Source: Rubrivivax sp. (lineage in GTDB: Bacteria; Pseudomonadota; Gammaproteobacteria; Burkholderiales; Burkholderiaceae_C). From it: a DNA stretch of 64,000 nucleotides. Within the stretch, counting starts at the first letter, position 1. Every line of letters starts with the position of its first letter. Of the stretch, positions 1-64,000 are shown one piece after another. Where the stretch lies: NCBI GenBank assembly GCA_044226255.1, contig JBGAHJ010000013.1, positions 67,313 to 131,312 of the forward strand, in the 5' to 3' direction. A program made the translations under genes and the position numbers. A model generated the notes under the pieces. It was not told the origin of the DNA, made no database searches, and worked only from the letters and a program-made list of their open reading frames with translations.

Positions 1-766
1 CGGCCCGGGCGGCGAGGCTGCCGATGTCCCAGGGCCGGCGCAGGTCGGCGCCGATCCCCTCGATGAGCTTCGCGTAACGCCCGGACTGCGCCCGCAGCTC
101 GGCCGAGTACTGGGCCTGGTTGCCGGCGCGTCGCGACGACATCACCAGCGCCGCGGCCACCTGGCCGGCCACCATGCGGCTGCTGTCCTGTTCGATCATC
201 GCCAGGCTCATGTCGATGCCCGTCGTGATGCCCCCGGCGGTCCACAGCCTGCCGTCCTGCACGAACAGGGCCGAGTGGTCGACCCGCACGCCCGGGTACC
301 GCCGCTGCAGCGTGGCGGCCATCGACCAATGCGTGGTGGCCCGGCGCCCTTCCAGCAGGCCCCAGTGGGCGAGCGCGAAGGCACCCACGCACACCGAAAC
401 GACCCGCTGCGCCCGCGCGGCCGCCGTGGTCACCCAGCGGCGCAGGCGCTCGTCGTCGAGGGCGCGCTCCAGGCCGCTGCGCTCGGCGCCGGCGATGAAC
501 AGCGTGTCGATCGACGCCGGCTCGCCCGGCCGGATCGCGGCCGTCTGCACCTGCAAGCCGTTGGAGAGCGGCACCGGCCCGCCGCGCGATGACACGCAGC
601 GCACGCGGTAGTCCAGCTCGGGCGCGAGCCGACGGGCCATCGCGAAGGCATCCGCGGGGCCGGCGATGTCGAGCATCTGCGCCTGGTCGAACGCGAGGAT
701 GACGATGTGGCGGCGCGGCGTGGCGTCGCCACCGGCCGGCCGGGCGTTGTGGATTCGAGAAGGCAT
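1..766 (-). CDS. GlxA-family transcriptional regulator (DJ-1/PfpI + AraC HTH), 3' end runs off the window
   Basis: Manual translation from ATG 766: MPSRIHN...HIVILAFDQAQMLDIAGPADAF...VSVCVGAFALA...ATTHW...TAGGITTGIDMSL; divergent from a DJ-1 gene. Confidence 0.9.
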   Translation of the reverse strand, partial: MPSRIHNARPAGGDATPRRHIVILAFDQAQMLDIAGPADAFAMARRLAPELDYRVRCVSSRGGPVPLSNGLQVQTAAIRPGEPASIDTLFIAGAERSGLERALDDERLRRWVTTAAARAQRVVSVCVGAFALAHWGLLEGRRATTHWSMAATLQRRYPGVRVDHSALFVQDGRLWTAGGITTGIDMSLAMIEQDSSRMVAGQVAAALVMSSRRAGNQAQYSAELRAQSGRYAKLIEGIGADLRRPWDIGSLAARA

Positions 767-854
767 CGGTTGGCAAGAAAGCGCATGACCTTGTCATTGT
801 CGCCAACCGGGTGCGTTCTCACAATGCGTGCGGTTCAAGCCACGACACACAGCC

Positions 855-1559
855 ATGCACTCTCCGCTCCGAGTTGCCTTCCTGCTCTATCCGCAGCTGA
901 CCCAGCTGGACCTCACCGGCCCCGCACAGGTGTTCGCGGCGGCCGGCTGCGACGTCCGCTACGTGTGGCGCGACAAGGAGCCCGTGCCGAGCGACGCCGG
1001 CCTGAGGCTGTGCCCGACGGACACGTTCGAGTCTTGCCCGCCCTGCGACGTGCTCTGCGTCCCCGGCGGCCCCGGGCAGGGGCGATGGATGCAGGACGCG
1101 GCCGTGCTCGCATGGCTGAGCAGACAAGGAGCGAGTGCCGCCTGGATCACGAGTGTCTGCTCGGGCTCGCTGCTGCTGGGGGCCGCCGGCCTGCTCGGCG
1201 GCTACCGGGCGGCCAGCCACTGGAACTACCGCGAGTACCTCGGCCTGTTCGGCGCGACACCGGATGCCGCGCGCGTGGTCAGAGATCGCAACCGCATCAC
1301 CGGCGGCGGCGTGACGGCCGGCATCGACGTGGCGCTGACCGTGCTGTCCGAGGTGCTCGGGGCCGACGAGGCGCAGCAGGTGCAGCTGCTGCTGGAATAC
1401 GCGCCCGAACCACCCTTCGACCATGGTCGCCCGGAGTCCTGCAGCGAGGCGATGGTGGCCGCCGTGCGGGCGCGGCTGAAGGTGCAGCAGGAAAGGGCCG
1501 AACGGGCACTGGCCCGACATCCCGTGCAGGCGGCTGACCGGAACGTGTCTGCGTCCTGA
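855..1559 (+). CDS. DJ-1/PfpI family protein (isonitrile hydratase-like)
   Basis: LTQLDLTGPAQVF, VPGGPG, SVCSGSLLLGAAGLL, RITGGGVTAGID, LLLEYAPEPPF. Confidence 0.9.
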   Translation: MHSPLRVAFLLYPQLTQLDLTGPAQVFAAAGCDVRYVWRDKEPVPSDAGLRLCPTDTFESCPPCDVLCVPGGPGQGRWMQDAAVLAWLSRQGASAAWITSVCSGSLLLGAAGLLGGYRAASHWNYREYLGLFGATPDAARVVRDRNRITGGGVTAGIDVALTVLSEVLGADEAQQVQLLLEYAPEPPFDHGRPESCSEAMVAAVRARLKVQQERAERALARHPVQAADRNVSAS

Positions 1560-1625
1560 CGCTGGCGTGCGCGACACGCCGGCCGCCGGCGACGAGACTG
1601 CTCGTCCCAGCACGGATGTTCGACC

Positions 1626-2531
1626 ATGACCCCTCTCAAGTACCTCGTCGTCGGCGCCAGCCGCTCCGGACTGCTGACTGCGCAAAGGCTCGGTGCCGAA
1701 GGGCACGAGGTGACCCTGGTGTCGCGGCGCGGCGGACAGGCGACGGCGAAGGGCGTCAGGCACCTCGCCCTGGACGCGTCGGACCCGGCGGCGCTGGCCC
1801 GCGTGGCCGCCGGGACGCAGACCATCTTCAATTGCGCGATGCCCGCCTACGATCGCTGGCCGCGGGAGTTCCCGGTTCTGGCCGGCGCGGTGCTTGCGGC
1901 CGCGGAGCAGTCGGGCGCCGATCTCGTCACCCTAGGCAACATCTACGGCTACGGGGAGCTGACGGCCGAGCCGATCGTCGAGTCGAGGGCGCTGAATCCC
2001 ATCTCGGTCAAGGGCGTGGTTCGGGCCGGCATGTGGGCCGCCGCGCGGGCCTCGCGGGCCCGGGTCACCGAGGTTCGCGCCAGCGACTTCCTGGGGCGAG
2101 GTGTCGTCTCGTACTTCACCTGGATGGTGCTCCCGAGCATCAGCCGCGGCGAGACGGCGAGCTTTCCCGGCGACCTGGACGCCCTTCACAGCTGGACCTT
2201 CACCGACGACGTGGTGTCGACGCTGATCGCTGCGTCTCGCTCGGGCGAGTCGTGGGGACGGGCCTGGCACGTGCCGTCCATCGACCTGTCCCTGCGCGAG
2301 CTGACGCTGCGCACGGCGCGCATCGCGGGCTTCAAGGAGCCCGGCCTGCGCCGCATGTCTTTGCACGAGCTGGCCGTGGCCGCCACCGAGGTCCCCGTGA
2401 TGCGCGAGGTGATGGAGATGGCGTACCTGTTCGAGAAGCCCTGCCTGCTCAACGCCGAGGAGACCGCGCGGGCGCTGCGCGTGGCGGCCACGCCCGTGGA
2501 GCGGGTGATCGAGGACATGGTTGCCGCATGA
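1626..2531 (+). CDS. NAD-dependent epimerase/dehydratase family protein
   Basis: Rossmann-like VVGASRSG, FNCAMPAY, GNIYGYG, RASDFLG, HSWTFTDD. Confidence 0.8.
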   Translation: MTPLKYLVVGASRSGLLTAQRLGAEGHEVTLVSRRGGQATAKGVRHLALDASDPAALARVAAGTQTIFNCAMPAYDRWPREFPVLAGAVLAAAEQSGADLVTLGNIYGYGELTAEPIVESRALNPISVKGVVRAGMWAAARASRARVTEVRASDFLGRGVVSYFTWMVLPSISRGETASFPGDLDALHSWTFTDDVVSTLIAASRSGESWGRAWHVPSIDLSLRELTLRTARIAGFKEPGLRRMSLHELAVAATEVPVMREVMEMAYLFEKPCLLNAEETARALRVAATPVERVIEDMVAA

Positions 2532-3370
2532 CGGTCGCGCAGCCTCCGGCGCCGGCCGGGATCAACCTCCTGCGCCGGCGCAGCCCGGCCGGCGATGTGG
2601 TGCTGCCGGTCGTGTCCGCGCACCGGATCAGCCTGCACCTGAGCGGGCGTACCGCCACGAGATGCCGCGAAACCGGCTCGAGCTTCGTGCGGCGCCGGGG
2701 CCACGTGGACCTGACGCCGGCCGGCACTTCGGGAGGCTTCGTGGCGGCCGAAGCCAGCGAGTGGTTCGAACTGCGCGTGCCGGTCGCACTCGTGCACGGC
2801 ATGGCCGATGCATCGACGCCGGCGGGTTCGCCGCCGCCGGGGCTGGCGGTCAGGCACATGCTGGAGGACCGTGCTCTCACCCACCTGCTGCTGGCGCTGG
2901 AGGCCGATGAACGGGCCGGCCATCCCGGGGGCAGCCAGTTCGTCGAAGCCCTGGCCACCGCCATCGCGCTGCGGCTGCGGTCGCTTCAGGGCGGGCCCGT
3001 GCCGGCGCCGCCCGACGTGGCCTCGGCGCGTCGGATCCAGCGCTCGCTCGACTTCATCGAGACCCACCTCTCGTCGGCCCTGTCCATCGAGCAGCTGGCC
3101 GCGGCGGCCGGCCTCAGCATGTCCAGCCTGCAGCGCGGCTTCAGGGCGGTGACGGGCGAACCCGTCCACCGCTACGTCGTGCGGCGACGCGTGGAACATG
3201 CGCGGGAACTGCTGCGCCAGTGCGAACTGCCGGCCAGCGAAGTGGCGCTCGCAGCCGGCTTCTCGCACCAGAGCCACATGGCGCGCTGGATGAAGCGGCT
3301 GACGGGAGTTGCACCGCATGAGATACGCCGGGCGGCCGCGAAGCCCGCGATGGATGGCGACGCCACGTGA
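2528..3370 (+). CDS. AraC-family transcriptional regulator
   Basis: ATGA overlap with the upstream stop; LSIEQLAAAAGLSMSSLQRGF, VALAAGFSHQSHMARWMKR. Confidence 0.9.
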   Translation: MTVAQPPAPAGINLLRRRSPAGDVVLPVVSAHRISLHLSGRTATRCRETGSSFVRRRGHVDLTPAGTSGGFVAAEASEWFELRVPVALVHGMADASTPAGSPPPGLAVRHMLEDRALTHLLLALEADERAGHPGGSQFVEALATAIALRLRSLQGGPVPAPPDVASARRIQRSLDFIETHLSSALSIEQLAAAAGLSMSSLQRGFRAVTGEPVHRYVVRRRVEHARELLRQCELPASEVALAAGFSHQSHMARWMKRLTGVAPHEIRRAAAKPAMDGDAT

Positions 3371-3404
3371 GCCGGTGACCGCGCCGGCGCCGCCTGCTCC
3401 GAGG

Positions 3405-4013
3405 TCAGGACCAGACCCGGTAGACCTTGCCGGACTCGATGCCCTCGATGCTCCGGACGTAGGCCTTGGCCACGCGCGCGCCGGCCACGGACTCGAACCC
3501 GGCGAAGTAGGGGCCATAGGTGCCGACCGATTCGTCGATGATCGTCGGGCTGACCACGTTGATGCGCTGGCCCCGCTCCAGTTCGCCGGCGGCGGCCGCT
3601 GCAAAACCCTCGATGCCGCGATTGACCGTGGCCATGTTCGCGCCATATCGGATGAAGGCGTCGGACACCACGCCGCTCGTCAGCGTGATGGATCCGCCGT
3701 CCTTCAGGAAGGCCTGCCCCACGAGCGCCAGGTCGATCTGACCCAGCAGCTTGTTCCTGAGGCCCACCATGAACTGGTCGGCCGTGGTGGAGGGCACCAA
3801 TCCGTAGTGGACCTTGCCCGCGGTGGAGACGATGGCGTCGACCTGGCCCACCTTCTCGAACATCTGGAGGATCGACGCGCTGTCGGTGATGTCGACCTGC
3901 AGGGTGCCGCGCGTGTTGCCGGCCTCGATGAGGTCACCCACGCTCAGCAGCGTCTTCGCCACCACCTGGCCCAGCATGCCGGTGGCGCCGACCAGCAGAA
4001 TCTTCTTCGTCAT
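3405..4013 (-). CDS. Short-chain dehydrogenase
   Basis: ILLVGATGMLG, VDAIVSTAG, SITLTSG, RINVVSP. Confidence 0.9.
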   Translation of the reverse strand: MTKKILLVGATGMLGQVVAKTLLSVGDLIEAGNTRGTLQVDITDSASILQMFEKVGQVDAIVSTAGKVHYGLVPSTTADQFMVGLRNKLLGQIDLALVGQAFLKDGGSITLTSGVVSDAFIRYGANMATVNRGIEGFAAAAAGELERGQRINVVSPTIIDESVGTYGPYFAGFESVAGARVAKAYVRSIEGIESGKVYRVWS

Positions 4014-4123
4014 CTCTCGGATCTCCAGGTTGCTGGACTCGTTGGCCCGGGCGCCAATGTCGCAGCGCTGGCATCGAAGAAAAAGTCGCGGCCGGCGCCA
4101 TCACCAACAACTGCAGGTTTCGA

Positions 4124-5017
4124 ATGGACCGACTCGCTGGGATGGAAGTGTTCGTCACCGTGGTCGAGGCGGGCAGCATGGCGGCGGCCGCCAAGCGCCT
4201 GGACATGACGGCGCAGATGATCGGCAAGCACATCCAGTTCCTGGAGCAGCGACTGGGCGCGTCGGTGCTGATCCGGACGACGCGGCAGCAGCGCCTGACC
4301 GAGGCCGGGCAGCAGTTTTACCGAAGCTGCAAGGCGATCCTCGACCAGATCACGGCGGCGGAGCGCGCGATGGCCATGGCCGGTTCGGAGACCAGCGGCC
4401 GCCTGCGCATCACGGCGCCGGTGACGCTGGGCACGACCTGCCTGGCGCCGGCGCTGGTCGACTTCATGGCGCTGCATCCGCGGCTCACGATCGACCTGCA
4501 CCTGGACGACACCATCGTCGACCTGGTGGGCGGTGGCTTCGACGCCGCGATCCGCGTCGGCGCCCTTGCGGATTCAGGCCTCATCGCCCGCCCGCTGGCC
4601 GCGTACCGGCTGCTGGTCTGCGCGTCGCCCGAGTACCTGGCTCGCCATGGCACGCCGCAGACCCCGGCGGATCTCGTCGACCACAGGACGCTGGACTTCG
4701 CGCATTGGCCCAGGCATGGCGGCTGGCAGTTCCAGGTGCCGAGGTCGTCGGGCCTGCGCATGCCCGAAAGCCGTCTGATCTCCAACGCGGGCGCGGCGCT
4801 GCGCGTCGCGGCGCTGCGGGGTTTCGGCCTGATCATGCAACCCGAGCTGCTGCTGCGGGAGGACATCCAGGCCGGGCGCCTGGTGCCGGTGCTGGTGGAT
4901 GTCCTCGCGCCGACGATGCCCGTGCACGTCCTCTTCCACAAGGACCGGCAGCAACTGCCCCGCGTGCGGTCGCTGGTGGATTTCCTGGTGTCGCGCCTGT
5001 CGAAGAGCCTGGGCTGA
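4124..5017 (+). CDS. LysR-family regulator (DmlR/CrgA-like)
   Basis: MDRLAGMEVFVTVVEAGSMAAAA HTH; GRLRITAP; divergent from the SDR. Confidence 0.95.
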   Translation: MDRLAGMEVFVTVVEAGSMAAAAKRLDMTAQMIGKHIQFLEQRLGASVLIRTTRQQRLTEAGQQFYRSCKAILDQITAAERAMAMAGSETSGRLRITAPVTLGTTCLAPALVDFMALHPRLTIDLHLDDTIVDLVGGGFDAAIRVGALADSGLIARPLAAYRLLVCASPEYLARHGTPQTPADLVDHRTLDFAHWPRHGGWQFQVPRSSGLRMPESRLISNAGAALRVAALRGFGLIMQPELLLREDIQAGRLVPVLVDVLAPTMPVHVLFHKDRQQLPRVRSLVDFLVSRLSKSLG

Positions 5018-5199
5018 TCCGGCACCGCCGCCTGATGCGGTCCCGGCCATCTCTCCGAAGAATGGAAGAGTGTTCTGCGCCTCGGACCCATTGATGCCGC
5101 GAGCCATCGTGCCAATCATCCGGTGAGACCGACGCCACACACCGCAGCGCTGCCGGCGCCGCACCGTGGCCGTTCCCACGCACCACAGGACACACGCTC

Positions 5200-5823
5200 A
5201 TGAAGATCGCCCTGATCGGCGCCACCGGATACACCGGGTCCCGAATCCTCGCCGAAGCCCTGGCCCGCGGCCACGAGGTCACCGCGCTCGTGCGCGATGC
5301 GGGGAAGGTGCCGCCCAACCCCCGCGTGACGGCGCAGGCCGTGGACGTGGTGAACACCCACGAGCTGGCGCAACGGATCGCGAACCACGACGTGGTCGTC
5401 AGCGCGTTCAACCCGGGAAAGGACCCGACCGGGCTGGGCGCGGCATCGATTCTCCAGGCCGCGAAGACCGCGCAGGTGAAGCGCCTGTTCGTCGTGGGCG
5501 GAGCGGGCAGCCTGGAGATAGCGTCGGGCCAGCGCCTGGTGGATCAGCCCGACTTCCCCGCGCCATGGCGTGATGGCGCGCTGAAGACCGCCGCGTTCCT
5601 CGATGCCCTGAAGGCCGTGGGCGATCTCGACTGGACCTTCCTGAGCCCGGCCGCGAACCTGGCGCCCGGCCAGCGCACCGGTGTGTACCGCACCGGGGCC
5701 GATCGCCTCCTTGTCGATGCGTCGGGGAACAGCCGCATATCGAACGAGGACCTCGCCGTCGCGGCCCTGGACGAGCTGGAGCGTCCGCAGCACCTTCGCA
5801 GGCGCTTCACGGTGGCCTACTGA
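5200..5823 (+). CDS. NAD(P)H-binding oxidoreductase (YwnB-like)
   Basis: MKIALIGATGYTG, LFVVGGAGSL, LDWTFLSP, SRISNEDLAVA. Confidence 0.9.
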   Translation: MKIALIGATGYTGSRILAEALARGHEVTALVRDAGKVPPNPRVTAQAVDVVNTHELAQRIANHDVVVSAFNPGKDPTGLGAASILQAAKTAQVKRLFVVGGAGSLEIASGQRLVDQPDFPAPWRDGALKTAAFLDALKAVGDLDWTFLSPAANLAPGQRTGVYRTGADRLLVDASGNSRISNEDLAVAALDELERPQHLRRRFTVAY

Positions 5824-5853
5824 GCCCCATGCGATGCGCCCTAAGATCGTTCG

Positions 5854-6354
5854 ATGAATTCCGAACACACCGATTGGGAACGGCGTCTCTCGCAGCTGTG
5901 GGCGAAACTGGACGGCATGGAGGTGCCGGCGTTTCTTTCGCAGATGCGCCAGTTGACGTCGGAACGCGGCGATGGCGATCCGGCCGCCCTTTTCGAGATG
6001 GGCGCCGCGAACGATTCGACCGGCTTTCCCGAGAAGGCCGCGGTGCTGTACGAGCAAGCGCTGCAGGCGGGCCTGTCAGGCATCCGGCGGCGCAGGGCCA
6101 GGATCCAGATGGCCAGTTCGCTGCGCAACCTCGGGCAGGCGCAGCAGGCGGCGGCCATCCTGGCCGACGAGATGAAGCAGCCGTCGGATGAACTGGATCA
6201 GGCCGTCGCGGCCTTCCTGGCGCTGGCGCTCGCCGACCTGGGGCGCGAGCGCGAAGCGCTGGCCATCAGCCTGGGCGCACTCTCGACCTACCTGCCGCGC
6301 TACAACCGGTCGCTGGCCCGCTACGCCGAGGCGCTGCGGGCCGGGGACCGGTGA
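5854..6354 (+). CDS. Tetratricopeptide-repeat protein
   Basis: ALFEMGAANDSTG, RARIQMASSLRNLG, YLPRYNRSLARYA. Confidence 0.75.
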   Translation: MNSEHTDWERRLSQLWAKLDGMEVPAFLSQMRQLTSERGDGDPAALFEMGAANDSTGFPEKAAVLYEQALQAGLSGIRRRRARIQMASSLRNLGQAQQAAAILADEMKQPSDELDQAVAAFLALALADLGREREALAISLGALSTYLPRYNRSLARYAEALRAGDR

Positions 6355-6384
6355 CACGGCCCAGCTGCGCTGCGCTCGACGCTG

Positions 6385-6780
6385 TCACGCCGAGGCTTCG
6401 AGCGCGAAGCCCTCGTCGATCCAGCCGGTCACGCCGCCGGCCATGATCTTCACCGGACGGCCGAGCTTCGCCAGCCGCAGGGCACCGCGCGCGGCGCCAT
6501 TGCAATGGGGGCCGGCGCAGTAGGTCACGAACAAGGTGTCCTGGGGCCAGGCGCTCAGGGTCGATTCGACGATCTTGCCATGCGGCATGCTGATCGCACC
6601 CGCGATGTGCCCCTTGGCGTAGAGCGCGGGGCTGCGCACGTCCAGCAGGACGAAGTCAGGCCCCTTGCTCATGGCGTCGTTGACGTCCCAGCAGTCCGTC
6701 TCGAAGGTGAACTCGGCACTGAAATGGGCGACGGCCTCTGCGGATGGCGCCGCCGGGGTGGTGGAAACGGAACTGGGCAT
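6385..6780 (-). CDS. Rhodanese-like domain protein (type normally paired with FtrA)
   Basis: FETDCWDV, LLDVRSPALYAKGHIAGA, YCAGPHCNGA. Confidence 0.9.
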   Translation of the reverse strand: MPSSVSTTPAAPSAEAVAHFSAEFTFETDCWDVNDAMSKGPDFVLLDVRSPALYAKGHIAGAISMPHGKIVESTLSAWPQDTLFVTYCAGPHCNGAARGALRLAKLGRPVKIMAGGVTGWIDEGFALEASA

Positions 6781-6888
6781 CAGGGGCTCCCTGCACATGG
6801 AAGCCCGCATCTTTTTCTTCCGCCGCTCGGAGGACAAGGGCCGCCGGCGACGTTTGTCGACAAGATCGCGCCAGCCCGCGCGCCGCGC

Positions 6889-7527
6889 TCAGACGGCTCT
6901 GCGCGGCTCCAGGGCCAGGCGCACGGCCAGTGCGGCCAGCACCGTACCCATGACGCAGCGCTGCGCCGCCAGCCAGCGCGGGCTGCGCGAGAACCAGCCC
7001 GCGAGCCGCGCCGCCGACAACACGATGAGCAGGTTGACGCTGAAGCTCACGGCGATCTGCGTCACGCCCAGCTGCACGCTCTGCGCGAAGAGCGAACCAT
7101 GCCCCGGCGACACGAACTGGGGAAAGATGGCGAGGTAGAAGACGGCGATCTTCGGATTCAGCACGTTCGTCAGGAAGCCCATCAGGAACAGGCGCGTCGG
7201 CGGATCGGCCGGCAGATCCCGTGCTTCGAAAGGCGATCGGGCGCCCGGCCTGACGGCCTGCCAGGCCATGTAGAGCAGGTACAGCGCACCGGTCCACTTC
7301 AGCGGCTCGTAGGCCAGCGGCACGGCCATGAACAGGGCCGTCAGGCCCCCGGCCGCCGCCAGCATGTGCACGAGGAAACCAGCGACGACGCCGAGCAGGG
7401 ACACCACGCCGGCCCTGCGGCCCTGGCAGATGGAGCGCGAGACCAGGTAGATCATGTTCGGGCCCGGTGTCAGGACCATCACCAGCGCAGCACCGGCGAA
7501 CAGCAGGAGATCGGGAAGCGGCACCAT
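6889..7527 (-). CDS. LysE-family translocator
   Basis: LTPGPNMIY, GFLTNVLNPKIAVFYLAIFPQF; hydrophobic helices. Confidence 0.95.
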   Translation of the reverse strand: MVPLPDLLLFAGAALVMVLTPGPNMIYLVSRSICQGRRAGVVSLLGVVAGFLVHMLAAAGGLTALFMAVPLAYEPLKWTGALYLLYMAWQAVRPGARSPFEARDLPADPPTRLFLMGFLTNVLNPKIAVFYLAIFPQFVSPGHGSLFAQSVQLGVTQIAVSFSVNLLIVLSAARLAGWFSRSPRWLAAQRCVMGTVLAALAVRLALEPRRAV

Positions 7528-7754
7528 GGAACCCCGGGGGCGATGGGAAGAGTCGCTTCATTGTGGCGCGCCCCGGTCCGCTTCGCCTGGGCCCGCGGCC
7601 GGCATCTGGCGCGCCGGTGGCGCCAATCCGATGCCTGAGATTCGACATTCCCCACTCGGGCTCGTTCCTAAACTGCAAGGAGGCTCATGGTCTCCGCTGG
7701 CACATCCTGCAGCCGCGGCATGGGTTCCACCAACCACGACGAATGAAGCACCGA

Positions 7755-8723
7755 ATGAAACTGATGAAGACGATGACGCGACGCGGCGTCTCGCTGGTCA
7801 TGGCCATCCTTCTCGTCGCGCCCGCCTGGGCCGCGGCACCGCAGCAGAAAGGCCAGGCACCGGGCTTCCACCGCATGATGCTGGGCCGGTTCGAAGTCAC
7901 GGCGCTGCACGATGGCAGCATCGATCTGGAACCGGGCAAGCTGCTGACGAATTCACCGCCTGCCCGGATCGAAAAGGCCCTGCATGCCGAGTTGCAGGGC
8001 CCCGTGATCCCGGCCTCGGTCAATGCGTTCCTGATCAACACCGGCGAGAAGCTCGTCCTCATCGACAGCGGCACCGGGCCCAGCGGCGTCGTCGGCCCGA
8101 AGCTGGGCCAGCTGCTGCGCAACCTGGGCGCCGCGGGCTACACGCCCGAGCAGGTGGACGAGGTCTACCTCACCCACGTTCACCCCGACCACGTCGGCGG
8201 GCTGCTCACGACCTCGGGGATGGCGTTTCCCCAGGCGGTGATCCGCCTCGACCAGCGCGAGCTCAGGTACTGGACCGATGCCGGGCAGGCCAGGCTGGCG
8301 CCGGAAGCGCACCGCCCCTTCTTCGCGTTCGCAGGGTCTGCCCTCAAGCCCTACGCCGACGCCGGCCGTGTGAAGCCGTTTGACGGCAGCACCGAACTCA
8401 CGCCCGGCATCCGGGCGATTTCAGCAAACGGCCACACCCATGGTCACACGGTGTACCGGGTTGAATCGGTGGGGCGCCAACTGCTGGTGTGGGGCGACGT
8501 GATGCACGTCGGCGCGGTTCAGTTCCCGGAGCCGCAGGTCACGATCGTCTTCGACACCGATTCCCCGAAGGCCGCCCGGGCCCGAAGCAAGGTCTTCGCC
8601 GAAGCCGCGGCGGGCGGCGTGATCGTGGCCGCTGCCCACCAGCCCTTTCCGGGCCTCGGCCGGCTGGTGCGTGCGGGCAAGGGGTACCGGTTCGTGCCAT
8701 ACCCCTACGACGGCGAGAAGTAG
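7755..8723 (+). CDS. Secreted metallo-beta-lactamase-fold hydrolase (methyl-parathion hydrolase/lactonase-like); start uncertain (7743-7773)
   Basis: Signal peptide TRRGVSLVMAILLVAPAWA; THVHPDHVGG (HxHxDH); GHTHGH; WGDVMH; HQPFPG. Confidence 0.85.
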   Translation: MKLMKTMTRRGVSLVMAILLVAPAWAAAPQQKGQAPGFHRMMLGRFEVTALHDGSIDLEPGKLLTNSPPARIEKALHAELQGPVIPASVNAFLINTGEKLVLIDSGTGPSGVVGPKLGQLLRNLGAAGYTPEQVDEVYLTHVHPDHVGGLLTTSGMAFPQAVIRLDQRELRYWTDAGQARLAPEAHRPFFAFAGSALKPYADAGRVKPFDGSTELTPGIRAISANGHTHGHTVYRVESVGRQLLVWGDVMHVGAVQFPEPQVTIVFDTDSPKAARARSKVFAEAAAGGVIVAAAHQPFPGLGRLVRAGKGYRFVPYPYDGEK

Positions 8724-8740
8724 ACCGGGCCGCGCACCGC

Positions 8741-9652
8741 TCAACGGGCCGCCTGCTGCACCCGGTACCGGCTGGGCGAGCAGGCCATGATGCGCTTGAA
8801 GGCGCTGCTGAACGCGCTGTCGGAGTCGTAGCCCAGCCGCTCCGCGATGGCCGAGACCGTGCGGCCGCCCTGGCGCAGCTCCTGCGCGGCCAGCAGCATG
8901 CGCCAGCGCAGCACGTACTCGAGCGGGCCCATGGACATCTGCAGCTTGAAGCGCTGCGCGAAGGTCGAGCGAGACAGGCCCGCGACCTCGGCCAGTCCCT
9001 CGACGGACCAGCGCCGCTCGGGGTTGCCGTGAATGGCCTGCACGGCCGCCCGCAAGGGGGCATCGGACAACGCCCGCAACCAACCGGCGGCCAGCGGCGC
9101 GTCGGACGCGAGGTAGAGCCGCAGAAACTGCACCAGCATCATCTGCGCCAGGTTCTCGATCACGAGCGCCGCGCCGGGCGAAGGCTGTGCCAGCTCCTGG
9201 CCCAGCTGCTTCAGTGACCACTGCAGCACCTCGGCCCCGGGCGCACGGCCGCGCAGCATCGCCAGCGGCGGCAGGCCGTCCAGCAGCAGGCGCACCGGGT
9301 CGCTGAGGTCGAACCGTCCGCCGACCAGGAAGAACTCGTCGGCCGAACCCAGCCGCAGCACATGCTCCCTGGCCGTGCTGAAGAGAGCCGGCCCGTCAAG
9401 CGGCTCCACATCGGGGTGGCTGGCCAGCGTGTAGGTACCGGGGCGGCTGATGAGGTAGCTGTCGCCCGCCTGCACCTCGTGCCAGCCCGGCACACCATCG
9501 ACGGCCAGCCAGCATGAGCCGCTGAGGACGGCGTGGAACTTGATGCCGACCGGCGGCGGAAAGCGCACGGCCCACGATCCCGCGGCCTTGACGCCCGCGA
9601 AGAAGGAGTGCCGGGTGCCGAGCAGCGACAGCACCTGGGAAAGGGGGTCCAA
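8741..9652 (-). CDS. AraC-family regulator with cupin N-domain
   Basis: TTG start MDPLSQVL; WSVEGLAEVAGLSRSTFAQRF; LGYDSDSAFSSAFKR. Confidence 0.9.
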   Translation of the reverse strand: MDPLSQVLSLLGTRHSFFAGVKAAGSWAVRFPPPVGIKFHAVLSGSCWLAVDGVPGWHEVQAGDSYLISRPGTYTLASHPDVEPLDGPALFSTAREHVLRLGSADEFFLVGGRFDLSDPVRLLLDGLPPLAMLRGRAPGAEVLQWSLKQLGQELAQPSPGAALVIENLAQMMLVQFLRLYLASDAPLAAGWLRALSDAPLRAAVQAIHGNPERRWSVEGLAEVAGLSRSTFAQRFKLQMSMGPLEYVLRWRMLLAAQELRQGGRTVSAIAERLGYDSDSAFSSAFKRIMACSPSRYRVQQAAR

Positions 9653-9753
9653 CGGTTCTTCCGGACGATCGCGACAGGAAGCCGGACTCTAGGGCATTCA
9701 ATCCGCCGCGTGCCCTTTCCAGAATCTGCGCATCGCACATGAAGGACTTCTCG

Positions 9754-10815
9754 ATGCATCGTCGACGCGCCATCCAGACCTTGCTGTCGGCCGGCGGCCT
9801 TGCCGTGGCCGGCTGCGCACCGCCCGCCCGTCTGCCCGCGACGGACGGCCTGCGCGTGATGACCGTCAACGGCTGGATCGATGCCGCGGCACTCGGCGTC
9901 ACGCTGCCGCACGAACACCTGTTCGCGGATCTGAGGCCCCATGCCGAGCAGGCCGCCCAGCCGCTGAAGGTGGACATCGACGAGGCGGTGCAGGTCCTGC
10001 TGCCGCAGCTTCAGCGCGTGGCGCGCCACGGTTGCCGCAGCCTGGTGGAGTGCACCGCCACGAACCTGGGGCGGCACCCGCGGCTCATCCAGCGCCTCTC
10101 GCAGGCCAGCGGGCTGCACATGCTGACGGTCACGGGCGGCTATGCGGCGGCGGGGCGCCGCTTCGTGTCGGGCGAGCTGATGGCGCAGTCGGCAGACCAG
10201 CTGGCCGAGCGCTGGACACGCGAGTGGACCGAGGGCATCGACGGCAGCGGCATCCGCCCGGGCCTGATCAAGATCGGCGTTGACGAAGGTCCGCCCGAAG
10301 CACTGGAGACCCGGCTGCTGCAGGCGGCCGTGCAGACCCACCGCAACACCGGGCTCACGATCGCCTGCCACATCGGATCGTGGACCGAGAAGCACACCGA
10401 AGCCGGTCGCACCGCGATGCAGCAGCTGGCCGCGATCCGCCAGGCCGGCCTCAGCCCGTCGGCCTGGATCTGGGTGCATGCCCAGCACGAGGGCGACCTG
10501 CGGCAGCAGGTGTCGGTGGCCCGCGCAGGCGGATGGATCTCGTTCGACGACTTCCGCGAGGCGCAGCTTGCGCGTTATGTCGGCCTGCTGCAGACCCTGC
10601 GCCGGGAAGGTGTGCTGAACCGCGTGCTCGTTTCGCAGGACGCGGGCTGGTACACGGCCGGGCAGCCTCGCGGCGGCACGATCGCCCCCTACGAGCCGCT
10701 GTTCACCTCGCTGCTGCCGGCGCTGCGCGCGGCGGGTTTCTCCGAGGCGGAGATCCAGACCCTGGTCGTGACCAACCCCGCCCAGGCGCTGGCGGTGCGC
10801 GCGCGGGCGACCTAG
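9754..10815 (+). CDS. Phosphotriesterase-family amidohydrolase, predicted Tat lipoprotein (alternative start 9739)
   Basis: RRRAI twin-Arg plus AVAGC lipobox; TLPHEHL (HxH), GLIKIG (Lys), ACH, WVHAQ, VSQDAG. Confidence 0.9.
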   Translation: MHRRRAIQTLLSAGGLAVAGCAPPARLPATDGLRVMTVNGWIDAAALGVTLPHEHLFADLRPHAEQAAQPLKVDIDEAVQVLLPQLQRVARHGCRSLVECTATNLGRHPRLIQRLSQASGLHMLTVTGGYAAAGRRFVSGELMAQSADQLAERWTREWTEGIDGSGIRPGLIKIGVDEGPPEALETRLLQAAVQTHRNTGLTIACHIGSWTEKHTEAGRTAMQQLAAIRQAGLSPSAWIWVHAQHEGDLRQQVSVARAGGWISFDDFREAQLARYVGLLQTLRREGVLNRVLVSQDAGWYTAGQPRGGTIAPYEPLFTSLLPALRAAGFSEAEIQTLVVTNPAQALAVRARAT

Positions 10816-10895
10816 CGCTGCGTTGCTCGACGTCGTCCGGATCCTTTGGCGTGGCTCGCGCGTCATGGCATGCATCCAACGGACGGAGAACGGGC

Positions 10896-11648
10896 ATGAA
10901 GGCACTGGTGGGGCGTCGGGCCCTGGTCACGGGCGGCAGCGCAGGCCTCGGCCTGGGCGTGGTCGAGGCGCTGGTCGACCAGGGCGCGGAGGTGACGGTG
11001 GTGGCGCGGCGCGCCGACCGTCTGATCGAACTCGGGCAGCGGCTGGGCGTGTCCACCGTGCAGGGCGACATGGCGTCGCCTTCGGTCATCGAGAGCGCGC
11101 TGGCGGCCTCTTCGCCGGAGATCCTGATCCTCAACGGCGGGGCCGTGCCACACATGGCCCCGCTGCACGAGCAGACCTGGGAGTCCTTCAGCCGCAACTG
11201 GGAGGTCGACGTCAAGGCCAGCTTCCTGTGGGTCCAGGCCGCGCTCAACCGGCCGTTGCGGCCGGGGACGCGCGTCGTGCTGTCCTCCAGCGGTGCCGCG
11301 GTCAACGGCTCGCCGCTGTCGGGCAGCTACGCCGGCGCCAAGCGCATGATCTGGTTGATGGCGCAGTATGCGAACGCGACCTCGGCGGCCAAGGGCCTGG
11401 GGATCCGCTTCCAGGCCGTGATCCCGCTGCAGATCGTCGGCGACACCGACCTGGGGCGTGCCGCCGCCGAGGCCTACGCGCGGCAGCGCGGGGTGAGCCC
11501 GGCGGACCTGCTGGCCGGCTTCGGCGCGCCGCTGCTGCCCGCCGAGTACGGCAGGCGCATCGTCGAGATGCTGCTGGATCCGCGCTTCGACGCCGTTCCG
11601 GCCTTCACGGTGAAGGGCGGCGCCGGCGTGCAGGCGATGACGGCGTGA
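10896..11648 (+). CDS. SDR-family oxidoreductase
   Basis: ALVTGGSAGLG, ILNGGA, YAGAK (YxxxK). Confidence 0.9.
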   Translation: MKALVGRRALVTGGSAGLGLGVVEALVDQGAEVTVVARRADRLIELGQRLGVSTVQGDMASPSVIESALAASSPEILILNGGAVPHMAPLHEQTWESFSRNWEVDVKASFLWVQAALNRPLRPGTRVVLSSSGAAVNGSPLSGSYAGAKRMIWLMAQYANATSAAKGLGIRFQAVIPLQIVGDTDLGRAAAEAYARQRGVSPADLLAGFGAPLLPAEYGRRIVEMLLDPRFDAVPAFTVKGGAGVQAMTA

Positions 11649-11678
11649 CGGGCCGCGGCTGCGGAGCCGCGGTGGCGC

Positions 11679-12677
11679 TCAGTCCGCAGCGAGCGCCTGC
11701 GCGTCGCTGGCCGCGCCGGGGCCGAAGCTCATCGGCTCGCCTTGCCACCGGGTCCTGCGCAGGAACTGCTCCCACGTCAGCGCGTGCGGGTCGACCGTGC
11801 GGCTCCACTGCAGGTCCCGCCCGGGCGCGAAGTAGCCGTACTCGAAGATGTACTCCACCATCCCGGTGCACTCGCGAACGAAGGCTTCATGGGCGGCGAA
11901 GTGAGGGAAGTGATGCAGGAAGTCGGCGCGCGAGTAGGCGGATGCGTAGCGGGCCTTCCTGCCGCTCACGCGGGCGAAGGTGTCCACCATCTGCTGCGCG
12001 GTCAGGAATTCGCCGATCACCGGCATCGAGCGGCCGCTGTAGCGCTCGGGGTGGTCGAACATCTCGAGCACCGCGGGGCCGGTGGCCGTCAGCGGATCGC
12101 AGTAGGGGGCGGCCAGGTCCGGCGGCAGGTAGTGCGCGAAGGTGAGGCCGTCGGGCCCGGGCCTGGGCACGTAGTACTCGACGAAGTTGCTGTAGAAGAG
12201 CGCCAGGTAGACGAAGGAGCTGCGCATCGGCAGGCTGCGGATGTAGGCCTCGACCTTGGCCTTGTCCGTGAAGTGCGGGGCCCACTTGGTGCCCGCGGTG
12301 CGCTGCTCCACGTTCTCGAGCCCGCTGAACACCACGTGCTCGACGCCGGCATCGCGGGCTGCCGCCGCCAGTTCGGCGCCCAGCGTCAGCTCGGGCTCGG
12401 CGGGCGGTTCCTTCGCCACCGGCGGCGTCATGAGGAACGCGCCGTAGGAGCCGCGCAGGGCGGCCGCCAGCTCGGCCTGGCGCCCCATCTCCAGCGGCGC
12501 CACCACGATCTCGGCGCCACGTTCGGCCAGCTCGCGCGCCGGCGCGCTGTGCATGTTGCGGGTCAGCGCGCGCACGCGGTAGCGGCCGCTGGCCAGCAGC
12601 GATGCGGCGACGCTGCGGCCTTGCTTGCTGGTGGCGCCGGCCACGGATATCAGGGGCTTGGAAGAGGCAGGGGTCAT
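11679..12677 (-). CDS. NmrA/HSCARG-family protein
   Basis: ISVAGATSKQGRSV, HFTDKAKVEAYIR, FYSNF. Confidence 0.9.
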   Translation of the reverse strand: MTPASSKPLISVAGATSKQGRSVAASLLASGRYRVRALTRNMHSAPARELAERGAEIVVAPLEMGRQAELAAALRGSYGAFLMTPPVAKEPPAEPELTLGAELAAAARDAGVEHVVFSGLENVEQRTAGTKWAPHFTDKAKVEAYIRSLPMRSSFVYLALFYSNFVEYYVPRPGPDGLTFAHYLPPDLAAPYCDPLTATGPAVLEMFDHPERYSGRSMPVIGEFLTAQQMVDTFARVSGRKARYASAYSRADFLHHFPHFAAHEAFVRECTGMVEYIFEYGYFAPGRDLQWSRTVDPHALTWEQFLRRTRWQGEPMSFGPGAASDAQALAAD

Positions 12678-12795
12678 GGTGTTCCGGAAGGGGGTGGGAA
12701 GCGCCCGCAGGCAGCGGGGCGAGGACGTGGCAGAAAGTCTGCGTGCATCCCTGCCACCTGAGAAATCGATGATCTGCTGACCTACCATCCATGCC

Positions 12796-13755
12796 GTGGA
12801 TACCAAGCATCTGGACCTCAGGCTGCTCGTCACGCTGGAAACCTTGCTGGTCGAGCAGAACGTCACCCGGGCGGCCGGGCGGCTGCATCTGAGCCAGCCC
12901 GCCGTGAGCGCCCAGCTGAGCCGCCTGCGCGACCTGTTCGACGACCCGCTGCTGATCCCCGGGCGGCGCGGCATGACGCCCACGGCCAAGGCGCTCGAGC
13001 TGCTGGAGCCCTTGCGCGGCGCACTGGACCACCTGCGCGCGACGGTGGCCACGCACGGCTCGTTCGACCCCACCACGGCGCGGCTGAGCGTGACCATCGC
13101 CTGCACCGACTACCTGCAGGCAGCCGTGGCGATGCCGCTGTTGCGGCAGCTGCGCAGCCAGGCCCCGGGCCTGCGTCTGGCGCTGCGCAACCTCGACGTC
13201 TCGCAGCTCGACGCGCAGATGGCGCGCGGCGAGGTGGACCTGGCGCTGATGACGCCGCAGGCTGCGCCCCCGGGGCTGCGCACGCGGCATCTGTTCGACG
13301 AGCAGTACGTGCTGATCGGCCGGCGCGGGCATCCGCGGCTGCGCAAGGGACTCACGGTCGCGCAGTTCGCGGGCCTGGAACACGTCATCGTCTCCTTGCG
13401 CGGTGGCGACTTCGTGACGCCGGTCGACGAGGTGCTGGCCGCGCTCGGCCACCCGCGCAACGTGGTGCTGTCGGCGGCATCGTTCCTGTTCGTTCCGGAA
13501 CTGGTGGCGCAGTCCGACTTCGTCGCGCTCGTGCCGCAGCGCCTGGTGCGCGACCACGCGGACCGGCTGCGGGTCTTGCCGTGCCCGTTTCCGGTCGAGG
13601 GCTTCGAGGTCGGCATGGTCTGGCACGAGCGCAATCACGGCCACGGCGGCCAGCGCTGGGTGCGCGAGGCGGTGCGGGCCGTGGCTGGCGCGCAGCGACC
13701 GCGGACCCGGGCTGCGGCTGCGCCTGCGCGAGGCGGCCGCGCGCCCCGGCCTTGA
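12796..13755 (+). CDS. LysR-family regulator
   Basis: LDLRLLVTLETLLVEQNVTRAAGRLHLSQPAVS; divergent from nmrA. Confidence 0.95.
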   Translation: MDTKHLDLRLLVTLETLLVEQNVTRAAGRLHLSQPAVSAQLSRLRDLFDDPLLIPGRRGMTPTAKALELLEPLRGALDHLRATVATHGSFDPTTARLSVTIACTDYLQAAVAMPLLRQLRSQAPGLRLALRNLDVSQLDAQMARGEVDLALMTPQAAPPGLRTRHLFDEQYVLIGRRGHPRLRKGLTVAQFAGLEHVIVSLRGGDFVTPVDEVLAALGHPRNVVLSAASFLFVPELVAQSDFVALVPQRLVRDHADRLRVLPCPFPVEGFEVGMVWHERNHGHGGQRWVREAVRAVAGAQRPRTRAAAAPARGGRAPRP

Positions 13756-13776
13756 CGATCGGAGTCCTGTAGCGAC

Positions 13777-14823
13777 ATGCACCCCACCCAGTCAGCGCCG
13801 AGGGCTCAGCCGGACGAGACGGCGCCGGTCGACCTGCAGGGCCCGCTGGTGGTGGCCCTGGTGCACGACCGGCTGTGCACCTTCGAGTTCGCCATCGTGG
13901 CGGAGGTGTTCGGCATCGCGCGGCCGGAGATGGGCGCGGGCTGGTACCGCTACGCCAGCGCCGCGATCGAAGCCGGCCCGCTGCGCGCGCATGGCGGCCT
14001 CGTGGTCGCGCCTGCCGCCGGCATCGAACTGCTCGACGAGGCGGACCTCATCGTCGCCGCAGGCTGGAAGGGCGCCGAGGTGCCCGTGCCCGGCGAGCTG
14101 ACCGAGCGCCTGCGCGCGGCCTGGCACCGGGGCGCACGCCTGGCGTCCATCTGTTCGGGCGCCTTCGTCCTCGCCGCCACGGGTCTGCTCGCCGGCAAGC
14201 GGGCGGCCACGCACTGGCGCTATGCCGAGCGGCTCCAGCGCCGGCATCCGGAGATCACCGTCGACGCGGACGTGCTGTACGCCGAGGAGGACCGGATCTA
14301 CACGTCGGCGGGCAGCGCTGCGGGCATCGACCTCATGCTCCACATCGTGCGCCAGGACTTCGGCACCCAGGCCGCGAACAGTGTCGCGCGGCGCCTCGTG
14401 ATGCCACCGCATCGGGCCGGCGGCCAGGCCCAGTTCATCGAGCGGCCGGTCCCGACGGACCACACCCACCGGGTGGCGGGCGTGCTCGAGGCCGTTCGGG
14501 CGGATCTGGCGGCGCCCTGGACGGTCGAGCGCATGGCGCAGGTGGCCGTCATGAGCCCGCGGACCTTTCTTCGGCGCTTCACCGAAGCCACGGCGCTGGC
14601 ACCGGGGCAATGGCTGATCGCCGAGCGCGTGGCCCAGGCGCAGAGGCTGCTCGAGTCGAGCCGCCTGTCCGTCGAGCGCATCGCGGTCGAGGTGGGCTTC
14701 GGCAGCGTCCAGGCGATGCGCCATCACTTCCAGGCCCGTCTGGCGGTGGCCCCGCGGGACTACCGCCGCAGCTTCTCGCAGCCGGGAGGGCCGGACCCGG
14801 AGACCCTGCGACGCGGACCTTGA
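13777..14823 (+). CDS. ftrA: FtrA-like GlxA/AraC regulator
   Basis: DRLCTFEFAIVAEVFGIARPEMGAGWY, SICSGAFVLA, VMPPHRAGGQAQFIERP. Confidence 0.75.
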   Translation: MHPTQSAPRAQPDETAPVDLQGPLVVALVHDRLCTFEFAIVAEVFGIARPEMGAGWYRYASAAIEAGPLRAHGGLVVAPAAGIELLDEADLIVAAGWKGAEVPVPGELTERLRAAWHRGARLASICSGAFVLAATGLLAGKRAATHWRYAERLQRRHPEITVDADVLYAEEDRIYTSAGSAAGIDLMLHIVRQDFGTQAANSVARRLVMPPHRAGGQAQFIERPVPTDHTHRVAGVLEAVRADLAAPWTVERMAQVAVMSPRTFLRRFTEATALAPGQWLIAERVAQAQRLLESSRLSVERIAVEVGFGSVQAMRHHFQARLAVAPRDYRRSFSQPGGPDPETLRRGP

Positions 14824-14841
14824 TGCCGCCCAGACTCCTAG
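14824..14841. repeat. Solitary 18-bp copy of the MITE terminal repeat
   Basis: tgccgcccagactcctag identical to 44165-44182. Confidence 0.7.
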
Positions 14842-14843
14842 CC

Positions 14844-15869
14844 TCAGAACACCGCGTGGTCGCCGCGCTCCAGCACGGCCTCGCCGCGCAGCAGCCGCGC
14901 GTGGAAGTCGCTCAGCGTCTGGTGGCCGGTGGAGGGTGTCGCCGCCGCGTCGTAGCGCCCGGCGGCTGCGTCCCAGACCAGCATCGACTCGGTGGCGTAG
15001 TAGCGGCCGATGCGGGCCAGCTCGGCCTTGTCCGCCAGTGCGGGCAGCACGCGCCCCAGGGTGCCCAGCACGGCGACGATCGCATCCAGCAGCGCCACCG
15101 GCACCTGCCGGAAGCGCGGCGGACGCCCGAGCAGGGCGAACAGCTGCTCGCCCTGCTGGCGCGGCGTCAGCGCCGCGCCGGGGCCGCCGATCGGCAGCAC
15201 GCGGTTGTGGCGCGCCGGGTCGTCCAGGCAGCCGGCCAGGTACTCGCCGAGGTCGTCGTCGCCGATCGGCCTGCACGCGGTCAGCGTGCCGTCGCCGAAC
15301 AGCAGGAAAGGCTTGCCGGCCTGCACGCGCGCCACCTGGCCCGACAGCGACTTGAAGTAGGCCGTCGGGCGCACGATCGAATAGGTCAGCCCCGACCCGG
15401 CCAGCACCTGCTCGAACGCCAGCTTGGCGTGCTGGAACGCCAGCCGCGGCTTCTGCACGCAGATGGCCGACAGCAGCACCATGTGCCGGACCCCCGCGGC
15501 CCTGGCCGCCTCCAGGGCCAGCAGCTGCGCGTGGTGGTCGATGGCCCAGGCGTCGCGCGGCGCGCCGGTGCGCGAAGCCAGGCACGACACCAGCACGTCG
15601 AAGCGTTCGCCGCGCAATGCGTCGCGCGCCAGCGAGGCCGCGTCGCAGACGTCGCCCACGCGCACGGTGGCGCCGGGCAGGCGCTGCGCCCAGTCGGCGG
15701 GCGCCAGCCGGCCGCCGACGCCGGCCTTGGGGCGCACGACACACACCACCTCGTGCCCGCGCCGCAGCAGCGCGCGCACCGTGGCCTGGCCGATGGTGCC
15801 GGTGGCGCCGATGACCAGCACGCGGCGCGGCACCGGCGGGGTGGATTCGGGCGTGGCGTCTGCGGGCAT
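14844..15869 (-). CDS. bciA: Divinyl (proto)chlorophyllide 8-vinyl reductase BciA-like
   Basis: SCLASRTG..DAWAIDH, LLSAICVQKP..FQHAKL, SIVRPTAYFKSL.GQV, FGDG..TAC.PI, IGRYYATESML are BciA/DVR hallmarks. Confidence 0.75.
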   Translation of the reverse strand: MPADATPESTPPVPRRVLVIGATGTIGQATVRALLRRGHEVVCVVRPKAGVGGRLAPADWAQRLPGATVRVGDVCDAASLARDALRGERFDVLVSCLASRTGAPRDAWAIDHHAQLLALEAARAAGVRHMVLLSAICVQKPRLAFQHAKLAFEQVLAGSGLTYSIVRPTAYFKSLSGQVARVQAGKPFLLFGDGTLTACRPIGDDDLGEYLAGCLDDPARHNRVLPIGGPGAALTPRQQGEQLFALLGRPPRFRQVPVALLDAIVAVLGTLGRVLPALADKAELARIGRYYATESMLVWDAAAGRYDAAATPSTGHQTLSDFHARLLRGEAVLERGDHAVF

Positions 15870-15928
15870 GGCGGGCCTGCACCGTAGCAGACATCCCGGG
15901 TGGGCGCGGTGGCGGCCACGGCGCCGCG

Positions 15929-16951
15929 CTACAGCTGGCGCGGCAGGTCGAACCAGGGCAGCACGCCGCTCTCGAACCGGGTGAGCGCGCAGATGCGATC
16001 GCCCCGCAGCCCGAGCACGAAGAGGCCCGCGCCGCGCCATGCGCCCAGCGCGTCGCGCACGTAGGCGCCGTACGCCGGCTGTCCGTTCGCCCGCGTGGGC
16101 ACGAGCCGGAAGCGCCGGCCCGCGGCGAAGATCGCGGCGAACAGGCCGCGGGCCGCGGTCGCGCCCTCGTATTCCAGCGGCAACGGGGGCATCGAGACGA
16201 ACACGTCGTCGGTCAGCAGCGACACCAGGGCGTCGACGTCGGCGGCCTCGTAGGCGTCGACGAACCTCGCCGCCAGCGCCTGTTCGCCCGGCGAGCCGGG
16301 CGCGGGCGGGCCTTCGCCGGGCGCTCCGTCGACAGCCCCGGCGCGCGCCTGCAGGCCGGCCCGGGCGCGCTTGAGCGCGCTGTTGATGGCGTCCACCGAG
16401 CAGTCCAGCATGCGCGCGGCTTCCCGGGACTGGAACTCCAGCACGTCGCACAGCAGCAGCGCCGCCAGCTGGCGCGGCGGCAGGCGCTGCAGCGCCGTGA
16501 CGAAGGCCAGCGACAGGGTCTGCGCCCTTTCGTGGCGGGCCTGCGGGCCCGGCCCGGGGTCGATCAACACATCCAGCAGCGCGTCGGGATAGGGCTCGAG
16601 CCAGAGCACCTCGCCCCGTCGCGTGGGCTCGGGCGGGTCGACGCCGGGTATGTCCCATTCGCGCGCGGGCCGGCGGCTGGCGCTACGGCGCAGGTTCAGG
16701 CAGCGGTGGGTGGCGATCTGGTACAGCCAGGTGCGCAGTGACGCGCGACCCTCGAAGCCCGCCAGGGCCTGCCACGCGGCCAGCAGGGTGTCCTGCAGGG
16801 CGTCCTCGGCGTCCTGGAACGAGCCGAGCATGCGGTAGCAGTGCAGCTGCAGCTCGCGCCGGTGCGGCGCGATGGCGGCGCGGAAGGCTTCGCCGTCGCC
16901 GGCCTGCGCCTGCCGGATGAGGGGTGGGATCACGGGTCGAGTGTCGTCCAT
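15929..16951 (-). CDS. ECF sigma-70 factor with C-terminal SnoaL-like extension (SigG-type)
   Basis: HRRELQLHCYRMLGSFQDAEDALQ, WLEPYPD, INSALKRAR, PTRANGQPA. Confidence 0.9.
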   Translation of the reverse strand: MDDTRPVIPPLIRQAQAGDGEAFRAAIAPHRRELQLHCYRMLGSFQDAEDALQDTLLAAWQALAGFEGRASLRTWLYQIATHRCLNLRRSASRRPAREWDIPGVDPPEPTRRGEVLWLEPYPDALLDVLIDPGPGPQARHERAQTLSLAFVTALQRLPPRQLAALLLCDVLEFQSREAARMLDCSVDAINSALKRARAGLQARAGAVDGAPGEGPPAPGSPGEQALAARFVDAYEAADVDALVSLLTDDVFVSMPPLPLEYEGATAARGLFAAIFAAGRRFRLVPTRANGQPAYGAYVRDALGAWRGAGLFVLGLRGDRICALTRFESGVLPWFDLPRQL

Positions 16952-17075
16952 CCGGCTTAGACACCGCGCCGCGCCGCAACTGGGCGGCGGCCGGCGCGCG
17001 CCCGGTTTCGAGCGGTCGGGGTGTCTACAACGTCGGCAGGTCATGGGACCGGCCGCCCAACGAAAGGAACTCGAG

Positions 17076-17867
17076 ATGATGCTGAAGGACAAGGTCGCCG
17101 TGGTCTACGGCGCCGCAGGTCATATCGGCGCCGCGGTCGCGCGCGCCTTCGCCGCCGAAGGCGCCCAGGTCCACCTCACCGGGCGCCAGCTGGCGGCCCT
17201 GGAACCCGTCGCCGCCGCCGTGCGCAGCGCCGGCGGGCGGGCGGAAGTGGCACAGGTGGACGCGCTCGACGAGCGGGCGATCGATGCCCACCTGCAACGC
17301 GTGACCGAGCAGACCGGCCGGATCGACATCTCGCTCAACGCGGCCGGCTTCTCGAACGCCAGCGCGCTGGGCGTGCCGCTGGTGGAGCTGGACCTGGAGC
17401 GCTTCCGCTCGCCGGTGTCGGACTACGCGACGTCGTACTTCCTCACGGCGCGCCTGGCCGCGCGCCGCATGCTGCCGCGCAAGTCCGGGGTCATCATGAC
17501 CGTCACGGCGTTGCCGGGGCGCGTCGGCACCGCCCTCAACGGCGGCTACGGTGCCGCGCAGGCGGCCAAGGACGCCCTGACGCGCGACCTCTCCACCGAA
17601 CTGGCGCCGCACGGCATCCGCGTGGTCGCCGTGCGCCCGCACGGCCTGCCCGAGACGCGCACGATGAGGGAGGCCTTCGAGCTGAAGGCGTCGCGCGCGG
17701 GCATGAGCTGGGAGCAGTTCACCACCTTCCTGGCCAACTGGAGCCACGCGCGGCGCGTGATGTCGATCCAGGAACTGGCGGACGCGGCGGTGTTCGTGGC
17801 ATCCGACCGGGCCCGCGGCATGACCGGCACCACGATGAACCTGACCCTGGGCGGCGCGCCCGACTGA
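17076..17867 (+). CDS. SDR-family oxidoreductase
   Basis: VAVVYGAAGHIG, IDISLNAAG, YGAAQAAK, LAPHGIRVV. Confidence 0.9.
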   Translation: MMLKDKVAVVYGAAGHIGAAVARAFAAEGAQVHLTGRQLAALEPVAAAVRSAGGRAEVAQVDALDERAIDAHLQRVTEQTGRIDISLNAAGFSNASALGVPLVELDLERFRSPVSDYATSYFLTARLAARRMLPRKSGVIMTVTALPGRVGTALNGGYGAAQAAKDALTRDLSTELAPHGIRVVAVRPHGLPETRTMREAFELKASRAGMSWEQFTTFLANWSHARRVMSIQELADAAVFVASDRARGMTGTTMNLTLGGAPD

Positions 17868-17907
17868 CGCGCGCGCCAGGCGCGGCGGGTCTTGGTAGCC
17901 TCGCACC

Positions 17908-18717
17908 ATGCTCGCCCGCGTCGAAGCCTGCATCGTCTACCCCGTCAAGGCCTGTGCCGGCCTGGTGGTGGACGAGCTGCGTGTCGACGCCTCGGGCGAC
18001 GTGCGGGGCGACCGCGAGTGGGTGGTGGTGGACGCGAGCGGCACCGTCACCTGGCTCGGCGCGCTGCCGCGCCTGGTGCTGCTGCAGCCGGCCTTGCGCA
18101 ACGGCCGCACGGGGCTGGCGCATGGCGGCGCCTTCGTGCCGCTGCCCGGGCCCGGCGAGGGGCGCCCCTGCGAGCTTGCGGCATGGGACGGCGCGGCCGC
18201 GCGCCACGTGACGATGGGGGCCGAGGACGCCGGCGATGCGGTGGCGCGGTTCGCTTCGGAGGTCGCCGGCGCGCCGGTGCGCGTCGCGCGCCCGCGGGTG
18301 CCCGACCACCGCGTCAACCCGCTGCACCTGGCCAGCGTGCGCTCGGTGCGCGAGGCTCTGGCGCTGGCCTCGGACGACGAGGCCCGCGCGGCGCTGCCGC
18401 GTTTTCGCGCCAACCTCGTGCTGGGGCCGGTGGCGGATGACATGCCGCCCTTCATCGAGGACCACGCCCGCGCCGTCGTGTTCGACGCCGACCCCGGGGC
18501 GCCGCGGCTGGAGGTGTACGCCCCGTGCGAGCGCTGCGTCTGCGTCGACGTGGACCCCGCCACGGCCGCCACCGGCCGCGAGACGCTGGCGGCGGTGGCG
18601 CGCGAGAGCCAGCGGCGCGCGCCGCGGGCGCCGGTGCAGTTCGGCGTCTATGCCCGCGCCGCGGGTGCAGGGGTCGTCCGACGCGGCACACTCTGCCGCC
18701 TGGAACTCGACTTCTAG
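17908..18717 (+). CDS. MOSC-domain protein
   Basis: [25 protein letters not shown]. Confidence 0.85.
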
Positions 18718-18722
18718 CTGCC

Positions 18723-19874
18723 ATGAACCCACAAGGTCCGCTGAAGGATCTGCGCGTGATCGAACTCGCCGCCATCGGCCCGGTGCCGCTGGCCGGCATG
18801 CTGCTGTCGGACCTGGGTGCCGACGTGGTGCGCATCGACCGCCTGGAGCCCAGCGGCCTGGGCCTGGCGATGGACCCGGCCCACGACGTCAACGCACGCG
18901 GGCGGCGCTCGGTGGCGCTGGACCTGAAGTCGCCGGCCGGCGTGGACGCGGCGCTGCGCCTGGTCGACCGTGCCGACGTGCTGCTCGAGGGCCTGCGCCC
19001 CGGCGTCACCGAGAAGCTCGGCCTCGGCCCCGCGGCGTGCCAGGCGCGCAACCCGGGCCTGGTCTACGGCCGCATGACCGGCTTCGGCCAGGCCGGCCCG
19101 CTGGCGCAGGCCGCCGGCCACGACCTCAACTACATCGCGCTCAGCGGCGTCCTGCACGCCATCGGCCCGGCCGGCGGCAGGCCGGTGCCGCCGCTGAACC
19201 TGGTGGGCGACTACGGCGGTGGCGCGCTCTACCTCGCGTTCGGCGTGATGGCCGCGCTGTTCGAGCGCCAGCGCTCGGGCCGCGGGCAGGTGGTGGACGC
19301 GGCGATGGTGGACGGCGCGGCGTCGCTGGCGTCGATCTTCTGGGGCCTGCAGGCCGCCGGCAGCTGGAGCGGCCCGCGCGGCGAGAACCTGCTGGACGGC
19401 GGCGCGCCGTTCTACGACACCTACGAGACCGCCGACGGCCGCCACATCAGCCTGGCGCCGCTGGAGCCCAAGTTCTTCGCGACGCTGGCGGCCGCGCTGG
19501 AGCTCGACCCCAAGTTCGCGCCGCGCCAGTACGACCGCCGCCTGTGGCCCGAGATGCGCGCGGCCATCGCCGCCAGGGTGAAGCAGCACCCGCGCGACGA
19601 GTGGTGCCGGCGCCTCGAAGGCAGCGACGCCTGCTTCGCGCCGGTGCTCTCGTTCGACGAGGCGGCCGCGCACCCGCACGCCCGTGCGCGCGAGGCCTTC
19701 GTGACGGTGGACGGCGTCACGCAGCCGGGCCCGGCGCCGCGCTTCGACCGCACCCCCGCGGCCATGCCGCGCCGCGCGCCGCGCACCGGCGAGCACACCG
19801 ACGAGGTGCTGCGCGAGGCCGGCTTCGGCGCCGCCGAGATCGCCGCGCTGCGCGGCGCCGGGGTGGCGAAGTGA
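18723..19874 (+). CDS. CaiB/BaiF CoA-transferase (alpha-methylacyl-CoA racemase-like)
   Basis: [38 protein letters not shown]. Confidence 0.95.
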
Positions 19875-21520
19875 GCGGCACGCCCGGGCTCTACGTGCCG
19901 GCGGCCGACGCGCGTGCGGCGGCCTCGCTGCTGCTGCTGCGCGACGGCGCGAACGGGCTGGAGGTGCTGATGCTGCGCCGCGCCGAACGCGACGGCGACC
20001 GGCGCAGCGGCGCCACCGTGTTCCCGGGCGGCGTGCTCGACGCGCGCGACCGCGCCGCGCACGCCCACTGCGTGGGCCCCGACGATGCCGCGTTCAGCCG
20101 CCGCCTCGGAGTGGCCGAAGGCGGACTGGACTACGCCATCGCCGCGCTGCGCGAGACCTTCGAGGAAGTGGGCCTGCTGCTGGCCGAGGGCGCGTTCGAT
20201 CTCGCGCCGCTGCAGGGCTGGCGCGAGCGCCTGCAGCAGGGCACCGCCGGCGCCGCCGAGTTCTGCGCAGCCAGCGGCCTGAAGTTCGATCTGCGCCAGC
20301 TGGCCTACTTCGCGCACTGGCTCACGCCGCCGGGCGCCGCCAAGCGCTTCGACACGCGCTTCTTCGCCGCCCCGGCGCCGGCCGGGCAGGTGGCCGTGGC
20401 CGACGGCGGCGAGACCGTGGAGCTGATGTGGCTGACGCCGCGCGACGCGCTGGATCCCGAGCGCAGGCTCAAGCTGCTGCCGGTGACCCGGCGCCTGCTG
20501 CAGCAGATGGCCGGTTATGCCGACGTGGCGATCGCGATGGACACGCTGCGCCGCCTGGCCGAGGTGCCGCTGGTGATGCCGCGGCGCGGCCTCGGGCCGC
20601 GCGGCAACGAGGTGGTGGTGCTGCCGCACGAGCTGCCCTATGCCGAGATCGGCCGGCTGGACCCGGGCGGCCGGGGCGACGTGCACGCGGACCTGCTGCC
20701 CGGCCGCGCCGTGCGGCTGTCGCCGCGCATCGTGCGCGTGACCGCGCCCAACCCCGGCCCGATGACCGGCCCGGGCACCAACAGCTACCTGGTCGGCGAC
20801 GGCCGGCGCTGCACGGTGATCGACCCCGGCCCGGTGAGCGACGAGCACCTGCAGGCGCTGCTGGCTGCGGCGCCGGGGCGCATCGAGCGCATCCTCGTCA
20901 CGCACACGCACCGCGACCATTCGCCCGGTGCCGCCGCGCTGGCCGCCGCCACCGGCGCGCCGGTGTGGGGCCGGCTGGCCGCGCACCCGATGTGGCAGGA
21001 CGAGAGCTTCGCGCCCGACCACCAGCCGGCGCACGGCGACCGGATAGCTGCGGGCGACGGCGCCACGCTGCGCGTGATCCACACACCCGGCCACGCCAGC
21101 AACCACCTGTGCTTCCTGCTCGAGGAAGAGCAGCTGCTCTTCACCGGCGACCACGTGATGCAGGGTTCCACCGTCGTGATCAACCCGCCCGACGGCGACA
21201 TGGCGGTCTACCTGCGCAGCCTGAACGCGCTGCTCGACGAGCCGCTGCAGTGGTTCGCACCCGGCCACGGCTTCCTGGTGGCCGATCCGCACGGCGTGCT
21301 GCGTGCGTTGGTCGCGCACCGGCTGCGCCGCGAGGCCAGGGTGCTGGCCGCCGTGCGCAGCGCCGGGCCGGCGGACGTGACCACGCTGGTGCCGGTGGCC
21401 TACGAAGAGGTGTCGGCTGCGCTGCACGGCGTGGCCGCGCGTTCGCTGCTGGCCCACCTGCTGAAGCTGGAAGCCGAGGGCGCGGTGCGCCGCGCCGGAG
21501 AGACCTGGTCAGCCGCCTGA
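19871..21520 (+). CDS. NUDIX + metallo-beta-lactamase (LACTB2-like) fusion hydrolase
   Basis: GTG start; FPGGVLD...[10 protein letters not shown]; [10 protein letters not shown]; HTPGHASNH; FTGDHVM. Confidence 0.85.
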
Positions 21521-22270
21521 GGCGGAGGCTTCGGGCGCGGCGTCCTGCCAGCGCCCGTCCACCAGCAGCTGGTGCGGCCGGAACTGCGCCTTGTAGGCCA
21601 TCTTCGGGCTCTGCTGGATCCAGTAGCCGAGATACACGTGCGGCAGCTTCAGCAGCCTGGTCTGCTCGATCTGCCACAGCACGCTGTAGGTGCCGTAGCT
21701 GGTGTCGGGCTCGGGTTCGTAGAAGGTGTAGACGGCCGAGATGCCGTCGGACAGCACGTCCAGGATGGACACCATCTTGAGGGCACCGGTCTCGCCTTCG
21801 GGCGCCGGCGCACGGAACTCCACCAGGCGCGAGTTCACGCGGCTCTGCAGCAGGAACTGCGTGTACTGGTCGACGCTGTCGTGGTCCATGCCGCCGCCGC
21901 TGTGGCGGCCGCTCTGGTAGCGCAGGTAGAGCTGGTAGTGCTCGGGCACGAAGCCCAGGCGCAGCACGCGCGCCTTCAGGTCGGCGTGGGCCTTGTGCGC
22001 GCGGCGCTGGCTGCGCGACGGCTTGAAGCCCGCCACCGGAATGCGCAGCGGCACGCAGGCGCGGCAGCCGTCGCAATAGGGCCGGTAGGTGAACATGCCG
22101 CTGCGGCGGAAGCCGCTGGCGACCAGGCCCGAGTAGGTGTCGGCGTGGATCAGATGGCTGGGCGTGGCCACCTGCGAGCGCGCCTGCCGGCCGGGCAGGT
22201 AGCTGCACGGATAGGGCGCCGTTGCATAGAACTGCAACGAGCGCAGCGGCAATTCTTTCGGGTGCGTCAC
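21509..22270 (-). CDS. ate: Arginyl/aspartate-glutamate leucyl tRNA-protein transferase (ATE/Bpt)
   Basis: [40 protein letters not shown]...KMAYK. Confidence 0.95.
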
Positions 22271-23031
22271 GCGGCGGGTTCGGCAGGCTCTGCGGTCAGC
22301 CCGGGCGCCAGCTGCGCCCAGGCCGCTTCATCATAGGTCCATTGTGCGGGCTCGGCAGCCCGTGTGGCCTCGTCGACATGCCGGAGAAAGTCGCGCCGGG
22401 CGATCTCGCGCGCGCCGAAGCTGGCCAGGTGGCCGGTGTTCTGCTGGCAGTCGATCATCGCCACCCCGCGCGCCCGGGCGGCGGCCACGAACGCGGCCAG
22501 CGCGATCTTGGACGCGTCGGTGCGGTGCGCGAACATCGATTCGCCGAAGCACATGCGGCCGATGGCCACGAAGTACAGCCCGCCGGCCAGCTCGCCGTCG
22601 ACCCAGGTCTCCACGCTGTGCACGCGGCCGGCGCGGTGCCAGGCGGCGTAGGCGCGCTGCATCGCCGGCACGATCCAGGTGCCGTCCTGCCCCTCGCGCG
22701 GCGTGCTGGCGCAGGCCTGGATGACGCGCTCGAAGGCATGGTCGAAGCGGATCTCGCAGCCGGGCGCGCGCAGGAAGCGGCGCAGCGTCTTCCTCAGCGT
22801 GTGCGAGAGGTGGAACTCGGCGGTGTGCAGCACCATGCGCGGGTCGGGGCTCCACCACAGCACCGGCTGGCCTTCGCTGTACCAGGGGAAGATGCCGTGG
22901 CGGTAGGCCTCGTCGAGCCGCGGCACCGTGACGCGGCCACCGGCGGCCACCAGCCCGGGCAGCTCGGTGTCGGCGCCCAAGGCCGCGTCGGCCGAGGGCA
23001 GGGGCGTGCCGTCGTCGATCCAGTGCAGCAC
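22267..23031 (-). CDS. aat: Leucyl/phenylalanyl-tRNA-protein transferase
   Basis: [23 protein letters not shown]...[22 protein letters not shown]. Confidence 0.95.
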
Positions 23032-23047
23032 GCGGCCCCCGCGGGCT

Positions 23048-25171
23048 CTACTTCCCGCCCAGCTGCTGCCAGAGGAAGGTGTACTCGAGCGCCATCATCT
23101 GCGCCTTCTGGCCGTTGTCGGCCGCGCCGCCGTGGCCGCCCTCGATGTTCTCCCAGTACAGCAGCGGGTGGCCCTGTTCCATCATGCGCGCCGCCATCTT
23201 GCGCGCGTGGCCGGGATGCACGCGGTCGTCGCGGGTGCTGGTGGTGAACAGCACTCTGGGCATCTTCACGCCCTTCTTCACGTTCTGGTAGGGGCTGTAC
23301 TTCGAGATCCAGGCCCACTCCTCGGGCTTGTCGGGGTCGCCGTACTCGGCCATCCAGGAAGCCCCGGCCAGCAGCTTGTGGTAACGCTGCATGTCCAAGA
23401 GCGGCACCTGGCAGACCACCGCGTTGAAGAGCTCGGGCCGCTGCACCATCACCGCGCCCACCAGCAGGCCGCCGTTGCTGCCGCCCTGGATGCCCAGGTG
23501 CTTCGGGCTCGTCACCTTCTTCGCGATCAGGTCCTCGGCCACCGCGGCGAAGTCGTCGTAGCTCTTCTGCTTGTTGGCCTTGATGGCCGCCTGGTGCCAG
23601 GCCGGGCCGAATTCGCCGCCGCCGCGCAGGTTGGTGTAGACGAAGACACCGCCACGCGAGGTCCAGGCGCGGCCCACGCCGCCGGAATAGAACGGCGTCA
23701 TCGACACCTCGAAGCCGCCGTAGCCGTACAGCAGCGTCGGGTTGCTGCCGTCCTCCTTAGCGCCCTTGGGCCAGAGGATGAAGTACGGGATCTTCGCGCC
23801 GTCCTTGCTGGTGGCGAAGCGCTGCTCGGCGCGCATGCCGCTGGCGTCGTAGAAGCTGGGGCGCGACTTCAGCACCTCCAGCCCGTCCTTGCCGGCGGTG
23901 CCCAGCTGCAGCGTGTCGGGCTTGAGGAAGTCGCTGGCGTTGAGCCAGTAGGCCTCGGCCAGAGCGTCGTCCTTCAGCTGCGGGTCGTGCAGGCCGGTCA
24001 CGGCCAGGCTGCCGGGGTAGGGCGCCTGCACGTCGCGGCGCGTCCAGCGGCCGCCGGCCTCGTTCCATTCCTCGAGCCGGCTGGCCACGTTGTCCAGCAC
24101 GTTGACGAGCACGCGCGTCTTCGTGGTGGTGAAGCCAGCCAGCGAGCGCGTGGCGGTGGGCGTGAACAGCGCGGTCAGCCGGCGGTCGCCCTTCAGGTAG
24201 GCCGCCGCGTCGGCCACCAGCAGCGAGCCGCGCGGGAAGCGCTGGCCGCCGACGGCCCAGTCGCTGCGCAGCTCCACGAAGAGGTGCGGGCCCGAGAAGG
24301 CGAAGCTGGCGTCCAGCGGCTTGTCCACCGGCACCAGGCGCTCGCCCTGCAGCAGCGCCATCTCGCTGGAATAGAAGTCGGGCGAACGGCCGAACAGCAC
24401 GCGCTCGTGTCCCGGCGTGTGGTCCACCACCACCCAGGCGTACATGTCTTCCTTGCGGCCTTCGTAGACCGTCCTGGCCTGCGCCAGCGGCGTGCCGCGC
24501 TTCCACTCCTTCACGACTCGCGGGTAGCCGGAGTCGGTGAGCGTGCCGGGGCCGAAGTCGGTGGCGACGTAGATGCGGTTCTCATCGGCCCATTCGAGCG
24601 CCATCGTCTTGGCCTCGGGCAGCGTGAAGCCGCCGTCGACGAAGCGCCTGGTGACGGTGTCGAACTCGCGCACCACGTTGGCGTCGGCGCCGCCGCGCGA
24701 CAGCTGCACCAGGCAGCGCCGGTACTCGGGCCCGAAGCAGGTGGCGCCGGCCCAGACCCAGTTCTCACCCTCGGCCTTGCCCAGGGCGTCGATGTCGAGC
24801 ACGGTCTCCCACGCGGGCTGCGGCTTGCGGTACTCGGCCAGCGTGGTGCGCCGCCACAGGCCGCGCGGGTTGCTGGCGTCCTTCCACAGGTTGTAGAGCT
24901 GGTTGCCCAGGCGCTTGACGTAGGGGATCTGCTCGCGGCTGTCCAGCACCTCGCGCAGGCTGGCCTTCAGCTGCGCGAAGCCGGGCGCGGCCTGCAGCGT
25001 GCCTTCGCTCTCGGCGTTGCGCGCGCGCACCCAGGCGAGCGAGCGTTCGCCGGTGACGTCCTCGAGCCACTGGTAGGGGTCGGCAGGTGTTTGTGACATG
25101 GCGGCGGTAGGCAGGTTCAGGGTGGCCGCTGCGCACAACGCGAGGGCCAGGCTGCGGGTGAGGCGGTTCAT
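23048..25171 (-). CDS. Secreted prolyl oligopeptidase (S9A), copy 1
   Basis: Signal peptide; DPYQWLED; GIQGGSNGGLL (Ser); TRDDRVHP (Asp); EGGHGG (His). Confidence 0.95.
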   Translation of the reverse strand: MNRLTRSLALALCAAATLNLPTAAMSQTPADPYQWLEDVTGERSLAWVRARNAESEGTLQAAPGFAQLKASLREVLDSREQIPYVKRLGNQLYNLWKDASNPRGLWRRTTLAEYRKPQPAWETVLDIDALGKAEGENWVWAGATCFGPEYRRCLVQLSRGGADANVVREFDTVTRRFVDGGFTLPEAKTMALEWADENRIYVATDFGPGTLTDSGYPRVVKEWKRGTPLAQARTVYEGRKEDMYAWVVVDHTPGHERVLFGRSPDFYSSEMALLQGERLVPVDKPLDASFAFSGPHLFVELRSDWAVGGQRFPRGSLLVADAAAYLKGDRRLTALFTPTATRSLAGFTTTKTRVLVNVLDNVASRLEEWNEAGGRWTRRDVQAPYPGSLAVTGLHDPQLKDDALAEAYWLNASDFLKPDTLQLGTAGKDGLEVLKSRPSFYDASGMRAEQRFATSKDGAKIPYFILWPKGAKEDGSNPTLLYGYGGFEVSMTPFYSGGVGRAWTSRGGVFVYTNLRGGGEFGPAWHQAAIKANKQKSYDDFAAVAEDLIAKKVTSPKHLGIQGGSNGGLLVGAVMVQRPELFNAVVCQVPLLDMQRYHKLLAGASWMAEYGDPDKPEEWAWISKYSPYQNVKKGVKMPRVLFTTSTRDDRVHPGHARKMAARMMEQGHPLLYWENIEGGHGGAADNGQKAQMMALEYTFLWQQLGGK

Positions 25172-25188
25172 CCGGGTGGGCATGGTCG

Positions 25189-27294
25189 TCAGGGCCTGGC
25201 CGGCGCCACGCCGAGCGCCTGCCACAGGAACGCGTACTCCAGCGCGCTCTTGCGCGCGCGCTGGCTGCTGTCGGCGGCACCGGCGTGGCCGCCCTCGATG
25301 TTCTCCCAGTACAGCACGCGGTGGCCCTGCTCGATCATGCGGGCGGCCATCTTGCGCGCGTGGCCGGGGTGCACGCGGTCGTCGCGCGTGCTGGTGGTGA
25401 AGAGGACCTGCGGCATGCGGGCGTCCTTCTTCACGTTCTGGTAGGGGCTGTACTTCGAGATCCAGGCCCACTCCTCGGGCTTGTCCGGGTCGCCGTACTC
25501 GGCCATCCACGATGCGCCGGCCAGCAGCTTGTGATAACGCTGCATGTCCAGCAGCGGCACCTGGCAGACCACGGCGCCGAAGAGGTCGGGGCGCTGCACC
25601 ATCACCGCGCCCACCAGCAGGCCGCCGTTGCTGCCGCCCTGGATGCCCAGGCGCTTCGGGCTGGTGACTTTCCTCGCGATCAGGTCCTCGGCCACCGCGA
25701 TGAAGTCGTCGTAGCTTTTCTGCTTGTTGGCCTTCATCGCCGCCTGGTGCCAGGCCGGGCCGAACTCGCCGCCGCCGCGGATGTTGGCGACGACGAAGAC
25801 GCCGCCGCGCGTCAGCCAGCCCAGGCCGCGCTCGGGCGAGTAGGCCGGCCGGCTGGACAGCTGGAAGCCGCCGTAGCCGTTGAGCAGCGTCGGGTTGTTG
25901 CCGTCGGCCTTCGCGCCGGCGGGCCAGACCACGAAGTAGGGCACCGCGGTGCCGTCGGCCGAGCGCGCGAAGAACTGCTCCACGCGCATGCCGGCGGCGT
26001 CGTAGAAGCCGGGCCGCGACTTGAGCAGCTCGCGCTGGTCGCTGCCCACGCGGGCCAGCTCCAGGCGGTCGGGCTGCAGGAAGTTGGCGATGTTGAGCAG
26101 GTAGCTGTCGGCCAGCGCATCACCCTTTTGCGTCGGGTCGTGCAGCGTGCTGGCGCTCAGCGTGCCGGGGAAGGGCGCGTCGACCTCGCGCCGCTGCCAG
26201 CGGCCGTCGGCCTGGCGCCATTCCTCCAGGCGGCTGGCGACGTTGTCCGACACCGTCAGCAGCACCGCGCCGGCGGTGGTGGTGAAGCTCGTCAGCGAAC
26301 GCGTGGCGCTGGGGGTGAACAGCGCGGTAAAGCTGCGCTCGCCGCGCAGCACCGCCGCGGCATCGCCCACCAGCAGCGAGCCGCGCGGCCAGGTGCGGCC
26401 GCCGACGCTCCAGTCGCCGCGCAGGCGCAGCAGCAGGCGTGGGCCGGCGAACTCGGCGATGGCATCGTCGGGCAGGTCCAGCGCCACCGGCTGATCGCCC
26501 TGCAGCACCGCGTAGCGCCGCGTGAAGAAACCGACCTGGCGCCCGAACAGCGTGTGTTCGAAGCCCGGCGTGCGGTCCACCTCCACGCCCACGCCCACGT
26601 CGGAGGCCTGGCCCTCGAACACGGTGACCGCGGCGGCCAGCGGCGTGCCGCGCGTCCAGCGCTTGATCTGGCGCGCGTAGCCCGAGCTGGTGAGCGTGCC
26701 CGGGCCGAAATCGGTGCCGACCCAGATGTGGTCGGCGTCGATCCACTCGACGAAGCTCTTGGCCTCGGGCAGCGCGAAGCCGCCGTCGACGAAGCGCTTG
26801 CTGGCGGCGTCGAACTCGCGCGTCACCACCGCGTCGGAACCGCCGCGCGACAGCCGCACCAGGCAGCGCCGGTACTCGGGTGCCAGGCAGTGCCACGACG
26901 ACCACACCCAGTTCACGCCCTCGGCCTTGCCCAAGGCGTCGATGTCCAGCACCGTTTCCCAGGCCGGCTGCGGCTTGCGGTATTCCGCCAGCGTGGTGCG
27001 GCGCCACAGGCCGCGCGGGTTGGCGGCGTCCTTCCAGTGGTTGTAGAGGAACTCGCCCTGGCGCTTCACGTAGGGAATCTGCGCGCCCGAATCCAGCACC
27101 GCCTGCATGCGGCCGCGCAGCGCGTCGAAGCCGGGCGTGGCGGCGAGCTGCTTCTCGCTGTCGGCATTGCGTTCGCGCACCCAGGCCAGCGCGCGTTCGC
27201 CGGTCACGTCTTCCAGCCACAGGTAGGGGTCGGTCTGGGCCTGGGCCAGGCTGGCCAGGGCCAGCAGCGCGGCGGGGAACAGCTTGCGGATCAT
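25189..27294 (-). CDS. Secreted prolyl oligopeptidase (S9A), copy 2
   Basis: Signal MIRKLFPAALLALASLAQA; DPYLWLED; GGSNGGLL; DDRVHP; EGGHAG. Confidence 0.95.
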   Translation of the reverse strand: MIRKLFPAALLALASLAQAQTDPYLWLEDVTGERALAWVRERNADSEKQLAATPGFDALRGRMQAVLDSGAQIPYVKRQGEFLYNHWKDAANPRGLWRRTTLAEYRKPQPAWETVLDIDALGKAEGVNWVWSSWHCLAPEYRRCLVRLSRGGSDAVVTREFDAASKRFVDGGFALPEAKSFVEWIDADHIWVGTDFGPGTLTSSGYARQIKRWTRGTPLAAAVTVFEGQASDVGVGVEVDRTPGFEHTLFGRQVGFFTRRYAVLQGDQPVALDLPDDAIAEFAGPRLLLRLRGDWSVGGRTWPRGSLLVGDAAAVLRGERSFTALFTPSATRSLTSFTTTAGAVLLTVSDNVASRLEEWRQADGRWQRREVDAPFPGTLSASTLHDPTQKGDALADSYLLNIANFLQPDRLELARVGSDQRELLKSRPGFYDAAGMRVEQFFARSADGTAVPYFVVWPAGAKADGNNPTLLNGYGGFQLSSRPAYSPERGLGWLTRGGVFVVANIRGGGEFGPAWHQAAMKANKQKSYDDFIAVAEDLIARKVTSPKRLGIQGGSNGGLLVGAVMVQRPDLFGAVVCQVPLLDMQRYHKLLAGASWMAEYGDPDKPEEWAWISKYSPYQNVKKDARMPQVLFTTSTRDDRVHPGHARKMAARMIEQGHRVLYWENIEGGHAGAADSSQRARKSALEYAFLWQALGVAPARP

Positions 27295-27851
27295 GCGGCG
27301 GGTGCTTTCAACGCGATGGGATGGATCTCGATGCTGCGGCTGGCGTCGCCGACCCAGATCTGGCCGTCCTGCACGGTGATCTGCAGCTGCATCGACCGTT
27401 GCGCCAGGCTCGCCAGCTCCTGGCTCTGGGCGGCCGGAATCTGCCAGACCGCGAGGTTCGACACCCGCGCCAGCTTGCCTTCGATGCCGGCCCACCAGAT
27501 GGGCGTGGACGAGGCGTAGGCGTAGATCGAGACACGGCCGGCGCGGCCGCAGGCGCGGATCAGCCGGCGGTCGTCGGGCTGCCCCACCTCGATCCAGTGG
27601 CGCAGCTCGCCCGACAGGCTCGATTGCCAGAGGTCGGGCTCGTCGCTGTCCGACAGGCCGCGCGCAAAGACGAGCGCGCCGTCGTGGTCGTCCTCGGGCA
27701 CCTGCAGCGCGAAGGCCAGCAGCCGCACCATCAGGCGCTCGTCGGTCTCGGACGGGTGGCGCGCCAGGGTCAGCGCATGCGTGGCGTACAGCGAGCGGTC
27801 CATGTCGGCGATCTGGACCGTCGCCTTGTAGACCGTGGATTTGAGGGCCAT
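27291..27851 (-). CDS. yaeQ: YaeQ-family protein
   Basis: MALKSTVYKA..QIADMDR, RHPSETDERLMVRLLAFAL, WIEVGQPD. Confidence 0.9.
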   Translation of the reverse strand: MALKSTVYKATVQIADMDRSLYATHALTLARHPSETDERLMVRLLAFALQVPEDDHDGALVFARGLSDSDEPDLWQSSLSGELRHWIEVGQPDDRRLIRACGRAGRVSIYAYASSTPIWWAGIEGKLARVSNLAVWQIPAAQSQELASLAQRSMQLQITVQDGQIWVGDASRSIEIHPIALKAPAA

Positions 27852-27926
27852 CGGCGGCAGGGCCCGCGCGAAGCTGCGCGGTGGGGCAAAGCCCGGCACT
27901 GTGCCACAGCGCCGGGGCGCGCGGCC

Positions 27927-28457
27927 TCAGGTCTTTTCCGCCAGCGCCTTCAGGTTCGCGAGGCCGGCGTCGAAGTCCTTGCCGACCATGCCGTCCATCA
28001 TCAGGGCCATCCAGCGCATCAGCGGGTTGCGGCCCATGTCGCCGTTCATCGTCCAGGTGACGCGCGTGCCACTGCCTTCGGGCGCCAGCAGCAGCTCGCC
28101 CGTGGAGGTGGTGCCGAAGTCGGGGAAGAAGAGCTCGAAGGCGGCGCGTCGGCCGGGCTCGGCGGCCGTGAAGGTCATGCGGCCGTCGCCCTGGCTCTTG
28201 CTCTTCCACTCCCACACCGCGCCCGCGCCGCTGGCCGGGCCCGAGTAGGTGATGGACATCGCCGGGTCGCGCTGGTTCCACACCGACCAGTCCTTCCAGC
28301 GCCGCGGCTCGGACACCAGCGGATAGATGCGCTCGGCCGGTGCCGCCACCAGCGCGCTGCGGCTGACCTTGAAGGTGCCCGGCAGCAGCATGCCGCCCAC
28401 CGCCAGCAGCGCCACCAGGCCCAGCACGCCACCCACGGCCCACTTGAGAAACTTCAT
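27927..28457 (-). CDS. SRPBCC (START-like) family protein
   Basis: N-terminal TM helix; WKDWSVW..RDP; TRVTW; GKDFDAGLANLK. Confidence 0.85.
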   Translation of the reverse strand: MKFLKWAVGGVLGLVALLAVGGMLLPGTFKVSRSALVAAPAERIYPLVSEPRRWKDWSVWNQRDPAMSITYSGPASGAGAVWEWKSKSQGDGRMTFTAAEPGRRAAFELFFPDFGTTSTGELLLAPEGSGTRVTWTMNGDMGRNPLMRWMALMMDGMVGKDFDAGLANLKALAEKT

Positions 28458-28580
28458 CGCAAGACCCCTCCGGCTGCTACGGGAAAGCCGGCAGTGTGGC
28501 GTGCCCGGAAGGGTGGGGCAAGGGTGGCATCATCGGTGTTTTGCCGGCTGGGCCGGCCGACTCCTTTCCGAGGTTCGACG

Positions 28581-29375
28581 ATGAAGGTCCGACAAGTCCT
28601 GCTGGCCAGCCTGATGGCGGCCCTGGCCGCCTCCGGCGCGCTGGCGCAGACCACCACGCCGGCGAAGCCGGCCGCCAAGCCCACGGCCAAGCCCGCCGCC
28701 CCGGCTGCCACCCCCGCCGCGAAGCCGGCCGCCAAGCCCGCCGGCAACGACGGCAAGACGCTGTCGCTGCAGGGCGGCGAAGGCAGCGCCGCGTCGGCCA
28801 CCAAGCCCATCCTCACGCGCGACGAGCTGCGTGAATGCCTCAAGCGCGAGGAATCGGTGCGCACGCGTTTCGCCGAGGTCGACGCCAAGCGCAAGCCGCT
28901 GGACGACGAGAAGGCGCTGATCGCCGAGGACAAGACCAAGCTGCAGGCCGAGCGCGCGCCGCTGGAGGAGATCAAGAAGCAGGCCGACGCCTTCAGCCAG
29001 CGCATGAAGGACTACGGCGACCGCGTCGAGGCCTGGAACAAGAAGGCCGCCGACCTGGCCGCCAGCAAGCGCAACGACGCCGGCATGGAGCGCCAGAAGA
29101 GCCTCGTCAACAAGGAGCGCGAGGACCTCGAGAAGGAGCAGAAGGAGATCGAGGCCGAGCGCGTGCGCATCAACGCCGCCAACGAGGCTGCGATCGCCAC
29201 CTACAACGCCAAGGTCGGGGCCTTCGACGGTCGCGTCAGCGACTGGAACCAGCGCAACGCCGCCGTCAACGACGCCGCCAAGGCGCTGGAGCAGGAGCGG
29301 CTGAAGTGGATGTCGGACTGCGGTGACCGCCGCTACCGCGAGGACGACGAACTCGCCATCAAGCGCGGCAAGTGA
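28581..29375 (+). CDS. Secreted coiled-coil hypothetical protein with a P/A/K-rich linker
   Basis: Signal MKVRQVLLASLMAALAASGALA; PAKPAAKP repeats; LTRDELRECL...CGDRRYREDDE. Confidence 0.8.
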   Translation: MKVRQVLLASLMAALAASGALAQTTTPAKPAAKPTAKPAAPAATPAAKPAAKPAGNDGKTLSLQGGEGSAASATKPILTRDELRECLKREESVRTRFAEVDAKRKPLDDEKALIAEDKTKLQAERAPLEEIKKQADAFSQRMKDYGDRVEAWNKKAADLAASKRNDAGMERQKSLVNKEREDLEKEQKEIEAERVRINAANEAAIATYNAKVGAFDGRVSDWNQRNAAVNDAAKALEQERLKWMSDCGDRRYREDDELAIKRGK

Positions 29376-31438
29376 GCGCCGCCGCCAACCCGCTGCTGCA
29401 GGCCTGGGACACGCCGCACGGCCTGCCGCCGTACGCGCGCCTGCAGGCGCCGCAGTTCGAGCCCGCGCTGCGCGAGGCCATGGTGCAGCACCGGGCCGAA
29501 CTGGCCGCCATCGCGGCCGACCCGGCACCGCCCACGTTCGAGAACACGCTGGCCGCGTTCGACCGCGCCGGCCGCCTGCTCGACCGCGTGGCCACCGCGT
29601 TCTACAGCCTCACCGCGTCGGCCACCAGCCCCGAGCTGCAGGCGGTGCAGCGCCAGATGGCCGCGCCGATGGCGGCGCACCACAGCGCCGTGTACACCGA
29701 CGCGGCCCTGTTCGGGCGCGTGGAGGCGCTGCATGCGCAGCGCGAGACGCTCGGCCTGGGCGCGGAGCAGCGCCGGCTGCTGGATCGTGTGCACCTCGAC
29801 TTCGTGCGCGCCGGGGCGCGCCTGGAGCCGGCGGCACGTGCGCGTTACGCCCAGCTGATGCAGGAGCTGGCGCAGCTGACCACGCGCTTCGCGCAGAACG
29901 TGCTGCACGACGAGAGCAGCTGGCAGCTGCCGCTGGCGGGCGAGGCCGATCTGGTGGGCCTGCCGCCTTTCGTGCGCAGCGCGGCGCGCCAGGCGGCGGC
30001 CGAGCGCGGGCTGGAAGGCCACGCGATCACGCTGGCGCGCTCGCTGATCGTGCCCTTCCTCACCTTCTCCGAGCGGCGCGACCTGCGCGAGACCGCCTGG
30101 CGCGCGTGGACCGCGCGCGGCGAACACGCCGGCGAGCACGACAACCGCGAGCTGGTCCGCGACATCCTGCGCCTGCGCCAGGAGCAGGCGCGGCTGCACG
30201 GCCACGCGAGCTACGCCGACTTCGCGCTCACCGACACCATGGCCGGCACCCGCCAGGCCGTGCAACGCCTGCTCGACGAGGTATGGCCGCGCGCGCTGGA
30301 CAGCGCCGAGCGCGAACGCCAGGCCCTGCTGCGCGCGATGCAGGAGGCCGGCGCCGGCTCGTCGGTGCTGGAGGCCTGGGACTGGCGCTACTGGGCCGAG
30401 AAGGTCCGGCGCAGCCGCTATGCGCTGGACGACGCCGAGATCAAGCCCTACTTCGAGCTCGGCCGGGTGGTGCAGGCCGCGTTCGACTGCGCGCAGCGCC
30501 TGTTCGGCCTGTCCTTCACGCGGCGCGACGACATCCCGGTCTACCACCCCGACGTGGTGGCCTACGAGGTGCACGACGCGGCCGGCGCGCTGCGCGGCAT
30601 CTTCCTGCAGGACAACTTCGCGCGGCCCACCAAGCGCAGCGGCGCGTGGATGAGCGCGTTGCGCTGGCAGCATGCCAACGGCGGGCCGCAGATCCCGGTC
30701 ATCCTGAACAACAACAACTTCGCGAAAGGCGGCAACGGCGAGCCGACGCTGCTGTCGCTGGACGACGCGCGCACGCTGTTCCACGAGTTCGGGCACGGCC
30801 TGCACGGGCTGCTGTCGCAGGTGACCTACGAGCGGCTGTCGGGCACGCAGGTGCTGCGCGACTTCGTCGAGCTGCCGTCGCAGATCTTCGAGCACTGGAT
30901 CGGCGAGCCCGAGGTGCTGCGCCGCCATGCGCGCCACTTCCAGACCGGCGAGCCCATCCCCGACGACCTGGTGCGGCGGCTGAAGGCGGCGCAGCGTTTC
31001 GGCCAGGGCTACGACACCGTGCGCTACTGCGCCAGCGCGATCACCGACCTTGCGATCCACTCGCTGGAGGACACCGAGCCGCCGGCCGACGTCTGCGCCT
31101 TCGAGGCCCAGGTGCTGGAGCGCCAGGGCCTCTCGGGCCCGCTGGCCGCCACCGGCGCGATGCACCGCTTCGTGCACTTCCAGCACCTGTTCGCGAGCAG
31201 CGCCTACGCCTCGGGCTACTACGTGTACCTGTGGGCCGAGGTGCTGGACGCCGACGGCTACGAGGCCTTCACCGAGGCCGGCAGCCCGTTCGACGCCGCG
31301 GTGGCCGGGCGGCTGCTGAAGCACGTCTACGCCGCCGGCAACAGTGTCGAGCCCGGGGCCACCTACGTGGCCTTCCGGGGGCGGCCGCCGCAGGTGCAGC
31401 CGCTGCTGCGCAAGAAAGGCTTGCTGGAACCGGCCTGA
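29372..31438 (+). CDS. dcp: M3-family peptidyl-dipeptidase Dcp
   Basis: TFENT, RPTKRSGAWM, LFHEFGHGLH, DFVELPSQ, YYVYLWAEVLDAD. Confidence 0.9.
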   Translation: MSAAANPLLQAWDTPHGLPPYARLQAPQFEPALREAMVQHRAELAAIAADPAPPTFENTLAAFDRAGRLLDRVATAFYSLTASATSPELQAVQRQMAAPMAAHHSAVYTDAALFGRVEALHAQRETLGLGAEQRRLLDRVHLDFVRAGARLEPAARARYAQLMQELAQLTTRFAQNVLHDESSWQLPLAGEADLVGLPPFVRSAARQAAAERGLEGHAITLARSLIVPFLTFSERRDLRETAWRAWTARGEHAGEHDNRELVRDILRLRQEQARLHGHASYADFALTDTMAGTRQAVQRLLDEVWPRALDSAERERQALLRAMQEAGAGSSVLEAWDWRYWAEKVRRSRYALDDAEIKPYFELGRVVQAAFDCAQRLFGLSFTRRDDIPVYHPDVVAYEVHDAAGALRGIFLQDNFARPTKRSGAWMSALRWQHANGGPQIPVILNNNNFAKGGNGEPTLLSLDDARTLFHEFGHGLHGLLSQVTYERLSGTQVLRDFVELPSQIFEHWIGEPEVLRRHARHFQTGEPIPDDLVRRLKAAQRFGQGYDTVRYCASAITDLAIHSLEDTEPPADVCAFEAQVLERQGLSGPLAATGAMHRFVHFQHLFASSAYASGYYVYLWAEVLDADGYEAFTEAGSPFDAAVAGRLLKHVYAAGNSVEPGATYVAFRGRPPQVQPLLRKKGLLEPA

Positions 31439-31447
31439 ACGGGCCGG

Positions 31448-32221
31448 CTACATCGGCTTGAAGCGCCAGGCCCAGGCCTGGCTCACCGCCAGCGTCTCGC
31501 GGTGGTTCTTCAGGCTCAGCGTGAAGCGGCCCAGCTCGTCGCGCTGCGCGCGTGCGATCGCGCTGGCGCGCACGATCACGCCGCGGTGCACCTGCCAGAA
31601 CTCATCGGGGTCCAGCCCGTCGGCGATCTCGCGCAGTGCCTTGCGCACGTGCGCCTCGTCGGCGGCCGTGACGACGCGGGTGTATTTCTCGTCGCTCTGG
31701 AAGAAGATGACCTCGTCGATGCCGAACATCTTGATGGTGTCGCCCACGCTCGCGCTCAGCCAGCGCAGGCGCCCCGGCGCACCCGGGCTGCCGCCGCGCT
31801 GCTGCAGCTGGTGCGCCAGGCGCTCCACCAGCCCGTCGAGCGCCGGCGCCGCGGTGCGCGCGGCCAGCCGTTCGCGCAGGCGCTGCACGGCCTGCGCCAG
31901 GCGCTCCGCGGCGATGGGCTTGAGCAGGTAGTCCACCGCGCCGGCTTCGAAGGCGGCCACCGCGTGGCTGTCGTAGGCGGTGGTGAACACGGTGTGGCAG
32001 CGGCCGCTGGCGGCGCGCGCCACGTCCAGGCCCGACAGGCCCGGCATGCGGATGTCGAGGAACGCGATGTCCGGGCCGTGCTGGTCGATGGCTTCCACGG
32101 CGGCCGGGCCGTGTTCGCATTCGGCCACCACCTGCAGCTCGGGCCAGGCCGCCGACAGCATGCGGCGCAGCTCGGCGCGCGGCAGGTCTTCGTCGTCGGC
32201 GATCACCGCGGTGGGCGTCAT
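31448..32221 (-). CDS. LytTR response regulator
   Basis: IADDE, FLDIRMPGLSG, FTTAYD, DYLLKP, FQSDEKYT, QVHRG. Confidence 0.95.
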   Translation of the reverse strand: MTPTAVIADDEDLPRAELRRMLSAAWPELQVVAECEHGPAAVEAIDQHGPDIAFLDIRMPGLSGLDVARAASGRCHTVFTTAYDSHAVAAFEAGAVDYLLKPIAAERLAQAVQRLRERLAARTAAPALDGLVERLAHQLQQRGGSPGAPGRLRWLSASVGDTIKMFGIDEVIFFQSDEKYTRVVTAADEAHVRKALREIADGLDPDEFWQVHRGVIVRASAIARAQRDELGRFTLSLKNHRETLAVSQAWAWRFKPM

Positions 32222-33564
32222 GCCGGGTCCACCGGAATGGTCAGCGTCGCGGCCACGCCGCCTTCGGCGCGCGCGCGCAGCGCCAGCGCCGCGCGGCCCT
32301 GGTACATCTGCTGCAGCCGCTCGCGCACGTTGGTCAGGCCGAGCCCGCTGCCGGCGGCCGCGCCGGCGCCGAAGCCGGCGCCGTCGTCGGCCACCGACAC
32401 CTCGATGGCGCCGGCCTCGTTGCGGCGCGCCTCGACCTCGATGCGCGCCGGCCCGATCTTGGGCTCCACGCCGTGTTTCACCGCGTTCTCGGCCAGCGAG
32501 ATCAGCATCAGCGGCGGAAACGGCAGCGACAGCAATTCCGGTGCGGCGCGCACCTCCCATTGCAGCCGCGGCATGCGCGCGGCCATCAGGCCGAGGTAGG
32601 CGCGCACGATCTCCAGCTGGCCGCCGAGCGTGGCGTCGCTGCCCACCTGCGAACGCAGCCGCGGGATGCTGGCGCGCAGGTAGTCCACGAGGTGGTCGAT
32701 CATGTCGCTGGCGCGCCCCGGGTCGGTGGCGATGGCGCTGCGCACGCCGGCCAGCGTGTTGAACAGGAAGTGCGGCTCCACCTGGGCCGCCAGCACCGAC
32801 AGCTGCAGCTCGGCCTCGCGGCGCTGGGTCTGCGCGCGCGCCAGCTCGCGTTCGCGCGCCAGGTTCGCAAGGCCCTGTCGTTCGCGCCGGCGCGCCCAGA
32901 GCCCGGCGCCGCCACCCAGCCAGAAGGTGGACAGCGCGCTGGACAGCGCATTGGTCACGCGCGCGGTGTTCGACAGCTCCGGTGCCGCGCCCGGTCGCGC
33001 CGGCACCGCGGCGGAGGCTGCCTCCTCGGGCGTGGTCACCACCAGACCCACCGCCATCACCATGCGCTTGCGCCTGCCTTGTTCGTCCACCTGCCCGGTG
33101 GCCTCGGCGACCCACTGCTTCAGGTATTCGGCGCCCACCGCGTGGAAGGCCAGCAGCGCCAGCACCAGCGCCAGCAGCACGGCCGCCAGCGCGGCGGTCT
33201 CCTGGGCCGGCTCCAGGCCCTGGCGCCGCACCCACACGCACAGCCAGGGGCCGGCGACGAAGGGCACCGCCACCTGCACCGCCAGCTGCAGCAGCCCGCC
33301 GTAGGGCACGTCCTGCCAGCGCATCGCGAAGAAGGGAATCGCCAGCAGCGCCAGCACGAACAGGCTCAGCACGGCGAAAGCCCGCACCCGGCCCCGCGCC
33401 CAGGCCGGGCTGTACACCGGCCAGCGCCGGTAGCGCGAGAACCAGCCGTGGCCGCTACCGGCCAGCTCGGGCGGCAGCGGTTCGTCCAGCGCGGTGTCCA
33501 GCCGCTGGTCGGCCCTTCGCGCCAGCTGCGGGCTGTCCAGGGGAAGGGGTGAGACCGCCGACAT
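32218..33564 (-). CDS. LytS-like sensor histidine kinase
   Basis: TM helices; LAAQVEPHFLFNTLA; ENAVKHG; VADDGAG; GLGLTNVRERL. Confidence 0.95.
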   Translation of the reverse strand: MSAVSPLPLDSPQLARRADQRLDTALDEPLPPELAGSGHGWFSRYRRWPVYSPAWARGRVRAFAVLSLFVLALLAIPFFAMRWQDVPYGGLLQLAVQVAVPFVAGPWLCVWVRRQGLEPAQETAALAAVLLALVLALLAFHAVGAEYLKQWVAEATGQVDEQGRRKRMVMAVGLVVTTPEEAASAAVPARPGAAPELSNTARVTNALSSALSTFWLGGGAGLWARRRERQGLANLARERELARAQTQRREAELQLSVLAAQVEPHFLFNTLAGVRSAIATDPGRASDMIDHLVDYLRASIPRLRSQVGSDATLGGQLEIVRAYLGLMAARMPRLQWEVRAAPELLSLPFPPLMLISLAENAVKHGVEPKIGPARIEVEARRNEAGAIEVSVADDGAGFGAGAAAGSGLGLTNVRERLQQMYQGRAALALRARAEGGVAATLTIPVDPA

Positions 33565-33643
33565 GAAGGCAAGCCTAACCCGGCCGGCGCGCAAACCCGC
33601 GCCACGCGCGACCAAGACCGTGCGCGGCGCGACAGAATGGGCC

Positions 33644-34603
33644 ATGCACCACCCGATCCCGCGCCGGCATCTGCTCGCCCTGGGCGCGCTGCTGCCGCTG
33701 CCGGTGCACCCCGAGCCGGCGCTGACGACGGGTGACTGGCGCGACGGCGCGCGCCAGCGCACGGTGCCCTGGCTGCTGCGCCAGCCGGCCGGCGCCGGCC
33801 CGTGGCCCTGGGTGGTCTACAGCCACGGCCTGGGCGGCTCGCGCGAAGGCGGCTGGCGCTGGGGCGAGGCCTGGGCCGCGGCGGGCGTGGCGGTGCTGCA
33901 CCTTCAGCATGCGGGCAGCGACAGCGGCATCCTGCGCGCGGGGCTGGACGCGGTGCGCAGCGCCGCCAGCGTCGAGCAGCTGATCGCCCGCGTCGGCGAC
34001 GTGCAGTTCGCCCTGGAGGAGGCGGCGCGGCGCGCCGTTGCCGGCGAGCCCCCTTGGACGCGCCTGCGCCGCGACGCCATCGGCATGGCCGGCCACTCGT
34101 TCGGCGCGGTCACCACGCAGGCGCTGGCCGGCGAACGCTTTGCCGGCGGCCGCGCGCTGGACGAGCCGCGGCTGCGCGCCTTCATCGCCTTCAGCCCCTC
34201 GGTGCGGCGCGACGGCCGCCCCGTGCGCGAGGCCTTCGGCGGCATCACGCGCCCGTTCCTGGGCGTGACCGGCTCGGCCGACGGCGACCCGCTCGCCGGC
34301 ACGCACGACGGCGCGCCGCGGGCAGCGGTCTACGAAGGCCTGCCGCCCGGGCGGCGCGCGCTGCTGTGGCTGGACGGCGCCGACCACGCCACCTGCGGCG
34401 GCGGCCGCCCGCCGGGCCTGCCGGCGCGCGCGCTGCAGGCACGCAGCGCGGTGGCCCGGCAGCGCGAGCCTGCTCACCAGGCGCTGGCGGCGCGGCTCGG
34501 CACCCTGTGGTGGCAGGCCTACCTGGCCGGCGACGAGGCGGCGCGTGCCGCACTGCGCACCGTCGACGACCTCGGGCCCGGCGACCGCTGGCGCATCGAC
34601 TAA
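33644..34603 (+). CDS. Alpha/beta hydrolase (dienelactone hydrolase/PAF-AH-like)
   Basis: VVYSHGLGGSR, LHLQHAGSD, GMAGHSFGA (GxSxG), ADH. Confidence 0.85.
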   Translation: MHHPIPRRHLLALGALLPLPVHPEPALTTGDWRDGARQRTVPWLLRQPAGAGPWPWVVYSHGLGGSREGGWRWGEAWAAAGVAVLHLQHAGSDSGILRAGLDAVRSAASVEQLIARVGDVQFALEEAARRAVAGEPPWTRLRRDAIGMAGHSFGAVTTQALAGERFAGGRALDEPRLRAFIAFSPSVRRDGRPVREAFGGITRPFLGVTGSADGDPLAGTHDGAPRAAVYEGLPPGRRALLWLDGADHATCGGGRPPGLPARALQARSAVARQREPAHQALAARLGTLWWQAYLAGDEAARAALRTVDDLGPGDRWRID

Positions 34604-34635
34604 GCTCGCGCCCGCTGTACAGGAGACCAGCCGCC

Positions 34636-35655
34636 ATGTTCGACACCGCCATCGCGGGCAGCCTGCCCAAGCCTTCGTGGCTCGCCGAGACCGAGAAGCT
34701 GTGGCCGAAGTGGAAGGCCGAGGGGGCCGAGCTGGCGCAGGCCAAGCTGGACGCCACGCTGCTGTGGATCAAGGCGCAGGAAGACGCGGGCCTGAGCACC
34801 ATCGGCGACGGCGAGCAGAGCCGCCAGCACTTCGTGCACGGCTTCCTCGAGCAGGTGGAAGGCATCGACTTCGAGCACAAGGTCGAGATGGGCATCCGCG
34901 CCGACCGCTACAAGGCGATGGTGCCGCAGGTCGTCGCGCCGCTGCGCCTCAAGGGCCGCGTGCATGCCGCCGAGGCGCGTTTCCTGCGCGCGCACACCAA
35001 GCGCAAAGTCAAGTTCACGCTGCCCGGCCCGATGACGATCGTCGACACCGTGGCCGACCGCTTCTACGGCGACCGGGTCAGGCTGGCGATGGCCTTCGCC
35101 GAGCTGCTGAACCAGGAAGCGCTTGCGCTGCAGGCCGACGGCGTGGACATCGTGCAGTTCGACGAGCCGGCCTTCAACGTCTACATGGCCGACGCCGCCG
35201 ACTGGGGCGTGCAGGCGCTCGAACGTGCGGCGCAGGGCCTTGTGTGCACCACCGCCGTCCACATCTGCTACGGCTACGGCATCCAGGCCAACGTCGACTG
35301 GAAGAACGCGCTCGGCCAGGAGTGGCGCCAGTACGAGCAGGTGTTCCCGGCGCTCGCGAAGAGCTCCATCGACCAGGTCAGCCTGGAGTGCATCCATTCG
35401 CACGTGCCGCCCGACCTGATGGGCCTGCTCAAGGGCAAGGACGTGATGGTGGGCGTGATCGACGTCGCCAGCGACACGATCGAGACACCCGAGGAGGTGG
35501 CCGACACCATCGGCCGTGCGCTGCAGTTCGTGCCGAAGGACCGCCTGATCGCCTGCACCAACTGCGGCCTGGCGCCGATGAAGCGCGCGGTGGCCGAGGC
35601 CAAGCTGCGCGCGCTGGCCGCCGGCGCGGCGCTGGCCCGGGCCAACCTGGGCTAG
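34636..35655 (+). CDS. Cobalamin-independent core methionine synthase (MesD-like)
   Basis: AGSLPKPSWLAE..LW, DGEQSRQHFV, LPGPMTI.DT, VHICYGYG, SLEC, TNCG (Zn ligands); single-barrel length. Confidence 0.85.
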   Translation: MFDTAIAGSLPKPSWLAETEKLWPKWKAEGAELAQAKLDATLLWIKAQEDAGLSTIGDGEQSRQHFVHGFLEQVEGIDFEHKVEMGIRADRYKAMVPQVVAPLRLKGRVHAAEARFLRAHTKRKVKFTLPGPMTIVDTVADRFYGDRVRLAMAFAELLNQEALALQADGVDIVQFDEPAFNVYMADAADWGVQALERAAQGLVCTTAVHICYGYGIQANVDWKNALGQEWRQYEQVFPALAKSSIDQVSLECIHSHVPPDLMGLLKGKDVMVGVIDVASDTIETPEEVADTIGRALQFVPKDRLIACTNCGLAPMKRAVAEAKLRALAAGAALARANLG

Positions 35656-36360
35656 CTAGGAATTGAGCGCGGCCACCACCTCGGAGTGGAACTCGCGCCG
35701 GTACAGGATGAAGATCACGAACGCGGTGGCCGCCATGTACGCCCAGGGCGAGAAGAACCAGGCCGTGACCGCGAAGCTCATGTAGTAGGCGCGCAGGCCG
35801 TCGTTGAAGGTCTCGGCGGCCAGGCCCATCACGCGGCCGGCGCGGGCCGCGAAGGCATCGCGCTCGGCGTCGGTGGTGAAGCGCTCGGCAGCCGGTGCCG
35901 CGGCCACCACCAGCGCGCCGAAGGTGTACTGGCGCAGGCTCCAGGTGAAGCGGAAGAACGCATAGACGAAGATCGCCGTCAGCACCACCACCTTGAGGTC
36001 GAACACCAGCAGCGAGGTGCGCGCGGCGAACGGGATCTCGCGCACGATCTCGCTGGCCCGGTCGGTGGTGGACAGCACCGCCAGCAGGCCACCGATGATG
36101 AGGATGGTGGTGCTGGCGAAGAACGAGGGGCTCGCCGAGAGGTTCTGCACCACCGCGCTGTCGACGATGCGGTTCTCGCGCCAGGTGGCCTGCAGCATCC
36201 AGCGCGTGCGCTCGCGGTTCGTCAACGCCAGCACCGAAGGCTGCACCGCGGCGCGCCGGTGCGCGAAGCGCGCATAGCCCACCCAGGCGCCGAAGAACAG
36301 CAGCAGGGCGGCCCAGTCGGCGCCGGGCAGCACCTGCAGCAGGGTCAGCAAGGTGTTCAT
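35656..36360 (-). CDS. DUF599 membrane protein
   Basis: SFFASTTILIIGG, FFRFTWSLRQY, FNDGLRAYY. Confidence 0.85.
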   Translation of the reverse strand: MNTLLTLLQVLPGADWAALLLFFGAWVGYARFAHRRAAVQPSVLALTNRERTRWMLQATWRENRIVDSAVVQNLSASPSFFASTTILIIGGLLAVLSTTDRASEIVREIPFAARTSLLVFDLKVVVLTAIFVYAFFRFTWSLRQYTFGALVVAAAPAAERFTTDAERDAFAARAGRVMGLAAETFNDGLRAYYMSFAVTAWFFSPWAYMAATAFVIFILYRREFHSEVVAALNS

Positions 36361-36391
36361 GCGGGCGCACTGTAGCGCCCGCGTCGGCGTG

Positions 36392-36946
36392 TCACGCGAA
36401 CTTCGCGAGCGCCGCCTTCACGCGCTGGCCGAAGGCCTTCGCGGTGGCCAGGTCGCCCGGCACCATCTCCTCGGCCGAGGCGTCGGACGGCGTGGCGGTG
36501 ATGAGACCGGTGTAGCCGCCCAGGTGGTTGATGTCGTCGCGGCCGTGCTTCTTCGCGTTCGGCGCCTGCATCCCGGAGCCCACCCAGAACATGCTGTGCT
36601 GCTGCGACAGCGTCACCAGGTAGGTCACGGTGTTGAACTTGTCGCCGTTGAGCGTGGCGCTGTTGGTGAAGCCGGCGGCCAGCTTGTCCTTCCAGACCTG
36701 GCTGTACCAGGGCTTGCTGGACGCGTCGGCGAACTTCTTGAACTGCCAGCTCGGGCCGCCCATGTAGGTGGGCGTGCCGAACACGATGGCGCCGGCCGCG
36801 GCCAGCTGGTCCCAGCCGCCTTCCGGGAGATTGCCTTCGGCGTCGATGGCCAGCAGCGTGCCGCCGCTGCCTTCGGCCACCGCTTCGGCGACCTTCTTCG
36901 TGTGGCCGTAGCCGCTGTGGAAGACGATGACGATGTTCTTGCTCAT
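36392..36946 (-). CDS. Flavodoxin/WrbA-like NAD(P)H:quinone oxidoreductase
   Basis: FHSGYGHT, FGTPTYMG, FADASSKPW, AAGFTNS. Confidence 0.9.
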   Translation of the reverse strand: MSKNIVIVFHSGYGHTKKVAEAVAEGSGGTLLAIDAEGNLPEGGWDQLAAAGAIVFGTPTYMGGPSWQFKKFADASSKPWYSQVWKDKLAAGFTNSATLNGDKFNTVTYLVTLSQQHSMFWVGSGMQAPNAKKHGRDDINHLGGYTGLITATPSDASAEEMVPGDLATAKAFGQRVKAALAKFA

Positions 36947-36995
36947 GTTGAGAAGCTCCCGTGGGGGCTGTGGTGGGGTGAAGGGACGGGGTGGA

Positions 36996-37433
36996 TCAGG
37001 CGCGTGCCAGCGCCGGGCGGCGCGCGGCGATGCGCGCGTCGATGCTGGCCGGGCCGGCGCCGAAGGCCACCACCATCAGCAGGCCGCCGGCGACCGCGAG
37101 GTTCTTCATGAACATCAGCTGCTGCACGTAGGCCTGGTCGGCGGGCATGGCCCAGAAGTTGTGGAACAGGATGGACGCGGCCAGCGTGAACAGCGCCAGC
37201 GCGCCGGCGGCCCAGCGCGCCTGCAGGCCGAACGCGAGCGCCAGGCCGCCCACCACTTCCAGGGTGGCGGTGGCGAAGGCCAGCAGGCCCGGCAGCGGCA
37301 GGCCCTTGCTGGCGATGTAGCCGGCGGTGCCCTCGAGCCCGGCGAACTTCGAGAAGCCCGCCAGCACGAACATCAGCGCCAGCAGCACGCGGGCGGCAAT
37401 CACGACGGGGGCGGAGGTGGGGGTGTGGTTCAC
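36996..37433 (-). CDS. DoxX-family membrane protein
   Basis: GTG start; ARVLLALMFVLAGFSK, FHNFW, FMKNLAVAGGLL. Confidence 0.9.
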   Translation of the reverse strand: MNHTPTSAPVVIAARVLLALMFVLAGFSKFAGLEGTAGYIASKGLPLPGLLAFATATLEVVGGLALAFGLQARWAAGALALFTLAASILFHNFWAMPADQAYVQQLMFMKNLAVAGGLLMVVAFGAGPASIDARIAARRPALARA

Positions 37434-37477
37434 GATGGTTCCTTCGAAAATGAGTGAATCGGGAAATGGAGGGTCCG

Positions 37478-38179
37478 TCAGGGCGCCAGGTCGAACACCA
37501 GCACCTCGGCGTCTTCGCCGCCTTCGAGCACCAGCTGCGTCTCCTGGTCGAGGCGCAGGGCGTCGCCGGCCTTCAGCTCGCGGTCGTTCACGCGCAGCGT
37601 GCCGCGCACCAGGTGCACGTAGGCGATGCGCGCCGGATCGAGCGCCAGCTCGGCGCGTTCGCCGCCGGTGAAGAGCCCGGCGCGCAGCCGCGCATCCGCA
37701 TGGATCGTCACCGAGCCGTCGTGTCCGTCGGGCGAGGCCACGGTCACGAGCTTGCCGCGCTTGTCGGCCGCGGCGAAGTGCTTCTGCTCGTAGCCGGGCG
37801 CGATGCCGGCGCGGTCGGGCAGGATCCAGATCTGCAGGAAGTGCGTCGTCGCGTCGGGCGCATGGTTGAACTCGCTGTGGCGCACGCCGGTGCCGGCGCT
37901 CATGCGCTGCACGTCGCCGGGGCGGATCACGCCGTCGGTGCCGATGCTGTCCTTGTGCGCCAGCGCGCCGTCGAGCACGTAGCTCACGATCTCCATGTCG
38001 CGGTGGCCGTGCATGCCGAAGCCGGTGCCGGGCGCGATGCGGTCCTCGTTGATCACGCGCAGGTTGCCCACGCCCATGTGGCGGGGGTCGTAGTAGTCGG
38101 CGAACGAGAAGCTGTGGAAGCTCTTGAGCCACCCGTGGTCGGCATAGCCGCGGTCGGCTGATTTGCGTAGCGTCTGCAT
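37478..38179 (-). CDS. Pirin-family protein (YhaK-like)
   Basis: RGYADHGWLKSFHSFSFA, HGHRDMEI, HSEFN, FLQIWI. Confidence 0.95.
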   Translation of the reverse strand: MQTLRKSADRGYADHGWLKSFHSFSFADYYDPRHMGVGNLRVINEDRIAPGTGFGMHGHRDMEIVSYVLDGALAHKDSIGTDGVIRPGDVQRMSAGTGVRHSEFNHAPDATTHFLQIWILPDRAGIAPGYEQKHFAAADKRGKLVTVASPDGHDGSVTIHADARLRAGLFTGGERAELALDPARIAYVHLVRGTLRVNDRELKAGDALRLDQETQLVLEGGEDAEVLVFDLAP

Positions 38180-38269
38180 GGTTGGCATCTCCTTGGCAGC
38201 CAATGTAGGCGCCCGGTGCGCGGCGGGGGCTGACGCGCCTTGACGAGCCCGTTCAAATAAGATGAAGGC

Positions 38270-39298
38270 ATGCCCGACGCCGCCGAACGCCCGACCGAAC
38301 GCCCCACGGCCGACCGCAGCGCCACCGAGCGCTTCCACGCGCTGACGCCCGAGGCGCTGGCGATGATGGACACCATCGCCCGCACCGGCAGCTTCGCCGC
38401 GGCGGCGCGCGAGCTGGGCAAGGTGCCTTCGGCGCTGACCTACAGCGTGCGCCAGCTGGAAGAGGCGCTGGACGTGCTGCTGTTCGACCGCAGCTCGCGG
38501 CAGGCCCAGCTCACCGCCGCCGGCAGCGAGCTGCTGCACGAGGGCCGCCGGCTGCTGTGCGAGATGGACGCCGTGGCCAACCGCGTGCGCCGCGTGGCCA
38601 GCGGCTGGGAGCCGCAGCTGTCGATCAGCGTCGAGGACATCCTGTCGGTGCCGACCATGTTCGAGCTGGTGCAGGCCTTCTACGAGCTGCGCGGCACGGC
38701 CGACACGGCCGACGGCCCTGCCACGCGCCTGCGCCTGCGCACCGACGTGCTGGCCGGCACCTGGGAGGCGCTGATCAGCGGCCAGGTGGATCTCGCCATC
38801 GGCGTCAGCGCGCTGCACGAGAACCCGGGCGGCGTGGAACTGCGCCCGCTGGGGGCGATGGCCTTCGTGTTCTGCGTCGCCCCGCACCACCCGCTGGCCG
38901 GCGCCACCGAGCCGCTCACCGACGTGCAGCTGGTGCGCCACCGCGCGGTGGCGGTGGCCGATTCGGCGCAGCGCATGACGCCGCTCACCGTCAACCTGCT
39001 GCCCGGCCAGGACGTGCTGACCGTGCCCAACATGCGCGTGAAGCTGGAGGCACTGCTGCGCTGCCTGGGCTGCGGCTTCCTGCCCGAACCGCTGGTGCGC
39101 CCGCACCTGGAGGCCGGCACGCTGGTGCAGAAGAGCACCGCGCGCGCCGCGCTGCAGGCCGAGCTGCACTACGCCTGGCGCGCCGACCGCGCCGGCCCGC
39201 TGGGCCTGGGCCGCGGCCTGCAGTGGTGGCTGAAGCAGCTGGAGAGCCCGACCACGCGGCGCGCGCTGCTGGAGCGCCACGCCGGCCCGCTCGGCTGA
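38270..39298 (+). CDS. LysR-family regulator (YhaJ-like)
   Basis: [26 protein letters not shown]; divergent from pirin. Confidence 0.9.
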
Positions 39299-39305
39299 CA
39301 CGCGC

Positions 39306-40205
39306 GTGCAGCCGGCCTACCGCGGCCGCTTCGCGCCGTCGCCCACCGGCGCGCTGCACGCCGGCTCGCTGGTGGCGGCGCTGGCCAGCTGGCTCGACGC
39401 GCGCGCCCACGGCGGCGCGTGGCTGGTGCGCATCGAGGACGTAGACACGCCCCGCTGCGTGCCTGGCGCCGACGCCGAGATCCTGCGCCAGCTCGCCGCC
39501 TGCGGGCTGCTGCCCGACGAGCCGGTGCTGTGGCAGTCCACGCGCGGCGCGGCCTACGCGCAAGCGCTGCAAGGGCTGGTGGATGCCGGGCTGGCCTACC
39601 CCTGCAGCTGCAGCCGCAGGGACATCGCGGCCTGGTGGCAGGCGCGCGGCGTGACGCAGGAATCCGAGGCCGAGCTGGTCTACCCGGGCACCTGCCGCGA
39701 CGGTCTGCACGGCAGGCCGGCGCGGGCCTGGCGCCTGCGCGCCGAGGGCGCGGTGCGCTGGCACGACCGGCGACTGGGCGCCCAGGCGCAGGACGTCGGG
39801 GCGGCAGTCGGCGACTTCGTGCTGCGCCGGGCCGACGGCCTGTGGGCCTACCAGCTGGCGGTGGTGGTGGACGACGCGGCGCAGGGCATCACCGACGTCG
39901 TGCGCGGCGAGGACCTGGCCGACAACACGGCCCGACAGATCCTGCTGCAGCGAGCGCTCGGACTGCCCACCCCGCGCTACCTGCACAGCCCGCTGGTGCT
40001 CGCCGGCGACGGCCGCAAGCTCAGCAAGCAGAACGGCGCGGTGCCGCTGGACCTGTCCGACCCGCTGCACGCCCTGGGCCGGGCCGGCGCGGTGCTCGGG
40101 CTGCCGCCGCTGGCGGCGCCCTCGGCCGCGGACTGGCTCCACGCGGCGGTGCAGGCCTGGGCTGGCATCATCGCGGGCTTCACAACCAGGAGCGAATCCC
40201 CATGA
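39306..40205 (+). CDS. gluQ: Glutamyl-Q tRNA(Asp) synthetase
   Basis: [40 protein letters not shown]; lacks anticodon domain. Confidence 0.95.
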
Positions 40206-40558
40206 GCACCACCCCGTCCGGCCTGCAGATCGAAGACCTCGTCGAGGGCAGCGGCGACACCGCCCAGGCCGGCCAGCGCGTGCGCGTGCACTACACCGGT
40301 TGGCTGTACGACCCCGCGGCCGACCGGAACCGCGGCCGCAAGTTCGACAGCAGCAAGGACCGCGGCCAGCCCTTCATGTTCGGCCTGGGCCAGGGCCAGG
40401 TGATCCGCGGCTGGGACGAAGGCGTGCAGGGCATGAAGGTCGGCGGCACGCGCGTGCTGACGATCCCGGCCGACCTGGGCTACGGCGCGCGCGGCGCCGG
40501 CGGCGTGATCCCGCCGAACGCGACGCTCGTGTTCGAGGTGGAACTGCTGGGCGTCTGA
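40202..40558 (+). CDS. FKBP-type peptidyl-prolyl isomerase
   Basis: [37 protein letters not shown]. Confidence 0.97.
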
Positions 40559-40642
40559 GCGCCTGACCCTGCCAGCCTAGGGGTGGCGGGGCGCGCGCGG
40601 GACGCTACCCTTCGGCGTTTGCCCCCAACGCCACTCCCGACG

Positions 40643-41200
40643 ATGGCCGAGATGACCGACCTGCTGCACGGCGTGCAGTCGGGCGATGCAGGTGCCGCCA
40701 GCCGGCTCTTCGAGCTGGTGTATGCCGACCTGAAGCGCATCGCGCACGCGCGCCTGTTCCGCAGCGGCGGCGTGGCGGAGCTGCACACCACCGCGCTGGT
40801 CCACGAGAGTTTCCTGCGCCTGGTGGACCGGGGGCTGCTGCAGGTGCACGACCGTAACGCCTTCTTCGGCTACGTCGGCCGCGTGATGCGCAGCGTGGTG
40901 GTGGACCACCTGCGCGAGCGCCTGGCCGAGAAGCGCGGCGGCGGCCAGGCGCTGGTGACGCTGACCACCGGCATCGAAGGCATCGCGGTGGGCGACGAAC
41001 AGATCCTCGCCATCCACGACGCGCTGCAGGCGCTGGAGCGCATCGCGCCGGCCTACCACCAGCTGATCGACATGCGCTACTTCGCCGGGCTGTCGGTGCG
41101 CGAGGTGGCCGAGCTGCGTGGCGTGTCCACGCGCAGCATCGAGCGCGAATGGGAGAAGGCCCGCGCCTTCCTCGTGCGCCTGATGGACGAAGCGGCCTGA
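40643..41200 (+). CDS. Kinase-associated ECF sigma factor (EcfK/EcfP-like)
   Basis: LFELVYADLKRIA, LHTTALVHE, MRSVVVDHLR, RYFAGLS, REWEKARAFL. Confidence 0.9.
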   Translation: MAEMTDLLHGVQSGDAGAASRLFELVYADLKRIAHARLFRSGGVAELHTTALVHESFLRLVDRGLLQVHDRNAFFGYVGRVMRSVVVDHLRERLAEKRGGGQALVTLTTGIEGIAVGDEQILAIHDALQALERIAPAYHQLIDMRYFAGLSVREVAELRGVSTRSIEREWEKARAFLVRLMDEAA

Positions 41201-41206
41201 TCGCCC

Positions 41207-44182
41207 ATGCCGGCCGCGCTGCACGCCCCACGCCTGCGCGACCTCAGCCCCGAGCAGGCGGCGCGCGCCGCCGAACTGCTCGACGAGGGCCTGGACCTTG
41301 CCCCGGGCGAGCGCGCGCACTGGCTGGACGTGCTCACCACGCTCGAGCCCGTGCTGGCGCCGGTGGTGGCGGCGCTGCTGAACAGCGCGGCCGATGCCGA
41401 ACCGCCCGAGACCGCGCAGCTGCTGGCGCGCCGCGTCGCGCAGCGCGCGGCCGAGGCGGTGGCCGGCGACACGGCGGAGGAACCCCCGCCTTCGCTGGAA
41501 GGCCGCCGCTTCGGGCCCTGGCGCGTGCTGCGCCTGCTGGGGCAGGGCGGCATGGGCGCGGTGTGGCTGGCCCGGCGCGACGACGGCCTGTTCGAACGCG
41601 AGGTGGCGCTCAAGCTCGTGCATGCCAGCTGGTACGGGCCGATGCTGCAGCAGCGCTTCGCGCAGGAGCGCCGCATCCTGGGTTCGCTGGAGCACCCGCA
41701 CATCGCGCAGCTGCTCGACGCCGGCGTCAGCGCCGACGGCCAGCCCTACCTGGCGCTGGAATACGTGGCGGGCGAGCCGCTGGACGTGTTCTGCGACAAC
41801 CGCCGCGCCAGCGTGGCGCAGCGGCTGCAGCTGGTGCTGCAGGTGCTGGGCGCGGTGCAGCACGCGCACCAGAACCTGGTGATCCACCGCGACCTCAAGC
41901 CGGCGAACATCCTGGTGACGGCCGACGGCCAGGTGCGGCTGCTCGACTTCGGCATCGCCAAGCTGCTGGCCGAGGACGGCGGCGAGGAAACCGAGATGAC
42001 GCGCCACGCCGGCCGCCCGCTGACGCCGCACTACGCCGCGCCCGAGCAGCGCGACGGCCGGCCGGTGGGCACCGCCAGCGACGTCTACGCTCTAGGCGTG
42101 GTGCTGTTCGAGCTGCTGTCGGGCCACCGCCTCGAGATGGTCGGCCCGCTGGCGCCGCGCATGAGCCGGCAGCGGCCGACGGCCGAGGCGGCGGCGGCAC
42201 GCGCCACCACGCCGGCGGCGCTGGTGCGCACGCTGGCGGGTGACCTCGACACCATCGTGCAGAAGGCCCTGAAGGCCGATCCGCAGGAGCGCTATCCCAC
42301 CGCCGACGCGCTGCGCCAGGACCTGCTGCGCCACCTGCACGGCCTGCCGGTGCAGGCGCGGCCGGCCAGCGCCGGCTACCGGCTGCGCAAGTTCATCGGC
42401 CGCCACCGCTGGCGCGTGGCCGCGGCCGCGGGCATGGTGCTGCTGCTGGTGGGTGCGGCCGGCGTCTCGCTGTGGCAGGCGCGCCAGGCGCGCGAGGCGC
42501 TGCAGCTGGCGCAGGCCGAGTCGCAGCGCGCGCAGGCGGTGCAGGGCTTCCTGCTCGACCTGTTCAACGCCAACTCGCTGCGCCAGCCCGATCCGCGCAA
42601 GGCGCGCCAGACCACCGCGCGCGAGCTGCTCGATGCCGGCGCCGCGCGCGCGGGCACGGCGCTGAAGGACACGCCGGTGGCGCAGGAGGCGGTGCTGGAC
42701 GCGCTGGCCAACCTGTACTTCCAGCTCGAGCTGCAGGGCGAGGCGGCGCGCCTGCGCAGCCAGCGCATCGTGGCGCTGGAACGCATCCACGGCGCCAACG
42801 CGCCGCGCGTGGCCGATGCGCTGCTGGACCTGGCGCACGACGTCGCCTCGTCGACCGGCGAGCGCGAGATCGGCGTCACGGCGCTCGCCAAGGCGCGTGC
42901 CATCGCCGACGCGGCGCCCGGCGCGTCCGAGGAACTGCACGGCTGGATCGACATCGAGACCGCGCGGGTCGCGCAGTACCTGTCCGTGCAGGCGATGCGC
43001 GGCGACGCCGACCGCGCGCTGTCGCGCTTCCGCGCGAACATGGTGCGCTGGACCAACCTGTTCCATGCCACGCAGATGGCGGCACGTGCCCGCTACCTGG
43101 CGGGCGACCAGGCCGGCGCGCAGGCCCTGAACCGCGAAGGGCTGGCGCTGGCGGAGCGGTACGAGCCGCAGACCGCCGCCTGGCGCAAGACACCCTGGGT
43201 GCACCTGGCCGAGTCGCAGATCGAGGCGCTGCAGTTCGCCGACGCCGAAGCCAACCTGCGCCGCGCCTGGGAGCTGGCGCTGCAGCAGGACGGGCCCGCC
43301 GGCAGCGTCACCTTGCAGACCCAGGCCAAGCTGGGCGGCCTGCTGCATGCCACCGGCCGCCGCGAGGAAGGCTGGCGGCTGCTGCAGGCGGCCATCGCCG
43401 CGCTCGACAACCCGCAGCTGCGGCTGCGGCCCGACGCCGAGGCCGCGATCCGGCGCTTCGGCGGCATGGCGGCCAATGCGCGCGGCGAGTTCGCGCGCGG
43501 CCTCGAGCTGCTGAACGGCGAGATCGAGGACCTGCGCACGCACTACCCGCGGCCGATCTCGCTGTCGCGCGCGCTGCTGCAGCAGTCGGTCTCGCTGACC
43601 GGCCTGCGGCGCCACGCCGAGGCGCGCGCCGCGCTCGACGAGGCGCTGACGCTGTGGCTGGGCGCTGCGGCCGACGGCGGTGCCGCGCCCTTCATGGCCA
43701 ACCGCTTCCACCTGCAGCTGGCGCGCGCGGCGCTGGCGAGCGGGGACGACGCGCAGGTGCTGCCGCAACTGCAGGCGCTGGCGCTGCCGGAGGCCGCGGC
43801 CCCCATGCTCGTGCTCGACGAGGTGCAGGCGCGCACGCTGCGGGCCGAGCTGGCGCTGAAGCAGGGCCAGCCCGGCGTGGCCGAGGCGCTGGCCACCGGC
43901 GCGCTGGCCCGCCTGCACGACAGCCAGCTGGCCGCGCACGCGCCCGACCTGGAGGCCGAGGCGCAGCGCCTGCTTGAGCGAGCGCGGGCGCCGCGTTCGG
44001 CGCGCGCCGGCCAGGAGTCTGGGCGGCAGAAATCGGCACCCGCGTTGGGCCGGGGCGCCCAGGGCCGCCGGCGGGTGTTGCGCCGCTTGCGCGGGCATGC
44101 AGCCCGCGCTGCGCGACCCGCCTACGCCAACAGCCCTGGGCGCCCCGGCGCGGGTGCCGATTTCTGCCGCCCAGACTCCTAG
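41207..44182 (+). CDS. Membrane Ser/Thr protein kinase with C-terminal TPR-like sensor; last ~56 codons derive from a MITE
   Basis: LGQGGMGAV, VALK, HRDLKPANIL, LLDFGIAK, TPHYAAPEQ; TM WRVAAAAGMVLLLVGAAGVSLW. Confidence 0.95.
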   Translation: MPAALHAPRLRDLSPEQAARAAELLDEGLDLAPGERAHWLDVLTTLEPVLAPVVAALLNSAADAEPPETAQLLARRVAQRAAEAVAGDTAEEPPPSLEGRRFGPWRVLRLLGQGGMGAVWLARRDDGLFEREVALKLVHASWYGPMLQQRFAQERRILGSLEHPHIAQLLDAGVSADGQPYLALEYVAGEPLDVFCDNRRASVAQRLQLVLQVLGAVQHAHQNLVIHRDLKPANILVTADGQVRLLDFGIAKLLAEDGGEETEMTRHAGRPLTPHYAAPEQRDGRPVGTASDVYALGVVLFELLSGHRLEMVGPLAPRMSRQRPTAEAAAARATTPAALVRTLAGDLDTIVQKALKADPQERYPTADALRQDLLRHLHGLPVQARPASAGYRLRKFIGRHRWRVAAAAGMVLLLVGAAGVSLWQARQAREALQLAQAESQRAQAVQGFLLDLFNANSLRQPDPRKARQTTARELLDAGAARAGTALKDTPVAQEAVLDALANLYFQLELQGEAARLRSQRIVALERIHGANAPRVADALLDLAHDVASSTGEREIGVTALAKARAIADAAPGASEELHGWIDIETARVAQYLSVQAMRGDADRALSRFRANMVRWTNLFHATQMAARARYLAGDQAGAQALNREGLALAERYEPQTAAWRKTPWVHLAESQIEALQFADAEANLRRAWELALQQDGPAGSVTLQTQAKLGGLLHATGRREEGWRLLQAAIAALDNPQLRLRPDAEAAIRRFGGMAANARGEFARGLELLNGEIEDLRTHYPRPISLSRALLQQSVSLTGLRRHAEARAALDEALTLWLGAAADGGAAPFMANRFHLQLARAALASGDDAQVLPQLQALALPEAAAPMLVLDEVQARTLRAELALKQGQPGVAEALATGALARLHDSQLAAHAPDLEAEAQRLLERARAPRSARAGQESGRQKSAPALGRGAQGRRRVLRRLRGHAARAARPAYANSPGRPGAGADFCRPDS
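44011..44182. mobile_element. Palindromic MITE/REP-like element flanked by CCAG/CTAG
   Basis: Perfect 32-bp inverted repeat 44013-44044 / 44149-44180, further nested arms (ccggggcgcccagggc; gcgcgggc hairpin); no coding capacity for a transposase. Confidence 0.7.
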
Positions 44183-47100
44183 ACCGGCTCGAACAGTGCC
44201 TCGGGCTGCGCCACCGGCGCGGCCATGCCACCCTGCCAGTCGGCGTTCATGCGGTCCTGCAGCTCGTCCAGCACCGGCCGCAGCGGCGCCACGGCCTTGG
44301 CCAGCTCGTCGCTGCCCAGCAGCGCGGACAGCCGCGGCGCATGGTCCAGCACGTAGTGCCGCACCAGGGTCTCGGTGACCGAGCTGGCGACGATGCCGGA
44401 GCGGTCGCCGCGTTCGAGCGTGAAGCGCAGGTGCATGCCGCCGGTGAAGCAGAAGGCCTCTTCCACGAGCCGGCCCGCGGCCGCCACAGCGGGCTCGGGC
44501 GCGCCCAGCAGGTGCAGCAGCGGCTGCAGCGCCTGCTCGAGCCGGCCGCGCCAGGCATCGAAGCGGCGCAGGTCGAGCAGCGACCAGGGGTCCTTCTGCA
44601 GGAAGGCGTCGGCCATCGCGTCGCCGTGGCGCTGGCGCAGGCGTTCGACCAGCGTGAACAGCATGTGCAGCACTTCGTGTACCGCGTGCTGCTGGGCGAC
44701 CGTCGGCGCCAGGCCGGCGAAGGCGGGCGCGTGCAGCGTGATGCTGCTGAACAGCGCATCGGCGTGGCGCCCCGCCACGGTGGCGGGGGATGCCGGCCGT
44801 GCGTCGATCCACAGCCGCACGCGGTGCTCGAAGGGCAGCGATGCGCCGTCGCGCCCACGCAGCTGCATCGCGATGCGCGCGGCCGGCGCCTGCCGGGCCA
44901 CGTGGCCCGCGCCGTCGATCAGGCCGTGGCCCTTCGGGAAGAAGTGCGTGCGCAGCAGCGAGATCGCGAAGCGCAGCAGCTCCGGCACGCCGCTGCGCGG
45001 CCGGCGCCGCAGCCAGGCCTCGGCGAGGCGCAGGCCCTGGTGGATGCGCGCCGCCGCATCGGCGGCGCTGCCGGCGCGAGGGGTTTCGTCCTCCGCTTCG
45101 GGCGGCTCGGCCTCGAAGTCGCCATCGGCCTCGGGCTCGTCGAACGACTCCCACTCGCGCGCCGCCGCCGGGGCCGGGGCGTCGAACACCAGCCGGCCCT
45201 GCGTGACGCGCACCACCGTGCGGCCTGCGTCCTGGTTGATCCACCGGCACAGCTCGGCCAGCGCCCGGGCGGTGAGTGCGCTGGCGCTGTTGTTGACCAC
45301 GCTCCCGTCGGCTTCGCGGCCACCGGGGCCGTGATGCACCGCCAGCAACTGCCAGACGCCGTCCTTCTGCTGCATCACCGGCGCGCCGCTCTGGCCGCTG
45401 AAGGTGTCGGCCATGTGGTGCACGGTGGCGCTCAGCTTCAGCACCGTGGCAGGCCCCAAGGCCTCCCACGCACGCGACGCCCACTGCCGCGGCTCGTCGC
45501 GCTGCGCCTTCGTCACCGCGTGCTGCAGGTCGGCCTCGCTGGCCTTGCCGGCGGCACGTTGCTTGCGCAGCAGGATGGTCTTGCCGCAGGTGTCGCCCGG
45601 GTAGCCGGCGACGGTGACGTCGCCGCTGGGCGCCTGGTCGAGGTCGAGCGCGCGCACTTCGGCCACGGCCGGGTCCTCGCCCCAGTAGCCCAGGCGCTTG
45701 AAGCGGGCGTGCGGCTTGGCCGCGAGGTCGCGGTCCAGCACCAGCAGCGCGTAGTCGGGGCTGACCTTGAAGCGGCGCGCGGCCTTGCCCACCTGCGGCA
45801 CCTCCACCGTGAAGCTGGCGGCCGGCAGCATCTTCTTCGCCCAGGCATCGGCCACCGGCGCCTTGCGGTTGTCGCCGCAACGCGCCGGCGTCACGCGGAT
45901 CTTCGTCACCGGCAAGCGGTAGGCGTCGCCGTCCACCCTGACCGGGCTCGGCTCGATCACATGGCGCGCGGTGAGCACGTGGCGCGGGCCGATCAGCAGG
46001 CCGGTGGCGCGCGTGTGGTCGTGGATCTGCGTGCCGCGTGGCAGCTCCGTGGTGTCGAAGAAGACGTCGAGGGCGCAGATCCAGCGGTGCGGCACCGCCA
46101 GCGTGTCGGCCACCAGCGTGCGCTGGTCGGTGCCGAGGATCTCGTCTTCCGTCTCGGGCCCGGCCGGCTCTTCGTGGTCGTCGAAGGCATGGCCGGCTTC
46201 GGTGTCGGCGGACCCGGGTTCGCCTTCGCCTTCGCCTTCGGGCTGTGGCTCTTCCTGCCATTCGACGAGCTCCAGCGTCGGCTCGGCTTCGCCGTCCAGT
46301 GCCTCGTGCACCAGCTCGAACCCGCCCGGCTCCGCCGTCTCTTCGGCGGCTTCGAGTTCGTCCAGCACCTCGCGCACCAGGCCCATCGGGCGGCTGTCGC
46401 GCGGGTAGCTGTCGGGGCGGTCGGTGTACCCGAGCCCGGGGTCGTTCAGCGTCATCCAGCCCCCTTCGGCGCGGGTGGCATGGTTGAAGGCCCAGCCGTC
46501 GAGCTGGCCGCTGCCGGCGGCGACGAAGTGCACCTGCTTGACGAGCGCGGTGTCGCCCAGCACGCGGCCTGCGGGCTGCGTGCGCGTGGGCACCACGTCC
46601 ACCAGTGCCACCGAGGTGGGGAAAACGAAGTTGCGGAGCTCCGGCTTCGGTGCCTTGCGCGTGGCCTGCCCGGGCACCGCCAGTGGCGTGGGGCCTTCCA
46701 GGCCGCCCAGCGTCATGCGCACGCCACGCTGCGTGTCCACGCCGCGCGAGGAGGTGAGCATGTGCAGCCAGCCGCGGTAGGCGCTGGCGAGGTTGCCCTG
46801 CTTCTCGGTGGACACCACCTTGCACAGGCCGGAGGAGATCAGCTGCACCAGGCGCGGGCCCTGCTTCGAGTCGGGCAGCTGGCCGTCGAGGTTGCAGGAG
46901 AAGTGGATGTCGCCGGAGACGATGGCCAGCGTGCGCAGCGATGAGCCGGCGCGCTGCAGCCGCTGCAGCAGGTCGCGGAACTGCGCCCACACCAGGTTGC
47001 TGACCGGGTGCTCGATGTCGGACTTGCGGCGGAACTCGTCGGTGGAGTCGGCCCCCGTCGCGAGCGCACCCACCCAGGGGTGCTGCATCGCGAACACCAG

Positions 47101-49335
47101 CGGCGCCGGCATCAGCAGCGGCACCGGCAGCACGATGAAGGCGCTGCGCGTGCGCGCGGCGCGCAGCGCGGTCTCCAGCCAGTCGAGCCGGGCCTTGCTC
47201 ATGCCGCCGCTGCCGTGCACGTCGCGGTCGGTGCGCAGGTCCAGCACGAGGAAGGGCGTGCCCGGCGTGGGCACGCGGAAGTGCCAGGCCAGCTGCGCGC
47301 CGCGCTGCGCCGGCGTGGCCTGCTTCGCGGTGGGCGCCACCGCGCGGTCGTGGATCAGCCGGCGCAGCTCGGGCAGCGCGTCATGGCCCTGGTGGCGGGC
47401 ACGTTCGAGGATCTGCACGCGCGGGTCGGCCGCGGCCACCGCGGGCGCCAGGTTGCCCCAGCCCTGGTACAGCCAGTAGGCGGCCAGCGCGTCGGTCATC
47501 GTGTGCGGCCACATGCGCAGCGGGTCGCGCTTGCTGTGCACGCAGGCCAGCCAGCCGGCATCGGCGTTCCAGTCGTCGGTGACCTCGTGGTCGTCGAAGA
47601 TCATGTAGTTGGGCAGGTGCGCCAGCCCGCGGCGCGCGCCGTGCACGGCCCAGGCCTGCTCGTAGGCGGCGGCGTACTCGGCGTAGTCGGCCAGGTGCAC
47701 GCCGCCGATGTCGCCGGCCGCCGGGTGCGGCAGGCGCACCTCGTGCGGCTGCGGCTTCTGCACGCGGAAGGTGGGCGCCTGCAGCAGGCCGCGGCGGGGG
47801 TCGACCTGCGGCACGTCGTCGGCGTTGATGGGCGGCTGCCACAGCAGCTGGTTCAGCACCTGCAGCTTCTGCGCGGCGGGCGCCGTGGCGCCGGCGAACA
47901 CCGCGGCCTGCGCCAACGCCGAACGCGCGTGCTGCACCAGCTTCTGAACGCGCGCCGGGTTCTGTGCGGTGTTGCGGCTGCGGTCGATCTCGTCGACGTC
48001 GCTCTGCGCGGTGGTCGACGGCTGCGGCAGCTTGCGCGGGACGATGCGCGACGCGAAGCGCCCGCCCCAGGCGCCGCGGAGCAGCACGTCGCCCTGCCGC
48101 GGCCCTGGCTCGGTGGCGCTGAAGCGCTGGCGCACCAGCTGACGGCCCAGGCGCACGCCGATGTCGTCGGCGTAGATCTGGTCGCCGGTGTGCATGAAGA
48201 ACTGCGGCCAGGCCGAGAGCTCCTGCGTCGCCAGGAAGTCGCTGCCGAAGCGCGCCAGCATGTCGGCGCCCTGCACCTGCTGGTGCTCGTCGGTGTCGCC
48301 CGGGTGCACGCGGCAGGAGCCGTGCGCGAAGCGCAGGCCCTCGCTGCTGGAAGGCAGCGTGCGCAGGTAGAGCCAGTGGCGGCCGGCCAGCGAGATCTGC
48401 GCCAGCGCCGAACGCTGCGCGGCGAGCGCCGGCGCCGGCAACTGGCGCGGGAATCGGGCTTCGGTGAAGTCGCCCTCGGTGCCCGGCAGCGGGCCGGTGG
48501 GCGGCTGCGGCGCGAGCTCCAGCGTGTACATCACCACGGCATCGGCCGGCAGTTCGTCCAGCGTCAGCATCGCGTAGTGGCGGCCGCCCACGCGCACGCT
48601 GCAGGTGTGGCGCGTGCGCAGGCTCGCCGGCTCGCTGCCGCTGGCGGGCTTCTTCCTGGCGTCGGGCGCGGGGCCGTACTGCACGCGCACCAGGCCCGGC
48701 GCGTTCAGCTCCAGCCAGATGCGGGCCTGACGGTCGTCGGTGTAGCGCACGACCGGGCCCAGGCGGATGGCCAGCGGCTGGGCCTGGAACACCACGAGGT
48801 TCGTGCCCTTGAGCCAGCGCACCGGGCGCCGCATCACGTGGTCGTGCTGGATGAACCGGAAGACGTGCGGGGCCTCGTCCTGCTGGCGCCGCGCCGCGTA
48901 GTCCTTCCAGAAGGCGCTGCGCGGGCCGGCGTCGGCGCTGTCGGCGGCGCGCCAGTCGAACAGGCTGCCGCCGTATTCCACGCCCGCCTCGTCCACCAGC
49001 AGCGCGGCGCCGCTGACGATGCTGCAGACGTGTCCCTCGACGTGGAAGCGGAAGGGCTTGCTGCGGTCGAAGGACTTCGCGCCCTGCACCAGCACGTCGG
49101 CCTCGCCGGCGTCCAGCGTGCCGCGCAGCACCAGCGAGCCCTGGTGCAGCGACCAGGCCACGCCCGAGAGCGGATCGCCCTTGGCGTCGACCACCCGCAC
49201 GCCGGATGCGGCGGTGGGCGGCATCGGCTGGGCCCTGGGCTCGGCCATCACCTGCTCGAAGGGCGAGGCCGCGGGCGGCGGCGCGCCGAGCAGCTCGCCG
49301 TCGATGAAGGGCGAATGCAGACCGGTTGTCTTCAC
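44179..49335 (-). CDS. ~1718-aa multidomain hydrolase: PhoD-like metallophosphoesterase + trypsin-like (glutamyl endopeptidase-type) protease + C-terminal HExxH domain
   Basis: GTG start with AGGAG RBS; HGSC, HTGDQIYADD, FDDHEVTDDWN, LDLRTDR, SGDIH; VLTARHV, DYALL, GQSGAP; HEVLH. Confidence 0.85.
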   Translation of the reverse strand: MKTTGLHSPFIDGELLGAPPPAASPFEQVMAEPRAQPMPPTAASGVRVVDAKGDPLSGVAWSLHQGSLVLRGTLDAGEADVLVQGAKSFDRSKPFRFHVEGHVCSIVSGAALLVDEAGVEYGGSLFDWRAADSADAGPRSAFWKDYAARRQQDEAPHVFRFIQHDHVMRRPVRWLKGTNLVVFQAQPLAIRLGPVVRYTDDRQARIWLELNAPGLVRVQYGPAPDARKKPASGSEPASLRTRHTCSVRVGGRHYAMLTLDELPADAVVMYTLELAPQPPTGPLPGTEGDFTEARFPRQLPAPALAAQRSALAQISLAGRHWLYLRTLPSSSEGLRFAHGSCRVHPGDTDEHQQVQGADMLARFGSDFLATQELSAWPQFFMHTGDQIYADDIGVRLGRQLVRQRFSATEPGPRQGDVLLRGAWGGRFASRIVPRKLPQPSTTAQSDVDEIDRSRNTAQNPARVQKLVQHARSALAQAAVFAGATAPAAQKLQVLNQLLWQPPINADDVPQVDPRRGLLQAPTFRVQKPQPHEVRLPHPAAGDIGGVHLADYAEYAAAYEQAWAVHGARRGLAHLPNYMIFDDHEVTDDWNADAGWLACVHSKRDPLRMWPHTMTDALAAYWLYQGWGNLAPAVAAADPRVQILERARHQGHDALPELRRLIHDRAVAPTAKQATPAQRGAQLAWHFRVPTPGTPFLVLDLRTDRDVHGSGGMSKARLDWLETALRAARTRSAFIVLPVPLLMPAPLVFAMQHPWVGALATGADSTDEFRRKSDIEHPVSNLVWAQFRDLLQRLQRAGSSLRTLAIVSGDIHFSCNLDGQLPDSKQGPRLVQLISSGLCKVVSTEKQGNLASAYRGWLHMLTSSRGVDTQRGVRMTLGGLEGPTPLAVPGQATRKAPKPELRNFVFPTSVALVDVVPTRTQPAGRVLGDTALVKQVHFVAAGSGQLDGWAFNHATRAEGGWMTLNDPGLGYTDRPDSYPRDSRPMGLVREVLDELEAAEETAEPGGFELVHEALDGEAEPTLELVEWQEEPQPEGEGEGEPGSADTEAGHAFDDHEEPAGPETEDEILGTDQRTLVADTLAVPHRWICALDVFFDTTELPRGTQIHDHTRATGLLIGPRHVLTARHVIEPSPVRVDGDAYRLPVTKIRVTPARCGDNRKAPVADAWAKKMLPAASFTVEVPQVGKAARRFKVSPDYALLVLDRDLAAKPHARFKRLGYWGEDPAVAEVRALDLDQAPSGDVTVAGYPGDTCGKTILLRKQRAAGKASEADLQHAVTKAQRDEPRQWASRAWEALGPATVLKLSATVHHMADTFSGQSGAPVMQQKDGVWQLLAVHHGPGGREADGSVVNNSASALTARALAELCRWINQDAGRTVVRVTQGRLVFDAPAPAAAREWESFDEPEADGDFEAEPPEAEDETPRAGSAADAAARIHQGLRLAEAWLRRRPRSGVPELLRFAISLLRTHFFPKGHGLIDGAGHVARQAPAARIAMQLRGRDGASLPFEHRVRLWIDARPASPATVAGRHADALFSSITLHAPAFAGLAPTVAQQHAVHEVLHMLFTLVERLRQRHGDAMADAFLQKDPWSLLDLRRFDAWRGRLEQALQPLLHLLGAPEPAVAAAGRLVEEAFCFTGGMHLRFTLERGDRSGIVASSVTETLVRHYVLDHAPRLSALLGSDELAKAVAPLRPVLDELQDRMNADWQGGMAAPVAQPEALFEPV

Positions 49336-49352
49336 GGCGGCTCCTGCGGCGT

Positions 49353-58088: not shown

Positions 58089-60053
58089 ATGCGCATCGCA
58101 CTGGTCCACATGCCATGGGGGGCGCTGGAACGCCCTGCACTCGGCGTCAGCCTGCTGAAGGCGGCCGCGCAGGGGCAGGGCGTTTCGTGCGAGCTGCGCT
58201 ACTGCAACATGCGCTTCGCCGAGCGCATCGGCGCCGAGCCCTACCGCCGCATCACCCACGATCTGCCGCACGTCGCCTTCGCCGGCGAATGGGTCTTCAC
58301 GGAGGCACTGTTCGGGTCCGACGCCCGGCGCGACGCCGGTTATGTCGACGAGGTGCTGCGCGGCGAGTGGCAACTGTCCGAGCCGCAGATCGGGGAACTG
58401 TTCGCGGCCCGCGCACAGGTCGAGGCCTACCTGGACGAACTGCTCGAGGACCCGTCTTGGCAGGACTTCGACCTCGTCGGCTTCACCTCGACCTTCGAGC
58501 AGAACATCGCCTCGCTGGCCCTGGCCCGCCGCATCCGGCTGCGTTGGCCGCATGTCCCGATCGCGTTCGGCGGCGCGAACTGGGAAGGGCCGATGGGCCA
58601 GGAGCTGCACCGGGCCTTCGACTGCGTCGACTTCGCCTTCTCCGGGGAAGCCGACATCGGCTTCCCCCGTCTGCTGCAGGCTCTGCAGCTCCCGCAGCCG
58701 GCCCGCCTGCAGCAGCTGCAGGCGATTCCCGGCCTGGTGTGGCGCCGTGACGGCGCCACCGTGTCCAACGGCCCGGCCGAGCCGGTGGAGGCGATGGACA
58801 GCCTGCCCACGCCCGACCTGTCCGACTACTTCGACGCGCGCGCGCGCAGCGCCGCGGCATCGCAGGTCTCGCCGGTGCTGCTGTTCGAGACGTCCCGCGG
58901 CTGCTGGTGGGGCGCCAAGTCGCACTGCACCTTCTGCGGCCTGAACGGGCACAGCATGGGCTACCGCAGCAAGTCGCCCGCGCGCGTGCTGGCCGAGCTG
59001 GGCGAGATGATCCGGCGCTGGCCCTGCCCCACGCTGGAGGCCGTCGACAACATCCTGGACATGAAGTACTTCGACAGCGTGCTGCCGGCGCTGGAGCAGA
59101 TGGACCTGCCGGGCCCGGTGTTCTACGAGGTCAAGGCCAACATGAAGCGCCACCACGTGGCGGCGCTGCGGCGCGCGCGCATCACGCGCATCCAGCCCGG
59201 CATCGAGAGTCTGAGCGACCACGTGCTGCAGCTGATGGCCAAGGGCACGACTGCGCTGCGCAACGTGCAGCTGCTGAAGTGGTGCCGCGAGTACGACGTG
59301 GCGGTGGACTGGAACCTGCTCTACGGCTTTCCCGGCGAGACCGATGCCGACTACCAGCAGATCGAGGACGTGCTGCGACGCATCGGGCATCTGCAGCTGC
59401 CGGGTGCCTGCGGCCCGATCCGGCTCGACCGCTTCAGCCCCTACTTCGAACGGCCCGCGGCCTATGGCCTGTTCAACGTCCGCCCTCTGCCGGTGTACCG
59501 TTGGATCTACCCGGTTCCCGGCCTGGACCACGCCCGTGTCGCCTACTACTTCCGCTTCGACCATCAAGCCGACCGGGCCCCGAGCCCGCGCGCCTTGCAG
59601 GCGGCCGCATTGGCGGAGTCCATGCGTGCCGCGCCGAACCCGGGCAGTCTCCAGGCGCTGCCGCACCGGGACGGCGGCCTGCACCTGGCCGACACGCGCC
59701 GCGGCGCCCGGACGTCGGCGCTGCGCCTGTCGCCGTTCGAGCGCTGCATCGTGATGGCCATCGACGAAACCGCCTCGCTGGACCAGGTGGTGCGCGCCTT
59801 GCAGCGGGCGTGGCCCGAGCACCGCTTCGACCCCGCTCAGGTGCGCGGCTTCCTGGACGAACTGGTGGCGCTGGACCTGGCCCTCAGCGACGGCCGCGGT
59901 CACTGGCTGGGCCTGGCATTGATGCCTGCGTCCCTGCGCGACGATCTGGAACGGCGCAGCCGGCGGAGCGAGCCGCGGCCGGTGGCCTTGCCGATCCAGG
60001 CGCAGGCCGTCGCGCCGTCGGGCCGCGACAGGGTCGGAGCGGCGCATGCCTGA
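58089..60053 (+). CDS. RiPP-maturation B12-dependent radical SAM C-methyltransferase (TIGR03975-type) with C-terminal RRE-like domain
   Basis: N-terminal cobalamin domain ([26 protein letters not shown]); [21 protein letters not shown] (Cx7Cx2C); IQPGIESLS; [10 protein letters not shown]. Confidence 0.9.
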
Positions 60054-60390
60054 AGCGCGCTACGCGGCCCAGGTGGTGCTCGCGGCAGGCCCGGGGGAAC
60101 TCGGCGGCGATGCCGTGGAGCGGGCGCGCCGCGGCTTCGAGGCCCTGGGCTTCCGCACCGGCGAGTGCGTGGGTGACAGCTTCAGCATCGAAGCCGGCGG
60201 CGAGCCCTTCCGGCACGCCTTCGGCGTGGCGCTGGCCCAGCGCGCCGACGGCGCGATGCACGTGCGCGGAGCGCCCGACCAACTGCTGCAGGCCTTGCCC
60301 CTGCAGGCGCTGCCGGCGAGCCTGCGCCAGCAGTTGCGCCACGTCGTGTTCTCGGCCCCGCCGGCCTTCGGGCCCGGTTCGTTCTCGTGA
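60046..60390 (+). CDS. 114-aa protein resembling the subtilase propeptide
   Basis: 8-nt overlap with the rSAM stop; RARRGFEALGF...SFSIEAGGEPFRHAFG aligns by eye to [11 protein letters not shown]...[16 protein letters not shown] of the S8. Confidence 0.7.
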   Translation: MPEARYAAQVVLAAGPGELGGDAVERARRGFEALGFRTGECVGDSFSIEAGGEPFRHAFGVALAQRADGAMHVRGAPDQLLQALPLQALPASLRQQLRHVVFSAPPAFGPGSFS

Positions 60391-61037
60391 GCTGCTGCCC
60401 GCGCTGCGAACTCGAGCGCGAGCTGGCACGGCTGCGGCGCTCGGCGCTGCTGCGGGGCGGGGGCTACGGCATCTGCCGCGGCCTGATCGAACCCGCCTGG
60501 ATCGAGGCGATGCGTCTGGAGGCCCTGAGGGGCGCCCGGCGGCATGACGAACTCGGCGCGGGCAACGACATCGAAGCGGTGCGGGGCGGCACCCCGGCAC
60601 GCAGCCTGATCAGCGTCGAGGGCGGTCCGGTCCAGGACACGCTGGTCGCCCATCCCGCGCTGATGGCCTACGTGTCCGGACTCGTCGGCCTGCCGGTGCG
60701 CCCGTGCGGGCAGCGGGCAAGCTACTCGATCTATGCCGGGCCGCAGGCGCACCTGGACATCCACCGCGACATCGTCGGCTGCGATCTGGCCCTGATCACC
60801 TGCCTGCAGGACGACCGGCCCGATGCCGCCGGCGGGGCGCTCGATGTCTGGCTGGACGACCTGGCGACGCCGTTGTCGGACCTGCGCGCCGCCCCGGAAC
60901 GCGGCCGCCGGCGCTTGGCCCTGGCGCCGGGCGAGACGCTGCTGCTGCACGGCGGCCTGGTGCCGCACCGCGTGCCGCCGGCCGGGCAGGAGCGTCTGCG
61001 CGTGGTTTCGCTGGCGTGCCTGGAGGTGCTGGCCTGA
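60387..61037 (+). CDS. 2-oxoglutarate/Fe(II)-dependent oxygenase
   Basis: GTGA overlap; LDIHRD (HxD), LVPHRV (His), RVVSL (Arg); DSBH-like strand pattern. Confidence 0.75.
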   Translation: MSCCPRCELERELARLRRSALLRGGGYGICRGLIEPAWIEAMRLEALRGARRHDELGAGNDIEAVRGGTPARSLISVEGGPVQDTLVAHPALMAYVSGLVGLPVRPCGQRASYSIYAGPQAHLDIHRDIVGCDLALITCLQDDRPDAAGGALDVWLDDLATPLSDLRAAPERGRRRLALAPGETLLLHGGLVPHRVPPAGQERLRVVSLACLEVLA

Positions 61038-61046
61038 ACGACGCGC

Positions 61047-61904
61047 TCAGGCGCGCACCAGGCGCGCTTCCAGCGCCTCCCACACCGGCGTCAGCCGCCC
61101 CGGCAGGTCGGGCAGGCTGCCGAGCTCGGTGCGGCTTTCGCCCGGCGCGTGGAAGTCGCTGCCGCGGCTGGCCAGCAGGCCGAACTCGAGCGCCGTGTCG
61201 GCGTACCTGATGTGTTCGGCCGCGCTGTGGCTGCCCGTCATCACCTCCACGCCGCGGCCGCCGTGGGCGATGAACTCGGTGAAGAGCGCGTACTCCTCGG
61301 TGGGCGTGAACTTGTAGCGGCCCGGGTGCGCGATGACGGCGATGCCGCCGGCCTGCGTGATCCAGCGTACCGCTTCGCCGAGCCCGGCCCAGCGCGTGGG
61401 CACGTAGCCCGGGTGGCCTTCGGTGAGGTAGCGGCGGAAGACGCTGTGGGTGTCCGGGCAGACGCCGGTCTCGACCAGGAAGCGCGCGAAATGCGTGCGC
61501 GACACCAGCTCCGGGTTGCCCACGTATTTCAGCGCACCCTCGAGCGCGCCGGCGATGCCCACGGCGGCCAGGCCTTCGGCCATCTGCTGGGCACGCGCGC
61601 GGCGGCCGGCGCGGGTCTTGGCGAGGCCCTCGGCCAGCGTGGCGTTCTCGGTGTCGAAGCCGAGGCCCACGATGTGCACGGTCTGGCCCGCGAAGGTGAC
61701 CGAGATCTCGGTGCCGCTGAGATAGTCGATGCCGAGCGCCAGGGCCGCGTCGCGTGCGCGCGGCTGGCCCGCGATCTCGTCGTGGTCGGTCAGCGACCAG
61801 AGTTCGACGCCGCCGGCATGGGCGCGCTCGGCGAGCTGCTCGGGGGACAGGGTGCCGTCGGAGACGTTGCTGTGGCTGTGGAGATCGGCGTTGAGCAGAT
61901 GCAC
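61047..61904 (-). CDS. PHP-domain phosphoesterase (YciV/TrpH-like)
   Basis: DLHSHS..SDG, LTDHD, GTEIS, HIVGL, IAHPGRY, RGSDFH. Confidence 0.95.
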   Translation of the reverse strand: MHLLNADLHSHSNVSDGTLSPEQLAERAHAGGVELWSLTDHDEIAGQPRARDAALALGIDYLSGTEISVTFAGQTVHIVGLGFDTENATLAEGLAKTRAGRRARAQQMAEGLAAVGIAGALEGALKYVGNPELVSRTHFARFLVETGVCPDTHSVFRRYLTEGHPGYVPTRWAGLGEAVRWITQAGGIAVIAHPGRYKFTPTEEYALFTEFIAHGGRGVEVMTGSHSAAEHIRYADTALEFGLLASRGSDFHAPGESRTELGSLPDLPGRLTPVWEALEARLVRA

Positions 61905-61913
61905 CCGCGGATT

Positions 61914-62589
<676 letters not shown>

Positions 62590-62597
<8 letters not shown>

Positions 62598-63843
62598 AAC
62601 GCAGCGCCTCGGCCGGATTCACGCGGCTCGCGCTCCAGCTCGGGTAGATGGTCGCGGCGAACGACAGCAGCAGCGACACCAGCACCACCGGCACGATGTC
62701 GCCCGCCATCGGCTCGCTGGGCATGCGGCTGATGACGTAGATGCTGCTCGGCAGGAAGCTGGTGTTCAGCAGCCGCTCGATGGCCGGGACGATGGTGCCG
62801 ATGTTGAAGGCCACCAGCAGGCCCAACGCGAGGCCGCTGAAGGTGCCGATCACGCCGGCCGCCGCGCCTTGCACCATGAACACGCCCATGATCGAGCGCG
62901 GGCTGGCGCCCAGGGTGCGCAGGATCGCGATGTCGGCGCGTTTGTCGGTCACCGTCATCACCAGCGTGCTCACCAGGTTGAACGCAGCCACCGCGACGAT
63001 GAGCGTCAGGATGATGCCCATCAGCCGCTTCTCGATCTGCACCGCGTCGAACCAGTTGGCGTTGGTGCGCGTCCAGTCGCGCACGCGCAGGTCGCGGCCC
63101 AGCAGGCGCGACAGCTGGTCGTTGGCGGCGCGCGCGGCGTGCACGTCGGACAGCCGCAGCTGCACGCCGGTGGGGCCGCCCACCTGGAACAGCTTGGCCG
63201 CGTCGTCGATGTGGATCAGCGCCAGGCCGCTGTCGTATTCGTAGTGGCCGGCCTCGAAGATGCCCACCAGCGTGAACTGCTTCAGGCGCGGGATCACCCC
63301 GGCCGCGGTGACCTGCCCGCCGGGCGCCACCACCGTGACCTTGCCGCCGATGTGCGCACCGATCATGCGCGCCAGCTCCACGCCGAGCACGATGTTCCAT
63401 TCGCCCGGCACGAGCTTGTCGATCAGCACCGACTGGCGCCGTGCCAGGTCCGTCACCTGGCCTTCGTACTTCGGGTCGATGCCGCGCACCAGAGCGCCGC
63501 GCAGCTCGTCGCCGCGGCCCACCAGCGCCTGCGCCGCGACGTAGGGCGCGGTGCCGATCACCAGCGGGTTCTGCTTCGTCTGCGCGGCCACCGCCTGCCA
63601 GTCGGGCAGCGCGCCGCCTTCGGTGGCGAAGACCTCGACGTGCGGCACCACGCTCAGCATGCGGTCGCGCACCTCCTTCTGGAAGCCGTTCATCACGGAG
63701 AGCACGATGATCAGCGCCGCGACGCCGAGCGCGATGCCCAGCACCGAGATCAAGCTGATGAAGGAGATGAAACCGTTGCGCCGGCCGGCACGTCCGGCGC
63801 GCGTGTAGCGCCAGCCGATCTGCCACTCGTAGGGTATGTTCAT
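62590..63843 (-). CDS. lolE: Lipoprotein-releasing ABC permease LolC/E
   Basis: [51 protein letters not shown]. Confidence 0.92.
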
Positions 63844-63887
63844 GGATCGGGGGGCGATGCTACCGGACGGGCCGGGATAATCGCGCG

Positions 63888-64000
63888 ATGCACCTGCTCG
63901 TCCCTTTTGCGGCCCCGCTTTCCGACGCCGGCCGCGCGGCCGCCGCCACGCTGGCGCTGCCGCACCTGAAGGAGTTGCTGGCGCGCTGGCGCGAGGTGGG
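63888..64000 (+). CDS. N-terminus of a conserved hypothetical (phosphoglycerate mutase-like) protein, truncated by the window end
   Basis: MHLLVPFAAPLSDAGRAAAATLALPHLKELLARW; divergent from lolC/E. Confidence 0.6.
   Translation, partial: MHLLVPFAAPLSDAGRAAAATLALPHLKELLARWREV

Follow-up and report, generated by a model that had tools for sequence, protein, structure and literature searches.

A cobalamin-type radical SAM methyltransferase with a predicted PqqD-like RRE, encoded beside a subtilase with a repeat tail

The radical SAM enzyme and its operon

The window, as we call the whole 64,000-nucleotide stretch of Rubrivivax sp. DNA analysed here, carries on its forward strand an open reading frame at 58089–60053 whose stop-free translation is 654 amino acids long. 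Its three codon positions have GC contents of 0.71, 0.53 and 0.91 in a window of 72.5% GC, so we regard it as a real gene. The protein (hereafter rSAM) matches the NCBIfam model TIGR03975 ("RiPP maturation radical SAM C-methyltransferase"), which describes B12-type radical SAM C-methyltransferases of the PoyB/PoyC family, with an E-value of 1.3e-189 and a score of 631.6 bits (cut-off 281.85). The match spans residues 3–610 and profile positions 1–605 of 606; because it reaches residue 610, the C-terminal domain described below belongs to the family model and is no add-on. With 3,246 clusters of relatives at E <= 1e-30 in an exhaustive profile search, TIGR03975 is a very large family, and the rSAM gene is its single member in this genome (99.94% complete).

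The ATG of the rSAM gene lies 16 nt past the stop codon of a gene for a 616-amino-acid S8 subtilase (56222–58072, forward strand; Pfam Peptidase_S8, E 3.5e-22). This protease, our candidate substrate carrier, has the motifs around the expected catalytic Asp, His and Ser as well as the oxyanion Asn. At the other end, the rSAM stop codon overlaps the start of the downstream gene (ATGCCTGA), which encodes a 114-amino-acid protein with no Pfam or NCBIfam match (60046–60390, forward strand). The 16-nt gap and the stop/start overlap indicate that these three genes form one operon. A gene for a probable 2OG-Fe(II) oxygenase of 216 amino acids follows at 60387–61037 on the same strand, named for a weak match to Pfam 2OG-FeII_Oxy_3 that falls under the cut-off (E 0.0029).

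Three parts of the rSAM protein precede its C-terminal domain. Residues from about 1 to 230 (58089–58778, forward strand) form a Rossmann-like cobalamin-binding domain, which Pfam B12-binding matches weakly and under its cut-off (E 0.0026) and which is also recognised by its fold; residues 267–426 (58887–59366, forward strand) form the radical SAM core (Pfam PF04055, E 3e-12); and within the core a Cx7Cx2C motif for the [4Fe-4S] cluster, with cysteines C272, C280 and C283, occupies residues 272–283 (58902–58937, forward strand). A full-length AlphaFold2 model (pLDDT 94, pTM 0.91) matched OxsB, TokK, TsrM, CysS and MgmA in Foldseek with E-values of 4e-14 to 3e-11 over roughly 500–600 columns. 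The model thus has the N-terminal B12-type fold by which class B radical SAM enzymes are defined, and cobalamin binding itself is predicted. Compared by sequence with PDB chains, the whole protein found only distant class B radical SAM enzymes, at E 1e-4 or weaker, and neither this PDB sequence search nor Foldseek returned a solved structure from a TIGR03975 member.

The original prediction had noted the Cx7Cx2C motif, which we locate as above, and had called it atypical. That description does not hold within the family: the pattern CWWGxxxHCTFC occurs in 151 of 151 TIGR03975 proteins (the 150 best relatives and the query) and is therefore no chance feature, and the three cysteines are invariant in an alignment of 58 sequences. 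The motif is unusual only against the generic CX3CX2C of the superfamily; within TIGR03975 it is the rule. It has also been published as an unconventional motif common to PoyB/PoyC and the bottromycin methyltransferases (PMC5682303, PMC11285071), and is found in MpcB of the clavusporin pathway (bioRxiv 10.1101/2024.01.23.576971). Judged by its sequence, there is nothing out of the ordinary about rSAM within this known family of B12 radical enzymes, which methylate ribosomal peptides. We consider it very probable that the product of this gene is a PoyB/PoyC-family peptide C-methyltransferase, a radical SAM enzyme of the cobalamin-dependent class B. The sole unusual point is the likely substrate, namely the repeat tail of the protein encoded by the adjoining protease gene.

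A PqqD-like domain in the C-terminal region

The C-terminal region had been predicted to consist of strands followed by three helices and to be a RiPP recognition element (RRE) or PqqD-like domain. We analysed residues 500–618 together with the matching parts of 80 relatives from genomes (81 domains in all). The AlphaFold2 model of the domain (pLDDT 95.2) contains one helix, three strands, three helices and a hairpin; in its own numbering the core elements are strands at 22–26, 32–36 and 45–48 and helices at 50–58, 65–75 and 83–95, and the full-length model shows the same order of strands and helices. This is the beta3-alpha3 arrangement that a strict definition of RREs calls for (PMC12710340). 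The five segments on which the prediction had been based, GLHLADTR (residues 530–537), ALRLS (544–548) and those at 549–559, 563–572 and 584–597, correspond in the models to strand, strand, helix, helix and helix of this domain, so the predicted topology is borne out.

The RRE extends over residues of about 519–611 (59643–59921, forward strand), comprising the three strands, the three helices and a beta-hairpin, as delimited from the model and from profile alignment. It had been placed at the C-terminus, which is right for the region and wrong for the extreme end of the protein: the helices are followed in the full-length model by the hairpin (residues 598–608), a terminal helix (614–626) and a disordered stretch (632–654, pLDDT < 50), the last two lying within 59928–60050 on the forward strand.

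Profile comparisons point to PqqD. When the 81 homologous C-terminal domains were scanned singly, Pfam PqqD matched 14 (best E 4e-5) and Pfam DUF5825 matched three (best E 1.3e-4). The window's own domain matched the leader-binding (RRE) region of Lant_dehydr_N (E 0.0045); by itself it had no PqqD match in Pfam, and the family profile alone reaches PqqD. We aligned the 81-domain profile with a reference alignment of 17 PqqD domains from related genomes using hhalign, which returned probabilities of 96.5–96.8% and E-values of 2e-10 to 8.5e-10 over 77–78 columns. The controls were negative, with 0.5% for the reversed PqqD alignment, 0.1–0.2% for eight column-shuffled versions and 11.8% over 40 columns for a Fur winged-helix alignment. 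The signal was as strong for the 19 sequences of the enzyme's own subclade alone (96.2%) as for the remaining family (96.3%). This comparison with PqqD/RRE profiles had been fixed beforehand as the test of the prediction, and its outcome upholds the assignment.

Structural comparisons were consistent with this result. In a VIA-align search of the domain model against 48,161 PDB representatives, the top match was the leader-bound lasso RRE TbiB1 (5v1u_A; Z 9.4, rmsd 2.4 Å, 78 of 84 residues). Lasso B1 (6jx3) was the third-best neighbour (Z 8.3), and the radical SAM RiPP enzyme TigE aligned over its residues 12–86 with Z 7.4. Winged-helix regulators of the Fur, RosR, MecI/BlaI and PadR types came close behind (Z 7–8.5, with Fur and RosR types at 7.5–8.5), while the three N-terminal strands of the domain aligned only with RRE structures. 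Foldseek with the domain model gave no match at E <= 0.001, listing generic winged helices and TbiB1 at rank 17, and VIA-align over Foldseek's own list added nothing to the wide search. The C-terminal profile found nothing significant among PDB sequences, with PqqD entries at E 0.5–1. The structural match therefore stands only modestly above the generic winged-helix background, and we treat the fold as supporting evidence; it is the profile evidence that decides the RRE assignment. On these grounds we assign rSAM residues of about 519–611 to a C-terminal PqqD-like RRE, with peptide docking as its predicted function.

Fused RREs are known in this family. The supplement to RRE-Finder records RREs "fused to rSAM methyltransferase" for PoyB, PoyC and BmbB/F/J, and its text gives proteusins as an example of C-terminal RRE fusions (PMC7470986); the "PoyB group" is also among the six largest RRE-associated radical SAM groups that include a characterised enzyme (PMC10288494). 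The combination of Cx7Cx2C and a fused RRE is thus an already published signature of PoyB/PoyC-type methyltransferases, and alone it is nothing new.

The protease tail and the conserved neighbourhood

The upstream S8 protease ends in a tail of unusual composition. Residues 506–574 (57737–57943, forward strand), located by a regular-expression search, are 23 consecutive (Val/Ile)-X-Pro units, our candidate core peptide. The tail also has an acidic linker and, at residues 595–608 (58004–58045, forward strand), a conserved acidic, follower-like motif that begins 22 residues before the C-terminus. This motif, [LIM][ST]x[ED][DE][VIM]xxL[EQS][ED][LMI][VI], is shared by eleven tails (the window and ten loci) from Pseudomonadota, Acidobacteriota, Planctomycetota and Actinomycetota, in which it begins 20–24 residues from the C-terminus.

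The pairing of protease and rSAM recurs well beyond the window. S8 homologues lie directly upstream of the rSAM gene in 15 related loci, and the (Val/Ile)-X-Pro tail is found in 12 related S8 loci and on one non-S8 carrier. In a tree of 81 family members, rSAM falls in a 19-member subclade with 100% support. One of the 19 loci ends at a contig end; among the 18 that include the upstream gene, 16 have an S8 gene directly upstream, and 13 of these 16 S8 proteins end in (V/I)xP repeats. Homologues of the 114-amino-acid protein were found in 11 loci by tblastn and in two more (L019 and L021) by inspection, and homologues of the 216-amino-acid oxygenase in 13 loci, including two that lack S8 (L053 and L024).

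The loci that depart from this pattern are informative. In an acidobacterial MAG (L053), a 19-unit tail of the same repeats is carried by an unrelated BNR-like protein of 549 amino acids, directly followed by an rSAM with an intact RRE and by the oxygenase; the acidic terminal motif and the 114-amino-acid protein are both absent. The 114-amino-acid protein is present in every assessable S8 locus with the motif, L019 and L021 included. From L053 and the locus survey, the rSAM and the oxygenase go with the repeats, and the 114-amino-acid protein goes with the motif-bearing tail. Two Nonomuraea loci (L014 and L018) keep the S8–rSAM pair with an S8 that stops right after its catalytic domain, and an Actinomadura locus (L016) keeps it with a Pro-rich tail that lacks (V/I)xP repeats and has the acidic motif as a variant only; all three lack the oxygenase and the 114-amino-acid protein. 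Two further loci (L022 and L023) have no S8 nearby. The tail is thus not a universal substrate of the subclade, and these five loci may be remnants or may hold an enzyme with another target. The RRE domain is retained in the members whose S8 has no tail.

The cassette is patchily distributed. Of 24 genomes of the same genus, one has a close rSAM homologue (E <= 1e-40; 37% identical), and 16 genomes of the order that belong to other families have none. The nearest relatives, at 67% and 61% identity, are encoded by MAGs of an alphaproteobacterium and of Steroidobacter. The cassette is accessory and was probably acquired horizontally.

Candidate substrates and known systems

A peptide substrate encoded nearby had been proposed for the enzyme, which fits both its family and the conserved neighbourhood; within that proposal the S8 tail is favoured and the 80-amino-acid open reading frame at 50484–50726 is not. 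The latter was rejected as a precursor, having no homologue in 80 related loci; it lies 7.4 kb off on the other strand, past a DEAD-box helicase gene and in a different operon. A neighbouring 368-amino-acid protein likewise has no match in the 80 related loci, and the spacer upstream of S8 and the short spacer after the oxygenase contain no conserved short open reading frames. Neither NHLP (TIGR03793) nor Nif11 (TIGR03798) leaders were found above cut-off in the 99.94%-complete genome, where the best E-values were 0.73 and 0.18 and fell inside long unrelated frames; canonical proteusin precursors are thereby ruled out. We infer that the S8 tail is the best candidate, and we think it somewhat probable that this tail is the substrate.

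The closest relatives by domain content are PoyB and PoyC of the polytheonamide (proteusin) pathway, which share the B12 domain, radical SAM core, Cx7Cx2C motif and fused RRE, and by analogy Val and Ile would be expected to receive C-beta methyl groups repeatedly, as they do there. Unlike that pathway, the window's genome lacks the nitrile-hydratase-like or Nif11 leader peptide that marks proteusin precursors, no epimerase is found among the operon genes examined, and, in place of a free precursor, a 616-amino-acid protease offers its tail as the candidate substrate.

The closest characterised functional analogue appears to be the clavusporin (mpc) pathway, which has the same ingredients in another arrangement. 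There the B12-rSAM enzyme MpcB and the RRE-like DUF5825 protein MpcC install up to eight C-beta methyls on Val, Ile, Thr and Pro in the 13-residue hydrophobic core of the precursor MpcA, an acidic follower lies behind this core, and a cluster-encoded S9 peptidase carries out processing (bioRxiv 10.1101/2024.01.23.576971). The window resembles it in its hydrophobic candidate core with an acidic follower-like segment behind it, in encoding a protease in the cluster and in having the same rSAM cluster motif, and DUF5825 is matched by three of the 81 C-terminal domains of the family. It differs in that the enzyme has its recognition domain built in, where clavusporin uses a stand-alone DUF5825 protein; the candidate core is borne by the protease, which is of the S8 and not the S9 type; and this core consists of 23 strictly repeated triplets. 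The cassette also spans several phyla, whereas the clavusporin type is confined to actinomycetes. Of the features by which clavusporin-type clusters are recognised, the window shows neither a DUF5825 partner (no match in the 114- or 216-amino-acid neighbours), nor an S9 peptidase, nor an MFS exporter among the operon genes examined, nor a small leader-bearing precursor.

As a domain, the RRE resembles PqqD, TbiB1 and lasso B1, through its 96.8% profile match to the first and its top structural neighbour in the second, and is set apart by its C-terminal fusion, by the extra beta-hairpin and helix past helix 3, and by a family-specific invariant Asp-x-Arg that ends strand 2. A core peptide at the C-terminus of a large enzyme also has a parallel. 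In borosins (OphMA), the enzyme carries its own core peptide at its C-terminus, which is the placement of the candidate core in the window; there, however, the carrier is the modifying methyltransferase itself, whereas the carrier here would be a protease, with modification left to other proteins.

We weighed four other explanations of the domain and its substrate. The PqqD-like domain could be a structural or scaffolding remnant in an enzyme that chooses its substrate without docking a leader or follower. Methylation by PoyC has been observed on a synthetic peptide modelled on the sequence of polytheonamide A (PMC5682303), and DscE, a related B12-rSAM enzyme, methylates a finished nonribosomal peptide (PMC12858407), two cases that make the presence of an RRE no proof of leader dependence, and the domain's persistence beside tail-less S8 proteins fits the same view. 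We nevertheless regard it as unlikely, given that family members conserve the domain and TIGR03975 covers it to the end of the model, that it retains the strict RRE topology at very high model confidence, and that in the clavusporin system neither the leader nor the RRE-like partner MpcC is dispensable for activity (bioRxiv 10.1101/2024.01.23.576971). A DscE-type nonribosomal substrate was rejected, as the genome has no NRPS condensation domain. The target could also be another part of S8, or another protein, modified at one to a few residues in the manner of Mmp10 or of the glutamine methylase MgmA/QCMT on methyl-coenzyme M reductase. MgmA is among the structural neighbours of the rSAM model, and the S8–rSAM pair persists in L014 and L018, which are tail-less, and in L016, which has no (V/I)xP repeats; these three loci, however, also lack the 114-amino-acid protein and the oxygenase and may be decaying remnants. 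The recurrence of the repeat tail with rSAM and oxygenase on the non-S8 carrier of L053, and the other repeat or leader-bearing precursors that adjoin related branches of the family, further make such a target improbable.

Most TIGR03975 members elsewhere do adjoin small precursors, either Nif11-like or Cys-rich and leader-bearing, so the substrate could be a separate small precursor, such as the 80-amino-acid frame or an unannotated short one. The isolation of that frame, the lack of conserved short frames in the two spacers and the lack of NHLP or Nif11 leaders in the genome make this very unlikely. Finally, the many fold matches to Fur, MecI/BlaI and PadR-type regulators (Z 7–8.5) could be read as those of a DNA-binding winged helix in a self-regulating enzyme. 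The Fur profile, however, yielded 11.8% over 40 columns where PqqD reached 96.8% over 77, the three N-terminal strands find counterparts in RRE structures alone, and RREs have already been catalogued in the enzyme family to which the domain is fused; we give this reading almost no credence.

The preferred reading, docking on the S8 tail, would work as follows. The RRE would dock a recognition sequence of the ribosomally made substrate, and the catalytic domains would then repeatedly methylate unactivated side-chain carbons; a 5'-deoxyadenosyl radical would abstract hydrogen and methylcobalamin would then donate the methyl group. PoyC and MpcB suggest, by analogy, that the methylated atoms would be C-beta carbons in Val, Ile and perhaps Pro. 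Three parts of the tail are candidate ligands of the RRE: the repeats themselves, the junction between repeats and protease, and the acidic motif near the C-terminus. Recognition of a Pro-rich sequence by an RRE has been shown experimentally (PMC12710340). The locus L053, with repeats, rSAM and oxygenase and no acidic motif, shows that the motif is not required wherever rSAM and repeats co-occur; it weakens the motif as an obligatory ligand and favours the repeats or their junction.

More tentatively, we propose that the RRE reads a sequence of the S8 tail, whether in the Pro-rich repeats of (Val/Ile)-X-Pro or in the acidic terminal motif, which would serve as a follower, and that the tail is a protein-borne RiPP core which is hyper-methylated, probably hydroxylated, and excised by its own carrier; we hold this fuller scheme to be a serious possibility that falls a little short of probable. 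The carrier would be a full-size cytoplasmic protease and the product a hydrophobic peptide resembling clavusporin or polytheonamide.

The delimitation of the RRE to residues 519–611 provides a small, expressible handle for the enzyme's binding partner, and the conserved neighbourhood narrows the ligand candidates to three short segments of one tail. If this scheme is true, the precursor architecture would be one so far undescribed. If the tail is the substrate, this system would be a bacterial case of a RiPP core borne on a protease, and would also provide Pro-rich peptides with heavy C-methylation from a new source.

Overlapping genes in the rSAM operon

The stop codon of the B12-type rSAM gene is overlapped by the start codon of the downstream gene for the 114-aa protein (window 60046-60053; ATGCCTGA), and this start/stop overlap suggests that the two genes are translationally coupled. 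The gene for the 216-aa probable oxygenase in turn begins at 60387, within the final codons of the 114-aa gene.

Tandem paralogues, RRE fusions and repeat-free S8-rSAM pairs

Among the loci surrounding related rSAM genes in other genomes, L031 (Anaerolineales) encodes two TIGR03975 paralogues in tandem, similar to the PoyB/PoyC pair, each with its own RRE-like C-terminal end; a frame ending at 7954 lies upstream of the rSAM at 8001. PqqD-type domains were also found inside a 772-aa open frame of a same-genus genome (G015, C4:187815-187988) and a 715-aa open frame of a same-order genome (G027, C5:65861-66016); these are separate RRE fusions with no relation to the window rSAM. Three loci from Nonomuraea and Actinomadura (L014, L016 and L018) retain the pairing of S8 with rSAM but lack (V/I)xP repeats, the oxygenase and the small protein. 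At L014 and L016 there is also another subtilase-like gene, which is transcribed divergently, along with a gene for a LuxR-type regulator.

Precursors and repeat-bearing frames upstream of related rSAMs

Precursor ORFs in Acidobacteriota and Paracoccus (L037, L039, L046, L051, L054, L060 and L061) end just upstream of the rSAM and share a three-part layout: firstly, a conserved helical leader (…AELEDKLSKVHITEEEMKAYxKV…), whose motif bears a loose resemblance to the acidic motif at the C-terminus of the S8 tails; secondly, a core of repeats rich in Cys, Ile and Val, such as CTIRACTIRAC; thirdly, a Gly/Phe-rich end. In 'Candidatus Angelobacter', tandem modules of ~30 residues containing ARPIVEVVAEVQTPAFADGDR lie upstream of the rSAM (L034:4232-4930 and L047:1-300) and look like multi-core precursors. 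A 495-codon frame of a Nitrospinaceae genome (L030, 6100-7587, + strand), likewise upstream of a related rSAM, combines a coiled-coil-like N-terminus with a long stretch of (Val/Ile)-Thr-Arg-Pro tetrapeptide repeats, and may be a further repeat substrate with a different period.

An (Ile/Val)-X-Pro tail on a non-protease carrier

In an acidobacterial MAG (L053), a non-protease of 549 aa that is BNR/Asp-box-like (6323-7972, + strand) ends in 19 (Ile/Val)-X-Pro units followed by a basic tail. Its gene directly precedes those of the rSAM (7992-9836) and then the oxygenase (9845-10516). The repeat tail is thus portable from one carrier protein to another.
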